NCBI GenBank assembly: GCA_944351765.1
Contig: CALVPR010000003.1
Location: 1 to 57,366, forward strand
Direction: 5' to 3'
Length of the DNA: 57,366 nucleotides
Source of the DNA: an uncultured Bacilli bacterium
GTDB taxonomy: Bacteria > Bacillota_I > Bacilli_A > RF39 > UBA660
Position 1 is the first letter of the stretch; every line of letters begins with the position of its first letter. The notes under the pieces are model-generated. The model saw nothing but the letters and a program-made list of their open reading frames with translations, was not told the origin of the DNA and did not search any database. Of this stretch, positions 1 through 57,366 are shown in pieces. The translations under genes and the position numbers were made by a program.

Positions 1-76
1 ATTTGTCAATATTGTTTAAAGTATCAAAATTATTTATTAAATTTATTACCTTTTTTGTATTATTATCTAACAACAT
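1..76 (-). CDS. N-terminus of an unknown protein running off the window (MLLDNNTKKVINLINNFDTLNNIDK...)
   Basis: ATG at 76 on the minus strand, preceded by AAAGGAAAAGAGGT (RBS-like); frame stays open to position 1; not in the ORF track. Confidence 0.55.
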   Translation of the reverse strand, partial: MLLDNNTKKVINLINNFDTLNNIDK

Positions 77-150
77 ATTTTACCTCTTTTCCTTTAATTA
101 TAAGGGTTATAAGTAACTTCGCTTAATTATTACCTGTGTCTATACTGTAT

Positions 151-579
151 TCATACTACTCTTTGTCTCATACCTCCAGATAAATTTTTAGGGTATTTAT
201 AAATAAAATCTTTAAGTCCATATAACTCTAATAATTTTATAACTCTTTCTTTTTTTTCTTTTGTTAAATTTTTTTCTATTTTTAATCCTATTAAACAATT
301 ATCTAAAATATTTAACCAAGGAAAAAGACAATCTTGTTGAAGCATATAACCTAATTTCTTTTTGCTTTGATTAGGATATATTATTTCACCACTACTTTTA
401 TCAATTAAACCAGACAAAATAGATAAAAGAGTAGATTTACCACATCCAGAAGGCCCTACTATGGCAATAAATTCTCCTTCATTAATATCTAAACTTATAT
501 TATCAATCGCAGTTATTTCACCACTTTTAGTAAAGTATTTCTTCTTTATATCTTTAATAGATAAAATTGTATTATTCAT
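151..579 (-). pseudogene. ytlC: 5' half of a nitrate/sulfonate-type ABC ATPase (YtlC-like), truncated after the signature motif
   Basis: Walker A GPSGCGKS and Q-loop present; ends LSGGMRQRVV*; no Walker B, D-loop or H-loop in any downstream minus-strand frame. Confidence 0.8.
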
Positions 580-1579
580 AATCTTTAAAATACTCTGAAT
601 ATATTAAATCATTAAATGAAACTTTATTTTCAAGTTCACCAGCCGCAATTATAATATCTTGTATATGATTCCATTCGTTTTCATTAATAGTTATATTAGA
701 CTTCCATGCTTCTCCTTCTTTGTATCTTTCAATCATTTTTGTAATATCTTCAATATCAGTATCTGGGAAAAAGTCTATTATTGATTTAGCAATTTCCTCA
801 GAACTTTTTTCTTCAACAAATTTAAGACCTTTGTTAATTGCGTTAGAGAATCCTTTTATTATATTAGGGTTTTCTTCAATAAAACTTTTTTTAGCATTAT
901 ATGCTGTATATGGAACTACTCCTCCTAAATCACCAATATAAGCAACTACGTGACCATATCCTGCTTGTTCTACTGCAAGTGCATTAGGTTCAAATAGAGT
1001 AACAAAGTCTCCGGTTCCTCCAATAAAAGCTCCTTGCATTGCTGCAAAATCAATTGATGTATCTATTGTTAAATCAGTATTTGGATCTATACCATTTTCA
1101 CGAAGAGCCCATTCAAATGTCATTTCTGGCATACCGCCTTTTCTACCACCAATTACATATTTACCTTTTAAATCTTCTAAAGTAAAATTTTCATATTCTT
1201 CTCTAGCTACTAAAAAAGAACCATCTTTTTGTGTTAAACCTGCAAATGTTTGTAAATAATCTTTTTCTCCACCATTATATACATATATTGTAGCTTCTGT
1301 ACCACAAAAACCAATTTGAACGTCTCCTGATAACACTGCTGCAGTAACGGCATCAGCACCTGATGCTAAAATAAGTTCAATTTCAATACCTTCTTCTTCA
1401 AAAAATCCTTCACTAATTGCAACATATTGTGGTGCATAAAAAATACTATGTGTTACTTCTGCTAATGTTATTTTAGTTAATCCATTATCGTTTTTATCTT
1501 CTTTTCTAAAAATAAATATTCCAAAAACTATAATACCTAAGATTATTAAACTAATAATAATTTTTTTCATATATTCCAT
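572..1579 (-). CDS. ytlA: NMT1/SsuA-family ABC substrate-binding protein, YtlA-like
   Basis: N-terminal TM anchor; AEVTHSIFYAPQYVA, LTQKDGSFLV and RKGGMP motifs match Bacillus YtlA as recalled. Confidence 0.8.
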   Translation of the reverse strand: MEYMKKIIISLIILGIIVFGIFIFRKEDKNDNGLTKITLAEVTHSIFYAPQYVAISEGFFEEEGIEIELILASGADAVTAAVLSGDVQIGFCGTEATIYVYNGGEKDYLQTFAGLTQKDGSFLVAREEYENFTLEDLKGKYVIGGRKGGMPEMTFEWALRENGIDPNTDLTIDTSIDFAAMQGAFIGGTGDFVTLFEPNALAVEQAGYGHVVAYIGDLGGVVPYTAYNAKKSFIEENPNIIKGFSNAINKGLKFVEEKSSEEIAKSIIDFFPDTDIEDITKMIERYKEGEAWKSNITINENEWNHIQDIIIAAGELENKVSFNDLIYSEYFKDYE

Positions 1580-1593
1580 CCTTTCATACAGTG

Positions 1594-1621
1594 TATTATA
1601 TTCTTTTATAGTTATTTTGTT
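1594..1621 (-). promoter_or_regulatory. possible sigK-type promoter of ytlA (AACA-N15-AATATAATA)
   Basis: Resembles AC-N16-CATAnnnTA with one mismatch; could also be a sigA TATAAT -10. Confidence 0.35.
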
Positions 1622-1711
1622 AAAAGTAACTTACATTCAATTAATATCATATATATATAAATATTGTAAAATAAATTAATCAAATGTATAATTGATGTGA
1701 GAAGGTGACTT

Positions 1712-2404
1712 ATGAATATTTTAGTTATAGATGATGAAAAAGAAATTGCAGATTTAATAGAAATATATTTAAAAAATGAAAATTATAATGTTTATAAATA
1801 TTATTCTAGTGAAAATATAATGAATGATTTAGAAAACATAAAAATAGATTTAGCAATATTAGATATTATGATGCTTGGTGTTGATGGATTTTCATTATGT
1901 GAAGAAATAAGAAAAAAATATAATTTTCCAATAATATTTGTAACTGCTAAAGTAGAGAATATTGATAAAATAAATGGGTTTGCAATTGGAGCAGATGATT
2001 ATGTTACTAAACCATTTGAACCATTAGAATTAGTGGCAAGAGTAAAAGCGCAAATTAGAAGATATAAAAATTATAATAAGGTAGAAGAAAATGAAGAAGT
2101 AATTGATTTTCGAAATATTGTAATAAATAATAATAGTCATGAATTTTACTTTAAAGATAAAAAGATATTACTTACTCCAATTGAGTTTTCTATTATGTGG
2201 TATTTATGTAAAAATAGGGGAACTACAGTGAAAACTGAAGATTTATTTATGGAAGTATGGAAAGAAAAATATTACGAAAAAGATAACAATACAATTATGG
2301 TACATATTAGACATTTAAGAGAAAAAATGAATGATATAGGAAGAGAACCTAAATATATAAAAACAATATGGGGAGTGGGGTATAAAATTGAAAACGAAAA
2401 TTAA
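1712..2404 (+). CDS. OmpR-family response regulator, VanR-like
   Basis: Receiver DD / LDIMM / KPF motifs; winged helix NNTIMVHIRHLREKMND...KYIKTIWGVGY typical of VanR. Confidence 0.9.
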   Translation: MNILVIDDEKEIADLIEIYLKNENYNVYKYYSSENIMNDLENIKIDLAILDIMMLGVDGFSLCEEIRKKYNFPIIFVTAKVENIDKINGFAIGADDYVTKPFEPLELVARVKAQIRRYKNYNKVEENEEVIDFRNIVINNNSHEFYFKDKKILLTPIEFSIMWYLCKNRGTTVKTEDLFMEVWKEKYYEKDNNTIMVHIRHLREKMNDIGREPKYIKTIWGVGYKIENEN

Positions 2405-3482
2405 ATATGGAAAAAAATTAACTAATAAATTTATAAAAAGAATATTTTTATGGACTTCTATCTATACTTTTATTTTTATAATATTATGGCTTTTATGTAG
2501 AAGCATATGTTCTAATGTTATTTGGTATGAAGGTGATTTCTTTTATCATATATTAAGAAATATCGGATATAGTTTTACAACATTATTAATAATATGGTTA
2601 ATAGGGTTTTTAATAATAGTTATAATATGTTTGTATAAAACATTATCATATGTTGATTCAATAGTAGATGCTAGTGCACTTTTAATAAGTGATAAAGAAG
2701 AAGATATAGTACTTCCAGAAGATTTATTAGATGTTGAAAAAAGAATGAATCAAATAAAAAAACAGGCAAGAAAAAATTTGAAATTAGCTCAAGAAAATGA
2801 ACAAAAGAAAAATGATTTAATTGTATATTTAGCTCACGATATAAAGACACCTTTAACTTCTATGATTGGATACTTATCTTTACTTAATGAGGTTGACGAT
2901 ATGCCTTTAAAGCAAAGGGAAAAATACATAAATATTGCTTTAGAAAAGTCATATCGTTTAGAAGATTTAATTAATGAATTATTTGATATATCAAGATTTA
3001 ATGCTGAAACGATTATTTTATCTAAAGAAGAATTAAATTTAACTATGATGTTAGAACAAATAGTCGATGATTTTTATCCTATATTAAAGGAAAATAATAA
3101 AGAAATAATTATTAAAAGTGATGATAAGATAATTATATATGCAGATTCTGATAAGATTGCTAGAGTATTTGGTAATATTATAAAAAACGCTATTAATTAT
3201 AGTATTAATAATGACAAAATAGAAATAGAAGTAAAAAAAGATAATGAAAATGTTATAGTTAAAGTAAAAAATAAAGGTACTAAAATACCGGAAGAAAAAT
3301 TAAAAAGAATTTTTGAAAAATTTTATAGAGCTGATTCTTCAAGAACAAGTAAGACTGGTGGTAGTGGATTAGGACTTGCTATTGCAAAAGAAATAGTAGA
3401 ATTACATAAAGGAAAAATAATTGCAACAAGCAATGACTTTGAAACAGTATTTGAAGTAGTTTTACCTTTATATAAAAATTAA
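2388..3482 (+). CDS. sensor histidine kinase, VanS-like
   Basis: Two TMs; KNDLIVYLAHDIKTPLTS H-box; N, F and G boxes; TTG start overlapping the regulator. Confidence 0.9.
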   Translation: MKTKIKYGKKLTNKFIKRIFLWTSIYTFIFIILWLLCRSICSNVIWYEGDFFYHILRNIGYSFTTLLIIWLIGFLIIVIICLYKTLSYVDSIVDASALLISDKEEDIVLPEDLLDVEKRMNQIKKQARKNLKLAQENEQKKNDLIVYLAHDIKTPLTSMIGYLSLLNEVDDMPLKQREKYINIALEKSYRLEDLINELFDISRFNAETIILSKEELNLTMMLEQIVDDFYPILKENNKEIIIKSDDKIIIYADSDKIARVFGNIIKNAINYSINNDKIEIEVKKDNENVIVKVKNKGTKIPEEKLKRIFEKFYRADSSRTSKTGGSGLGLAIAKEIVELHKGKIIATSNDFETVFEVVLPLYKN

Positions 3483-3517
3483 GAAAATCTTAAGGAATTT
3501 ATAAGAAAAAATTAAAG
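3480..3517 (+). promoter_or_regulatory. four tandem TAAG-core direct repeats at 11-bp period (probable OmpR/VanR boxes)
   Basis: TAAG at 3480, 3491 and 3502, TAAAG at 3513, upstream of extended -10 TGATACAAT (3535-3543). Confidence 0.6.
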
Positions 3518-3590
3518 AAAAAGTAATTATTAATTGATACAATTTGTATGTAATTAATAATTATTTTTTTTAGAAAGAATTGGTGATAAT

Positions 3591-4436
3591 ATGAAAAAAA
3601 GAAAAATGAAGAATAGTATTAAAGTACTGTTAGTAATATTAATAATAATATTTTTAGCTAATTTTATAAGTAGTAATAGTTATCTTATTTATAGAGGAAT
3701 ATACAAAATATTAAATAATAATACAATAAATGAAAATATAATTACAACAGAAGACACAAAAGATATATTAAAGGAAATGGCTAAAAGTGATAGTAGAATA
3801 AATAAAATATTGGAAAATTATGATGAATATCCAGAAGTTCTTTTAGAAATGTTATCTAGAAATAGTGATATGACTGATTATGTAGTTAATTATTTAGATA
3901 AAAAGGGAACTGTAACTACTGATAATATTGGCAAAGTTAAGAAAGGGGAATTTCCATTACTTTTGCAATATGATACAAGATGGGGATATGGAAAGTATGG
4001 AGATAGCGTAATAGCTATTAGTGGTTGCGGACCTACAGTAATATCTATGGTAATAGCAGGTTTAACTGGTGATAATTCTATTACCCCTTATGATGTTGCA
4101 AAATATTCTGAAGAAAATGGATATTATGATCTATTAGCAGGGACAAGTTGGAGTTTGTTTAGAGAGGGTGTTTTAGAATATGGGATAAAAGGAACTACTA
4201 TTTCATTATCTAAAAGTATTATGATAAGTGAATTAGAAAATGGACATCCAATTGTTTGTAGTATGCGAAAAGGAGATTTTACTACCACAGGTCATATTAT
4301 ATTGATAACAGGAGTTAAAGATGGAAAGTTTATAATTAATGATCCAAATAGTAAAGAGAGAAGTCAAAAGTTATGGGATTATGTAACACTAGAACCACAA
4401 ATTAGAAATTTATGGTCATTTGAAAAAATAAGTTAA
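3591..4436 (+). CDS. membrane-anchored C39-like (Peptidase_C39_2) cysteine peptidase
   Basis: N-terminal TM; LQYDTRWG, SGCGPT, TGHII and NDP catalytic motifs. Confidence 0.85.
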   Translation: MKKRKMKNSIKVLLVILIIIFLANFISSNSYLIYRGIYKILNNNTINENIITTEDTKDILKEMAKSDSRINKILENYDEYPEVLLEMLSRNSDMTDYVVNYLDKKGTVTTDNIGKVKKGEFPLLLQYDTRWGYGKYGDSVIAISGCGPTVISMVIAGLTGDNSITPYDVAKYSEENGYYDLLAGTSWSLFREGVLEYGIKGTTISLSKSIMISELENGHPIVCSMRKGDFTTTGHIILITGVKDGKFIINDPNSKERSQKLWDYVTLEPQIRNLWSFEKIS

Positions 4437-4501
4437 GTACTGTGTATAATGAATTTTAATTTTACTCAAATAATAAAAACTATGATAAAATAGTATAGAG
4501 G

Positions 4502-5242
4502 ATGTTAGATATGAGTAGAAGGAAAAGCAAAAATAAAAAGAAACAATTTATGTTTTCTATATTGATAGTATTAGTGGCTATAGGAACATATTATAAAGAT
4601 GAAATTCAAGAGTATATACAAATAAGTAAAACTTATGCGATAGAATCCTATGATATGAGTAATATTCCACAGTACAGTGGAAACTCTTATGTTGTATTAA
4701 ATAATAATAAACCTAATTTTACCGATGAAGACTATTTAAAGGGTAGTTTTGAAGAATATAGTGAACTTGATACTTTAGGAAGATGCGGAGTTGCGTATGC
4801 AAACGTTAGTGTTGATACTATGCCAACTGAAGAAAGAGGAAGTATAGGACAAATAAAACCTTCAGGATGGCATACTGTTAAATATGATATTGTAAATGGT
4901 AAATATTTATATAATAGATGTCATTTAATTGGATATCAACTAACGGGAGAAAATGCTAATCCTAAAAATTTGATTACTTGTACAAGAAGTATGAATACTG
5001 AAGGAATGTTAGAGTTTGAAAATCAAGTAGCGGATTATATAAAAGAAACAAATAATCATGTTTTATATAGAGTTACTCCAATATTTGAAGAAAATAATTT
5101 AGTAGCTAGTGGTGTTCAAATAGAGGCTAGTTCTGTTGAAGATAAATGTGAGGATATATGCCTTAATGTATATGTATATAATGTACAAGATGGAATAGAA
5201 ATAAATTATTCGAATGGAGATAGTCATTTAATAGATAAATAA
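4502..5242 (+). CDS. DNA/RNA non-specific endonuclease (EndA / DNA-entry nuclease-like)
   Basis: LDTLGRC, PSGWH, YNRCHLIG and YRVTP motifs; N-terminal TM. Confidence 0.9.
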   Translation: MLDMSRRKSKNKKKQFMFSILIVLVAIGTYYKDEIQEYIQISKTYAIESYDMSNIPQYSGNSYVVLNNNKPNFTDEDYLKGSFEEYSELDTLGRCGVAYANVSVDTMPTEERGSIGQIKPSGWHTVKYDIVNGKYLYNRCHLIGYQLTGENANPKNLITCTRSMNTEGMLEFENQVADYIKETNNHVLYRVTPIFEENNLVASGVQIEASSVEDKCEDICLNVYVYNVQDGIEINYSNGDSHLIDK

Positions 5243-5254
5243 TAATAATTATGG

Positions 5255-5279
5255 AGTACCAAAATTGGTACTTATTTTA
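5255..5279 (+). terminator. intrinsic terminator
   Basis: AGTACCA-AAAT-TGGTACT followed by a T-rich tail. Confidence 0.55.
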
Positions 5280-5400
5280 CTTTAATAATATGAGTCATTA
5301 AATTTAAAAAGTAAAATTTAAAATTAATTATTATTTTTTTTAATCTAATAAATTATTTGTGATATAATGTATTTATACTAATAATATAGGAGGTTATTTT

Positions 5401-6120
5401 ATGAAAAAAATATTTTTAATATTGGTATGTGTATTTTTATTAACAGGATGCGGAAAAAATGATGATGAACTTGTAATGGTTACTGAAGCAGGTTTTGCAC
5501 CATATGAATATTATGAAGGCGGCAAAATAGTAGGAGTAGATATTGATATTGCTAATGAAATTGCTAAAGAATTAGGAAAAAAATTAGTAGTAAAAGATAT
5601 CGCCTTTGATTCAATAGTCAATGAAGTAAAAAGTGGAAAAGCAGATTTTGCTGCGGCTGGCATTAGTTATTCGGAAGAAAGAGCTAAAGAAGTTGATTTT
5701 TCAATTAATTATGCAACATCAAAACAGGTTGTTATTGTAAATGAAAACAGTGATATAAAAGATCCTAGTGAAATAAGCAATAAAAAAATAGCTGTTCAAC
5801 TTGGAAGTATTGCTGATACATATGTTACTAAGGAATATCAGGATGCTACTATAACTCGTCAAAAGAAATATCTTGCTGCTATTCAAGATTTGAAAACTAA
5901 TAAAGTTGATTGCGTTGTTATGGATGAACTTCCTGCAAAAGAAATATTAAAAGAAAATTCAGGATTAAAGATACTTGATAAGGAACTTACGCAAGACAAA
6001 TATGGAATGATTGTTAAAAAAGGAAATAAAGAACTACTAGATAGCATTAATAAAGTATTAAATAGATTAATTTCTGAAGGTAAAATATCAGAATATGTAA
6101 TAAAACATACAGGAGAATAG
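5401..6120 (+). CDS. polar amino-acid ABC substrate-binding lipoprotein (probably arginine)
   Basis: Lipobox LLTGC; FAPYEY, GVDIDIA and ERAKEVDFS motifs; lies next to the arc operon. Confidence 0.9.
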   Translation: MKKIFLILVCVFLLTGCGKNDDELVMVTEAGFAPYEYYEGGKIVGVDIDIANEIAKELGKKLVVKDIAFDSIVNEVKSGKADFAAAGISYSEERAKEVDFSINYATSKQVVIVNENSDIKDPSEISNKKIAVQLGSIADTYVTKEYQDATITRQKKYLAAIQDLKTNKVDCVVMDELPAKEILKENSGLKILDKELTQDKYGMIVKKGNKELLDSINKVLNRLISEGKISEYVIKHTGE

Positions 6121-6129
6121 AGGTAAAAC

Positions 6130-6861
6130 ATGGAAGTATTGTTTAATGTATGGGGGGGAATTGTTAAATTTTTTCAAAGTATATGGGACAATTTTTATCA
6201 AACGATTATTTATGATAATAGATATTTGTACATATTAGAAGGATTATTTAACACGCTAATTATTGCTCTTTTTGCAGTAATTATTGGTATTGTTATTGGA
6301 GTGTTAATTGCTCTTATTAGAAATAATTATGATAGAAATAATAAGTTTAAATTGTTAAATAAAATATCAACTTTATATGTAAATATTATAAGAGGTACTC
6401 CACAAATATTACAACTTATGATTATTTATTATATAATTTTTAAAAGTGTAGATATAAATATTGTTATTGTAGGTATTATTGCTTTTGGTATAAATTCGGG
6501 AGCGTATGTTTCGGAGATTATTAGAGCGGGTATAGAATCTATTGATAATGGCCAAATAGAAGCAGGATATTCGTTGGGACTTAATTATTCTAAAGTAATG
6601 AGATATATAATTCTTCCACAAGCAATAAAAAATATATTACCAGCATTAGGTAATGAATTTATTACTTTACTTAAGGATACTTCTGTAGGTGCTTATATTG
6701 GTATTGTTGAATTAACTAAAGCATCAGATATAATTGCTTCTAGAACATATGATTACTTTTTTCCACTTATAATTGTTGCGATAATTTATTTAATTTTAAC
6801 AATTGGATTATCAAAATTAATAAGTATGATGGAAAGGAAGTTAAGTAATGATTACTGTTAA
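6130..6861 (+). CDS. polar amino-acid ABC permease
   Basis: [18 protein letters not shown] and [15 protein letters not shown] motifs. Confidence 0.92.
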
Positions 6862-7570
6862 AAATTTAAGAAAAAAATATGGAAGTAAGGTTGTTTTAAA
6901 AGGGATTAATTTGAACGTTGAAAAAGGTGAATGTGTAGTAATTATTGGCCCTTCTGGGTGTGGTAAATCAACTTTGCTTAGATGTATAAATGGAATAGAA
7001 AAAGTAACTAGTGGTAAAGTAATATTTGAGGATAAAGATATAAATAATCCCAAAGTAGATATCAATAAAATAAGAGAAAAAATGGGAATGGTTTTTCAAC
7101 AATTTAATTTATTCCCTCATTTAACAGTAAAAGAAAATATAGTATTAGCTCCTATAAAATTAAAGTTAATGAGTAAAGAAGATGCTAATAAAAAAGCTCT
7201 AGAATTATTAGAGTTAATTGATTTGAAAGATAAAGTTGATATGTATCCCAGTCAATTATCTGGTGGACAAAAGCAAAGAATTGCTATAGCAAGATCTTTA
7301 ATTATGAATCCTGATGTAATGTTATTTGATGAGCCCACTAGTGCGCTTGATCCCGAAATGGTAGATGAAGTAAGTAATTTAATGAAAGATTTAGCAAAAC
7401 AAGGAATGACGATGATTGTTGTTACTCATGAAATGAGTTTTGTTAAAGAATGTGCAACTAGAGTAATATTTATGGAAAATGGGAACATTATAGAAGAAGG
7501 GACAGTAAAAGAAATATTTGAAAATCCTAAATCAGATAGACTAAAAGAATTTTTATCAAAAGTTAAATAA
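6848..7570 (+). CDS. polar amino-acid ABC ATPase (GlnQ/ArtR-like)
   Basis: Walker [28 protein letters not shown] and VTHEM. Confidence 0.93.
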
Positions 7571-7679
7571 AATATGTCAATTAAATAAGTAAAAATATAA
7601 AATAAATATTTTATTTTAAAAGTGTGTTATAATTAATTTATAGTAGTAGATAATAATGTTACTACAAAAGGAGGAAAAG

Positions 7680-8921
7680 ATGAGTGTAATTAATGTAACT
7701 AGTGAAATTAAACCACTAAAAGAAGTCTTGGTACATAGGCCAGGAAAGGAATTATTAAATTTAACTCCTGATACGCTACAAAGACTATTATTTGATGATA
7801 TTCCATTTTTGAAAGTAGCGCAAGCAGAACATGATGAGTTTGTTCAAATACTTAGAGATAATGGAATAAAGGTATTTTATTTGGAAGATTTAATGGCTGA
7901 AACATTAGATGCAAATCCAAAAGTAAAAGAAAAATTTTTAAAACAATTTATTAAAGAAGCAGGTGTAACGACCCCCAAATATCGTGATTTATTATTTGAA
8001 TATTTAATGAGTTTTGATGATAATAAAGAGTTTGTTTTAAAAACTATGGAAGGTATTCAAATAAGTGAGCTAGATAGAGATAAAAGGGTTATGGAAAAAT
8101 CTTTAGTAGATTTAGTTACTGAAGAAACTTCATTTATTGCAGAACCTATGCCTAACTTGTATTTTACGAGGGATCCTTTTGCCAGTATTGGAAGTGGTAT
8201 CAGTTTAAATAAAATGTACTCTGTTACCAGATCTAGAGAGACAATCTATGCGGAATATATCTTTAATTATCATCCTAAATTTAAAGGTCAGGTTGAAAAA
8301 TATTTTGATAGATATAATGATTGTCATATTGAAGGTGGAGATGTATTAAATCTAAATGACCATGTTCTTGCAATTGGTATTTCACAAAGAACTGAAGCTG
8401 CTGCAATTGATTTAATAGCAAAGAATATATTTAAGAATCCTAATTGTAAGATAGATACAATTTTAGCTTTTAATATTCCAAATTCTCGTGCGTTTATGCA
8501 TTTGGATACAGTATTTACTCAAATTGACGTAGATAAATTTACTTATCATCCAGGGATTATGGATACACTTCAAGTATTTGAAATTACTGAAGGAGATGAT
8601 CCTGATAGTGATGAAGACTTAAATGTTAAAGAAATAAATGATTCTCTTGAAAATATATTAGAGACTTATTTAGGAAGAGAAATTACATTAATTCCTTGTG
8701 CTGGAGGAGATAAAATTTCAGCAGAAAGAGAACAATGGAATGATGGTACTAATACTTTATGTATCGCTCCAGGAACTGTAGTAGTGTATAATAGAAATAA
8801 TATCACTAATGAAATATTAAGAGAGCATGGTATTAAAGTGTTAGAAATGAGCAGTGCAGAACTATCACGTGGTAGAGGTGGCCCAAGATGTATGAGTATG
8901 CCACTTGTAAGAGAAGATTAG
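7680..8921 (+). CDS. arcA: arginine deiminase
   Basis: SEIKPL, PNLYFTRD, EGGD, MHLDT and GRGGPRCMSMPL; start moved to ATG 7680 after AGGAGG. Confidence 0.97.
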   Translation: MSVINVTSEIKPLKEVLVHRPGKELLNLTPDTLQRLLFDDIPFLKVAQAEHDEFVQILRDNGIKVFYLEDLMAETLDANPKVKEKFLKQFIKEAGVTTPKYRDLLFEYLMSFDDNKEFVLKTMEGIQISELDRDKRVMEKSLVDLVTEETSFIAEPMPNLYFTRDPFASIGSGISLNKMYSVTRSRETIYAEYIFNYHPKFKGQVEKYFDRYNDCHIEGGDVLNLNDHVLAIGISQRTEAAAIDLIAKNIFKNPNCKIDTILAFNIPNSRAFMHLDTVFTQIDVDKFTYHPGIMDTLQVFEITEGDDPDSDEDLNVKEINDSLENILETYLGREITLIPCAGGDKISAEREQWNDGTNTLCIAPGTVVVYNRNNITNEILREHGIKVLEMSSAELSRGRGGPRCMSMPLVRED

Positions 8922-8930
8922 GAGGCTATT

Positions 8931-9932
8931 ATGGTTAATCTATACAAAAGAAATTTTTTAAAATTATTAGATTATAGTAGTGAAGAAATTAGATACTTAT
9001 TAGATTTATCTATTAAATTTAAAAAAATGAAACATGAAGGAACACCACATCGTTATTTACAAGGAAAGAATATTGTATTATTGTTCGAAAAGACTTCTAC
9101 AAGAACAAGATGTGCTTTTGAAGTAGCAGGAAGAGATTTAGGTATGGGTGTTACATACTTAGATCCAGGAAGTTCTCAAATGGGTAAAAAGGAAAGTATC
9201 GAAGATACTGCTAAAGTATTAGGTAGAATGTATGATGGAATTGAGTATAGAGGATATGCTCAAGAAATAGTAGAAACTCTTGCTGAAAATGCTGGAGTAC
9301 CAGTATGGAATGGATTAACTACTGAATATCATCCAACACAAATGCTTGCAGATATAATGACTATTGAAGAAAATTTTGGACATTTAAAAGGAATTAAATT
9401 AGTATACATGGGAGATGCTAGAAACAATGTTGCTAATTCTCTTATGGTAGTATCTGCTAAAATGGGAATTCATTTTACTTGTTGTGGTCCTAAAGAATTA
9501 TGGCCTAGTAATGAATTGGTTTCTAAATGCAAGCAACTTGCCGAAGAAAGTGGAGCAGTAATTAATTTAACTGAAGATCCTATGGAAGCTAGTAAAGATG
9601 CAGATGCTTTATATACTGATGTATGGGTATCTATGGGAGAAGATGCTAGTGTTTGGGAAGAAAGAATAAAATTATTACAAAAATATCAAATTAATAAAGA
9701 TATTATGAATAATGCTAAAGAAAATGCTATATTCTTACATTGTTTACCATCTTTTCATGATTTAAAAACAACAATAGGTAAAGAAATATATGATAAATTT
9801 GGCTTAAAAGAGATGGAAGTTACTGATGAAGTATTTACTTCTAGTCATTCAAAAGTATTTGATGAAGCAGAAAATAGAATGCACACAATAAAAGCTGTTA
9901 TGTATGCTACAATGAGTGATAGAAATGAGTAA
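8931..9932 (+). CDS. arcB: catabolic ornithine carbamoyltransferase
   Basis: STRTR, HPTQ and HCLP motifs; lies in the arc operon. Confidence 0.96.
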   Translation: MVNLYKRNFLKLLDYSSEEIRYLLDLSIKFKKMKHEGTPHRYLQGKNIVLLFEKTSTRTRCAFEVAGRDLGMGVTYLDPGSSQMGKKESIEDTAKVLGRMYDGIEYRGYAQEIVETLAENAGVPVWNGLTTEYHPTQMLADIMTIEENFGHLKGIKLVYMGDARNNVANSLMVVSAKMGIHFTCCGPKELWPSNELVSKCKQLAEESGAVINLTEDPMEASKDADALYTDVWVSMGEDASVWEERIKLLQKYQINKDIMNNAKENAIFLHCLPSFHDLKTTIGKEIYDKFGLKEMEVTDEVFTSSHSKVFDEAENRMHTIKAVMYATMSDRNE

Positions 9933-10869
9933 GATAGTAATTGCGTTAGGAGGGAATGCTTTAGGTAAAACTCCTTCTGAACAACTAAATTTATTAGAAA
10001 AAACAGCCAAAATTATTGTAGATTTAATAAGATGTAAACATAAAATAGTTTTAACTCATGGTAATGGACCACAAGTTGGACAAATTGCTCTTGCAATGGA
10101 GTTTTCTGCAGGAAGCGAAGTTAAAACACCTTTCATGCCATTTCCTGAGTGTGGAAGTATGAGTCAAGGTTATATTGGTTACCAATTGCAACAATGTATA
10201 CAAGATGAATTAGAAAGGCAAAAAATAAAAAAGAATTGTGTAACTATAATAACACAAGTGCTAGTTGATTCTGAGGATAAAGCATTCCAAAATCCAACCA
10301 AACCAATAGGAATGTTTTATACAAAAGAAGAGGCCTTAGAAATAGAAAAAGAAAAAGGATATACTTTTGTAGAAGATTCTGGCCGTGGATATAGGAGAGT
10401 AGTACCATCTCCAATTCCTATTGATATAATAGAAAAAGAAGTTATAGAACAACTTGTTAATAGTGATAATATTGTTATTGCTGCTGGTGGAGGAGGTATT
10501 CCTGTTGTTAAAGAAGATCGTATAAAATTACTAGAAGGAGTAGAAGCAGTAATTGATAAAGATCGTACAGGAGCTCTTCTTGCTAAAGAAATTGGCGCTG
10601 ATGTATTACTTATATTAACTGCGGTTGATAAAGTATATATTAATTATAATAAAGAAAATCAAACAGGTCTTTCATCATTAACTATTGATGAAGCACAAAG
10701 ATATATTGATGAAGGTCAATTTGCTAAAGGAAGTATGCTTCCTAAAGTAGAAGCTTGTATTGATTTTGTTAAGGAAAGTAGTGATAAAATTGCTATTATT
10801 ACCTCTTTAGAAGAAGCAAGTAGTGCTTTAACTGGAAAAAATGGTACTGTAATAAGAGGAGGAAAATAA
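9925..10869 (+). CDS. arcC: carbamate kinase
   Basis: ALGGNAL, THGNGPQVG, RRVVPSP and GSMLPKV. Confidence 0.96.
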   Translation: MSKIVIALGGNALGKTPSEQLNLLEKTAKIIVDLIRCKHKIVLTHGNGPQVGQIALAMEFSAGSEVKTPFMPFPECGSMSQGYIGYQLQQCIQDELERQKIKKNCVTIITQVLVDSEDKAFQNPTKPIGMFYTKEEALEIEKEKGYTFVEDSGRGYRRVVPSPIPIDIIEKEVIEQLVNSDNIVIAAGGGGIPVVKEDRIKLLEGVEAVIDKDRTGALLAKEIGADVLLILTAVDKVYINYNKENQTGLSSLTIDEAQRYIDEGQFAKGSMLPKVEACIDFVKESSDKIAIITSLEEASSALTGKNGTVIRGGK

Positions 10870-10870
10870 A

Positions 10871-12316
10871 GTGGCAAAGAAAAAATCAAAATTTATGTTA
10901 TCAGCATTTACAATTATAATTATTTTAATTGCTGGTCTAGGAGTTCTTTCACATCTACTTCCTAATGCGGAGTTTGTTGGTGACGAAATTATTAATGGTA
11001 GTGGTACGGTTGGTGCCAAATTATCAGAGGTATTGTTATCACCAATTTTAGGATTCCAAAATGCAGTAGATGTATGTGTATTCGTATTAATTTTAGGAGG
11101 ATTTTTGGCTATTGTAACTAAAACAGGTGCTTTAGAAACAGGTATTAAAGTTTTAGTTAAAAAATTAAAAGGAAATGAATTAATTTTAATCCCAATTCTT
11201 ATGTTAATATTCTCAATAGGTGGAACAACTTATGGAATGTTAGAAGAAACTGTAGGATTCTATGCATTACTTTCTGTAACTATGGTAGCAGCAGGCATGG
11301 ATACAATTGTTGCATCAGCTGTTGTATTATTAGGAGCAGGTTCTGGGGTATTAGGTTCTACAATTAATCCATTTGCAGTAGGTGCTGCAGTATCAGCACT
11401 TCCTGAGGGAACTGTGGTTAATCAAGGTTTAATCATATTAATTGGAACATTTTTATGGTTATCAACTTTAATCATTTCAATTTTATTTGTTATGAATTAT
11501 GCTAAAAAAGTAAAAGCAGATAAAGGTTCAACTTTCTTATCACTTCGTGAACAAAAAATGATGGAAAAGAAATATGGTAGAGAAGAAACTGAAGAAGAAA
11601 AGAAAGAAGCGAAATTAACAGGAAAACAAAAGTTTACATTAATTTTATTTGGACTTACTTTCTTAGTAATGATTATAGGATTTGTTCCTTGGGGTGATTT
11701 TAATGTAACAATTTTTGAAGAGACAACTGGTTGGTTAACGGGATCACCACTAGGTGGATGGTATTTCTTTGAATCAGCATTATGGTTTTTAATTATGGCA
11801 GTAATAATTGGAATTATTAATAGAATGCATGAAAAAGATATTGTAGATACCTTTATTGATGGTGCAAATGATATGGTTGGAGTTATTTTAGTAATTGCTG
11901 TAGCTCGTGGTGCTAGTGTACTTATGCAAACTACATATTTAGATAATTACATTATTTATAATGCTTCAAATATATTAAAGAATGTTCCAGAATTGGTATT
12001 TACACCACTTAACTATTTATTACATATAGTTTTATCAGTATTAGTTCCATCATCATCAGGACTTGCTACATTATCTACACCAATAATTGGACCTCTTGCA
12101 AGTCAATTAGGTTATAGTGTAGAAGTAGCAGTTATGAGTATGGTATCTGCTAATGGACTTGTAAATTTAATTACACCAACATGTGGAGCTATTATGGGTG
12201 GACTTGCTCTTGCCAAAGTAGAATATTCTACATGGTTTAAATGGGCATTTAAAGTAGTATTTACAATAGCATTAATTAATATATTAGTACTTACTGTATT
12301 TACAATAATATTATAA
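10871..12316 (+). CDS. arcD: YfcC/ArcD-type arginine-ornithine antiporter
   Basis: Multi-TM; GGTTYGMLEE, STINPF and VPSSSG motifs; last gene of the arc operon. Confidence 0.85.
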   Translation: MAKKKSKFMLSAFTIIIILIAGLGVLSHLLPNAEFVGDEIINGSGTVGAKLSEVLLSPILGFQNAVDVCVFVLILGGFLAIVTKTGALETGIKVLVKKLKGNELILIPILMLIFSIGGTTYGMLEETVGFYALLSVTMVAAGMDTIVASAVVLLGAGSGVLGSTINPFAVGAAVSALPEGTVVNQGLIILIGTFLWLSTLIISILFVMNYAKKVKADKGSTFLSLREQKMMEKKYGREETEEEKKEAKLTGKQKFTLILFGLTFLVMIIGFVPWGDFNVTIFEETTGWLTGSPLGGWYFFESALWFLIMAVIIGIINRMHEKDIVDTFIDGANDMVGVILVIAVARGASVLMQTTYLDNYIIYNASNILKNVPELVFTPLNYLLHIVLSVLVPSSSGLATLSTPIIGPLASQLGYSVEVAVMSMVSANGLVNLITPTCGAIMGGLALAKVEYSTWFKWAFKVVFTIALINILVLTVFTIIL

Positions 12317-12340
12317 AGAATGGATTTCCCATTCTTTTTT
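12315..12340 (+). terminator. intrinsic terminator of the arc operon
   Basis: AAAGAATGG-ATTTC-CCATTCTTT plus T run. Confidence 0.7.
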
Positions 12341-12380
12341 CTTTTATTTAATGTTATAATTAATATGAAGGAGTATAGAT

Positions 12381-12887
12381 ATGAAAAAAGAAATTAATAA
12401 ACAAAGAACAAATTATTTAACATGGGATGAATTCTTTATGGGAGTATCTAAATTGTCTGCAATGAGGAGTAAAGATCCGTCTACTCAAGTAGGTGCTTGT
12501 ATAGTAGGATCTGATAATAGAATATTATCTATTGGATATAATGGAACTCCAAATGGAATAGAAGATAAAGAATTCCCTTGGGATAGAGAAGGTGAACCTC
12601 TTGAAACTAAATATTTATATGTATGTCATGCGGAAATGAATGCCATATTAAATTATAGAGGAAGTAGAAAAGAATTAGAAGGGGCAAAAATATATGTTGA
12701 TTTATTTCCATGTAACGAATGTGCAAAATTAATTATTCAATCAGGTATTAAAGAAGTTATTTATGTTTGTGATAAATATGCTAATACAGAAAGTGTTATT
12801 GCTTCTAAAAAGATGTTTGATATGGTAGGAATAATATACAGACAAATAGAATTTGATAAAAATGAAATAATAATTAATTTAAAATAG
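12381..12887 (+). CDS. dCMP deaminase
   Basis: RSKDPSTQVGACI, HAEMNA and PCNEC. Confidence 0.93.
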   Translation: MKKEINKQRTNYLTWDEFFMGVSKLSAMRSKDPSTQVGACIVGSDNRILSIGYNGTPNGIEDKEFPWDREGEPLETKYLYVCHAEMNAILNYRGSRKELEGAKIYVDLFPCNECAKLIIQSGIKEVIYVCDKYANTESVIASKKMFDMVGIIYRQIEFDKNEIIINLK

Positions 12888-12957
12888 AAAAAGTATTGAA
12901 ATAGTTAATACTATTTTGTATAATTAAATTGTAATTGCAAATAGGAAAGGTGAAAAG

Positions 12958-13407
12958 ATGAATACATATAAAGTTACAGTGCATAATGAAAAAGAAACAA
13001 TAGAATTGGCGCAAAATATTGAATCAGAAAAATTTCCTAATATGGTTATTTGTCTAAATGGAGATTTAGGAAGTGGTAAAACTGTTTTTGCTAAAGGATT
13101 TGCACGAGCAATGGCAATTAATGATGTTACTTCTCCAACTTTTAATATAATAAAAGAATATAATGGTGAATTACCTCTTTATCATATGGATGTATATAGA
13201 GTAGAAAATAATGTTGAGAATTTAGGATTAAACGAATACTTTGATAAAGGTGGCGTTTCTATTATTGAATGGGCTGATATGATTGAAGAATATTTACCTA
13301 AAGAAAGATTAGAAATAGAATTTAAAATAGTTGATGAAAATACTAGAATATTATTAATTAGAGCATATGGTGAAAAGTATGTTAATATATGTGAGGCTGT
13401 ATTATGA
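12958..13407 (+). CDS. tsaE: t6A biosynthesis ATPase
   Basis: GDLGSGKT, SPTF, HMDVYR and IEW. Confidence 0.95.
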   Translation: MNTYKVTVHNEKETIELAQNIESEKFPNMVICLNGDLGSGKTVFAKGFARAMAINDVTSPTFNIIKEYNGELPLYHMDVYRVENNVENLGLNEYFDKGGVSIIEWADMIEEYLPKERLEIEFKIVDENTRILLIRAYGEKYVNICEAVL

Positions 13408-14027
13408 TAACTTTATTTATAGATACATCAGCTAGTGATGTATCTATTGCTATAATAAAAGATGAAAAAATTATAAGTAAAATTGTAAAAAATATTCCTA
13501 ATGAGCATTCAGTATATGCTGTAAAATTTGTAAATGATGTATTAGAAACTATTGGAATGAAACCTCAAGATATAGATAATATTATGGTTGTAAATGGACC
13601 GGGTTCTTTTACGGGAATAAGAATTGGCCTAACAATAGCTAAAATTTATGGATATTTATTAAAAAAAGATATAATTACAGTATCATCATTAAGAGCAATG
13701 GCACTTAGTAGTAATGCTAAAATAGTTATTCCTATAATTGATGCTCATCATGATAACTATTATTATGGTGTATATGATATGTTTGATAATATTATATTAA
13801 AAGATAATTTTAATAATAAAGAAGAATTATTAAAGCAAATAAATAAATATGAAGATGCTGATATTGTTAGTAATGAAATAATAGATAATGGCGATATTAA
13901 AGCTCGAAAAATAGATTATGATATTGTAAACATAGTTAATCATTATAAATATGAGTTGCCAGTTAATCCTCATTTGGTAGTTCCCAATTATTTAAAATTA
14001 CCACAAGCTTTAGAGGAAAATAAATGA
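13404..14027 (+). CDS. tsaB: t6A biosynthesis protein TsaB
   Basis: IDTS and GPGSFTGIRIG. Confidence 0.95.
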   Translation: MITLFIDTSASDVSIAIIKDEKIISKIVKNIPNEHSVYAVKFVNDVLETIGMKPQDIDNIMVVNGPGSFTGIRIGLTIAKIYGYLLKKDIITVSSLRAMALSSNAKIVIPIIDAHHDNYYYGVYDMFDNIILKDNFNNKEELLKQINKYEDADIVSNEIIDNGDIKARKIDYDIVNIVNHYKYELPVNPHLVVPNYLKLPQALEENK

Positions 14028-14377
14028 TTAAAGAAATAGATAAAATAGAAGAAAATCCATTTTCTAGATATTTAGAATATTATATAGATGATAAAAAAAT
14101 AGGCCATTTAAGATATGCACTTATATATGACAGGATGGAAATAGAAGATTTATTTGTGGAAGAAGAATACAGAAATCAAAAAATTGGTTCTAAATTAATG
14201 AGTTATTTAGTTAGTATTGCAATAGATTATCATGTTGTAAATATTACTTTAGAAGTTAGAAGAAGCAATGAGATTGCGAGAAAATTATATAAAAATTTTG
14301 GTTTTAGAGAAGTTGCTTTGAGGAAATTTTATTATGGAGATGAAGATGGAATATTGATGGAAAAGCAGGTGATGTAA
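14024..14377 (+). CDS. rimI: RimI-like GNAT acetyltransferase
   Basis: TLEVRRSN...LYKNFGF...RKFYY...EDG; lies in the tsa operon. Confidence 0.85.
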   Translation: MIKEIDKIEENPFSRYLEYYIDDKKIGHLRYALIYDRMEIEDLFVEEEYRNQKIGSKLMSYLVSIAIDYHVVNITLEVRRSNEIARKLYKNFGFREVALRKFYYGDEDGILMEKQVM

Positions 14378-15387
14378 TGAAAGATGTAGTATGTTTAGCA
14401 ATAGAGACTAGTTGTGATGAAACAAGTATGAGTATTATAAAAAACGGAAGTGAAGAAATAGCAACAGTTGTATTTACTCAAATTGATATTCACAAAAAAT
14501 TTGGCGGAGTAGTTCCTGAAATAGCAAGTAGGAGTCATATTGAAAGTATTACCATTGTGCTTGATGAATTATTTGAAAAATCTAAAATGACTATAGATGA
14601 TATTGATATAATTGGTGTTACTTATGGTCCAGGTCTTATAGGATCATTATTAATAGGGTTACAAGCTGCTAAAACAATAGCTATGATTACTGGTAAACCA
14701 TTAATACCGGTTCACCATATTGCTGGTCATATATATGCAAATAATTTAGAAAATAGACTACAGTTTCCACTAATAGCATTAGTAGTAAGTGGTGGTCATA
14801 CAGAACTCATATATATGAAAGAAGACTATTCATTTGAAAGAATTGGCGGAACTCTAGATGATGCGGTAGGAGAAGCATATGATAAAGTAGCTAAGATATT
14901 AGGACTTGATTACCCAGGTGGACCTGTAGTAGATGCTTTATCAATAAAAGGAAAAGATACCTATGATTTACCTTATCCACTTGATGATAAGTCATATAAC
15001 TTTAGTTTTAGTGGTATTAAAAGTGCTGTAGTAAATATTGTTCATAATGAAAAGCAAAGAAAAAAAGAAATTAGAGTAGAAGATATGTGTACTTCTTTTC
15101 AAAACAGAGTAGTAGAAGTTATTACTAAAAAGACAATGAGAGCACTTAAAGAATATAAAGTTAAAAACTTAATAATTGCTGGTGGAGTAGCTGCTAATAA
15201 TGGACTTAGAAATAAGTTTGCTACTTTATGTAAAGAAGAAAAAATAAATCTATCTATTCCTAAGATAAAATATTGTACTGATAATGCTGCCATGATTGGA
15301 GCAGCAGCATATTATGCATATAAAAAAGGAATAGTAGCAGATTTAGAATTAAATGCAGTGGCAACAGATACATTATATAAATATTAA
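14377..15387 (+). CDS. tsaD: t6A threonylcarbamoyltransferase
   Basis: IETSCDET, GGVVPEIASRSH, HIAGH, VSGGHT and CTDNAAMI. Confidence 0.97.
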   Translation: MKDVVCLAIETSCDETSMSIIKNGSEEIATVVFTQIDIHKKFGGVVPEIASRSHIESITIVLDELFEKSKMTIDDIDIIGVTYGPGLIGSLLIGLQAAKTIAMITGKPLIPVHHIAGHIYANNLENRLQFPLIALVVSGGHTELIYMKEDYSFERIGGTLDDAVGEAYDKVAKILGLDYPGGPVVDALSIKGKDTYDLPYPLDDKSYNFSFSGIKSAVVNIVHNEKQRKKEIRVEDMCTSFQNRVVEVITKKTMRALKEYKVKNLIIAGGVAANNGLRNKFATLCKEEKINLSIPKIKYCTDNAAMIGAAAYYAYKKGIVADLELNAVATDTLYKY

Positions 15388-15444
15388 TATATAATGTTTT
15401 TTTGTATAAATTCAATAATTTTTGAAAAAAATAATAAAAAAGGG

Positions 15445-15473
15445 TTGCACTAAAGAGTAAAATGTTGTATACT
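15445..15473 (+). promoter_or_regulatory. sigA promoter of the tRNA gene
   Basis: TTGCAC-17-TATACT with an A-rich UP tract. Confidence 0.75.
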
Positions 15474-15498
15474 ATAGTAGTCTTAACAAAAAAGAGAT

Positions 15499-15574
15499 GC
15501 CTAATTAGCTCAGTCGGTAGAGCACTCGGCTGTTAACCGATAGGTCGTAGGTTCGAGTCCTACATTAGGCGCCA
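15499..15574 (+). tRNA. tRNA-Asn(GTT)
   Basis: Acceptor stem GCCTAAT/ATTAGGC, D-arm GCTC/GAGC, anticodon loop CTGTTAA, GTTCGAG T-loop, encoded CCA. Confidence 0.97.
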
Positions 15575-15584
15575 TTAAGATATT

Positions 15585-15606
15585 AACTCCTTTATAGGAG
15601 TTTTTT
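15585..15606 (+). terminator. intrinsic terminator after the tRNA
   Basis: AACTCCT-TTAT-AGGAGTT plus T run. Confidence 0.8.
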
Positions 15607-15675
15607 CTTTTGTTTATATCTATTAAATATTCTTTTTTTTTGATATAATTAATATTGTTAGAAAGATGTGATAAT

Positions 15676-18258
15676 ATGAAAAAAGTAGTTTTAGTAGATG
15701 GTAATAATTTATTATTTAGAAGTTATTATGCAACTGCATATTCAGGAAATTTTATGAGAAATGCTGATGGATTTCCTACTAATGGATTATATGGCTTTGT
15801 TAATATGATAAATAAAATAATTAATGAAGAAAATCCTGAATATATGGTAGTAGCTTTTGATATAGGAAAAACTTTTAGACATGAAAAATATAGTGAATAT
15901 AAAGGCGGAAGAGATGAGACTCCAAATGATTTGAAAGTACAGTTTCCGTATGCTAAAAAAATACTTAGTGCAATGGGGATAATGTATTTAGAAAAAGAAG
16001 GATATGAAGCAGATGATATAATAGGTACAATTGCTAAAGAGGTAGATATTAATGATGATTTTGTAGGTCTTATTGTAAGTAGTGATAAAGATTTATTACA
16101 ATTAATATCAAATGATGTTGAAGTAAAATTATTAAAAACTAAAGATTATATTAGAATGAATCGTGATGTATTTTTTGAAACTTATGGAATAGAACCAATT
16201 AGAATGATTGATTTAAAAGGTTTGATGGGAGACTCTTCTGATAACATTCCTGGAGTTAAAGGAATTGGTGAAAAAACAGCCCTTAAATTATTGCAAGAAT
16301 ATGATACTATTGAAAATTTGTATAATAATATAGATAAAATAAAAGGGGCTACTAAAGTAAAATTAGAAAGTGGTAAGAAGAGTGCTTTTGATAGTAAAGA
16401 AATAGCCACTATTTATAGAGATGTTCCATTAGATATAAAATTAGAGGACACTAAATATGTTAAAAAGGAATCTCCTGAACTAATAGAAATATATAATTAT
16501 TTAGGTTTTTATTCATTCTTAAAGAAAATAGATTTACCTAAAAAAGATAATAAGAAAATAGAAGTTAATATAATTAACGATATAAGTGAAATAAAGATTG
16601 ATAAACCAGTTGCAGTATATTTAGATATAGATAATGATAATTATCATAATGCTAATATTATTGGAATGGGTGTATATAATGAAGAAGTATCTATTTATAT
16701 TCCTTATGATGTTCTTAAGAATAATCCTAAGTTTTTAACGGATGTTGATAAATATACTTATGATATAAAAAAATTATATGTAAGTTTAATAGAACATAAT
16801 ATTAAAGTTGATAAATTAGTATTTGATACAATGATTAGTGCATATATACTTAATTATAATTTAAAAGATGATATAGCGTATTTGGCTAATGAACTTGAGT
16901 ATGATATTCCATTTACTGATAAAAAAGATGCTTATGATATTGAACTTGAACTTAACATAATTGCAGAAAGAAGTATAATGAAAGCTAAATTTATTTATGA
17001 AACAAGAGATAAGTTTATAAGTGATATGGAAAGAGAAGATGTAACATTTTTATATAATGAAATAGAACTTCCTCTTACAATGACACTTGGTAATATGGAA
17101 ATTGAAGGAATAAGAGTAGATAAGAATATTTTATTAGATATGAAAGAAGATATAAGAACAAAATTAGATTCATTAACAGAAAATATATATAATTTAGCAG
17201 GATGTGAATTTAATATATCATCTCCTAAGCAACTTGGAGAAGTCTTATTTGAAAAATTAAATCTACCTTATGGGAAGAAGAAAAAAACAGGATATTCAAC
17301 AGATGTTAGTGTTTTAAATAAATTAAAAGGAGATTATCCAATTGTAGATTTAATACTTGAACATAGATCATTATCTAAACTAAATAGTACTTATGTTGAA
17401 GGTATATTAAACGCTGTAAGTGATGATGGAAAAATTCATACAATATATACTCAAGCATTAACTAGGACAGGAAGACTTTCATCAATTGAACCTAATTTAC
17501 AAAATATACCAGTAAGAAATGAATATGGAAGATTAATTAGAAAAGCATTTATACCTGAAGAAAATAGCAAAATAATGTCATCTGATTATTCTCAAATAGA
17601 ACTTAGAATATTTGCTCATTTATCTAAAAACGAGAAGTTAATTGAAGCATTTAATAATAATATGGATATACATACTAAGACTGCTATGGATATATTTCAT
17701 GTACCTATGGAAGAAGTTACTAAAGATATGCGAAGACATGCTAAAGCGGTTAATTTTGGAATATTATATGGAATAAGTAGTTTTGGACTTGCAGAAGACT
17801 TGGGTATTCCTGTAAGTGAAGCAAAAAGATTTATGGATAAATATTTTGAAGTATATCCTGGTATAAAAGATTTTATGAATAAATTAATTGAAGAAGCAAC
17901 AACGAAAGGCTACGCTGTAACTTTAATGAATAGAAAAAGAGTTATTGAAGAATTAACTAATTCTAATTATATAATTAAAAGTATGGGGCAAAGAATGGCA
18001 CTTAATACACCAATTCAAGGAAGTAGTGCCGATATATTAAAGAAAGCAATGGTTGAAATTGAAAGAGAATTTAAGAAATTAAATTTAAAAAGTAAAATGT
18101 TATTACAAGTACACGACGAACTTATTTTTAATGTTTTAAATGATGAAAAAGAAACTGTTACAAATGTCGTTACAAGTATTATGGAAAATACATATAAGAT
18201 AAGTGTACCGTTAGTAGTAGATGTTAATTTTGGTACAAACTGGTATGAAGCAAAATAG
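15676..18258 (+). CDS. polA: DNA polymerase I
   Basis: 5'-exonuclease motifs (YEADD, GDSSDNIPG) and polymerase motifs (TGRLSS, DYSQIELR, NFGILYG, LQVHDEL). Confidence 0.98.
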   Translation: MKKVVLVDGNNLLFRSYYATAYSGNFMRNADGFPTNGLYGFVNMINKIINEENPEYMVVAFDIGKTFRHEKYSEYKGGRDETPNDLKVQFPYAKKILSAMGIMYLEKEGYEADDIIGTIAKEVDINDDFVGLIVSSDKDLLQLISNDVEVKLLKTKDYIRMNRDVFFETYGIEPIRMIDLKGLMGDSSDNIPGVKGIGEKTALKLLQEYDTIENLYNNIDKIKGATKVKLESGKKSAFDSKEIATIYRDVPLDIKLEDTKYVKKESPELIEIYNYLGFYSFLKKIDLPKKDNKKIEVNIINDISEIKIDKPVAVYLDIDNDNYHNANIIGMGVYNEEVSIYIPYDVLKNNPKFLTDVDKYTYDIKKLYVSLIEHNIKVDKLVFDTMISAYILNYNLKDDIAYLANELEYDIPFTDKKDAYDIELELNIIAERSIMKAKFIYETRDKFISDMEREDVTFLYNEIELPLTMTLGNMEIEGIRVDKNILLDMKEDIRTKLDSLTENIYNLAGCEFNISSPKQLGEVLFEKLNLPYGKKKKTGYSTDVSVLNKLKGDYPIVDLILEHRSLSKLNSTYVEGILNAVSDDGKIHTIYTQALTRTGRLSSIEPNLQNIPVRNEYGRLIRKAFIPEENSKIMSSDYSQIELRIFAHLSKNEKLIEAFNNNMDIHTKTAMDIFHVPMEEVTKDMRRHAKAVNFGILYGISSFGLAEDLGIPVSEAKRFMDKYFEVYPGIKDFMNKLIEEATTKGYAVTLMNRKRVIEELTNSNYIIKSMGQRMALNTPIQGSSADILKKAMVEIEREFKKLNLKSKMLLQVHDELIFNVLNDEKETVTNVVTSIMENTYKISVPLVVDVNFGTNWYEAK

Positions 18259-18268
18259 AGGTGATTTA

Positions 18269-19138
18269 ATGGATAAAACAACAAGAACGTTATTAGTAAG
18301 TATTATTGTTAACATGGCATTAGTTATAAGTAAGTTGATAATAGGTTTTTTAGGTAGTTCAAGAGCTTTAATTGCAAATGGTATTCATTCTTTAACAGAT
18401 ATGATAACTGATATAATAGCAATTGTAGGTAATAATTTATCTAGAAAACCTGCTGATACTAGACATCCTTATGGTTATGGTCAAATAGAGTATGTTACTA
18501 ATATTATTATGGGATTAACTATCCTAATATTAGGAGTCACCCAAATATTTAGTGCTTTTTCTAGTAATATTGATATGCCTAGTAATATAATAATTTATGT
18601 TAGTATTATTGCTATGGTGGTAAAATATACTTTATCTAGATATATAACACTTAAAGGTAAAAAATATAAAAGTGGTTTGTTAATAGTATCTGGATTTGAA
18701 TCTAAAGCTGATGCTTTAACTACTTTATTTGTAATTATATCCGCTTTATTATCAAAATTAACTGTGTATAATGAATTATATAAATATTCTGATAATGTTT
18801 GTACATTTGTAATAGGATTATATATTTCCTATGTATCATTAAAAATATTAAAGGAAAATGCTTTTGATTTAATTGATAAAGTTGAAGATAATCAAGAATT
18901 AATAAATAAAATTAAAAAGAAAATACTTAAAAATATTGAAATAAAAGATGTAACTAGTTTATCTTTAATTAAGTATGGAACTTATTATACTGCTAATGTA
19001 GAAATTGCTCTTAATAAAAATACTAAACTAAAAGATATTGAAGAGATAAATAAAAAATTAGAAAAACAATTAGTAAATAGAAGAACTAGAATATCATATT
19101 TAGTACTTAGTACTAAAGTATATGAAGGAAGTGAATAG
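18269..19138 (+). CDS. cation diffusion facilitator (FieF/MMT1-like) transporter
   Basis: HSLTD and KPADTRHPYGYGQIE motifs; about 6 TMs plus cytosolic domain; start after GAGGTG. Confidence 0.88.
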   Translation: MDKTTRTLLVSIIVNMALVISKLIIGFLGSSRALIANGIHSLTDMITDIIAIVGNNLSRKPADTRHPYGYGQIEYVTNIIMGLTILILGVTQIFSAFSSNIDMPSNIIIYVSIIAMVVKYTLSRYITLKGKKYKSGLLIVSGFESKADALTTLFVIISALLSKLTVYNELYKYSDNVCTFVIGLYISYVSLKILKENAFDLIDKVEDNQELINKIKKKILKNIEIKDVTSLSLIKYGTYYTANVEIALNKNTKLKDIEEINKKLEKQLVNRRTRISYLVLSTKVYEGSE

Positions 19139-19139
19139 T

Positions 19140-19976
19140 ATGCCAGAACTACCAGAAGTAGAAACAGTAAAAGAAACACTTAAATTAAAATTAATTGGTA
19201 AAAAGATAAAAGATGTTAAGGTATATTATGACGGTATAATAGCATACCCGGAAGTAAAAGAATTTTCTAAACAAATAAAAAATTTACCTATTAAAGATAT
19301 AAAAAGAAGAGGTAAATGGTTAATGTTTGATTTAGATAAGTATTACTTATTATCACATTTAAGAATGGAAGGAAAGTACTTTTTTAAGAATAAAGAAGAT
19401 AAACTAGATAATCATGAACATGTTGTTTTTACATTGGACGATGATGAAGAATTAAGATATAGAGATACTAGAAAATTTGGTAAAATGTATTTAATTAAAA
19501 AAGAAGATATTAATAGTATTGGACCAATTAAAGATTTAGGATTAGAACCTTGGGATGATAGTTTAACTAAAGAATATCTTAGAAGTAAATATAAAAATAA
19601 AAAGTTACCAATAAAGACCGTATTACTTGATCAAAGTATTATTGTAGGTATTGGTAATATTTATGCTGATGAAATACTATTTTTATCTGAGTTGAATCCT
19701 TTAATTAAATGTTGTGATTTAAAAGATAATGATTTAGATAATATAATTAAATATACAAAAGAAGTATTAGAGAAAGCAATTAAATTAGGGGGAACTACAA
19801 TTAGAACTTATACTTCTGTTGATGGTGTTCATGGTAGATTTCAAAATGAATTATTAATTCATGGAAAAGATAAAGACGTATGTCCTAATTGTGGACAACC
19901 AGTAGCAAAAATAAGAGTAGGGGGAAGAGGTACTTACTATTGTATTAATTGCCAAAAGGATATTTATGAAAAGTAA
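19140..19976 (+). CDS. mutM: formamidopyrimidine-DNA glycosylase
   Basis: MPELPEVE, HLRMEG, GIGNIYADE and C-terminal C4 zinc finger. Confidence 0.97.
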   Translation: MPELPEVETVKETLKLKLIGKKIKDVKVYYDGIIAYPEVKEFSKQIKNLPIKDIKRRGKWLMFDLDKYYLLSHLRMEGKYFFKNKEDKLDNHEHVVFTLDDDEELRYRDTRKFGKMYLIKKEDINSIGPIKDLGLEPWDDSLTKEYLRSKYKNKKLPIKTVLLDQSIIVGIGNIYADEILFLSELNPLIKCCDLKDNDLDNIIKYTKEVLEKAIKLGGTTIRTYTSVDGVHGRFQNELLIHGKDKDVCPNCGQPVAKIRVGGRGTYYCINCQKDIYEK

Positions 19977-20652
19977 TTATTTGATAGATAAACATATTGA
20001 AAAATTATATAGATATGGATATACTGACTTTTTGTTACCAAATGAATTTTTACAAGTAAAAAATAAGTTAAAGAAAACAGAATATGATGTATATAAACCA
20101 TATATTGATAGTGAAAAAGTAATACTTTATAGAAAGATAAAACCAGAAATAGTATTATACAAGATTATTTGTAGTGAACCTTTAAGACATCAAGATATAT
20201 TAGGAACTTTATTTTCTCTTAATTTAAGTATATATGTATATGGAGATATAATTATAGATGGTAATAATTATTATTTGTTTGTATTACCTACACTAACTAA
20301 TTATTTAGAAAGTAATTTAACTAAAATAAAAAACATTCCTATAACTTTAGAAAAAGAAAATTTATCTATTATAGAAAATTATAAAAGAGAATATAAAGAA
20401 CATGAAATTATTGTAACTAGCCTTAGAATAGATACAGTAATTTCTGGAATAACTGGATTATCAAGAACAATGGTAATTTCTAAAATCAAAAATAAAGAAG
20501 TGTACTTAAATTATGAAATTTTAACAAATAATTCTTATGTTTTAAAAGAAAATGATATTTTTAGTATTAGGAAATATGGAAAATATAAATATAATAAAAT
20601 ATTAAAAAATACTAAAAAAGGGAAATTGTTAATAAATTGTTTTAAATATTGA
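19966..20652 (+). CDS. ylmH: YlmH/Sll1252-family S4 RNA-binding protein
   Basis: TDFL, HQDILG, GDII and SLRID...SR...SIRKYGK. Confidence 0.85.
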   Translation: MKSNYLIDKHIEKLYRYGYTDFLLPNEFLQVKNKLKKTEYDVYKPYIDSEKVILYRKIKPEIVLYKIICSEPLRHQDILGTLFSLNLSIYVYGDIIIDGNNYYLFVLPTLTNYLESNLTKIKNIPITLEKENLSIIENYKREYKEHEIIVTSLRIDTVISGITGLSRTMVISKIKNKEVYLNYEILTNNSYVLKENDIFSIRKYGKYKYNKILKNTKKGKLLINCFKY

Positions 20653-20712
20653 TAAAAATTTATCAATTTTTTTGTTTATAAATAATATTTTTTAAAATAA
20701 ACAAATGTTCTG

Positions 20713-20737
20713 CTATTTTACACAATATGTAAAATAG
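20713..20737. promoter_or_regulatory. perfect 10-bp inverted repeat (candidate operator)
   Basis: CTATTTTACA-CAATA-TGTAAAATAG with no T tail. Confidence 0.45.
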
Positions 20738-20832
20738 AATGTTACCATATTTGCAACAAATCAATATTTTAGATAACCATTTGTTGACAACTATTACTAT
20801 ATGTGATAATTTCAAGTTAGAGGTGGTAATTA

Positions 20833-21255
20833 ATGGCAAGATTAAATAATATTGATAAAATAATCAAAGAATTGGAAAGGCAAGATTGCCTAAAAGAATT
20901 TATTAATTTAACTTTTAATTATAATTTACAAAAAGATGATAATATAGAAGTTTATGTTCAGCATATAAACGATAATGATATTATATATGTTTATCAAATA
21001 GGTAGTAAAAATAGAATTGAATTTTTTGACTTTTTTATGACTGATAATAAAATTTATTTAGAAAAAATAGTAAATAAAAATATTATAACTAATTATATCT
21101 ATATAAATAAATGTATAGAGCTATATAATAGTAAAAAAATGATAAACAATTTAATTAGATTTACAGTATCATTTTATTTGGATAACAAAAAAAAGATATT
21201 GTTAGAATATCTTCCAAAGAATATAGTAGATATAATTATAAATATTAGTTCTTAA
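20833..21255 (+). CDS. hypothetical protein
   Basis: 140-aa ORF with GAGGTGG RBS and upstream TGTGATAAT -10; no recognised motif. Confidence 0.65.
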   Translation: MARLNNIDKIIKELERQDCLKEFINLTFNYNLQKDDNIEVYVQHINDNDIIYVYQIGSKNRIEFFDFFMTDNKIYLEKIVNKNIITNYIYINKCIELYNSKKMINNLIRFTVSFYLDNKKKILLEYLPKNIVDIIINISS

Positions 21256-22384
21256 TAATAGGTTTACTATTATATTCTAGTTTTATGAGTTCAAAATTAT
21301 TGGTAACAAACGCATAAATACTATTGGCTCTAAACTCTAAATCCAGTAAATTAGATATATTAGGTTTATATCTAGTTATAATAGGGATATTAATATCTTT
21401 TTTTATACTATTTAAATATTTTTGTCCAGCATTTGTGAATCCTAATAATCTTATGTAATCAATTTTTATACTTTGAGCTTCTTCTTTTGTAAAATTAGTA
21501 AGTATATGTAATAACATTCTATTTATCTTATTATAAGTGTATCTTTTAGTCTTTATATTCATAACAAGTTCATTATAATTTGAAGATTTATATATATTTT
21601 TAATTATTCTATTTTCTATTCCTTCATCAACTGTTTGATAATTATTTAATTTATTAGAGTTATTAATAATTTGATATTTTAAGTATGGATAAAAATCATT
21701 TAGAGATAAAAGTTTTAAATATTTGTAGGTATTATTAGGTATATAATTAGTAATATCATTTTTTTCTATTAATAATTTTCTAATTAAACTAGCATTAATA
21801 ATATTACTATTTATATCTTTACTATGATAATCATTAGTTCTTTTAATAGTTACAGGTGTTATTTTATAATCATTCTTTATAATTTCTTTTATGTAAGAAA
21901 GTCCTAGTAGATCATTGGGTTTATTAATTGTTGTATTTGTAATGTCACTTAAAGCTTTACTTAAAGCAGTAGGGTAATTAATACCATTATCTAAATAATT
22001 TTTTACTATATTATTATATTCTTTATTGTTTAGTTGAATATTAGCAAGATTAGTTAGTTCTTGGATATTATTACTTTCACTTCCAAATACTAAAGTATCT
22101 ATTTTTAAATGACTTAATATTTCTATTGCCCCTTTTGCAAATATATCAGACGATTGTGTTGCATACCCAAAAGGTAATTCGATAAAGATATCTACGCCAT
22201 AATCAAGAGCAATTTTTGTTTTATCCCATTTGTTTATAATCGATACGTCTCCTCTTTGAGTAAAATTTGAGGAACATACTACTATAATAATACTATGAGG
22301 ATACATTTCTTTAACCTTTTTTAATTGATATAAGTGCCCTAAATGGAAAGGATTATATTCACATACTATACCTATAACGTTCAT
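21245..22384 (-). CDS. tmcAL: tRNA(Met) cytidine acetate ligase (YlbM)
   Basis: EYNPFHLGH, FTQRG, FGSES, PNDLLG and TKRYT. Confidence 0.92.
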   Translation of the reverse strand: MNVIGIVCEYNPFHLGHLYQLKKVKEMYPHSIIIVVCSSNFTQRGDVSIINKWDKTKIALDYGVDIFIELPFGYATQSSDIFAKGAIEILSHLKIDTLVFGSESNNIQELTNLANIQLNNKEYNNIVKNYLDNGINYPTALSKALSDITNTTINKPNDLLGLSYIKEIIKNDYKITPVTIKRTNDYHSKDINSNIINASLIRKLLIEKNDITNYIPNNTYKYLKLLSLNDFYPYLKYQIINNSNKLNNYQTVDEGIENRIIKNIYKSSNYNELVMNIKTKRYTYNKINRMLLHILTNFTKEEAQSIKIDYIRLLGFTNAGQKYLNSIKKDINIPIITRYKPNISNLLDLEFRANSIYAFVTNNFELIKLEYNSKPIIKN

Positions 22385-22443
22385 AAAATCACCAGCATTA
22401 ATATATCATATTATTATAAATTTTACAAATAAAAAAGAAAACA

Positions 22444-22875
22444 TTAATTATTTTTCTTTTTAAATACAAATAATTTACTTAATACATAATTTAATACAAT
22501 TACAATAAATTGAGCAATTACTTTAGCAATTTTATCATTAATTAGTATTACTTTAACTGTTATAAACATAAATGCTAGTTCAATAAGTAAAGTAGTTATT
22601 CTTGAAGATACAAACATACTAAATACTTTTAATTCTTCTTTTTTATTAGAAGTTATAGTATTAAATACAAACTTTTTATTAGTGATATATGCAAATACAA
22701 CAGCACATATCCAAGATAAAACATTAGCAAGTATGAATAATATATTATTTTCTATATCTAAAATTAAAGAGAAAATGAAATAGGTAACAATACTTACTAC
22801 AGTAGTAAGAACTCCCACGATTAAATAGTTTATTATCTCTTGATATTTTTTATATAAATCAAATATTTTATTCAT
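22444..22875 (-). CDS. GtrA/GtcA-family Und-P-sugar flippase
   Basis: 4 TMs; YLIVGVLTTVV, FAYITNKKFVF and NYVLSKLFVF. Confidence 0.9.
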   Translation of the reverse strand: MNKIFDLYKKYQEIINYLIVGVLTTVVSIVTYFIFSLILDIENNILFILANVLSWICAVVFAYITNKKFVFNTITSNKKEELKVFSMFVSSRITTLLIELAFMFITVKVILINDKIAKVIAQFIVIVLNYVLSKLFVFKKKNN

Positions 22876-23815
22876 CTTTTTTATCCTTTATATTAGTATC
22901 TTTAATTATATATATAGGTCTATTTTTTACTTCAAGATATACTTTAGATAGATACTGTCCAATAATACCAATACAGAATAATTGAATACCACTTACAAAG
23001 AAGATAATACACGCAAGGCTTGGCCAACCGGAAGTTGGATCTCCAAATATTAATGTTTTAACAATTATAAATATTATTAGAATAAATGATATTAAACAAA
23101 ATAGAACACCGATAATTGATGATACAATAAGTGGAGCAGTAGAGAATCCTACAATTCCATCAATGGCATAAGAAAATAGTTTCCAAAAATTCCATTTTGT
23201 AGTACCTGCAACTCTTTCTTGATTTTCAAATTCAATCCATTTTGTTTTAAAGCCAACAAAGCTAAATAATCCTTTAGAGTATCTATTATATTCTTTCATA
23301 TTAATAATAGCATTAACCATTTGTCTAGTCATAAGACGATAGTCTCTAGCACCTGCAACCATTTCTGTTTTAGATATTTTAGCAATTATTTTATAAAACC
23401 ACCTAGTAAATGTTTTTCTTAAAAACGAATAACCGTTTCTACTAGTGCTTTTTGTAGCAACACAATCATATCCTTCTTCAGTAATACCTTTAATCATTTC
23501 TGGCAAAAGAGAAGGGGGATCTTGCAAGTCAACATCCATTGTGGTTATATAGTCACCACTGCTAAGTTCTAATCCTGCATACATTGCAGCTTCTTTTCCA
23601 AAGTTTCTAGAAAAGTCAATAAATTTAACCCTTTTATCTTTTTTAGCAAGTTCTTTCATAATAGAAGCACTATTATCTTTTGAACCATCATTTACAAATA
23701 TAAATTCGAAATCATAATCTTTTATTTCCTTACTTGTTTTATTTATTTCTTCATAAAACAGTGGAATAGCTTCTTCTTCATTGTAACAAGGAACTACGAT
23801 ACTAATTTTTTTCAT
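22868..23815 (-). CDS. GT2 Und-P glycosyltransferase (CsbB/GtrB-like)
   Basis: VVPCYNEE, DGSKD, FSRNFGKE, DVDLQDPP, two C-terminal TMs and RPIY. Confidence 0.92.
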   Translation of the reverse strand: MKKISIVVPCYNEEEAIPLFYEEINKTSKEIKDYDFEFIFVNDGSKDNSASIMKELAKKDKRVKFIDFSRNFGKEAAMYAGLELSSGDYITTMDVDLQDPPSLLPEMIKGITEEGYDCVATKSTSRNGYSFLRKTFTRWFYKIIAKISKTEMVAGARDYRLMTRQMVNAIINMKEYNRYSKGLFSFVGFKTKWIEFENQERVAGTTKWNFWKLFSYAIDGIVGFSTAPLIVSSIIGVLFCLISFILIIFIIVKTLIFGDPTSGWPSLACIIFFVSGIQLFCIGIIGQYLSKVYLEVKNRPIYIIKDTNIKDKKDE

Positions 23816-26273
23816 TTTTACTCCTCCAATCGAAAATAATAATTCCTATATATATTATAACACCAATTATACTAATAATTTTAGCAATATTACTAAACGG
23901 TGCAGTATAATTAATGGATATTTTATGTTCTCCTTTATTAATTTCAAAACCAATAAAAGCAGTATCTACTAATTCATAATCAATTTCTTTATTATCTAAT
24001 TTAATATTAAATCCTTTATCATAAGGAATACTTAGTATAAAGTAGCCATCTTCTTCGACATTGATGCTTCCATTGATATAATCTCCATAAGTAGTATTCT
24101 TATCAATTATAAAATTACTATGTGTATCGTTAATATTCTTAACTTTATCGTAATCCATGGTATATATTTTAATATTATTAATTTCATAATGACCTTTACT
24201 AAATGTTATATCTAAATTATTACTGTCTAATACATAATGGAATGTATAATTATTATTATGATATTTCCATCCTTTATAAGACAATGTATTTATGACATTA
24301 TTAATAGTAATAGTAGTATCTTTTTTATCATTATAATTCATATCAAAAGTAACAAATATAACTTTATCTTTAATACTATCATCAATTTTAATATTCATAG
24401 TACCATTGCTTTCTGAATCAATTATATACATATTATTTTCATTGTTAATAGTTAAATTACTATAACTTGTAAGATTTATTTGTCCATTATATTCATTAAC
24501 ATTACTTTTATATACATCGTCCATATCTTTATCTACAATAATATAATTTAATAAAGCATCAATTGTATATGGATAAGATAAACTATCGAATTCTTCTTTT
24601 GACATTAATTTATTGCTTGAGTATCCAATACTAAATACATCATTATTTACATATAAGTTATCGCTAACTAAATTATAACCTTTAATAGGGTACTTAGATA
24701 TTAAATATTTATTACCCATATATATATTAAATAAAGGGTTACTGCTTTGGGTAATCGTATGATAATCTTTATTATAAATTTCGTTACTAAATATATTTCT
24801 AACGAAGTTTATATAATACATATTTGAAGTAGAAGAATATATTGTACTTAAGTAATAATTATCTTCATATACATTATTAACATTTTCTAGAATATAAGAT
24901 AAGTTACCAACTCTATAAAATGAATCATCTGAAATGGAATTATTGCTTGTCTCTATGTTATTAAGTTCTTCTTTAGTAACTAATTTATCATCAGTATTTA
25001 TTGCAATACAATATCCCATACTAAGTAAAATAATTGGAATAATAACTATATATTCTTTTTTCTTTTTTTTGTATATTATAATGCTTCCAATTACAATTAT
25101 ATAATCAATTATAAAGAATATTAAATATTGAAAGTTTAAATTCATAAATATAATAATTATAAATACTATTAGAGATATAATTGTTAATTTTTTAGAATTA
25201 ATTTCCTTTTTTAATATTCTATTTATAGTGTTTGCAATTAAATATATACAAATTGGAATTAAAGGTATAAAACTTTTACCATCAATATACATAAATCCAT
25301 TTAATAAATAATTAAAAATAGGGAATATAATTAAAATACTAATAATAATACTTAACATTCGTAAATTCTTTTTATTACCAATAATATTTTCAATTAAACT
25401 AATTATAAAGATTGATGATAGACCAATACTATAAGATTTATACATAAATAAATTAATATCAATTTTAGGAATAAGTAGACTAAGAATATTGATACTAGTA
25501 TTTGTATCACTTCTTCCAGACATTAAAGTATACACAGTAGGAATAAGTAATATTGAAGATATTAAAATTGGTACTATAATTATTAATACAAACTTAAATC
25601 CTTCTTTAAAAAGATCTTTAAACTTACATTTAGGATTAATACTAATATATTTAAATAGTGCATAAATACATATAGTAACAAGAGCCCCAACACTGTAAAA
25701 ATAACTAGTTAAAATAATTAATAATACATTTAAAATTAAATGTTTTTTATCTTTAGTATCAAAGTATTTATCTACTGATAAAAGTGCTAATATAAGAAAT
25801 AACATATAATCGTTAAACATAATATGTCTATGAGTATGAAATATTATTGGGCCTGCTAGTAAGAAAATAAATGTTGAAATAAAAGCAACTTTACTAGAAA
25901 ATTTATTATTAATCCATTTATATAACATAATACAGCTTAATATTACAAGTAATATATTACTAATAATTATATAATCTATCATTTTTATAAAAGGGAATAG
26001 GCAAGATAATATAATAATCGGATTAAATAATCCATGATAAGATAAGTAATATATATTTTGTCCCCCACCTAAATTAAAAGCAAAATTAGGAAATAGGGAA
26101 TGGGTACTATAAAATAAATTTCTTAAATATTCGGGTATTCTAAAATGTTGACTTATCCAATCGACAGTTGAACCATAAGTATATCCCATTATATTAACAA
26201 CAATTATATATATTATAAAGAAAGAAAGAATAATACTTAAATTAATATAATCTTTTTTATTAAGTTTCTTCAT
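23802..26273 (-). CDS. YfhO-family GT-C membrane glycosyltransferase
   Basis: DWISQH, NLGGGQN, many TMs, C-terminal SIPYDKGF...GEHKI.I.Y.P. Confidence 0.88.
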   Translation of the reverse strand: MKKLNKKDYINLSIILSFFIIYIIVVNIMGYTYGSTVDWISQHFRIPEYLRNLFYSTHSLFPNFAFNLGGGQNIYYLSYHGLFNPIIILSCLFPFIKMIDYIIISNILLVILSCIMLYKWINNKFSSKVAFISTFIFLLAGPIIFHTHRHIMFNDYMLFLILALLSVDKYFDTKDKKHLILNVLLIILTSYFYSVGALVTICIYALFKYISINPKCKFKDLFKEGFKFVLIIIVPILISSILLIPTVYTLMSGRSDTNTSINILSLLIPKIDINLFMYKSYSIGLSSIFIISLIENIIGNKKNLRMLSIIISILIIFPIFNYLLNGFMYIDGKSFIPLIPICIYLIANTINRILKKEINSKKLTIISLIVFIIIIFMNLNFQYLIFFIIDYIIVIGSIIIYKKKKKEYIVIIPIILLSMGYCIAINTDDKLVTKEELNNIETSNNSISDDSFYRVGNLSYILENVNNVYEDNYYLSTIYSSTSNMYYINFVRNIFSNEIYNKDYHTITQSSNPLFNIYMGNKYLISKYPIKGYNLVSDNLYVNNDVFSIGYSSNKLMSKEEFDSLSYPYTIDALLNYIIVDKDMDDVYKSNVNEYNGQINLTSYSNLTINNENNMYIIDSESNGTMNIKIDDSIKDKVIFVTFDMNYNDKKDTTITINNVINTLSYKGWKYHNNNYTFHYVLDSNNLDITFSKGHYEINNIKIYTMDYDKVKNINDTHSNFIIDKNTTYGDYINGSINVEEDGYFILSIPYDKGFNIKLDNKEIDYELVDTAFIGFEINKGEHKISINYTAPFSNIAKIISIIGVIIYIGIIIFDWRSKNEKN

Positions 26274-28191
26274 TAGTATCTTCTTCCTTTACTGTTGTTT
26301 CTTTTTTTATTGTTTTAAAGTAATCATATTTTAATACTAAATCATTTTTCTTTATAATATAATTGATATAATTATTTTTTTCTTCTAATTCTTCATCACT
26401 TATTTTCCCATTATTAGCAACTATACCACCATCAACATAGACATTCCCATCATACCAAGAATAATCACTAAAGAAAGCTATTCCTTCATAATTAGGATCT
26501 AGTGCATCTGAGCCAATATAATAACTTGGATGTTCATACATGCCAAATAGATTTAATACAGTTGGTAAAATATTTAATTGGGATGTAACAGAAGTAATAT
26601 TTGTACTTTCAATATCTTTTGACCATATAAAGAATGGTGTATGATTTATTAAGTTATTAGATGTTTCTTTATACTTTGCAAGTATTGTCTTATCAGTTAG
26701 AGTATATAAATAATGATCTGTATAAACAACTAGTACTGTATTGTCGATAAGATTATTATCTTCAAGAGCTTGCAATAGCATACCTATCATATCATCAGTT
26801 TCTTTAGCTTGAATTCTTGTACAGTCTTCTTCAGATAAAGTTGTACCTTCTTCTAAAGTGTCTTCTGTGAGCATTTTGCATACACCTTTATTTTGTGAAA
26901 AAGGGATATGATTAGAATAAGTAATAATGTAATTAACAAATTTAGTATCAATAGGGAACATGTTTTCGTAAAATGTTTCGTTTTTTATAAGTTCTGTATC
27001 TAAATAATAAGTTTCATCTTTATAGTCTCCTAAATCTTTTAAGCCAAAATAATTGTCATATCCCCAATTTTTATAGTTGATACCCCTTGAATAATATTCG
27101 CTTGAATTCATATGAAATGCGTTAACAGTGTAGCCTAATTCTTTAAAAAGTTTAGCCATTCCATAATCAAAGTTATTTTTATTAAAAGTATAAGCGTTTT
27201 TAGTATAAGTAATTGGAGTTAAATAACCTGTATTAACAGCAAATTCTGAATTAAAAGTTGAACCACCACCATTATAATAAGAGTAGTGATTAGTAAAATT
27301 AATTCCTTCATTCATTAATTTATATAAATTAGGCATTCCTTCTTCGGTTACTAACCAATCATCGATTCCTTCTAGTTGTAAGAATATAAGATTTTTGCCT
27401 TCAAAAATTCCTGTATATTCGTTATTATGTTCTTCTTCACTTAAAAAGACGTCTTCTAAAAATTCAAGTTCTGAATCATCTCTTACTTCTTCTTCTTTTA
27501 AAAATGTTATGTAGAAGTTTCTTACAGTATATTCATATAATCCTGCTACTGCCATACTTTTATTATTATCATTAAAATTAATATATATGTTTTTAAAATT
27601 TCTCCAAGTGTTCCAACTAAGGTCAGAGTTAGATGGACCTAATAAAACTGGAATAATAAAGTGACCAATTAAAAATATTAATATTGCTTTTATTAAAAAT
27701 TTATAATTGTTAGTTTCATAATTTGGAATATGCTTATAACCGTTTATTCCTGTGTAAACAGCTATAATGCTAATTACATAAATCCATAAATTAGTACTTT
27801 TAATAGCATCAATTATATAAGAACTTCCTTCACTTGCCATTTCTAGTAAACTAAAATCAAAAAAATTATTAGTTAAGCCATAATAAACATTGTTTACATA
27901 AAATATAATAAAAGATAACAGTAGAAGAATTAAATATATAAATTTACTATATTTTTTTTTAAAGGATAATACTAAACTTATAAATAAAAATATCCAAATA
28001 ATTGTAAACAAATTGGGAACTGGTTGATAAAAACCAAATGAATCTATTGGTTTAGCAAAAATTCTAGTAGATAGATCTAATATTAAAAATGGTAAAGCCA
28101 TATATATAATATAAATATATTTTATTAAAAAATCTCTAATTATTATTGTGTATTTTTTAGCGAAATTTTTAAATTTACTTATTTTTTCCAC
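26260..28191 (-). CDS. LTA synthase-family (sulfatase-like) membrane protein, paralog 1
   Basis: 5 TMs; GKNLIFLQLEG, GGSTFNSEF, NHIPF and YTDH; GTG start at 28191 after GGTGA is likely (ORF track start 28203). Confidence 0.85.
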   Translation of the reverse strand: MEKISKFKNFAKKYTIIIRDFLIKYIYIIYMALPFLILDLSTRIFAKPIDSFGFYQPVPNLFTIIWIFLFISLVLSFKKKYSKFIYLILLLLSFIIFYVNNVYYGLTNNFFDFSLLEMASEGSSYIIDAIKSTNLWIYVISIIAVYTGINGYKHIPNYETNNYKFLIKAILIFLIGHFIIPVLLGPSNSDLSWNTWRNFKNIYINFNDNNKSMAVAGLYEYTVRNFYITFLKEEEVRDDSELEFLEDVFLSEEEHNNEYTGIFEGKNLIFLQLEGIDDWLVTEEGMPNLYKLMNEGINFTNHYSYYNGGGSTFNSEFAVNTGYLTPITYTKNAYTFNKNNFDYGMAKLFKELGYTVNAFHMNSSEYYSRGINYKNWGYDNYFGLKDLGDYKDETYYLDTELIKNETFYENMFPIDTKFVNYIITYSNHIPFSQNKGVCKMLTEDTLEEGTTLSEEDCTRIQAKETDDMIGMLLQALEDNNLIDNTVLVVYTDHYLYTLTDKTILAKYKETSNNLINHTPFFIWSKDIESTNITSVTSQLNILPTVLNLFGMYEHPSYYIGSDALDPNYEGIAFFSDYSWYDGNVYVDGGIVANNGKISDEELEEKNNYINYIIKKNDLVLKYDYFKTIKKETTVKEEDTNEET

Positions 28192-28365
28192 GTAAATCAC
28201 CACAAAAAAATTATATCATTAATTGTTATTTTTATCAAGAAAGAGGATGTAACTATTATTAATTGTTAATATTTATATGTTATTATTAAATAAATCGTGT
28301 TATTAAAAAAATAAAACAATTGATAAATATTTATATAAGTGATATAATTTTTATGAGGTTATTAT

Positions 28366-30330
28366 ATGAAATTTAAAGAAAAAATAAAAAAATCATTTGT
28401 TGAATATAGACTATTATATTATTTTATATTTTCTTCAATTATAAATGCGACTATGTTAAGATGTTTTACGGTATTTAATTATTTTTCTTTAAGACCGTTT
28501 ATAGCAGATTTAGGAATAATTTTTTTATTTAGTGCTTTGTCATTTTTAGTTAAAGAAAAAAATAAAAATAAATATTTTTTAATATTAACTATAATATCGG
28601 TAGTTATGTTTATTGTAAATTCAATGTATTATACTTTTTATAAATCGTTTGCATCAGTTTCATTACTTGCAACATCAGTATTTGTAGTTGATGTGGGAGA
28701 TGCAATAGTTGAAAATGTTGTTCAAATTAAAGACTTGATTTTTTTGTGGCAATTAATAGGGTTAATAATATTGTTAAAATATGAAAAGAAAAATCAAATA
28801 AAAGATAAAACATATAAGGTAAACAAAAAATTATCAAAAAAATTTGCTTTAGGTTTTCTTGTATGTCTTCTTATAGTGGTGGCTATTTCTAAACCTAGTG
28901 ATTATGCCCGTTTTACTAAAGAATGGAATAGGAAAGGGATGGTTATTAATTTTGGAATATATACTTTTCAAATAAATGATATTATACAAAGCTTAAGGCC
29001 ACAATTAAATAATATATTTGGACATGATGTTGCTTATAGAAAAACAGTTGATTTTTACGATGAACATGGTTACGAAAGCACTAAACATGAAGAAAACATT
29101 TTTACAAATGTTTTTGAAGGAAAAAATTTAATTGTTATTCATGCTGAAAGTTTGCAAACTCTTGCAATGAAGCAAGAATTTAATGGTAAAGAAGTAACAC
29201 CTAATTTAAACAAATTAGCTCGCGAAGGTATATTTTTTAGTAATTTTTATTCACAAGTTGGAGTAGGAACAAGTAGTGATGCTGAATTTACTTTCTCAAC
29301 ATCAATGATGCCTTCTTCAAATGGAACAGTTTTTGTTAATTATTATGATAGGGAATATGTGACTATCCAAAAGTTGTTAAAAGAAAAGGGCTATTATGTT
29401 TTTAGTATGCATGGAAATACTGGAAGTTTTTGGAATAGAGATGTTATGCATAAAAATATGGGATATGATGTATTTTTTGATAAAGATCATTATGTAATAG
29501 ATGAAACTATTGGTTTAGGTTTGTCTGATAAATCATTTTTTAAACAGTCTACTGAAATAATTAAGAATATTAAAGATAGTTATGATGGCCCATTTTATGC
29601 TAATTTAATAACTTTAACTAATCATACACCTTTTAGTGATGTTGATTTGCTTGATGAATTGGATACAACACTTAAAGTTAATATTGATGGTCAAATAGTA
29701 GAAAGAGATTATATTGATGGAACAGTTTTAGGAAACTATTTTAGATCTGTTCATTATGAAGATGCAGCAATTGGTGAGTTTATTTTAGAATTAGATGAAG
29801 CAGGGTTACTAGAAAATACTGTTATTGTAATATACGGAGATCATGATGCTAGAATTGGTGAAGAATATTATAATTATTTTTATAATTATGATCCATATAC
29901 TGATACTGTTTTAAATAGTAATGATGAAGGTTACATTTTATATAACGAATATACATATGAATTAGATAGAAAAGTACCATTAATTATTTGGACTAAAGAT
30001 AAAGAATATAATATGGAAATAGATACTCCAATGGGAATGATTGATGTTATGCCTACACTAGGCAATATGTTTAATTTTTATAGCAAATATCAAATGGGAT
30101 ATGATATATTTAGTGTAAAGGATAATATGGTAGTATTTTCAGATGGTTCATATTTAACAGATAAAATTTATTATAATGCTCAAAAAGAAGAACAGTTTCC
30201 TATATCAGCGACTGCTATTAATGAAGAATATATAACTAAAAGAAGTGAATATGCTGACAAATTAATAGAAATATCTAACTATATAATCACATATGATTTA
30301 ATTAAAGAAATAGAAAATGGAAGAAATTAG
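28366..30330 (+). CDS. ltaS: LTA synthase-family protein, paralog 2
   Basis: 5 TMs; GKNLIVIHAES, TPNLN, SDAEF, FWNR, LTNHTPF and YGDH. Confidence 0.88.
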   Translation: MKFKEKIKKSFVEYRLLYYFIFSSIINATMLRCFTVFNYFSLRPFIADLGIIFLFSALSFLVKEKNKNKYFLILTIISVVMFIVNSMYYTFYKSFASVSLLATSVFVVDVGDAIVENVVQIKDLIFLWQLIGLIILLKYEKKNQIKDKTYKVNKKLSKKFALGFLVCLLIVVAISKPSDYARFTKEWNRKGMVINFGIYTFQINDIIQSLRPQLNNIFGHDVAYRKTVDFYDEHGYESTKHEENIFTNVFEGKNLIVIHAESLQTLAMKQEFNGKEVTPNLNKLAREGIFFSNFYSQVGVGTSSDAEFTFSTSMMPSSNGTVFVNYYDREYVTIQKLLKEKGYYVFSMHGNTGSFWNRDVMHKNMGYDVFFDKDHYVIDETIGLGLSDKSFFKQSTEIIKNIKDSYDGPFYANLITLTNHTPFSDVDLLDELDTTLKVNIDGQIVERDYIDGTVLGNYFRSVHYEDAAIGEFILELDEAGLLENTVIVIYGDHDARIGEEYYNYFYNYDPYTDTVLNSNDEGYILYNEYTYELDRKVPLIIWTKDKEYNMEIDTPMGMIDVMPTLGNMFNFYSKYQMGYDIFSVKDNMVVFSDGSYLTDKIYYNAQKEEQFPISATAINEEYITKRSEYADKLIEISNYIITYDLIKEIENGRN

Positions 30331-30341
30331 GAGGGGAATTT

Positions 30342-31658
30342 ATGAATAAAGAAGAGATTGTTAAACAAAAAGAAAAAATAAAAGATATTAAAGATAAGTT
30401 GAAAAATGAAAAAGATAAATTAAAAAAATTAAATAAAAAAAACAAAAGTAATAAAATATTAAATATGTTAAAAAAAGATGAGAATGATACATATAAATTT
30501 AAAGAAGTGCTTGTTATCATGTTATTTTCTTTAGCATTAGGGTTCTTTACTTGTTTTTCAATCATAACTATTTTTAATGGTGGGAAGAGCTATTTTACGG
30601 TAAGTAAGGATTTGAACAAATTTATTGATGCTTATTATACGATAATAGATAATTATTATGGTGATTTAGATAAAGAAGATTTGGTTAATAGTGCTATTGA
30701 AGGTATGGTCGGTAGTGTTGGTGATGTCTATACTAATTATAGTGATAGTGATACAACTACATCATTTTTAGAAACTGTAGAAGGAACTTATGAAGGAATA
30801 GGGTGTACAATTGCTCAAAAACAAACTGGAGAAATAGTAATTATTGATATGTTTGATGATGGCCCTTCTGCAAAAGCAGGATTAATGATAGATGATATTA
30901 TATTGAAAGTAGATGATATTGATGCAGAAGGAAAAACAACTACGGAATTATCTGATTATATAAAAAATAGTAAAAATAAAAATATAACTATAACTGTACT
31001 TCGTGGTAATGAGGAAAAAGAAATCAATGTGGTTAGAGACAAAGTAGAAGTCCCTACTGTTACTAGTCAAGTATTAGAAAAAAATAATAAAAAAATAGGA
31101 TACTTAAATATTTCAATCTTTTCTTCTGTTACAGATAAACAGTTTAACACTGAATTGCAAAAATTACAGAAAGAAAACATTGAAGGTTTAATAATTGATG
31201 TAAGGGGTAATGGTGGAGGATATTTAAGTTCAGTTACTAATATACTTAATAGAATTTTAGAAAAAGACAAAGTAATTTATCAATTAAAAAGCAAGGATAA
31301 GGTTGAAAAGAAAAAAGATACTACTAAAGAGTGCTTAAATATACCAATTGCTGTATTAACTAATACTGGTAGTGCTTCAGCTTCTGAAATATTAGCTTCT
31401 GCTATAAAGGAAAGCTATGGTGGATATGTAGTAGGTACAAATACATATGGTAAAGGTACTGTTCAACAAACGATGCAACTTACAGATGGAAGTATGATAA
31501 AATATACTGTTCAAAATTGGTTAACTCCTAATGGCAATTGGGTAAATGAAGTAGGATTAGAACCAACTGATTTTGTAGAATTATCTGATGAATATTATAA
31601 TAATCCGACTATAGATAATGATAATCAACTTCAAACGGCATTAACTTTGTTAAGTTAG
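30342..31658 (+). CDS. ctpA: S41 carboxy-terminal processing protease (PDZ)
   Basis: YEGIG, DVRGNGGG, SASASE and TYGKG. Confidence 0.9.
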   Translation: MNKEEIVKQKEKIKDIKDKLKNEKDKLKKLNKKNKSNKILNMLKKDENDTYKFKEVLVIMLFSLALGFFTCFSIITIFNGGKSYFTVSKDLNKFIDAYYTIIDNYYGDLDKEDLVNSAIEGMVGSVGDVYTNYSDSDTTTSFLETVEGTYEGIGCTIAQKQTGEIVIIDMFDDGPSAKAGLMIDDIILKVDDIDAEGKTTTELSDYIKNSKNKNITITVLRGNEEKEINVVRDKVEVPTVTSQVLEKNNKKIGYLNISIFSSVTDKQFNTELQKLQKENIEGLIIDVRGNGGGYLSSVTNILNRILEKDKVIYQLKSKDKVEKKKDTTKECLNIPIAVLTNTGSASASEILASAIKESYGGYVVGTNTYGKGTVQQTMQLTDGSMIKYTVQNWLTPNGNWVNEVGLEPTDFVELSDEYYNNPTIDNDNQLQTALTLLS

Positions 31659-31667
31659 ATAAAAAAT

Positions 31668-31699
31668 AAAAAAGATATTTTGAGAAAGATATCTTTTTT
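31668..31699 (+). terminator. intrinsic terminator after ctpA
   Basis: AAAAAAGATAT...ATATCTTTTTT. Confidence 0.6.
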
Positions 31700-31848
31700 C
31701 TATTATAAAAAATATTGTTAAATACTTTATTTTATGGTAATATTATTAAGAATTTTGCATTCTTAAATTAACTTATAAATATGTTAATTATTAAAATAAA
31801 AATTATTTTAGATGTAAAAGTTAACTATTACGGAAGAAAATATACCAA

Positions 31849-31891
31849 AAATGTAACCTGACTAGTTACATTTAAGAAAATATGTTATAAT
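31849..31891 (+). promoter_or_regulatory. agrA promoter with a palindromic operator over the -35
   Basis: AAATGTAAC-N7-GTTACATTT (31849-31873); extended -10 TGTTATAAT (31883-31891). Confidence 0.6.
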
Positions 31892-31913
31892 TATCTATGG
31901 AAAATAAGGAGTT

Positions 31914-32642
31914 ATGATTGATATGTTAAAGTTTGTTGTTTATGAAGATTCATCAAAATATATTGAAGAATATGTTGATGTTATTAATAAGATAATGATA
32001 AATAAAAATTATGATTATAGAATCTTAAAATTTTCAAGGTTTATTCCAAGTTTGAAAAAAGAAATGTATTCAGGTGATGATGAAAAAATCTTTTTATTGG
32101 ACATTCAAACACCAGATGTTTCTGGAATTGAAATAGCTGCAAAAATAAGAGAAGTAGATTGGGAAAGTATAATAATTTTTATCACAAATTATTCACAATA
32201 TAAAAATGAAATATTTGCTAAAAGATTATCTGCACTAGATTATATATCTAAAGATAGTCAATTTAAAGATAGATTAACAGAAACCATAAACATAGCTTTA
32301 AAAGCAATATGTAAAGATGATGTATTAGTTTATACTTTTAATCATATGACTTATAGAGTACCAGTAAGAAATATAGCATATATAGAAAAGGCAAATGTTG
32401 GTAAGAAAAATTACATAATAACTTTAAATGGTGAAGAATATGAAATAGCAGGAACAATAAAGTCTTTGCAGGCTAAATTAGGAAATAGATTTTTTAGATC
32501 ACATAATTCTTGTTTGGTTAATTTGGATAATATTAAAACTATTAATTATAGTGAAAAGACTATAACTTTTATAAATGATGAGGAAATAGAGTTATTGTCT
32601 GTACGTAGTAAAAAAGGATTAAAAGAAGCATGCAACAAATAG
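31914..32642 (+). CDS. agrA: LytTR response regulator, AgrA-like
   Basis: Receiver ED / LDI / IFIT / DYISK; LytTR motif FFRSHNSCLVN. Confidence 0.88.
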   Translation: MIDMLKFVVYEDSSKYIEEYVDVINKIMINKNYDYRILKFSRFIPSLKKEMYSGDDEKIFLLDIQTPDVSGIEIAAKIREVDWESIIIFITNYSQYKNEIFAKRLSALDYISKDSQFKDRLTETINIALKAICKDDVLVYTFNHMTYRVPVRNIAYIEKANVGKKNYIITLNGEEYEIAGTIKSLQAKLGNRFFRSHNSCLVNLDNIKTINYSEKTITFINDEEIELLSVRSKKGLKEACNK

Positions 32643-33928
32643 TTGAAAAATTATTAAGTAGTTCTGTATCTATTTTTACAGCACTAATATTTGTTAAAAT
32701 AGTTACTAATGCAAAATCAAGATTAAATGTTTATAAAATAATATCATATTTTGTTTTTACAATAATATTTGCATTAAATTCTTTATATTGTACTAACATA
32801 TATAAAACAGTAATAAATTTTATAATACATATATTCTTTTTTAAAACTTATTTTAACTTAAAGATTAGTCAATCTGTTTTTGTAAGTTTTATTTATGCTA
32901 TATTATTAATGATTCCTGATATGATTATTTTATTATTTTTTGTAGGAATGTTTGGGATGACAAAAGAATATTGTTATAATATTTTTGCTGGTAGTTTTAT
33001 TGGAAATTTGTTGGTATGTGCAATAATTTTATTGATTACTTATTTGTTAAGAAATAAATTAAAAAGATTATTTAGTACAAGGGTGGAAAATAGTAATAAT
33101 ATTTTGTATATGACTTTATTTACAATTTTATGTGTTATAATTCTATTTTTTGATATTATAACAAATTATAAAAATGATAATAGCATATTTTCATATATAA
33201 TGTTAATAATAATATTTCTAATTGTAATTTCTAATTTAATTAAAGAAAAAATAACAATTAATGATAAAATAAAAGAATATAATAGTTTGCTTGCTTTTAT
33301 GAGGACATATGAAATAGAAATTGAATCTAATAGGATTCAAAATCATGAAATAAAAAATCAATTTATTACAATTGTTTCTATGTTAAAAGATAATGAAAAG
33401 AAAGATAAAATATTAAATTATGTTAGTAATTTAGTTAAAGATTATAAGAATATAGATGATAATAAGTATTCTGATTTGCAATATCTTCCTTTAAATGGAC
33501 TAAAAGGTTTTATCTGTAATAAAATTAATAAAGCTGAAAGTGAAAATATTAACGTAAGTGTTATTATTGAAAAAGGAATACAAAATTCTATTATTGCTAA
33601 TTTAAAAACAGATGAATTTAAAAAATTAGGGATTTTATTAGGTGTATATCTTGATAATGCAATTGAAGCTACTGCAGTTACTGAAGATAAAAGTTTATCA
33701 ATTGAAATGTATATTCAAAATGGTGATGTTTTAATTATAATCAGCAATACTTTTAATAATGAAATAATTTATGATAATGATTCTAATAAATTTAAAACTA
33801 CTAAAGGAGTAGGACATGGTTATGGATTACAATTAGTTAGTAAAGTATTAAATAATAGTAAAAAATTTATTGTTAGTAATTATATGCAAAGTAATGTTTT
33901 TATTCAAAAAATTATAGTAAAAAAATAA
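32630..33928 (+). CDS. agrC: HPK10/GHKL sensor kinase, AgrC-like
   Basis: About 6 TMs; NHEIKNQ, LDNAIEA, IISNT and TTKGVGHGYGL. Confidence 0.88.
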   Translation: MQQIVEKLLSSSVSIFTALIFVKIVTNAKSRLNVYKIISYFVFTIIFALNSLYCTNIYKTVINFIIHIFFFKTYFNLKISQSVFVSFIYAILLMIPDMIILLFFVGMFGMTKEYCYNIFAGSFIGNLLVCAIILLITYLLRNKLKRLFSTRVENSNNILYMTLFTILCVIILFFDIITNYKNDNSIFSYIMLIIIFLIVISNLIKEKITINDKIKEYNSLLAFMRTYEIEIESNRIQNHEIKNQFITIVSMLKDNEKKDKILNYVSNLVKDYKNIDDNKYSDLQYLPLNGLKGFICNKINKAESENINVSVIIEKGIQNSIIANLKTDEFKKLGILLGVYLDNAIEATAVTEDKSLSIEMYIQNGDVLIIISNTFNNEIIYDNDSNKFKTTKGVGHGYGLQLVSKVLNNSKKFIVSNYMQSNVFIQKIIVKK

Positions 33929-33950
33929 AATGGTTTCCCATTTTATTTTT
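33921..33950. terminator. bidirectional terminator overlapping the agrC and agrD stop codons
   Basis: Perfect 13-bp stem AAAAATAAAATGG-TTTC-CCATTTTATTTTT. Confidence 0.8.
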
Positions 33951-34065
33951 CGATTAAACTTTTTGGCATTTTAGGTTCATCTATAAACCAAAATAAACAT
34001 GCTTGTGATCCCATAGTAGCAGCTACAGTTCCAAGAACAGTTAAAATACTTGCTATGTATTTCAT
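33943..34065 (-). CDS. agrD: AgrD autoinducing-peptide precursor MKYIASILTVLGTVAATMGSQACLFWFIDEPKMPKSLIEK (40 aa)
   Basis: AAAGGAGG RBS; directly downstream of agrB; amphipathic leader, Cys core and EPKMP tail; not in the ORF track. Confidence 0.92.
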   Translation of the reverse strand: MKYIASILTVLGTVAATMGSQACLFWFIDEPKMPKSLIEK

Positions 34066-34094
34066 TTTGTTTCCTCCTTTTAATTCTTTTATGT

Positions 34095-34706
34095 TTAATT
34101 GCTTAAACCTAACTTATAATTTTTGTAATTATCATAAGGTAATTTAAATAATTTATAGGTAATAGGATGAATCATTATTACAGATTCTATCATACCAACT
34201 AATAAATAGTTTGAGATAATATTATTACTATAAATTATTATTAATATAGTAAATATAGATCCTGATATAAAACTAATTATTTTATATCTTTTTCTTTTTT
34301 TTGCATTAATTAAAGGCCTTTTATAAGTATCTGCTGGTGCATATTTAAAAATACATAATAAACAAAATATTGCTATTAAAAATTTTGTAATTAAACTTAA
34401 TGATAAATAATTACAAATATATACACCGCCAATAAACATAATCATAGATGTTATTAAGCAGTAGCTACTTTTTGTTGCATGTATTCCAAATGCTGTACAG
34501 CGTATTATGTTATAAAAAATTGATAACATAATAACTTCTTTAAATATACCTAAAATTGCTGCTAGTGAGAAGATAATTATCATTTTTGTAATAGTTAAAT
34601 ATATACTTTCTAATCCATATTCAACTTCTTCTAATTGTGTTTCTGTAATTGTTTGTTCATTACTTTTTATAAATTTCATAACATTACCTAAAATTAATCG
34701 CTTCAT
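34095..34706 (-). CDS. agrB: AgrB peptide-processing protease
   Basis: YGLE, R..AFGIHA..S..C and YAPADT.KRP motifs. Confidence 0.92.
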   Translation of the reverse strand: MKRLILGNVMKFIKSNEQTITETQLEEVEYGLESIYLTITKMIIIFSLAAILGIFKEVIMLSIFYNIIRCTAFGIHATKSSYCLITSMIMFIGGVYICNYLSLSLITKFLIAIFCLLCIFKYAPADTYKRPLINAKKRKRYKIISFISGSIFTILIIIYSNNIISNYLLVGMIESVIMIHPITYKLFKLPYDNYKNYKLGLSN

Positions 34707-34839
34707 TATCTCACCCACGAATCTATTATATAATAGTATTTTTTATTGAGTGATATTGCTTCTTTTTCGTTAGAAAAATGAAAATAAAAATAAAGAGTAA
34801 ATTATTTGTTAATATAATGTGCACTTTATTTGCTTTTTG

Positions 34840-34863
34840 TGATTAAATTTGATTAAATTTGAT
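34840..34863. repeat. tandem 10-bp repeat (TGATTAAATT x2.4) in the divergent agrB/ZIP intergenic region
   Basis: Read directly from the sequence. Confidence 0.6.
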
Positions 34864-34924
34864 CTATTAAAAATTATTGTTATTTGCATGAAAAAATGAT
34901 ACAATTGTGTTAGGAGGAATGTAT

Positions 34925-35659
34925 ATGGCTTTGTTAATTACATTGATAGTTGGTTTATTTACTTTTGTAGGGTGTTTAATAATATTTTTTATCAAAAATA
35001 ATAAAAAAATTGTCGATTTTTCTGTAAGTGTTGGATTTGGTGTATTATTAACACTTATTCTTTTAGAATTAATACCAGAAACCTTAGAATTAATTCAAAC
35101 TAAATTTATGTTAGTTGGTTCAATAGTTACGGTTTTGGTTGTTTCAGCACTCGGAATAATAGCCTTAAAAATATTAGATAAATTTATTCCTGATCACGAT
35201 TCTAGCAACAAAGATAATCTTGTTCATATAGGGATAATGACATCAGTTGCTTTAATTATTCATAATCTTTTAGAGGGAATGGCTATTTATACATCAGTTA
35301 ATTCTTCTTTAAAATTTGGAGGAATGTTAAGTTTAGGTGTAGCTCTTCATAATATACCATTAGGTATGAGTATAACATCAATGTTTTATAAGAATGGTAA
35401 AGATAATAAGAAAGCAATTATTGTAAGTTTACTTCTTTCTTTATCAACTTTTGTAGGTGGGCTTATTACATTTATGTTTGCGGGTTCAACGTTGGATGAT
35501 TTTTCTCGAGGAATTTTATTAACTTTAACTTTAGGAATGCTAATTTATATTGTTATTTTTGAATTACTACCTCATGTGTTGGAAAACAAAAATAAAAATA
35601 GTACTATTTTTGGAATTATTATTGGAGTTACTTTGTTGATATTAAGTACATTAATTTAG
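34925..35659 (+). CDS. ZIP (ZupT-like) metal transporter
   Basis: HNLLEG, LHNIPLG and ELLP; about 8 TMs. Confidence 0.9.
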   Translation: MALLITLIVGLFTFVGCLIIFFIKNNKKIVDFSVSVGFGVLLTLILLELIPETLELIQTKFMLVGSIVTVLVVSALGIIALKILDKFIPDHDSSNKDNLVHIGIMTSVALIIHNLLEGMAIYTSVNSSLKFGGMLSLGVALHNIPLGMSITSMFYKNGKDNKKAIIVSLLLSLSTFVGGLITFMFAGSTLDDFSRGILLTLTLGMLIYIVIFELLPHVLENKNKNSTIFGIIIGVTLLILSTLI

Positions 35660-35675
35660 TAAAGTAGGTATTAAT

Positions 35676-37184
35676 ATGAAAAGAATTTATAAAGTTTTAT
35701 TTTGCGTAATGTTATTAGTATTTTTAATATTTATAAATTATATTTTAAAAGATAATGATTTATATTATTTTCTATTTTCTTTTAGTATGTTTATTATTTT
35801 TATAAATTCTTTTTCACATATTAATATAGAAGAAAAAATAATTGAATTAAAAGATAAAAAATATGATAATAGTCAAGTAAAGTTATTTTATGCTATTATT
35901 GGATCAGTATTATTTATTAATTTTTTATATTTTTTAGTTGTATATATATTAAATATTTTTCTAAATGAAAGTATATATTTTGAAAAATATATTTATATTT
36001 CTTATGCTATGGTTTGTTCTATATGGGTAATTCCAACTGTAAATGTTATAACTCAATATTTAAGTGGAAAAGGTAATAAAAATCTGTCATGTTTAATTAA
36101 ACGATTATTTTATTGCTTTTGGTTTATTTCTATAATAATTTTATTAATAGTGTATTATTATACTTCTTTTAATAAAAATTTGTTTATAATACTTATTTAT
36201 TTATTGCAATATATATCATTTATACTTGTTGTCTTAATTTTATCAACTTTAATTAAAGGTAAAGGCATTTTTAAATTAGGAAATTTGAAAAAACGAAAAG
36301 AAAATAATGAAAATATACTTAGTGATGTGAAATTTATTTTGAAAAATAATATTTATTATTCAATAAAAAATATTATTAATATTAGTTATTATTATTTTTC
36401 AATAGTAATCACATATGTAGTTATAATATATAAGTATAATTATCCATATAATGAAACTGTTATAATTATTACAGATACATACTTTTATTTCTTTTTATTA
36501 ATATTAATTTTATGCACAATATTTATAGAAAAATATAAATCAACTGTTTTAGATATAATGATTGATATTAAAGAAAAGAGTCAAAAGGGATTAGAAATAG
36601 TAAATTTATTTGTTAATATAATTAAAAATATATTACCACTAACTTTATTATTGTGTATATTGTCTGGTCCAATATTAAAAATAATATTTAATAATAGTAA
36701 TTCTGTTATATTTATGTTGTTAATTTGGATTTTCCCATTTATTGTTTTATATTCTATTTCATTAAAAATAATTGAAGTTAGTTCTTTAAGAAAAAATATA
36801 ATATATACTATTTTATTTTCTGGTTTATTAGTAAAGGTTATATTTACATTACCTATGATAAATTCCTTCTATAGAATGGGATATAATGTAATTTATGGTG
36901 ATATTATTGCTTCTATTATGGGATTGTTTACTTCTTTTATAGTGATGATTATATATATAAATAAAAAATATAAAATTAATTTTACTAAAGTATTTGAAAA
37001 AATATTAAATGTAATATATGAAAGTATTTTATTGTGTTTAATTTTAGTAATTTGTAGTATGATTATTCCTTTAAATGTAAATAGTAATTTAGAAGCTTTG
37101 GTAGTAATATTAGTTTATGTAATAATTTATGAATTGTTTTTAATATTAAAAAGAGTAATAAAGAAAGTGTTAGGAGGCAACTAA
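35676..37184 (+). CDS. divergent MOP-family flippase (MurJ/YtgP/SpoVB-like)
   Basis: About 13-14 TMs; C-terminal GLLVKVIFTLPMI...GDIIASIMG resembles YtgP. Confidence 0.55.
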   Translation: MKRIYKVLFCVMLLVFLIFINYILKDNDLYYFLFSFSMFIIFINSFSHINIEEKIIELKDKKYDNSQVKLFYAIIGSVLFINFLYFLVVYILNIFLNESIYFEKYIYISYAMVCSIWVIPTVNVITQYLSGKGNKNLSCLIKRLFYCFWFISIIILLIVYYYTSFNKNLFIILIYLLQYISFILVVLILSTLIKGKGIFKLGNLKKRKENNENILSDVKFILKNNIYYSIKNIINISYYYFSIVITYVVIIYKYNYPYNETVIIITDTYFYFFLLILILCTIFIEKYKSTVLDIMIDIKEKSQKGLEIVNLFVNIIKNILPLTLLLCILSGPILKIIFNNSNSVIFMLLIWIFPFIVLYSISLKIIEVSSLRKNIIYTILFSGLLVKVIFTLPMINSFYRMGYNVIYGDIIASIMGLFTSFIVMIIYINKKYKINFTKVFEKILNVIYESILLCLILVICSMIIPLNVNSNLEALVVILVYVIIYELFLILKRVIKKVLGGN

Positions 37185-38668
37185 TGAAAAATAAAAAAAT
37201 TATTATATTTTTTGGATTAATGGCTATATTGATTTTGCTATTTACTAGTAAGTATTCTATTTTATATCCTTTTAATGATTGGCAAGATTCAAATTCCTTT
37301 CTAACGGTAGCTAGGAGCATGTTAGATGGTAAAATACTTTATAAAGATATAATTGAACAAAAAGGACCTATATTATATTTAATATATATCTTAGGAGAAT
37401 TTTTATCAATTGGTAAGATATCAGGTGTTTTTTTACTAGAAATTTTTTCGCTTACTTTTGTATTTTATTATGCATATAAGATAATGAATTTATTTACATC
37501 AACAAAGTATGGATATCTTTTAATACCAATTTTTGGAGTATTTATTTGTACAAGTTATTCATTTGTGCATGGTGGTAGTGCTGAAGAATTTTGCTTGCCT
37601 TTTTTAATGGTAAGTTTGTATTATTTTCTTTATCACTTTATGAAAAAAGAACTTACATACAAACAAATTTTTATAAATGGAGTTATTTCTATGATAGTAG
37701 GACTCATAAAATTTAGTTTGTTAGGTTTTTGGTTTGGATTTATGGCAATTATCTTTTTTGATTTAATTAGCAAAAAAGAATATAAAAAAGCATTTGTTAG
37801 TTGCGTAATCTTTTTATTGGGAATGTTCTTAATAGGAACTGTATTTGTAATATATTTTGTATTAAATGATGCTTTAGGAGATTTTATTTATTCATATTTT
37901 TTGATTAATGCTGGTTCTTATGCAAAAGAAAGTAGTAATATAATTACTAGAATTGTTAGATGTTTTGTAGAAGGATTTATTAATTTAGGTAGAAATTTAG
38001 GATTTTTAGTATTAACTCCATTTCTTATATATTCAATTTTTAAAATATTTAAAGAAAACAAAGTTAGAGTAGCTATAATATCTATTTTTATATTATTATT
38101 TTTGGGTATATATATTGGACTTAGATCATACAAATATTATACAATCCCACTTTTAATATTTTATATATTTGTGTTTATATTTATAAATATTAAATTTAAA
38201 AATAAAATTAATTGCAATAAAGCAGTTTTGTTGATTATTTATATAATATTAATTGGAATAAGTTCTTATTCTTTTGCTAATTATCGAAGTTATATTTTGA
38301 CTAGTGAAGAAGATTATGCTCAGTTTAGAATTGCAAATATTATTAAGGATCAGTCAAAAAATCCTACGGTTATAAATTATGGATCTTTAGATTATGGTTT
38401 TTATAATATTTTAAATATTATTCCAAATTGTAAATATTTTCATAGAATGAATATTCCTTATGATAAGTTACCTGATAATTATGATGTACAAAAAGAGTAT
38501 ATTAATAATAGAAAAGTAGAATATGTAATAGTTGGAATTCGTAATGATAATAAACAAATTAAAGATGATTTTGAATTTATAGAAAAAAATTATGTATTAA
38601 TTTACGAAGATAATCAAGTCTATGAAAAATATCAAGTACATTTCTATTTGTTTAAATTAAGAAATTAG
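37184..38668 (+). CDS. GT-C-type membrane glycosyltransferase
   Basis: DSNSF...G.ILYKDIIEQKGP loop; AEEF.LP; many TMs. Confidence 0.75.
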   Translation: MKNKKIIIFFGLMAILILLFTSKYSILYPFNDWQDSNSFLTVARSMLDGKILYKDIIEQKGPILYLIYILGEFLSIGKISGVFLLEIFSLTFVFYYAYKIMNLFTSTKYGYLLIPIFGVFICTSYSFVHGGSAEEFCLPFLMVSLYYFLYHFMKKELTYKQIFINGVISMIVGLIKFSLLGFWFGFMAIIFFDLISKKEYKKAFVSCVIFLLGMFLIGTVFVIYFVLNDALGDFIYSYFLINAGSYAKESSNIITRIVRCFVEGFINLGRNLGFLVLTPFLIYSIFKIFKENKVRVAIISIFILLFLGIYIGLRSYKYYTIPLLIFYIFVFIFINIKFKNKINCNKAVLLIIYIILIGISSYSFANYRSYILTSEEDYAQFRIANIIKDQSKNPTVINYGSLDYGFYNILNIIPNCKYFHRMNIPYDKLPDNYDVQKEYINNRKVEYVIVGIRNDNKQIKDDFEFIEKNYVLIYEDNQVYEKYQVHFYLFKLRN

Positions 38669-38720
38669 TATTGTTATCTAACCAAAATTATAGTATAATC
38701 ATGTTGGAAGGTGGAATAAA

Positions 38721-39038
38721 ATGGAATACTACCAATATATAACAATTGTTGTAATATTAGTTATAATTGCTTTGGCAATTATTAAGAGCAATAAAAAAGA
38801 TTTAAAATTAGAATTAAACAAGTTAGTAGAATATTTAGGGGGGAAAGATAATATTTTGGAAACAGAGGTTGAAATGTCTAGATTCAAGGTGACTTTAAAA
38901 GATATCACTAAAGCTAATAAAGAAGGAATTATTAAACTTGGCGCAAAAGGAGTTGTTGAAATAGACGATCAATTGAAAATTATATTAGGTAATAATGCAA
39001 AGCAATTAAAAAAATATATTGATGAAATAAAACTGTAG
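38721..39038 (+). CDS. membrane-anchored stand-alone PTS EIIB-like protein lacking the phosphoacceptor Cys
   Basis: N-terminal TM; LGGKDNI...SRFKVTLKD...LGAKGVV...IILG. Confidence 0.8.
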   Translation: MEYYQYITIVVILVIIALAIIKSNKKDLKLELNKLVEYLGGKDNILETEVEMSRFKVTLKDITKANKEGIIKLGAKGVVEIDDQLKIILGNNAKQLKKYIDEIKL

Positions 39039-39061
39039 AACACAAAAGTGTTCTTTTTTTT
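39037..39061 (+). terminator. intrinsic terminator
   Basis: AGAACAC-AAAA-GTGTTCT plus T run. Confidence 0.8.
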
Positions 39062-39127
39062 ATATAATATTAAATTTAATTATTTAAACAAAATGAATGT
39101 GTTAGTTTTTACTAAAAAAATGCAATT

Positions 39128-39171
39128 TTTGACAAAATTCGACAATTTTCGACAAAAATAACTACTATAAT
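39128..39171 (+). promoter_or_regulatory. three tandem Spo0A boxes upstream of a TATAAT -10
   Basis: TTTGACA (39128), TTCGACA (39138) and TTCGACA (39148); TTCGACA is the reverse complement of TGTCGAA; TATAAT at 39166. Confidence 0.8.
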
Positions 39172-39194
39172 AAATAAAAAGGAGATTTTAAAAT

Positions 39195-40430
39195 ATGGTT
39201 TTATTTGAAGAAGTGTTATTAAATATTATGTTGGTTTCGTTTCCTATACTTATTTATTTTGTTTATGGATGTTATACGGAAATATTAAATAAAAAATATA
39301 ATATATTTGTCTTGGGGTTTGCATTGTTTTCTTCTTTATATTTATGTTTAAAATATGGAACTACATCATCTAATAATATAATGTTATTATTTTGTAATGT
39401 TCCAATTGTTATAGCATATACCAAGAAGAAAGAAATTATAGGAGTAATTTTATCAATATTATCAATATTATATTGTTATTATATTTTTGATTATGAAATT
39501 ATTCTTATGTTAATAAAATATATTTTATATTTTATACTTTATTGTTTAACAAAGAATAAAATTAATTCTATTGAGTTTGTATCAGTAATTTGTGTAATTC
39601 AAGGATTCTTTTTGTCTTTTGAATATTTTTTTGCAAATGAAAGTAGTAATATCTTTATGATTCTTAATATGTTGTTTACAGTATTGGTAATATATTCTAC
39701 AACAATATTTATAATGTTTTTATTACAATTAGGGGATAAAATAACTACATTATATAGTAATTTAAAATTATTAGAAAAAGATAAACAAATAAAAGAATCT
39801 TTATTTAAAATAACACATGAAATAAAAAATCCAATTGCTGTTTGTAAAGGTTATTTAGACATGTTAGATATTAATAATAAAGAAAAGGTAGTAAGATATG
39901 TTCCTATTATAAGAGAAGAAATTGATAGATGTTTAAATATTATGACAGATTTTATGCAATTTAGTAAAATTAAATTAGATAAGGAGTTAGTTGATATAAA
40001 TTTATTGTTAGATGATGTTTATGATAGTTTTAAGATATTAAATAAGTTAAAAAATATAGAATTAAACTATGTTGAAAATGATGATGAAGTTTATATTAAT
40101 GGTGATTATAATAGATTGAAACAAGTGTTAATAAATTTACTTAAAAATAGTGCAGAAGCAATTGAAAATAAGGGAATTATTTCTATTAATAGTGAATCTG
40201 ATAATAAATGTTTTGTAATTACGATTAAAGATAATGGTAAAGGAATGACAAAAGAAACTTTAGAAAAAATAAAAGAAATTTTTTACACTACTAAAGAAAA
40301 GGGAAGTGGAATAGGTGTTTCTTTATCTAATGAAATTATTAAAGCTCATGGTGGAAAATTAGAATATTCTTCATCAGTAGGTGTGGGAACTGAAGTAAAA
40401 ATTATTTTACCAATTATTAATAACATTTAG
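39195..40430 (+). CDS. orphan membrane histidine kinase, sporulation Kin-like
   Basis: About 6 TMs; THEIKNPIAVCKGYL H-box; QVLINLLKNSAEA, DNGKGM and GSGIG; no adjacent response regulator. Confidence 0.85.
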   Translation: MVLFEEVLLNIMLVSFPILIYFVYGCYTEILNKKYNIFVLGFALFSSLYLCLKYGTTSSNNIMLLFCNVPIVIAYTKKKEIIGVILSILSILYCYYIFDYEIILMLIKYILYFILYCLTKNKINSIEFVSVICVIQGFFLSFEYFFANESSNIFMILNMLFTVLVIYSTTIFIMFLLQLGDKITTLYSNLKLLEKDKQIKESLFKITHEIKNPIAVCKGYLDMLDINNKEKVVRYVPIIREEIDRCLNIMTDFMQFSKIKLDKELVDINLLLDDVYDSFKILNKLKNIELNYVENDDEVYINGDYNRLKQVLINLLKNSAEAIENKGIISINSESDNKCFVITIKDNGKGMTKETLEKIKEIFYTTKEKGSGIGVSLSNEIIKAHGGKLEYSSSVGVGTEVKIILPIINNI

Positions 40431-40469
40431 TATTAATTGAATTTGTGGTATAATTTATTTGGTGGTTTA

Positions 40470-40733
40470 ATGATAGATGATATATTTTTAAAAAATTTAC
40501 CTACAATTGATTTGCATGGATATGACAGAGATAGTGCAAGGGTTAAAGTAGAAGATTTTATCAAAGAAAATGTAATTATGAGAAACAATAAAATTGTTAT
40601 TATACATGGAATAGGAGAAGGAATAGTAAAAAAAAGTGTTCATGAAGTTTTAAAAAAAAGTCATTGGGTAGAAAAATTTGAAATAGATATTTATAATGAA
40701 GGATGTACTGTTGTTTGGATAAAATTTGACTAA
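40470..40733 (+). CDS. stand-alone Smr-domain protein
   Basis: IDLHG, IIHGIGEG and NEGCTVV. Confidence 0.9.
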   Translation: MIDDIFLKNLPTIDLHGYDRDSARVKVEDFIKENVIMRNNKIVIIHGIGEGIVKKSVHEVLKKSHWVEKFEIDIYNEGCTVVWIKFD

Positions 40734-40754
40734 ATTTTTAATATGTGTTATAAT
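40726..40754 (+). promoter_or_regulatory. strong sigA promoter of the two-gene cassette
   Basis: TTGACT-17-TATAAT with TGTG extension. Confidence 0.75.
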
Positions 40755-40781
40755 TAATTTGTTTTAAGGGGGGATGATAAA

Positions 40782-41066
40782 ATGTCAAAAACATATAAAG
40801 GAATGTTTGTTAGCAGTACAGTTAGTTCAATTAAGAAGGAAAAGATGTTAGAAAGTAAATCTAAAAAAGCAAGAGCAACAAACAAAGAAAAGTCAGAAAA
40901 AGATATTATGATGGCTAAAGGATTAGAGTTTGTAGAAAATGGAATACCATTTGATATGGCTCCTGAAGAATTACAAAAACATTATTTCTTTAAAATTGGA
41001 TATGAAATCGGAATTAGAAGACAAAAAATAAACAATAATCAAACTGATAGTAAGGTGAGAAGGTAA
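40782..41066 (+). CDS. small basic hypothetical protein with one RMF-like module
   Basis: GGGGG RBS; KG-x6-G-x5-AP-x8-F-x2-GY. Confidence 0.7.
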   Translation: MSKTYKGMFVSSTVSSIKKEKMLESKSKKARATNKEKSEKDIMMAKGLEFVENGIPFDMAPEELQKHYFFKIGYEIGIRRQKINNNQTDSKVRR

Positions 41067-41500
41067 TGTCAAATTATTTAAGAACTAAATACGTATTAAG
41101 CGAATATTCTAGATTTGGAGCTAAACAGTATGTAGCTAGTCAAATTGAACTTGATAAAAAGTTTGAAAAGCATTTAGAAACTTTGGATAGAGAAAAAAGA
41201 AAAGAAATAAGTAAAAATTTGAAAGTAGAAACAATAGAAGCAGGAATTAGATATGCTTATTCTGATTTTGAAGGAATAGGAATTGACCATTTGGAAATGG
41301 ATAAAAAAATAAAATATTTCTTCAATGTTGGGTATCAAATTGGAAATAGAAGAATTTATATAAAGGGGTTATCTTTAGGAGAAAGTGGATTGACTTTACA
41401 TGAATCAACATTTGGGTTTGAAAGTCATCATGCTTTTAAAAAAGGGTATAACTCTGCTAGAGAAAAATTAATAAAAGTTCAAAAAAAAGTCATAAAGTAA
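41066..41500 (+). CDS. hypothetical protein with two modules paralogous to the upstream gene
   Basis: TAATG stop/start coupling; YFFNVGYQIGNRR versus YFFKIGYEIGIRR upstream. Confidence 0.7.
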   Translation: MSNYLRTKYVLSEYSRFGAKQYVASQIELDKKFEKHLETLDREKRKEISKNLKVETIEAGIRYAYSDFEGIGIDHLEMDKKIKYFFNVGYQIGNRRIYIKGLSLGESGLTLHESTFGFESHHAFKKGYNSAREKLIKVQKKVIK

Positions 41501-41513
41501 AATGACTTTTTTT
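41481..41513 (+). terminator. terminator-like inverted repeat overlapping the rbfA -35
   Basis: AAAAAAAGTCAT-N8-ATGACTTTTTTT. Confidence 0.6.
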
Positions 41514-41554
41514 AAATAATATAGTATAATATTGAATTGAAAGGATTTGACAAT

Positions 41555-41896
41555 ATGAGTATTAAATTAGAAAGATTAGGAAATATCTTTACGGAGGAAA
41601 TAAGTAAAATAATTCAAACAGAACTAAGGGATGAGTCTATTGAATTTGTAACTATTACATACACTAAAATATCTAGTGATTTATCTTATGCCAAAGTTTA
41701 TTTTACTGTCCTTGATATAGAAAAAAAGAAAGAAATGGAATTAAAATTAAATAATGCTAGTAAGTTTATTAGAAGCAAATTGTTTGATCGTGTAGAAATT
41801 AGAAAAATGCCAGAACTTACATTTGTTTATGATGAATCAGTAGAATATGGAAATAAAATAGAGCATATTATAGAAGAAATAAAGAAAGAGGATTAA
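41555..41896 (+). CDS. rbfA: ribosome-binding factor A
   Basis: DLSYAKVY and RKMPELTFVYDES. Confidence 0.95.
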   Translation: MSIKLERLGNIFTEEISKIIQTELRDESIEFVTITYTKISSDLSYAKVYFTVLDIEKKKEMELKLNNASKFIRSKLFDRVEIRKMPELTFVYDESVEYGNKIEHIIEEIKKED

Positions 41897-41897
41897 A

Positions 41898-42842
41898 ATG
41901 CAATATAAAAAAGTAATTGATATTATAAACAATTCTACTAATATAGCTATTGTTACCCATGAGTCTCCTGATGGAGATGCAATCGGTAGTAGTACTGCTG
42001 TGTATTTGGCTTTAAAAAAATTAAATAAGAAAGCAGATTTAATTATTAAAGAATATTCTAGTGTTTTTAATGTTGTTGATATATTAAATGAAAGTATTAG
42101 AGAACCTAGAAATATAAATTATGATTTAGTATTTGTAGTAGACAGCGCTAATGCTGAAAGATTAAACGAGATAAATATTTTAAAAAATGCCAATGAAATT
42201 ATAAATATTGATCATCATATAAGTAATAATTTATTTGGTACATACAATATAGTTGATGGAAAATCACCAGCATGTTGTCAAGTATTAATTAAAGTATTTA
42301 ATAGTTTAGGAATAGATATTGATAAAGAAATTGCTACTTCATTATTAGTAGGAATTATTACTGATACCAATGGTTTTAGAAATCAATCTACTAATAAAGA
42401 AACTTTTATTGATGTAGCAAATATGTTGGATTTGGGTGTTAATTTAAGTGAAATATATATGAAAGTTTTGTCTACCAATACTTTAGCACAGTTTGAATTA
42501 AAGAAAATAGCTAATAATAGATTAGAATTTTTTGAAAATGGGAAAATTGCTTTCACATATATAACAGAAGAAGATAAAAAAAATGTAAATGCCCAAATAG
42601 GAGATCATGAAGGAATAGTAGATATAGGGAGATCTATTGAAGGAGTAGAAGTATCAATATTTTTACATGAAAAAGATGGTATTTATAAAGTATCATTAAG
42701 ATCTAATTCTTATGTAAATGTATCAGAAATAGGAATTATTTTTAACGGTGGTGGCCATTTTTATGCTTCTGGTTTTGTAAGTGATTTACCTTTAATAGAA
42801 TTAAAAAATAAATTAATTGAAGAAGTGGCAAAAAGGTTGTAA
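41898..42842 (+). CDS. nrnA: DHH/DHHA1 nanoRNase / pAp phosphatase
   Basis: HESPDGDAIGS, IDHH, TDT, SLRS and GGGH. Confidence 0.9.
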   Translation: MQYKKVIDIINNSTNIAIVTHESPDGDAIGSSTAVYLALKKLNKKADLIIKEYSSVFNVVDILNESIREPRNINYDLVFVVDSANAERLNEINILKNANEIINIDHHISNNLFGTYNIVDGKSPACCQVLIKVFNSLGIDIDKEIATSLLVGIITDTNGFRNQSTNKETFIDVANMLDLGVNLSEIYMKVLSTNTLAQFELKKIANNRLEFFENGKIAFTYITEEDKKNVNAQIGDHEGIVDIGRSIEGVEVSIFLHEKDGIYKVSLRSNSYVNVSEIGIIFNGGGHFYASGFVSDLPLIELKNKLIEEVAKRL

Positions 42843-42843
42843 T

Positions 42844-43707
42844 ATGGATGGTATATTGGTAATTAATAAAGAAAAAGGCTGTACTAGTAGAGATGTAGTT
42901 AATAAAGTTAGTAAAACACTTAAAACTAAAAAAGTAGGACATATTGGTACTCTTGATCCTATTGCAACGGGAGTATTAGTATTATGTATAGGAAAAGCAT
43001 TAAAAGTAGTAGAGTTATTAATGGATCATGATAAAGAATATATTGCAAAGTTTAAATTAGGAATAGATACTGATACATTAGATATTACAGGAAAAGTTTT
43101 AAATACATGTGATAAAAAAGTAACTAAAAAAGAAATTTTAGATGCATTAAATAAATTTCAAGGTTTAATAAAACAAGAAGTACCTAAATATTCAGCGATT
43201 AAAGTAAATGGGAAAAAATTATATGAATATGCTAGAAATAATATTGAAGTAAAACTTCCTATTAAAGAAGTAAATATATATAAGTTAGAGTTGTTAAACT
43301 ATAATGAAGAGAAAAAGGAAGTAACCATTTTTTGTAAAGTTAGTAAAGGGACTTATATTAGAAGTCTAATTAGAGATATTGGTAAAAATTTAGGTACTTA
43401 TGCAACAATGACTGAATTAGAAAGAACTAAATTAGGGATATATGATATAAAAAATTCTTATACATTGTTTGATATAGAAAAAGGCAATTATAAATTATTA
43501 GACATTAAAGATATATATCCTGAAAATAAAAAAATAATAATAAATGATGAAATTTTATTAAAAAAAATAAAAAATGGTATGGTATTAGATAAATTTTACG
43601 ATGGAAAAAATAAAATGATATTGGATAAAAATAAAAATCTAATAGCAATATATACTGAATGTAGTGATAAAAATAAAGTAAAGCCATGGAAAATGTTTGT
43701 AAATTAA
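42844..43707 (+). CDS. truB: tRNA pseudouridine-55 synthase
   Basis: KVGHIGTLDP, YSAIKVNGKKLY and SKGTYIRSL. Confidence 0.96.
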   Translation: MDGILVINKEKGCTSRDVVNKVSKTLKTKKVGHIGTLDPIATGVLVLCIGKALKVVELLMDHDKEYIAKFKLGIDTDTLDITGKVLNTCDKKVTKKEILDALNKFQGLIKQEVPKYSAIKVNGKKLYEYARNNIEVKLPIKEVNIYKLELLNYNEEKKEVTIFCKVSKGTYIRSLIRDIGKNLGTYATMTELERTKLGIYDIKNSYTLFDIEKGNYKLLDIKDIYPENKKIIINDEILLKKIKNGMVLDKFYDGKNKMILDKNKNLIAIYTECSDKNKVKPWKMFVN

Positions 43708-43726
43708 TAAAAAAAGTAATATTTTG

Positions 43727-43755
43727 TTGACAAATATATAAAATTTTAGTAAAAT
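43727..43755 (+). promoter_or_regulatory. sigA promoter of rplM-rpsI
   Basis: TTGACA-17-TAAAAT. Confidence 0.8.
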
Positions 43756-43760
43756 CATAA

Positions 43761-43840
43761 TCGGTACATTTTATATCTGAGTGCCAAGATATTGGGACCA
43801 TCTTGGTAGTAGGATAAACTTATAAAAAATAAAGAAAAGG
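43761..43840 (+). ncRNA. putative L13 leader (ribosomal-protein autoregulatory 5' UTR)
   Basis: GC-enriched UTR with hairpin TGCCAAGAT...ATCTTGGTA upstream of rplM. Confidence 0.45.
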
Positions 43841-43848
43841 AGAATATT

Positions 43849-44292
43849 ATGAAAACATTTATGCAATCTAAAGAAACAGTAACTCGTAACTGGTATGTTA
43901 TTGATGCAAAAGATATGCCTCTTGGTAGAGTTGCTTCAAAAGCTGCAGTTATGTTAAGAGGAAAACACAAAGTAACTTATACTCCTCATGTTGACTGTGG
44001 TGATTATGTGATTATTATTAATGCAAAAGAAGTTGCTTTAACAGGTAACAAATTAGATGACAAAATCTATTATGATCATAGTAGATATGTTGGAGGTCTT
44101 AGAGAAAGAACAGCTAAGACTATGAGAGAAAATTATCCAGTTGAAATGGTAGAAAGAGCAGTAAAAGGAATGCTTCCACATAATAGATTAGGAAGACAAA
44201 TGTATAAGAAATTATTTGTATATGAAGGAAGTACTCATCCACATATGGCTCAACAACCAAAAGAAGTTTCTTTAAAAGGAGGTAAGAATTAA
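43849..44292 (+). CDS. rplM: 50S ribosomal protein L13
   Basis: [22 protein letters not shown] and AVKGMLP. Confidence 0.98.
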
Positions 44293-44294
44293 TT

Positions 44295-44711
44295 ATGGCA
44301 GAAGTAAAAAGATATACAGGAACAGGAAGAAGAAAAAGTGCTGTTGCTAGAGTAATACTTACTCCAGGTAAAGGAAATATTATTGTAAATGGAAGAGATG
44401 TAAATGAATATTTTCCATTTGCAGTATTAGTAATGGATATTAAACAACCACTTGTACTTACAAATAATGAAGAAGCTTTTGACATTACAGTAAATGTCAA
44501 AGGTGGTGGATTTTCAGGTCAAGCAGGTGCAATTAGACATGGAATTACAAGAGCATTATTAGAAGTAGATAAAGCTAACGAAGGAAAAGAAGATTCTTAT
44601 CGTAAAATACTTAAATCTGCTGGATTCATTACAAGAGATCCAAGACAAAAAGAACGTAAGAAATACGGACTTAAAGGTGCAAGAAGAGCTCCACAATTTA
44701 GTAAGAGATAA
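44295..44711 (+). CDS. rpsI: 30S ribosomal protein S9
   Basis: [17 protein letters not shown] and [10 protein letters not shown]. Confidence 0.98.
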
Positions 44712-44715
44712 TTTA

Positions 44716-44745
44716 AGGAAACTAACTATTTTAGTTTCTTTTTTC
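44716..44745 (+). terminator. intrinsic terminator after rpsI
   Basis: AAGGAAACTAA-CTATT-TTAGTTTCTTT plus T run. Confidence 0.7.
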
Positions 44746-44796
44746 TTGACTATCATTATATTTTGGTGTATTATATTTCCCACAGGAAGTGGTTTT

Positions 44797-45462
44797 ATGG
44801 ATTATTATAAAATAACAAAAATACCTAAAAATAAATATATAATAAGTTATGAAGTAAAAAAAGATATTATTGTTATGAAACTTGCTAATAATGAAAAATA
44901 TGTTGTTAAAAATACTATTGATAATGAAAATAAAATTTTAAAGAGAATGAATAAACAAGCTTCTTTGGTTGTTAATAATAAAAAAAGCAAAAGAGTAATT
45001 GAATATATTCTTATATACGGGTTAGGAATTACTGGTATATGTATATTTGGTTATCAAGCATTTTTTAATATAAACAGTTTAATAAATGGCCTAATATCTT
45101 TACGTAATATTGCATTTACAATCTTTTCAATAATTTCTATGATATATATAACTGTTGTATTAAATTGTATTAACAAAGAAGATAGAGACTTAAAAAAAAT
45201 TAAATTATATTGTGAAGCTAAAGAATTATTAAATAATAATTTAAAGAAAAGTAGTATAAATGTATTTAATAAAGTATCTTTTAGAGCTGTTATGCAAATT
45301 AGTGATAGACACATGGATGAAGAACCATTTACTATTAATTCTATTAATAAAATGTCATTAAGAGATTTACAAACGATAAAAAATAATATTGAAAGAGCTA
45401 AAGAATTTGATTTAGATGAAGATCCAATTATTTATAAAACTAAAACAAAAAGAAAAAATTAA
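44797..45462 (+). CDS. hypothetical two-TM membrane protein
   Basis: Start MDYYK after AGGAAGTGG; own promoter TTGACT-17-TATTAT (44746-44774). Confidence 0.7.
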   Translation: MDYYKITKIPKNKYIISYEVKKDIIVMKLANNEKYVVKNTIDNENKILKRMNKQASLVVNNKKSKRVIEYILIYGLGITGICIFGYQAFFNINSLINGLISLRNIAFTIFSIISMIYITVVLNCINKEDRDLKKIKLYCEAKELLNNNLKKSSINVFNKVSFRAVMQISDRHMDEEPFTINSINKMSLRDLQTIKNNIERAKEFDLDEDPIIYKTKTKRKN

Positions 45463-46547
45463 TTATTATAATTAATTTTTTTCTTTATTATTATAGTTAT
45501 ACAAATTATTATCATTATTACAAATAATATACTTATAATATATGGATATATATTAGTTATATACATATTAAAAGTAGTATTATTTTTAAATATAAATAGG
45601 GAAGTTAAAATAATTAAACTGGTAATAATTAAAGGTGATAATTTACTTTTGTCATTTTTTTTAATAAAATTGCTTATATAATATATAATTAATGTTAAGG
45701 TAGCATAAGTACTAAGTATCCATCCAATTGATAAAATATTTTCGATACGATCGATAAAACCAAATAAATTAACTTTTTTAAGTAATATGTATTCTGGATA
45801 TTGATAAAAACTTGCCAAATATTGGCCTAATACTCCAATAGTAAATATACTAATTAATAATATAAATAAAATTGAAATAATATAGAAAATAATTACAAAT
45901 TTAGTATATTTTTCCTTATCACAAATATTTCCTTTAGGTATTATCAAAATAATAAAGATAGGAATAATATTAGTAAATAAATTTAATATACCAACTTTTA
46001 AAGGTGAATTAATTCCGTATTCTAAAAAAGGTTTTAAATTACTTTTATCGAATTCTGGATATAAAGAAGCAGCAAGTGTAATAAATATAATTGTAATTAT
46101 AAAAGTAAATATAAATTGTGTTCTAGATATTGTTTCTATTCCCTTACTAACAGAATAGACACAAACAATTCCAAACATAATACCAACATACATAATTGGA
46201 GTATTAGCTAAAAATTGTGTTACAATGAAATTACATATTCCAAATAAAATAGTAATACCTATAACAAACAAGATGCTAACAATTATAAAGTTAATGAATG
46301 TTCCAATATATTTTCCATATAATATATTGATTTTTTCAATAATATTTTTGTCTTCCTCAAATTTTGATATATATATAATTAGTAAAAGGGGAATTATTCC
46401 TAAAATGCTACTTATAAAAATACCAATATAACTGTCTACTTTGGCTATTTGGATTGCATTGTATAATCCAATCCCTAAACTAGCAGATAAAATGGGACAA
46501 AGTATTAAAGAACCTAGTTGAAGTGAATTTATTTTATTTTTGTTCAT
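45459..46547 (-). CDS. spore germination receptor B subunit (GerAB/KB)
   Basis: About 10 TMs; TP, GIETISR, YP and FIDRIE motifs. Confidence 0.9.
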   Translation of the reverse strand: MNKNKINSLQLGSLILCPILSASLGIGLYNAIQIAKVDSYIGIFISSILGIIPLLLIIYISKFEEDKNIIEKINILYGKYIGTFINFIIVSILFVIGITILFGICNFIVTQFLANTPIMYVGIMFGIVCVYSVSKGIETISRTQFIFTFIITIIFITLAASLYPEFDKSNLKPFLEYGINSPLKVGILNLFTNIIPIFIILIIPKGNICDKEKYTKFVIIFYIISILFILLISIFTIGVLGQYLASFYQYPEYILLKKVNLFGFIDRIENILSIGWILSTYATLTLIIYYISNFIKKNDKSKLSPLIITSLIILTSLFIFKNNTTFNMYITNIYPYIISILFVIMIIICITIIIKKKINYNN

Positions 46548-47715
46548 AGTTGATACCTCCTAAAGTAGAACCTTTTTCATATAACTTATAATTTGCATTA
46601 ACTTCTATTTCTAAATTAGGAAATACTTCACTATACCAATTATCTTGGTAATTTTCTTTGAAATATTTATAATCTGTTTTATAATATAAATCTCTAAAAT
46701 TAAAAATATCAGTATTATATTTATCTCTAATGTTATAAAAAGTATCTTTAACTATATTTTCAATAGCTTTATCAATATCTTGTTTTACTTGTTTTACAAC
46801 ATTTGTATCTTTTATATCTATATCACACGTTAATTCACTAATGGTAGCATGTCCTTCTAAATTAATTTTTATGATATTTTTTTCTAAATCTGCTTCTAAA
46901 CTAGTATTTGATTTTAATATTTCGGAAACCAAGTATTCATCATTACTACATTTATATTTTACTATTGTACTATTAATATTATCTAAAATAAAATTTACTC
47001 CTTGTGATTCTGTATCATTTAAAAAAGTAATAAATTTATTATCTTTAAAAATACCAATATTAGATAAAATTATTGAAGTATCTGACTGTCCACTAGATGT
47101 ATTATCTTTTTCTTCTCCTTTATTAACATCTCCTTTTATTTCTAATGTTGGTAAAGTAAGTTCTTTATAAGGATTTAAATAACAATCGATTACATAATTT
47201 AAACTTATATCTTGACTAGTTCCTAAATAGCGAACATTAGCTTCTAAACTAGACAAAATTTTAGTAGATGGTAAATTAATTAATGGAGTTATTATTGATA
47301 ATTCATCTTTGGGATCACTATTTTTAGCTATAAATATATTCATTTCACTTCTAGGTTCTGGATCTCTACTAAAGAAATCTAATATTTCATTTAAATGGTT
47401 TTTAGCAACTTTTTCACTAATAATTAATATTTCCATATGTGATCCGTATAATTTAGCAGGTGAATCATTTACAACTTTTCTAAGTGTTTCTTGTACTGTT
47501 TTAGCACTAGAAGTGTACGTTACAAAATCAGGTTCATTCGTACTAGTCGTATCTTGTTCTTTTTTTGGATTAACAACTTGAATAGCAATTTCTAAATTAT
47601 CATCTACTTTATCGATAGAAATAGCAGTAATAATAGCAAGGTCACTTAATTCTCGATAATCATAACAACCTGTTAATAAAAGTATCGGTATAAGTACAAT
47701 AATTATTTTTCGCAT
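46534..47715 (-). CDS. spore germination receptor C subunit lipoprotein (GerAC/KC)
   Basis: LLTGCYDYREL...AISID and TDIF. Confidence 0.92.
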   Translation of the reverse strand: MRKIIIVLIPILLLTGCYDYRELSDLAIITAISIDKVDDNLEIAIQVVNPKKEQDTTSTNEPDFVTYTSSAKTVQETLRKVVNDSPAKLYGSHMEILIISEKVAKNHLNEILDFFSRDPEPRSEMNIFIAKNSDPKDELSIITPLINLPSTKILSSLEANVRYLGTSQDISLNYVIDCYLNPYKELTLPTLEIKGDVNKGEEKDNTSSGQSDTSIILSNIGIFKDNKFITFLNDTESQGVNFILDNINSTIVKYKCSNDEYLVSEILKSNTSLEADLEKNIIKINLEGHATISELTCDIDIKDTNVVKQVKQDIDKAIENIVKDTFYNIRDKYNTDIFNFRDLYYKTDYKYFKENYQDNWYSEVFPNLEIEVNANYKLYEKGSTLGGINYEQK

Positions 47716-49166
47716 ATTTTCTTCTCCTTATATTTAGTTCTATTTTTAGATAAATATTCTTCTCTTTTATTTAACTTTTTATTTGGTAATTTAATAATAC
47801 TATTTTTAATACCAGTTAAATTAAGTGGCGCAAATGGTATTAAATATGGTTTACCAAAAGAATATAGGCTACATAATTTAGTTATAAAGTATATAAATAC
47901 CATGGTTACTCCCACGATTCCCATAAGGGATGCTCCAATCATAAACAAGATACGATACCATCTAATACCATTAGTAATTTCTGGTTCAGTAAACAAAAAT
48001 CCAGTAATTGCTGTTACCGATATTACAATTATCATAATAGGGGATACAATTCCAGCGTTTACTGCAGCTTCCCCTAAAATTAAGGCTCCAACAATTGATA
48101 ATGCGCTACTTGCAAAACTTGTCATTCTTAAATCACTTTCTCTTAATATTTCAAAAGATAATGCCATAAGTATTGCTTCAAAAAAAGCAGGAAAAGGTAC
48201 GGAACTTCTTTGAGAAGCAAAATTTATTAAAAATTCTGTAGGTAGCATTTCTTGATTGTAAGTAATACATGCAATATAGATTCCGGGAGTAAATATTGTA
48301 ATTACAAATGCAATGAATCTAATAATTCTAGTAAATGTTACATTAATACTTTTATTAAAATTATCTTCTGGAGTTTTAAAATAATCGTTAATGGTAGAAG
48401 GCAAAATAAGAGCATAAGGGCATCCATCGATAATAATGGCTACTTTTCCATTTAATAATGCTTCACTTACTTTATCTGGTCTTTCTGTCGTAATAATTGT
48501 AGAAAATACTGATTTATTTTCTTTTTCAATTAAATTTTTAATATTTCCAGAGTTTATAATTCCATCAATATCAATTCTTTTTAAAAGCATATCAACTTTA
48601 TCAACAATATTTATATCAGCAATTCCATTTATATATAGGATACATGTTTTAGTATCAGTATATCTTCCAATAAAATTTTCTTTAACCCATAAATTATTAC
48701 TTTTAATTCTTCTTCTTACTAAACCTAAATTCATTTGAATATTTTCTACGAAGGCATCCATTGGTCCTCTTACTGTATTTTCGGTATTAGGAGTACTAAT
48801 AGATCTATATATGTTTCCCCTTGTTTCTAAAGCAAGAGCAGTATCACTATTTTCAATTAAAATAATTGTAAAAGCATTATGTAAGTAAAAACATAAATCT
48901 TTATAGGTACTTATTTCAGATACCTTAAAATTTGTAATATCATTTTTTATTACAGATATTAAGTCAACATCATTAATATATTTATTATCAATGTAATCCA
49001 AGCTTCTTACAATAAAATCACTTATTTTATCTGATGATACTATTGGTTCACTATATATAATATATATTTTTTTATTGTTTATATATTTAGTTCTATATAT
49101 TATATCACTACAATTATTAGTATCAGACTTTAATTTATTAATTACTTTTTCAATGTCTTTTAGCAT
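47703..49166 (-). CDS. spore germination receptor A subunit (GerAA/KA)
   Basis: RGPMDAFVE, TERPD, VPFP, GALILGEAAVNAG and SFGKPYL. Confidence 0.95.
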   Translation of the reverse strand: MLKDIEKVINKLKSDTNNCSDIIYRTKYINNKKIYIIYSEPIVSSDKISDFIVRSLDYIDNKYINDVDLISVIKNDITNFKVSEISTYKDLCFYLHNAFTIILIENSDTALALETRGNIYRSISTPNTENTVRGPMDAFVENIQMNLGLVRRRIKSNNLWVKENFIGRYTDTKTCILYINGIADINIVDKVDMLLKRIDIDGIINSGNIKNLIEKENKSVFSTIITTERPDKVSEALLNGKVAIIIDGCPYALILPSTINDYFKTPEDNFNKSINVTFTRIIRFIAFVITIFTPGIYIACITYNQEMLPTEFLINFASQRSSVPFPAFFEAILMALSFEILRESDLRMTSFASSALSIVGALILGEAAVNAGIVSPIMIIVISVTAITGFLFTEPEITNGIRWYRILFMIGASLMGIVGVTMVFIYFITKLCSLYSFGKPYLIPFAPLNLTGIKNSIIKLPNKKLNKREEYLSKNRTKYKEKKICEK

Positions 49167-49189
49167 AAAATCACCTTTATTTCTAACAT

Positions 49190-49218
49190 TATTATGTTTA
49201 AATTTATAAAAAATATGA
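49190..49218 (-). promoter_or_regulatory. sigG-like promoter of the ger operon
   Basis: TCATA-17-CATAATA. Confidence 0.55.
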
Positions 49219-49251
49219 TATAATTATTTTATATAATAAAGGAGAGTTTTT

Positions 49252-50361
49252 ATGGATTTGTATTTTTTTCCTGATTTAATACATGATTTTTTTGTTGATT
49301 TTAATTTTGGTACATTATTTTTATTTTTACTTTTTATAGTTATATATATAGTAATTAGTTGGTTATTATCTGATATGAATCATTTATTATATGGCAAAAA
49401 AAATGTTATTGCATGGATACCAGTTGCTAATGTATATTTGCTGGGGGAATTAATTTTATCAAAATCAGTTGGATATGGATTAAGTGGAGGTTTAGTATTA
49501 ATTATTTTATTTAATATTTTTATTGATTCTAATATATTAATTACAATATTATCAATAATATATTTCTTACTTTTATTAGGAAGTATCGGATATGCTTTAT
49601 ACAAATATATTGATTTGAAAAAAAGTGCTAAAAATAGTAGTATGGTTACAAATACACTTAATTTAACCGATGATAATGATAGTTTAGCTCCTACAAAGAC
49701 AAATGGACCTAGTGAAAGTCTAATTAATAGTATAAATGTTGTACCTACTAATAATATAAGTAATATAAATTCGGTGGGAATTACTCCAGTAAATAGTTTT
49801 TCCAATGATAATTCTATAAATAAAAATATGGATCAATTACCAATTAATAATATAAATTTAGTAGGGAATAATAATATGATTTCTCAGACTGAAAATACTG
49901 TTATTAAACAACCTGAAGAAAAACATTATGAAATGCCTAAATTAATATTAGAAGCTAGTAATAGTAGCAATACAGATGTTAAGATAAATAATAATAAATT
50001 AGAAAATGAAGAAGAAAGAATGACTTTTGTAACTGGCAATGATGAAAATGAAAAGTTATCTAGTGAAGGAAACATGAAATTTGTAACTGGCAATGACGAT
50101 GCAAACATGAGTTTTGTAACTGGTGAAAGCAATGATAATAATTCACCAAATGTATTAAATAGTCCTTTAATTAATTCTAATTTAAACCAAATTTCTAATG
50201 AAGTAACAGTTGTGAATGGTATGGTTTCTTCATCAAATGAAATTAAAAATGAAGAGTCAGAAAAAATGAATATAATAAACGGAACTATTATTCCTAATCA
50301 AAATACTAATAATCAACCATCAAATTCCGATTCAATTTTGGACTTAAATAAAAAGTTGTAA
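49252..50361 (+). CDS. membrane protein with a DUF5684-like N-terminus and Asn-rich disordered tail
   Basis: AWIPVANVY motif, 3-4 TMs, low-complexity C-terminus with MxFVTG repeats. Confidence 0.7.
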   Translation: MDLYFFPDLIHDFFVDFNFGTLFLFLLFIVIYIVISWLLSDMNHLLYGKKNVIAWIPVANVYLLGELILSKSVGYGLSGGLVLIILFNIFIDSNILITILSIIYFLLLLGSIGYALYKYIDLKKSAKNSSMVTNTLNLTDDNDSLAPTKTNGPSESLINSINVVPTNNISNINSVGITPVNSFSNDNSINKNMDQLPINNINLVGNNNMISQTENTVIKQPEEKHYEMPKLILEASNSSNTDVKINNNKLENEEERMTFVTGNDENEKLSSEGNMKFVTGNDDANMSFVTGESNDNNSPNVLNSPLINSNLNQISNEVTVVNGMVSSSNEIKNEESEKMNIINGTIIPNQNTNNQPSNSDSILDLNKKL

Positions 50362-50362
50362 A

Positions 50363-50392
50363 GTATAAATAATAATATTTTCTCATATAAAT
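50363..50392 (+). promoter_or_regulatory. sigE-like promoter of dacB-spmAB
   Basis: GTATA-16-CATATAAAT; dacB-spmAB is a sigE operon in Bacillus. Confidence 0.55.
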
Positions 50393-50406
50393 AATTAGGT
50401 GGTAAT

Positions 50407-51489
50407 ATGAAGAAAGTATTATTATTTTTTATATTGTGTTTAATGTTTATTCCTAAGGTTAATTGTAGTACTAGCAGTGCTCATTCTTATGTTCTTATGG
50501 ATGCTGAAACAGGAAGAGTATTAGATTCTAAAAATATGAATGATAAGTCTTTAATAGCATCTATAACTAAAATAATGACTTCAGTAATTGCTATTGAATC
50601 AAATAAATTAGATGAAATAATAACTGTTGATGAATCAATCTTATCAGCTTATGGTTCTGGTATATATATTCAAGTAGGAGAAGAAATGTCACTTAAAGAT
50701 ATGTTATATGGTTTAATGCTTAGAAGTGGGAATGATGCTGCCGTAATGATAGCGACTTATGTAGCAGGAAGTGAAGAAGCTTTTGTTAAGCTTATGAATG
50801 ATAAGGCTAAAAAAATTGGTATGAAAAATACTACTTTTGTAAATAGTAGTGGACTTGACAATACAGATTCTGGAAATTATTCTACGGCTTATGATATGGC
50901 TCTTTTAACAAGATATGCTATGCAATATGATGAATATAGAGAAATAGTTAAAACAAAAGAATATACGGTAAAAACTAATTATAAAACTTATGTATGGCAT
51001 AATAAAAATAAACTATTAAATTATGATTATGTTACTGGTGGCAAAACAGGATATACAGAAAAAGCTGGAAGAACATTGGTATCAACTGCAAGTAAAGATG
51101 ATATGAATTTAATTGTAGTTACAATAAGAGATTCTGATGATTGGAATACACATATAGAATTATATAATTATGCTTTTTCTAATTACACAGCATATAAAGT
51201 ATTAAATAAAAATAATTTTAATGTAATAGGGGATACTTATTATAATAATGATTTATACATTAAGGAAGATTTATATATTCCACTCAAAAATAGTGAAACA
51301 GGAATGCTAATAAGTAAAATTAAATTAGAAAAATTAAAAAACTACGAACAAGATGATAAAGTAGGATATATAGAAATATATATTGATGACGAATTACTTA
51401 CTACTAAAGATATTTATGTAAATAAAGAATGTGAAAATAAGACTCAAAGTTTTTGGTCTAAATTATGGGAGTGGATTAAATTTTGGTAA
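50407..51489 (+). CDS. dacB: sporulation D,D-carboxypeptidase (PBP5*)
   Basis: SITK, SGN and KTG motifs; followed by spmAB. Confidence 0.9.
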   Translation: MKKVLLFFILCLMFIPKVNCSTSSAHSYVLMDAETGRVLDSKNMNDKSLIASITKIMTSVIAIESNKLDEIITVDESILSAYGSGIYIQVGEEMSLKDMLYGLMLRSGNDAAVMIATYVAGSEEAFVKLMNDKAKKIGMKNTTFVNSSGLDNTDSGNYSTAYDMALLTRYAMQYDEYREIVKTKEYTVKTNYKTYVWHNKNKLLNYDYVTGGKTGYTEKAGRTLVSTASKDDMNLIVVTIRDSDDWNTHIELYNYAFSNYTAYKVLNKNNFNVIGDTYYNNDLYIKEDLYIPLKNSETGMLISKIKLEKLKNYEQDDKVGYIEIYIDDELLTTKDIYVNKECENKTQSFWSKLWEWIKFW

Positions 51490-52079
51490 ATTATATATGG
51501 GCTTTTTTTATAGTAGTAGGTATAGTTTATAGCTTTTTTAGTGGTAATACAGATATTATTAATACAGAAATTATTTCATCTGCTTCATCATCAATTAATA
51601 TGATATTAACAATTCTTCCTATAATGTGTTTATGGTTAGGTCTTATGAATATAGCTAAAGAAAGTGGAATGTTAGATATAATGTCTAAAAAAATTTCTCC
51701 AGTTATAAAAATTCTTTTTCCTGAAATACCTAAAAATCATGAAGCTTTGAGTTTAATCTCTTCTAATATTGTTATGAATATGTTAGGACTTGGTAATGCT
51801 GCTACACCATTTGGGTTAAAAGCAATGAAGTCGATGCAGTCATTAAATAAGCATAAAGATAGAGCAAGTAGAAGTATGATAACTTTTTTAGTAATAAATA
51901 CAGCATCTGTGACAATTATTCCTACTACAGTTATTAGTTTTAGATTAATAAATGGTGCTAAAAATCCAGCTGATATAGTGCTTGCAAGTGTAATAACAAC
52001 TATTTTATCTTGTTTATTTGGACTTATCTTGGATAGAATATGTTATTTGATATGGAGACGAAAACATGTATATAGCTAA
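51483..52079 (+). CDS. spmA: spore maturation protein A
   Basis: LWLGLM.IA, NMLGLGNAATPFGLKAM and IPTT. Confidence 0.95.
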   Translation: MVNYIWAFFIVVGIVYSFFSGNTDIINTEIISSASSSINMILTILPIMCLWLGLMNIAKESGMLDIMSKKISPVIKILFPEIPKNHEALSLISSNIVMNMLGLGNAATPFGLKAMKSMQSLNKHKDRASRSMITFLVINTASVTIIPTTVISFRLINGAKNPADIVLASVITTILSCLFGLILDRICYLIWRRKHVYS

Positions 52080-52581
52080 TATTATTTTGCCATTAATAGT
52101 TCTTTTAATAGTAGTATATGGAATATATAAGAAAATAGATGTTTTTAATGTGTTTATTGAAGGTGTTAAAGAAGGATTGGCTATGACCTTGCAAATATTT
52201 CCCACGATATTAGCAATGATTGTTTCAATAAATATATTTTTAAAAAGTAATATTTTACAAGATATTACTATATATTTAAAATCTCTTTTTGATATTTTAC
52301 AATTTCCTAGTGAAATATTACCTTTAGCAATATTAAGACCCATTTCAGGTTCATCTTCTTTAATAATGTTAAATAATATTTTAAGTACTTATGGTGTAGA
52401 TTCTTATATTGGAAGAGTAGCATCGGTTATCCAAGGAAGTACAGATACTACTATATATATATTAGGCCTTTATTTTGGAAGTGTTGGTATAAAAAAAATA
52501 AAATATTCGTTATTAGTAGGTTTATTATCTGATTTATCATGTATTATAATTTCTTTAATAGTAGTATCAATATTATTCTAA
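52066..52581 (+). CDS. spmB: spore maturation protein B
   Basis: F.EG.KEG, RPISGS and GSTDTT.Y...YFGSVGI. Confidence 0.95.
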   Translation: MYIANIILPLIVLLIVVYGIYKKIDVFNVFIEGVKEGLAMTLQIFPTILAMIVSINIFLKSNILQDITIYLKSLFDILQFPSEILPLAILRPISGSSSLIMLNNILSTYGVDSYIGRVASVIQGSTDTTIYILGLYFGSVGIKKIKYSLLVGLLSDLSCIIISLIVVSILF

Positions 52582-52617
52582 AAAAACAGAAATCATTAAA
52601 TCGATTTCTGTCTTTTG
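52581..52617. terminator. bidirectional terminator
   Basis: A run, ACAGAAATC-N8-GATTTCTGT, then CTTTT. Confidence 0.7.
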
Positions 52618-52626
52618 GGTTACAAC

Positions 52627-52767
52627 CTATCTTAATTCATTTTCTGGTTGTTTTTCTTCAGTGTTAGGTTCGTTTTCTTTGCAACAATTTTTCATGTCAA
52701 CATTTTTGTTTAACATATCTTTTTTGCATTTGTTTGAACTAACATTGTTTTGCTTTCTTTTAGCCAT
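52627..52767 (-). CDS. 46-aa hydrophilic small protein MAKRKQNNVSSNKCKKDMLNKNVDMKNCCKENEPNTEEKQPENELR (candidate minor spore protein)
   Basis: GGGTGA RBS, consensus sigG promoter upstream and terminator downstream; not in the ORF track. Confidence 0.7.
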   Translation of the reverse strand: MAKRKQNNVSSNKCKKDMLNKNVDMKNCCKENEPNTEEKQPENELR

Positions 52768-52783
52768 TTTCATCACCCATTTA

Positions 52784-52812
52784 TAATATGGTGAATTATT
52801 ATAGAATTATAC
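52784..52812 (-). promoter_or_regulatory. sigG consensus promoter
   Basis: GTATA-17-CATATTA. Confidence 0.7.
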
Positions 52813-52816
52813 ATAA

Positions 52817-53233
52817 TTATTTATTTTTAATTTTTTTATATACTCTTTTAGTTTTTTCATATAATGAACTTTCTTGTTTTTTACTATAAAATCCATTTAT
52901 TGAAAGTTCTATAAGATGAGATGGACTATTTTCTTTTTTAGCATTTTTCCATAATCCAATAAATTTTTTAGCATCATAATCATATTTTAAATCATTAAAA
53001 ACAATGTTGTTTTTAGATAAAAAATACAAGTGCAAGTTATTTTTATTTAAAAATGAACCAAATACTAACATCTCATTATTGTTTTCTCCATTTTGTTTAA
53101 TGATACCGATTAAATGTTTCCCATTTGGGCACATCAATTCACCACTAAAATTTTGTGTAATCTCATTATAGTATCCAATATCCATATCATCAACTCTATG
53201 TTCATATTGTCCTTTTAATTTTAATAATAGCAT
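52817..53233 (-). CDS. hypothetical protein
   Basis: Start MLLLK after AAGGAGTG; no recognised motif. Confidence 0.65.
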   Translation of the reverse strand: MLLLKLKGQYEHRVDDMDIGYYNEITQNFSGELMCPNGKHLIGIIKQNGENNNEMLVFGSFLNKNNLHLYFLSKNNIVFNDLKYDYDAKKFIGLWKNAKKENSPSHLIELSINGFYSKKQESSLYEKTKRVYKKIKNK

Positions 53234-53347
53234 AAAATCACTCCTTTGATAGGATATTATATATTTTAAATAGAATTTAGTCAATATTTATTAATAATCT
53301 TTTATTTTTAGAAAAAATAATATATAATGTTTTTAGGAGAAATAGTT

Positions 53348-54583
53348 ATGGAATCATCTGTTTATAAAATTAAGTCGATGTATAAAATTGAAGAATTTCT
53401 AAAGCCACAAATAATTTATATTCCTATGGGAAGAACTTCATCAATAAAAATAGGAGATTATATTTATAAAGGAGATGTTGTTTTTATTGATGATAAAGAC
53501 GACTATATTATACATTCATCAATTAGTGGAACTGTTGTTAATGTTAAAGATAACTTAAATTATTTAGGTGAAAAGCAATCATTTTTTGTTGTGGAAAATG
53601 ATTTTAAAGAGAAAACAAGAAATGGTAAAGGAAGTATATGTAAAAAAGTAAAATATAATAAAAATTCTTTTTTTGATTTATTGAATACTGGCGGAATAAT
53701 GGGAATTGAAGAATCTGGTTTATGCCAAAACTTTTTGCGAGTTGATACATATAAATATTTATTAGTTAATGCATTTGAAATATCACCTATAGAATTTAAT
53801 AATGGATGTATAATTAATAACTATACTGAGTCAATTTTAGAATGTATGGATTTAATTATAGATGTATTGGGTTTAAAAAAGGGATATATAATTATTAATG
53901 AAAATGATTATGTAAATATAAAAAAGATAAATCAATATATAGGAAGTTATCCTAATATTGAATTAATTTTGTTAACTAATTTTTATAATTGGAAATGTGA
54001 TTATAATATATTAAATTATTTTATTGATTTTACAAAAGATGAAGAAAATTGTATAGATAATATTATTTTTAATAGTGTAAATGTAATATTTTTAATATAT
54101 GAAATATTAAAAAATCAAAAACCGATTACAGAAAAAATTATAACTATTTGTGGGAATGGAATCCGAAAAAATAAAAATCTTAAAGTTAAAATAGGAACTT
54201 CTTTAAATGAAATTGGATTAAAAACAATTGATTATTTAAAAAATCAAAATAAATTATTCATACTTGGTAGTTTAATAAATGGAAAAAGCGTTTGTACAGA
54301 TGATGTAATTATTGACAAAAAGTTAAAAGACATTAATGTAATAAAAAATGAATTTTTAAAAACGACAGAATGTATAAAGTGTGGTTTGTGTCATAATGTT
54401 TGCCCTATGAAATTATATCCTATTATGATTATGAATAATTTAAATAATGTTAATAGACTAAAAAAGATTAAAGCTGTTGAATGTATTGAATGTGGTTTGT
54501 GTTCATATATTTGTCCATCAAAAATTGAATTAAATGAATATGTGAAAATTGCAAAAGAAAAGGTGAAGAAAGAAAATGTTTGA
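53348..54583 (+). CDS. degenerate RnfC/RsxC-like Fe-S protein
   Basis: IHSSISGTV barrel, SLBB-like KVKIGT, two CxxCxxCxxxCP motifs. Confidence 0.8.
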   Translation: MESSVYKIKSMYKIEEFLKPQIIYIPMGRTSSIKIGDYIYKGDVVFIDDKDDYIIHSSISGTVVNVKDNLNYLGEKQSFFVVENDFKEKTRNGKGSICKKVKYNKNSFFDLLNTGGIMGIEESGLCQNFLRVDTYKYLLVNAFEISPIEFNNGCIINNYTESILECMDLIIDVLGLKKGYIIINENDYVNIKKINQYIGSYPNIELILLTNFYNWKCDYNILNYFIDFTKDEENCIDNIIFNSVNVIFLIYEILKNQKPITEKIITICGNGIRKNKNLKVKIGTSLNEIGLKTIDYLKNQNKLFILGSLINGKSVCTDDVIIDKKLKDINVIKNEFLKTTECIKCGLCHNVCPMKLYPIMIMNNLNNVNRLKKIKAVECIECGLCSYICPSKIELNEYVKIAKEKVKKENV

Positions 54584-55421
54584 TACAAAAATAGGGAATT
54601 TTTTTAAAAATTATAGTTATTCTAAAACAATTTTAAAAAAATTATTGTTAACTTTATTTATAATATATTTATTTATGTGTTTTTATAACTCAAATAACTT
54701 AATAAACTTTTTTTTAATAACTTTTATAGTATTATTTACAAATATGATTTTTGTTTATGTTTTTCGTAAAAAAGTATCTGGATTTTTAAAAAATAATGAT
54801 ATAGATATATTGAATTCTATTATCTGTAGTGTAATTATTACTATATTTATTCCAATAAATTATCCTTTATTATTTTTAATTTTAGATTTAGTGATTGCCA
54901 ACATAATAGTTAAAGTGGCAAAATTGAGTCTAAACTTAAATATAAATTATACGGTTCTTACTATTTTTATAGTAGCTCTTACTAGTAATTTTATAGGTAA
55001 TTCATCAGTTGTTTTGTTTTCTGATTTTACAAATATTTTTATTGTATTGGGTTATATTGTTATTTTATCTTATTTATCTGTTAATTATTGTGTAAATGTA
55101 AAAATAACATTAATATATTTAGTTGTTTTAATTTTAGGTTTGGTAATTTTAGGAGAACTATTTGATTTAATGCTTGTAAAAAATTATTCTTTAATATTTG
55201 ATTTTTATAATATATTTTTTTCAATCTATATAATTAATGATTATAAATCGATACCATATTTATCTATTAGTCAGTATATATATGGAGCTTTTATTGGGTT
55301 TTTTATGTTATTAAGTTTATTGTTTAAAAATAATTTTATCGTTTTATTGGGTATAATTATGTTAAATATTTGTAGTAATATAATTGATAATTTTGTGTTA
55401 AATAAAAAAATGGGAATTTAA
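54576..55421 (+). CDS. degenerate RnfD-like membrane protein
   Basis: About 9-10 TMs; DYKSIP...QYIYGAFIG and IIMLNI...IID echo the RnfD C-terminus; overlaps the rnfC-like gene. Confidence 0.6.
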   Translation: MFDTKIGNFFKNYSYSKTILKKLLLTLFIIYLFMCFYNSNNLINFFLITFIVLFTNMIFVYVFRKKVSGFLKNNDIDILNSIICSVIITIFIPINYPLLFLILDLVIANIIVKVAKLSLNLNINYTVLTIFIVALTSNFIGNSSVVLFSDFTNIFIVLGYIVILSYLSVNYCVNVKITLIYLVVLILGLVILGELFDLMLVKNYSLIFDFYNIFFSIYIINDYKSIPYLSISQYIYGAFIGFFMLLSLLFKNNFIVLLGIIMLNICSNIIDNFVLNKKMGI

Positions 55422-55426
55422 AATTC

Positions 55427-56458
55427 TCATTTTTCATCGCTTTTAACAAGTTTAGCATGTACTACAACTCTTTTTTGACCAGTATTATCACAAGTTGATA
55501 GTGTTAGAATCTTATCATTAATAGTTACATCAGTATTAAAATTATATATACTTCTATTTTTCAAAGTATTTATAAATTCTTGAAATTCTTCATCAGAGAA
55601 AACTGTTTTTAAATAATAAACTTCTGGCGTTATTGTATAAACTGAAAATATTTTCCATACAGAATTAGCTGTTGGTGTAGAAACTTTTATAAAATGATTA
55701 TTTGAATTGCTTTGCCATGAGCTATTTAAAACGGCATCAGGAAGTGATCCAAACATGGTTTTATTATTCATGTTATGACCATAAATAATGCTATTCTTTT
55801 TTAAATTGGTAAAATCATTTCTGTAGTCACTAAAAATCCATCCTGCTTTATTATAGTTTTTTTGAAAATCGTGGCTTAAATAAAAATCATTATTGGTAGT
55901 TTGTACTACTGGATAATTTACTTTAGTGCCTTCAACTTTTATCCAAGCAACAGTTTCGTTGTTTTTTGCTAATAATGAACTAAAGTCAACATCTATATAT
56001 GGTACATTTATATAATCCCAATAATCATTTGGATAATAAGTCCCACTATTTGTATTATTGTCTGTGTCTGTATCGCTGTCATCAGGTTCATCAGATGTAT
56101 CATCTTCAGGAGGTATAATTTCTACTTTTTCAACAATTTCTGTGGAAGAAATTATATCTTCAGTTAAATATTTAATTTTTAATCCTTGGGTGTACCATCT
56201 AACAAATATAAATATACATGATAAATATGTTAGAATTAGTAAGCTAAAAATAATTTTGGAAGAAAACTTTATATTTTTTGGAATCGTTGGTGATTCTGTT
56301 TTTTGCTTTTTATTGAATATTTTTTTTATTCCTAATATTAAATATTTTGGAACTATTGTTATAGATACGAATAATCCAATAAAAAAGTATTTAACAATCA
56401 TGATAATTATTATTGGTAAATAAAATAATCCAATAAAAAAATATTTAAAGATAATAAT
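55427..56458 (-). CDS. srtB: class B sortase (probable ATT start at 56458; ORF-track ATG at 56401)
   Basis: NYPVVQ..NN.FYL, YGHNM...MFG and LTLSTC...R. Confidence 0.88.
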   Translation of the reverse strand: MIIFKYFFIGLFYLPIIIIMIVKYFFIGLFVSITIVPKYLILGIKKIFNKKQKTESPTIPKNIKFSSKIIFSLLILTYLSCIFIFVRWYTQGLKIKYLTEDIISSTEIVEKVEIIPPEDDTSDEPDDSDTDTDNNTNSGTYYPNDYWDYINVPYIDVDFSSLLAKNNETVAWIKVEGTKVNYPVVQTTNNDFYLSHDFQKNYNKAGWIFSDYRNDFTNLKKNSIIYGHNMNNKTMFGSLPDAVLNSSWQSNSNNHFIKVSTPTANSVWKIFSVYTITPEVYYLKTVFSDEEFQEFINTLKNRSIYNFNTDVTINDKILTLSTCDNTGQKRVVVHAKLVKSDEK

Positions 56459-56583
56459 TAATCACCTCCGATTTATTCTATTAAAATTATATCATAAATT
56501 TTGAAAAAAAGTAGTGATAGTTGTTAAAAAAAAGATTTTGTTGTATAATACAAAGAGAAAACGCAGGTAGTGGGTGATATTAA

Positions 56584-57126
56584 GTGTATGATAATTTAAA
56601 AGTAGGTGAAAAATTAGAAATTCACTGTTATAAACACAATGGAAGATTGCATCGTCAATGGGATGAAGCAGTAGTTCTTGATATACATGATGATTATATT
56701 GTATTTGGTAATAACAAAACAGTGGTTATAGATAGTGATGGTAAAGTGTGGAGGACAAAAGAACCTGCCATAATGTTTTTCTTTAAAAATAGATGGTTTA
56801 ATATAATAGGACAATTAAAGGAATATGGTATATATTTTTATTGTAATATAGCGACGCCTTTTTTAATTGATGATAAAGTTATAAAATATATTGATTATGA
56901 TTTAGATTTGCGAGTATTTCCTAATGGAAGCTTTAAAATACTTGATAGAATGGAATATAAGTATCATAAGAAGCAGATGCATTATTCTAATCGATTAGAT
57001 TTTATATTAAAATATGAACTTGGTAACTTAATAGATATGGTTAGATTAAAAGAAAAGCCATTTGATAAAGAAACAGTAGAGCATTATTATAATATATATA
57101 AAAATATTGTTAATAATAAAAAATAA
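56584..57126 (+). CDS. DUF402/YgaC nucleoside tri-/diphosphate phosphatase
   Basis: YKHNGRLHR.W, W.TKEPAI, YCNIATP, YIDYDLD; GTG start. Confidence 0.9.
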   Translation: MYDNLKVGEKLEIHCYKHNGRLHRQWDEAVVLDIHDDYIVFGNNKTVVIDSDGKVWRTKEPAIMFFFKNRWFNIIGQLKEYGIYFYCNIATPFLIDDKVIKYIDYDLDLRVFPNGSFKILDRMEYKYHKKQMHYSNRLDFILKYELGNLIDMVRLKEKPFDKETVEHYYNIYKNIVNNKK

Positions 57127-57158
57127 AATAATAATTGTTGTCATATTTTATTTTTTTT

Positions 57159-57206
57159 AATAATAATATATATTGTTACAAAAATAATAATATATATTGT
57201 TACAAA
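57159..57206. repeat. perfect tandem 24-bp duplication AATAATAATATATATTGTTACAAA
   Basis: Read directly from the sequence. Confidence 0.85.
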
Positions 57207-57212
57207 AAAGTG

Positions 57213-57347
57213 TTGACTAGTTAAAAAAAATTTGGTATAGTAATGAACATGTCAGCAAAAAAGCTTTTATTTATAGATAAATACAAATAAAAAAAGTAAA
57301 AAAAAGTGAAAAAAAGTGTTGACAGTAGAAATAATAAATGATATATT
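57213..57347 (+). promoter_or_regulatory. tandem P1/P2 sigA promoters of stable-RNA (rrn) type
   Basis: TTGACT-17-TATAGT (57213-57241) and TTGACA-17-TATATT (57319-57347), each preceded by AAAAAAGTG UP-like tracts; no ORF follows. Confidence 0.7.
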
Positions 57348-57366
57348 ATTAATGCACTTGAGAAAA

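Follow-up and report, generated by a model that had tools for sequence, protein, structure and literature searches.

The closest described counterparts of the locus analyzed here are the intervening elements of sporulation genes. In the skin elements surveyed in bioRxiv 10.1101/2022.02.25.481979, the recombinase gene is located at the element's edge, most often immediately upstream of the C-terminal gene fragment, and element sizes span 2.6-48 kb. According to PMC5025042, the C. difficile skin element has a small, separate directionality factor, CD1234. The gin element in gerE of B. cereus ATCC 10987 is described as a small non-prophage element whose serine recombinase GirC needs the small factor GirX for excision (PMC5595907). 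SPbeta in spsM and yin in yabG are reported to be transmissible and yet to be excised, rebuilding a sporulation gene (PMC4191935, PMC10747680). The targets named in the published accounts drawn on here are sigK, spsM, spoVFB, spoVR, gerE and yabG. A preliminary description of the present DNA had placed ytlC outside the classic examples. A full-text literature search, with subscription papers and supplements outside its scope (Tables S2 and S7 of the bioRxiv article could list more), found no paper on interruptions of ytlC, spoIVA, spoVD or cotE.

The element in the ytlC-like gene described below resembles skin of B. subtilis and C. difficile in its large serine recombinase (LSR) at the edge by the C-terminal fragment, its short core, its inverted half-sites and its variable size. 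It may also lie within a gene of the mother-cell programme, given that in B. subtilis ytlA, ytlC and ytlD are listed under sigma-K in the core sporulation gene table of PMC3416734. The preliminary description had named the three genes as a mother-cell sigK operon of B. subtilis, in line with this citation. The function of YtlACD is given as unknown even in B. subtilis (PMC11466899). As in C. difficile with CD1234, a small separate directionality factor may be present, here a candidate ORF of 41 aa. Unlike skin, the ytlC element targets a transporter ATPase instead of a sigma factor, its recombinase carries DUF4368, the candidate directionality factor is a conserved ORF directly upstream of the recombinase gene, and excision is something that we infer. 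In style, gin is matched by the minimal ytlC elements, which comprise a recombinase and about 1 kb; their target is another one, and among ytlC elements some have a MobV relaxase or resistance cargo. SPbeta and yin are precedents for an element that is mobile and developmental at once; they are prophages, whereas no phage structural genes were found in the ytlC elements examined.

The recombinase also recalls the TndX/TnpX-like recombinases of clostridial transposons, with which it shares the C-terminal DUF4368 and a tie to mobilizable elements (PMC10083194). That source gives DUF4368 in 63% of a mostly multi-targeting clade and in 0.73% of site-specific LSRs. In contrast to the TndX/TnpX-like clade, the ytlC family is found at a single codon of a single gene in no fewer than 66 of 80 loci (the best 80 of 233 relatives), and this ytlC-specific family contradicts the generalisation of DUF4368 recombinases as multi-targeting.

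Two halves of a ytlC-like gene on two contigs

The window, that is the whole stretch of 57,366 nucleotides analyzed, corresponds to positions 1-57366 of contig C3 in an assembly (G000) of 64 contigs (1.29 Mb, 24% G+C, completeness 92.7%, contamination 0.23%). Its position 1 is the contig end, so that about 155 nt of the insert are in view (Table 1). The operon runs in the order binding protein (NMT1-type), ATPase, permease, as in the YtlACD importer; the best NCBIfam matches are generic and all under their cut-offs. The ATPase ORF overlaps the end of the binding-protein gene on the same strand, and its product ends in ...LSGGMRQRVV* with a stop codon derived from the insert. The fragment matches positions 2-117 of the 137 positions of ABC_tran with 91.9 bits (Pfam) and is 96.6% identical to residues 1-145 of the intact orthologue in G005, a genome of the same genus. 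It retains Walker A, the Q-loop and the LSGG signature motif and is without Walker B, the D-loop and the H-loop. A tblastn search of window positions 1-150 in all frames with the C-terminal 110 residues of the G005 protein found no C-terminal half of the ATPase. The leftmost gene of the element starts 74 bases past the ATPase stop, its ATG preceded by a purine-rich RBS-like stretch. It is homologous to a 138-aa ORF in G001, a further genome of this genus, and to a 132-aa ORF at locus L059, and matches no Pfam family. Thus, the preliminary description had read the junction correctly: an ATPase intact through LSGGMRQRV, where homology stops with no frame supplying Walker B, followed by a new RBS-led ORF at 76 and accompanied by an undamaged ytlA upstream.

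Table 1. Positions of the split ytlC-like gene, its junctions and the other split genes of the genome. Numbers refer to the window (contig C3) unless another contig is named.
Feature	Position	Strand	Basis or remark
Left end of intervening element	1..155		Remainder past the C3 contig end
Leftmost gene of the element, first 25 codons	1..76	-	ATG 76-74; runs off position 1
attL	136..170	-	Sequence; divergence from intact orthologues; half-site at 16 other attL junctions
Half-site borne by the element, TGAAT-N8-AGACAC	152-136		After attL
Core, 10 nt, common to attL and attR	165-156		CAAAGAGTAG
Probable crossover dinucleotide GT	159-158		First two bases of codon Val141
ytlC-like ABC-importer ATPase, 5' fragment, 142 aa	151..579	-	ORF list, sequence, PF00005
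ytlA-like substrate-binding lipoprotein gene, NMT1/THI5-like, 335 aa, intact, first gene of the operon	572..1579	-	ORF list, Pfam
Candidate operon promoter, TTAACA-17 nt-TATAAT, sigma-A-like	1595..1623	-	Consensus match only, no evidence of function
Large serine recombinase tail, last 40 codons	C42:3-119		DUF4368, 30.1 bits vs cut-off 25
ytlC-like ATPase gene, 3' half (ALIRT...LLDEAF...)	C42:1534-1863		100% identical to the C-terminal half of the G005 orthologue
ytlD-like permease gene, 263 aa, intact	C42:1859-2650		Directly after the 3' half
spoIVA, split	C8 and C31		Profile 1-123 on C8, 121-492 on C31
cotE, split	C10		Profile 2-42 and 39-153, 7.1 kb apart
spoVD, split	C11		Profile 410-636; 5' part not found
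S11 D-Ala-D-Ala carboxypeptidase gene, split	C38 and C10		Fragments on both contigs
Ca2+ P-type ATPase gene, split	C2		Parts about 35 kb apart

The -10-like sequence AATATAATA of the candidate promoter is seen again ahead of the binding-protein gene at 7 of 9 diverse loci. In 8 of these 9 loci, no sigma-K (AC-N15-18-CATA-N3-TA) or sigma-E pattern was found by regex upstream of the operon. The ninth locus, L019, has a single sigma pattern match, probably by chance. No riboswitch was matched upstream of the operon in Rfam at E <= 1 (window positions 1-2500).

The preliminary description proposed looking for the 3' half of ytlC, together with the ytlD permease, elsewhere in the genome beside a large serine recombinase. 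This half lies on contig C42. The search with the 110 residues of the G005 protein that located it found no second full copy of the ATPase gene in the bin. The arrangement is that of G005, where the intact 251-aa orthologue (99% identical) is followed by a permease of 263 aa. DUF4368 is the C-terminal domain in one class of large serine recombinases. On C42, a DUF4368 tail lies 1.4 kb upstream of the 3' half, and the order toward the latter is DUF4368 tail, a 311-aa RhuM/Fic protein and an 82-aa ORF. No other contig end of the bin overlaps the left ends of C3 and C42 in k-mers (other ends share about 77 nt), and the sequence of these two ends has no further copy in the bin except for a paralogous RhuM/Fic gene. 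Orthologues of the recombinase, relaxase and exporter of the G001 element were not found in the bin either, the best recombinase match being 34% identical. The bin is without the recombinase body and the small ORF, and the element content given for this genome is extrapolated from relatives.

Both contigs are collinear with G005 and G002, C3 through CAAAGAGTAG and C42 from the same ten bases onward, with the identity switching inside this core; the element is therefore flanked by a 10-nt direct repeat. The gene is split between codons 141 and 142, and a crossover within the repeat would yield exactly the intact protein, the fragment ends matching G005 residue for residue. Judged from the sequence, the crossover dinucleotide is probably GT. 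The half-site that the element bears next to attL has its inverse, GTGTCT-N8-ATTCA, before attR. Inverted half-sites on the element side are the layout expected of the attP of a serine integrase. The half-sites are quasi-palindromic around the GT crossover, which lies within the sequence coding for the ABC motif QRVA, and they are kept at 59 attR and 16 attL junctions of loci found via the recombinase. It is essentially certain that window positions 1-155 are the attL end of a site-specific serine-recombinase element that splits a ytlC-like gene. The break had been proposed to be one junction of an integrated element whose excision could rebuild ytlC; the shared core, the half-sites, the recombinase tail and the 3' half on C42 uphold the first part of this proposal, and the frame that recombination in the 10-nt core would restore is in keeping with the second.

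The element family and its recombinases in related genomes

Three recombinases were aligned and one genome per prokaryotic species was scanned, which gave 233 relatives; the best 80 of these (58-100% identity) were retained. The hosts of these best 80 of 233 are labelled as uncultured Bacilli, Tenericutes and Bacillota MAGs and include Candidatus Onthousia, Faecisoma and Scybalousia, and many of the isolate or contig labels suggest an animal or human gut. Full-length homologues combine Resolvase, Recombinase, Zn-ribbon and DUF4368 (Pfam), of which the G000 bin has the last 40 residues only. As a rule, the recombinase lies at the right edge of the element and usually reads toward the 3' gene fragment. 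Among the best 80 of 233 loci, ytlC is broken at the same codon beside the recombinase in 66. The 3' part follows downstream on the same strand at less than 4 kb in 61 of the 80, starting at residue 139/141 in 57 of them and at residues 124-132 in four longer alignments. Five of the 80 have an inverted layout, in which the recombinase is immediately followed by the 5' half on the other strand, and 14 show neither arrangement, 10 of them with less than 1.6 kb of downstream sequence. At L065, one of these 14 loci, the 3' part lies upstream in the same inverted layout.

Both halves are found on a single contig in six genus representatives and at 12 of the 80 recombinase loci (best 80 of 233). They are 9.8 kb apart in G003 and 3.9 kb apart in G014. 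In the G003 insert, a recombinase of 511 aa lies right against the 3' half, and the insert also encodes AbiE-like proteins, an aldo-keto reductase, a MerR regulator, an ArsR regulator and two heavy-metal P-type ATPases. In the G014 insert, a recombinase of 503 aa takes the same place and is accompanied by a TetR regulator and two membrane proteins. On a closed chromosome of 1.52 Mb, 33.8 kb separate the two halves, which point the same way and enclose two recombinase genes. Where a recombinase locus holds both halves, the element measures 2.8-5.5 kb (recombinase plus about 1-4 kb), and across the family sizes range from 2.8 kb to about 34 kb. These arrangements bear on the concern that the ytlC-like gene of G000 is in fact intact, with C3 joined to foreign sequence or broken at a repeat by assembly or binning. 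Such an artefact might be suspected from a break that lies 150 nt from a contig end in a 64-contig MAG, and from an element interior that is missing from the bin. We give it almost no weight, since both halves flank a complete element on single contigs of relatives, both are present on one closed chromosome, and the junction sequence is conserved in more than 60 independent assemblies. The closed chromosome in particular excludes misassembly, which the preliminary description had named as grounds for rejecting its proposal.

To survey the wider family, a sample of 81 genomes, roughly one per genus, was used. The orthologue is present in 61 and absent from 20. Among the 61, it is intact in 43, cut at the site described above (site 1) in 12, cut at a second site (residues 196-201) in 5 and cut near residue 181 in 1, so that 18 of the 61 sampled genera with ytlC have it broken. 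Within the genus itself, G002 and G005 have the gene intact, G004 and G006 have it cut at site 1, and G001 has it cut at both sites. The 3' parts are well preserved. Of 61 such parts from the best 80 of 233 recombinase relatives, 55 are open for at least 100 aa, 54 of these with Walker B and the H-loop; the remainder comprise one naturally shorter intact form, three that end at the second recombinase site and two that run off the contig. No frameshift or stray stop occurs in any of the 61. Random breakpoints and decay, which would have spoken against the proposal, are thus not what relatives display: among the genus representatives, 12 of 61 are truncated at this very codon, as are 66 of the best 80 of 233 loci. 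Decay into a pseudogene, or an old and stable split in which no mobile element took part, would account for a truncated gene that is missing from 20 of 81 family genomes. Either is nevertheless hardly credible here, given the complete identity of the 3' half to the intact orthologue, the intact gene in two close relatives with proteins 99% identical, and an insert that carries a recombinase and att sites.

Two further kinds of insert were considered and rejected: an intein, the frame being closed by a stop and the insert having its own genes, and a group I or II intron, there being no Rfam match and the insert having a recombinase and att sites.

The elements of this family move horizontally. 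Distances between recombinases hardly track those between host genes (Mantel r 0.136, a value reached in 156 of 2000 permutations), and the mean recombinase distance (0.28) is smaller than the mean host-gene distance (0.41). The G001 element, from the same genus as the window, includes a MobV relaxase (Mob_Pre, 49.9 bits), while minimal elements are without a relaxase; metal-efflux ATPases, AbiE-like genes and Fic/RhuM genes are cargo in some members. The relaxase and cargo of these members likewise indicate that the family spreads horizontally. Since the elements move between hosts, undamaged gene fragments may reflect recent arrival. Long vertical inheritance as a proof of function was dropped, co-divergence being unsupported at this Mantel r.

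The same operon is interrupted at other positions as well. In the binding-protein gene the cut falls at a single position, both in G003, where a 531-aa recombinase lies alongside, and in G005. The second ATPase site is used by a recombinase type of 501-507 aa. The permease is cut at residues 205-210, and a homologue (54-100% identical) of a 422-aa recombinase lies directly behind the cut in 10 loci; in the 57 loci with a permease match, the gene is full in 38, off contig in 7 and cut in 12. Altogether, the operon is struck at four fixed positions by four different recombinase types, and G003 has three insertions within the one operon. The breaks seen fall at a few recurrent positions with a recombinase gene alongside wherever the flanks were examined, and there are no scattered frameshifts or stops.

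A small ORF upstream of the recombinase gene

An ORF of about 41 aa precedes the recombinase gene in 71 of 80 loci (best 80 of 233), as counted with a regex that missed at least two divergent copies. It ends 3-115 nt before the recombinase gene, with a slight overlap in one locus, and has the consensus M-x-Y-N-V-I-D-I ... L-K-x-I-I-N-K-K-L-Y-K-I-I, which matches no Pfam family. In structure predictions of the 41-aa protein together with the recombinase, ipSAE reached 0.72, 0.73 and 0.72, against 0.00 for the best control. These predictions used alignments of 24 and 26 rows. The 0.72 mark is reached by 116 of 157 solved complexes and by 2 of 215 mismatched pairs, a calibration that is only rough here because custom alignments were used. 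Partner pLDDT is 74 or higher, and 83% or more of the contacts are common to the runs. On the recombinase, the predicted contacts fall at residues 377-406, at the end of the zinc ribbon and beyond, and at residues 491-536 within DUF4368. The modelling supports a putative binding of the 41-aa protein to the recombinase, and we read the ORF as a candidate recombination directionality factor. ORFs of 39-60 aa also lie directly upstream of the other recombinase genes in G000. The regions upstream of the 41-aa ORF fall into several conserved groups, with no obvious mother-cell promoter among them.

Sporulation genes and the possible developmental role of excision

How might an element that splits a transporter gene relate to sporulation? 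G000 encodes Spo0A (264 bits vs a cut-off of 200), an unsplit sigK (300.7 bits vs a cut-off of 298.65) and a sigE-like gene. With spoIVA, cotE and spoVD, this gene content suggests that the host is an endospore former. Within its 1.29 Mb, G000 contains ten genes with a Recombinase domain, in addition to the C42 tail; leaving the ytlC-like gene aside, five of the ten lie right against the 3' fragment of a broken gene (Table 1). In the family sample, SpoIVA is matched in 70 of the 81 genomes. Of these 70, 59 have the operon, as do 2 of the 11 SpoIVA-negative genomes (odds ratio 24, Fisher p 2.6e-5), a statistic that overstates the association because the genomes are related.

Public sequence data were consulted for the element of G003. 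Its sequence occurs in 20 public run rows from 11 studies, 18 of them with at least half of its words, and is of chicken-gut origin where labelled. When assembled contigs from 4 runs were compared with L022:1-16000, neither a joint from about 3586 to about 13327 nor the back-joint was among the joints listed. As contigs drop rare variants, this result is neutral on excision. The listed joints, whose sides measure no more than 20-25 nt, resemble low-complexity noise. The contigs span attL in X6 and attR in X1 and X6, and they break near attL (3545/3599) in X1 and X8.

We favor the reading that the element is excised in the mother cell during sporulation to rebuild ytlC, and put its probability at roughly 0.6. 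It has to be weighed against the account of an integrative island of the usual kind, partly mobilizable, whose attB falls by chance within a transporter gene that the cell can spare; ytlC would then be inactivated, and excision would serve only transfer, with no link to sporulation. That account draws on the horizontal mobility of the family (Mantel r 0.136), on the MobV relaxase and accessory cargo of some members, and on the statement in PMC10083194 that LSR elements often integrate inside conserved genes. A sigma-A-like operon promoter (a consensus match only) would also fit it, as would the finding that no excision product, whether a restored attB or a circular attP, was seen among assembled contigs, which are neutral on rare variants. 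We nonetheless regard it as rather unlikely. None of the 61 3' parts (from the best 80 of 233) is decayed, although 18 of 61 genera are interrupted, and one and the same operon is struck at four fixed positions by four recombinase types. Moreover, the same kind of element cuts spoIVA, spoVD and cotE in G000, losses that a transmissible spore-former could hardly afford, and the operon is co-distributed with spoIVA. As illustrated by SPbeta, which PMC4191935 presents as both transmissible and excised, developmental excision and a mobilizable island are not mutually exclusive.

Under the favored reading of developmental excision, the most likely life cycle would be that of skin, SPbeta and gin. 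The recombinase integrates the element at a single site in the ytlC-like gene, and vegetative cells and the forespore genome would keep it in place. In the mother cell, the recombinase would be turned to attL x attR excision by the small ORF as its directionality factor; this would rebuild ytlC in frame and allow a YtlACD-type importer to be made. Since the mother-cell genome is discarded, the element would still be inherited. We infer when and in which type of cell excision would occur, what part the small ORF would play, and that the operon is expressed in the mother cell of this organism.

More tentatively, and with somewhat less than an even chance of being right, we speculate that mother-cell DNA elimination is routine in this family of small-genome gut Bacilli. 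Many sporulation genes would then be kept in pieces in the germline, each with its own recombinase and a factor of about 40 aa, and all would be excised in one cell. If true, bacteria would here have a counterpart to the internal eliminated sequences known from ciliates, with spoIVA, spoVD, cotE, ytlACD (at four positions) and others as pairs of pieces from which intervening DNA is excised to complete the spore, and the ytlC family would offer a ready set of orthogonal, naturally paired LSR/RDF/att modules. The family already represents a large natural series built on one recombinase family, with defined attB/attP and a candidate 41-aa directionality factor, and is directly testable.

The ytlC-like gene, together with spoIVA, spoVD, cotE and ytlA/ytlD, would join the short list of spore-former genes interrupted by excisable elements. 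The phenomenon can be dense, with at least six split genes per 1.29 Mb and up to three insertions in one operon. Annotation pipelines would call such split genes pseudogenes, so that sporulation capacity would be underestimated. Gene splitting is also widespread in this uncultured gut lineage. In the family sample, spoIVA is split at profile positions of about 118-124 in seven genomes with both parts and in two more with one part, and at about 400-407 in two other genomes.

Split genes in the source genome

The ytlC-like ATPase gene is not the only gene of the source genome (G000) that is found in parts with a recombinase close by. spoIVA is broken at about profile position 121-123, as judged by profile match, and its parts lie on different contigs, the 3' part being adjoined by a DUF4368 recombinase. 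At least seven genera of this family have spoIVA split at this same site, and two more carry a second one at profile position about 400-407. The halves of cotE are separated by a 7.1-kb element, all on a single contig; the cargo of this element includes a 464-aa ORF that, judged by eye, looks like an aminoacyl-tRNA synthetase. A Ca2+ P-type ATPase gene is broken at profile position 324 with its parts approximately 35 kb apart on one contig, and this insert is possibly a prophage-sized element. For an S11 D-Ala-D-Ala carboxypeptidase (DacB/DacF-like), the break is at profile position about 100-109, and a recombinase lies right against the 3' part. Of spoVD, we found only the last ~225 residues (profile 410-636), with a recombinase directly ahead and with mraY and a spoVE/ftsW-like gene downstream; no 5' part turned up in the G000 bin.

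Positions of split genes, recombinases and small ORFs in G000 (C, contig) and at loci of relatives (L)
Feature	Location	Strand
spoIVA 5' part	G000:C8:6354-6719	-
spoIVA 3' part	G000:C31:6406-7518	-
DUF4368 recombinase (528 aa), spoIVA	G000:C31:7584-9170	-
Leftmost-ORF homologue and weak Mob-like match	G000:C8:3337-3720 and 4382-4834	-
cotE, two parts	G000:C10:16869-16991 and 24111-24446	+
Recombinase, cotE element	G000:C10:22421-24082	+
Ca2+ P-type ATPase, two parts	G000:C2:13740-15455 and 50552-51415	-
Recombinase, Ca2+ P-type ATPase	G000:C2:15487-17064	-
S11 carboxypeptidase part	G000:C38:325-612	-
S11 carboxypeptidase 3' part	G000:C10:1523-1939	+
Recombinase, S11 carboxypeptidase 3' part	G000:C10:1-1608	+
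spoVD 3' part	G000:C11:35072-35740	-
Recombinase (551 aa), spoVD	G000:C11:35715-37370	-
Further-type recombinases, ytlC-like operon	L022 (G003:C4) 719-2314, 14328-15596; L026 2033-3556; L027 2611-4116	
Broken binding-protein gene with adjoining 269-aa ORF	L010 (G005:C9) 1916-3386	
18-codon micro-ORF	L049, L053, L058, L078, L121:1659-1766 and similar loci	

Shared modules and possible tandem insertion

Downstream of the spoIVA 5' fragment we found a 53%-identical homologue of the leftmost ORF of the ytlC element as well as a weak Mob-like match; the different intervening elements thus have modules in common. At L015, a locus of the relative G015 (G015:C11), a second complete att-like palindrome follows 13 bases past the attL half-site, suggesting tandem elements, and a closed relative genome carries two recombinases between the ytlC halves.

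Further sites in the ytlC-like operon and variation of its elements

Three more fixed sites in the operon are used by three more recombinase types. They lie in the binding-protein gene immediately before MPEMTFEW, in the ATPase gene at residues 196-201 and in the permease gene at residues 205-210, the last being occupied in 10 of the 57 loci with a permease match. In the relative G005 the ATPase is whole and the binding-protein gene is broken at the MPEMTFEW position, where the break is adjoined not by a recombinase but by a 269-aa ORF of unknown family.

Among the ytlC-type elements, six loci (L047, L048, L050, L051, L057, L065) carry the recombinase at the opposite element end and on the strand opposite to ytlC; their att half-sites look unchanged. 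In one subgroup of elements, the 41-aa ORF that is the candidate directionality factor is preceded, at a distance of about 60-130 nt, by a micro-ORF of 18 codons. The micro-ORF is conserved (M-[KR]-K-N-...-I-D-Y-K-x-L-F-I-S-Q-T), has a GGAGG of its own, and may encode a leader peptide or play a regulatory role.
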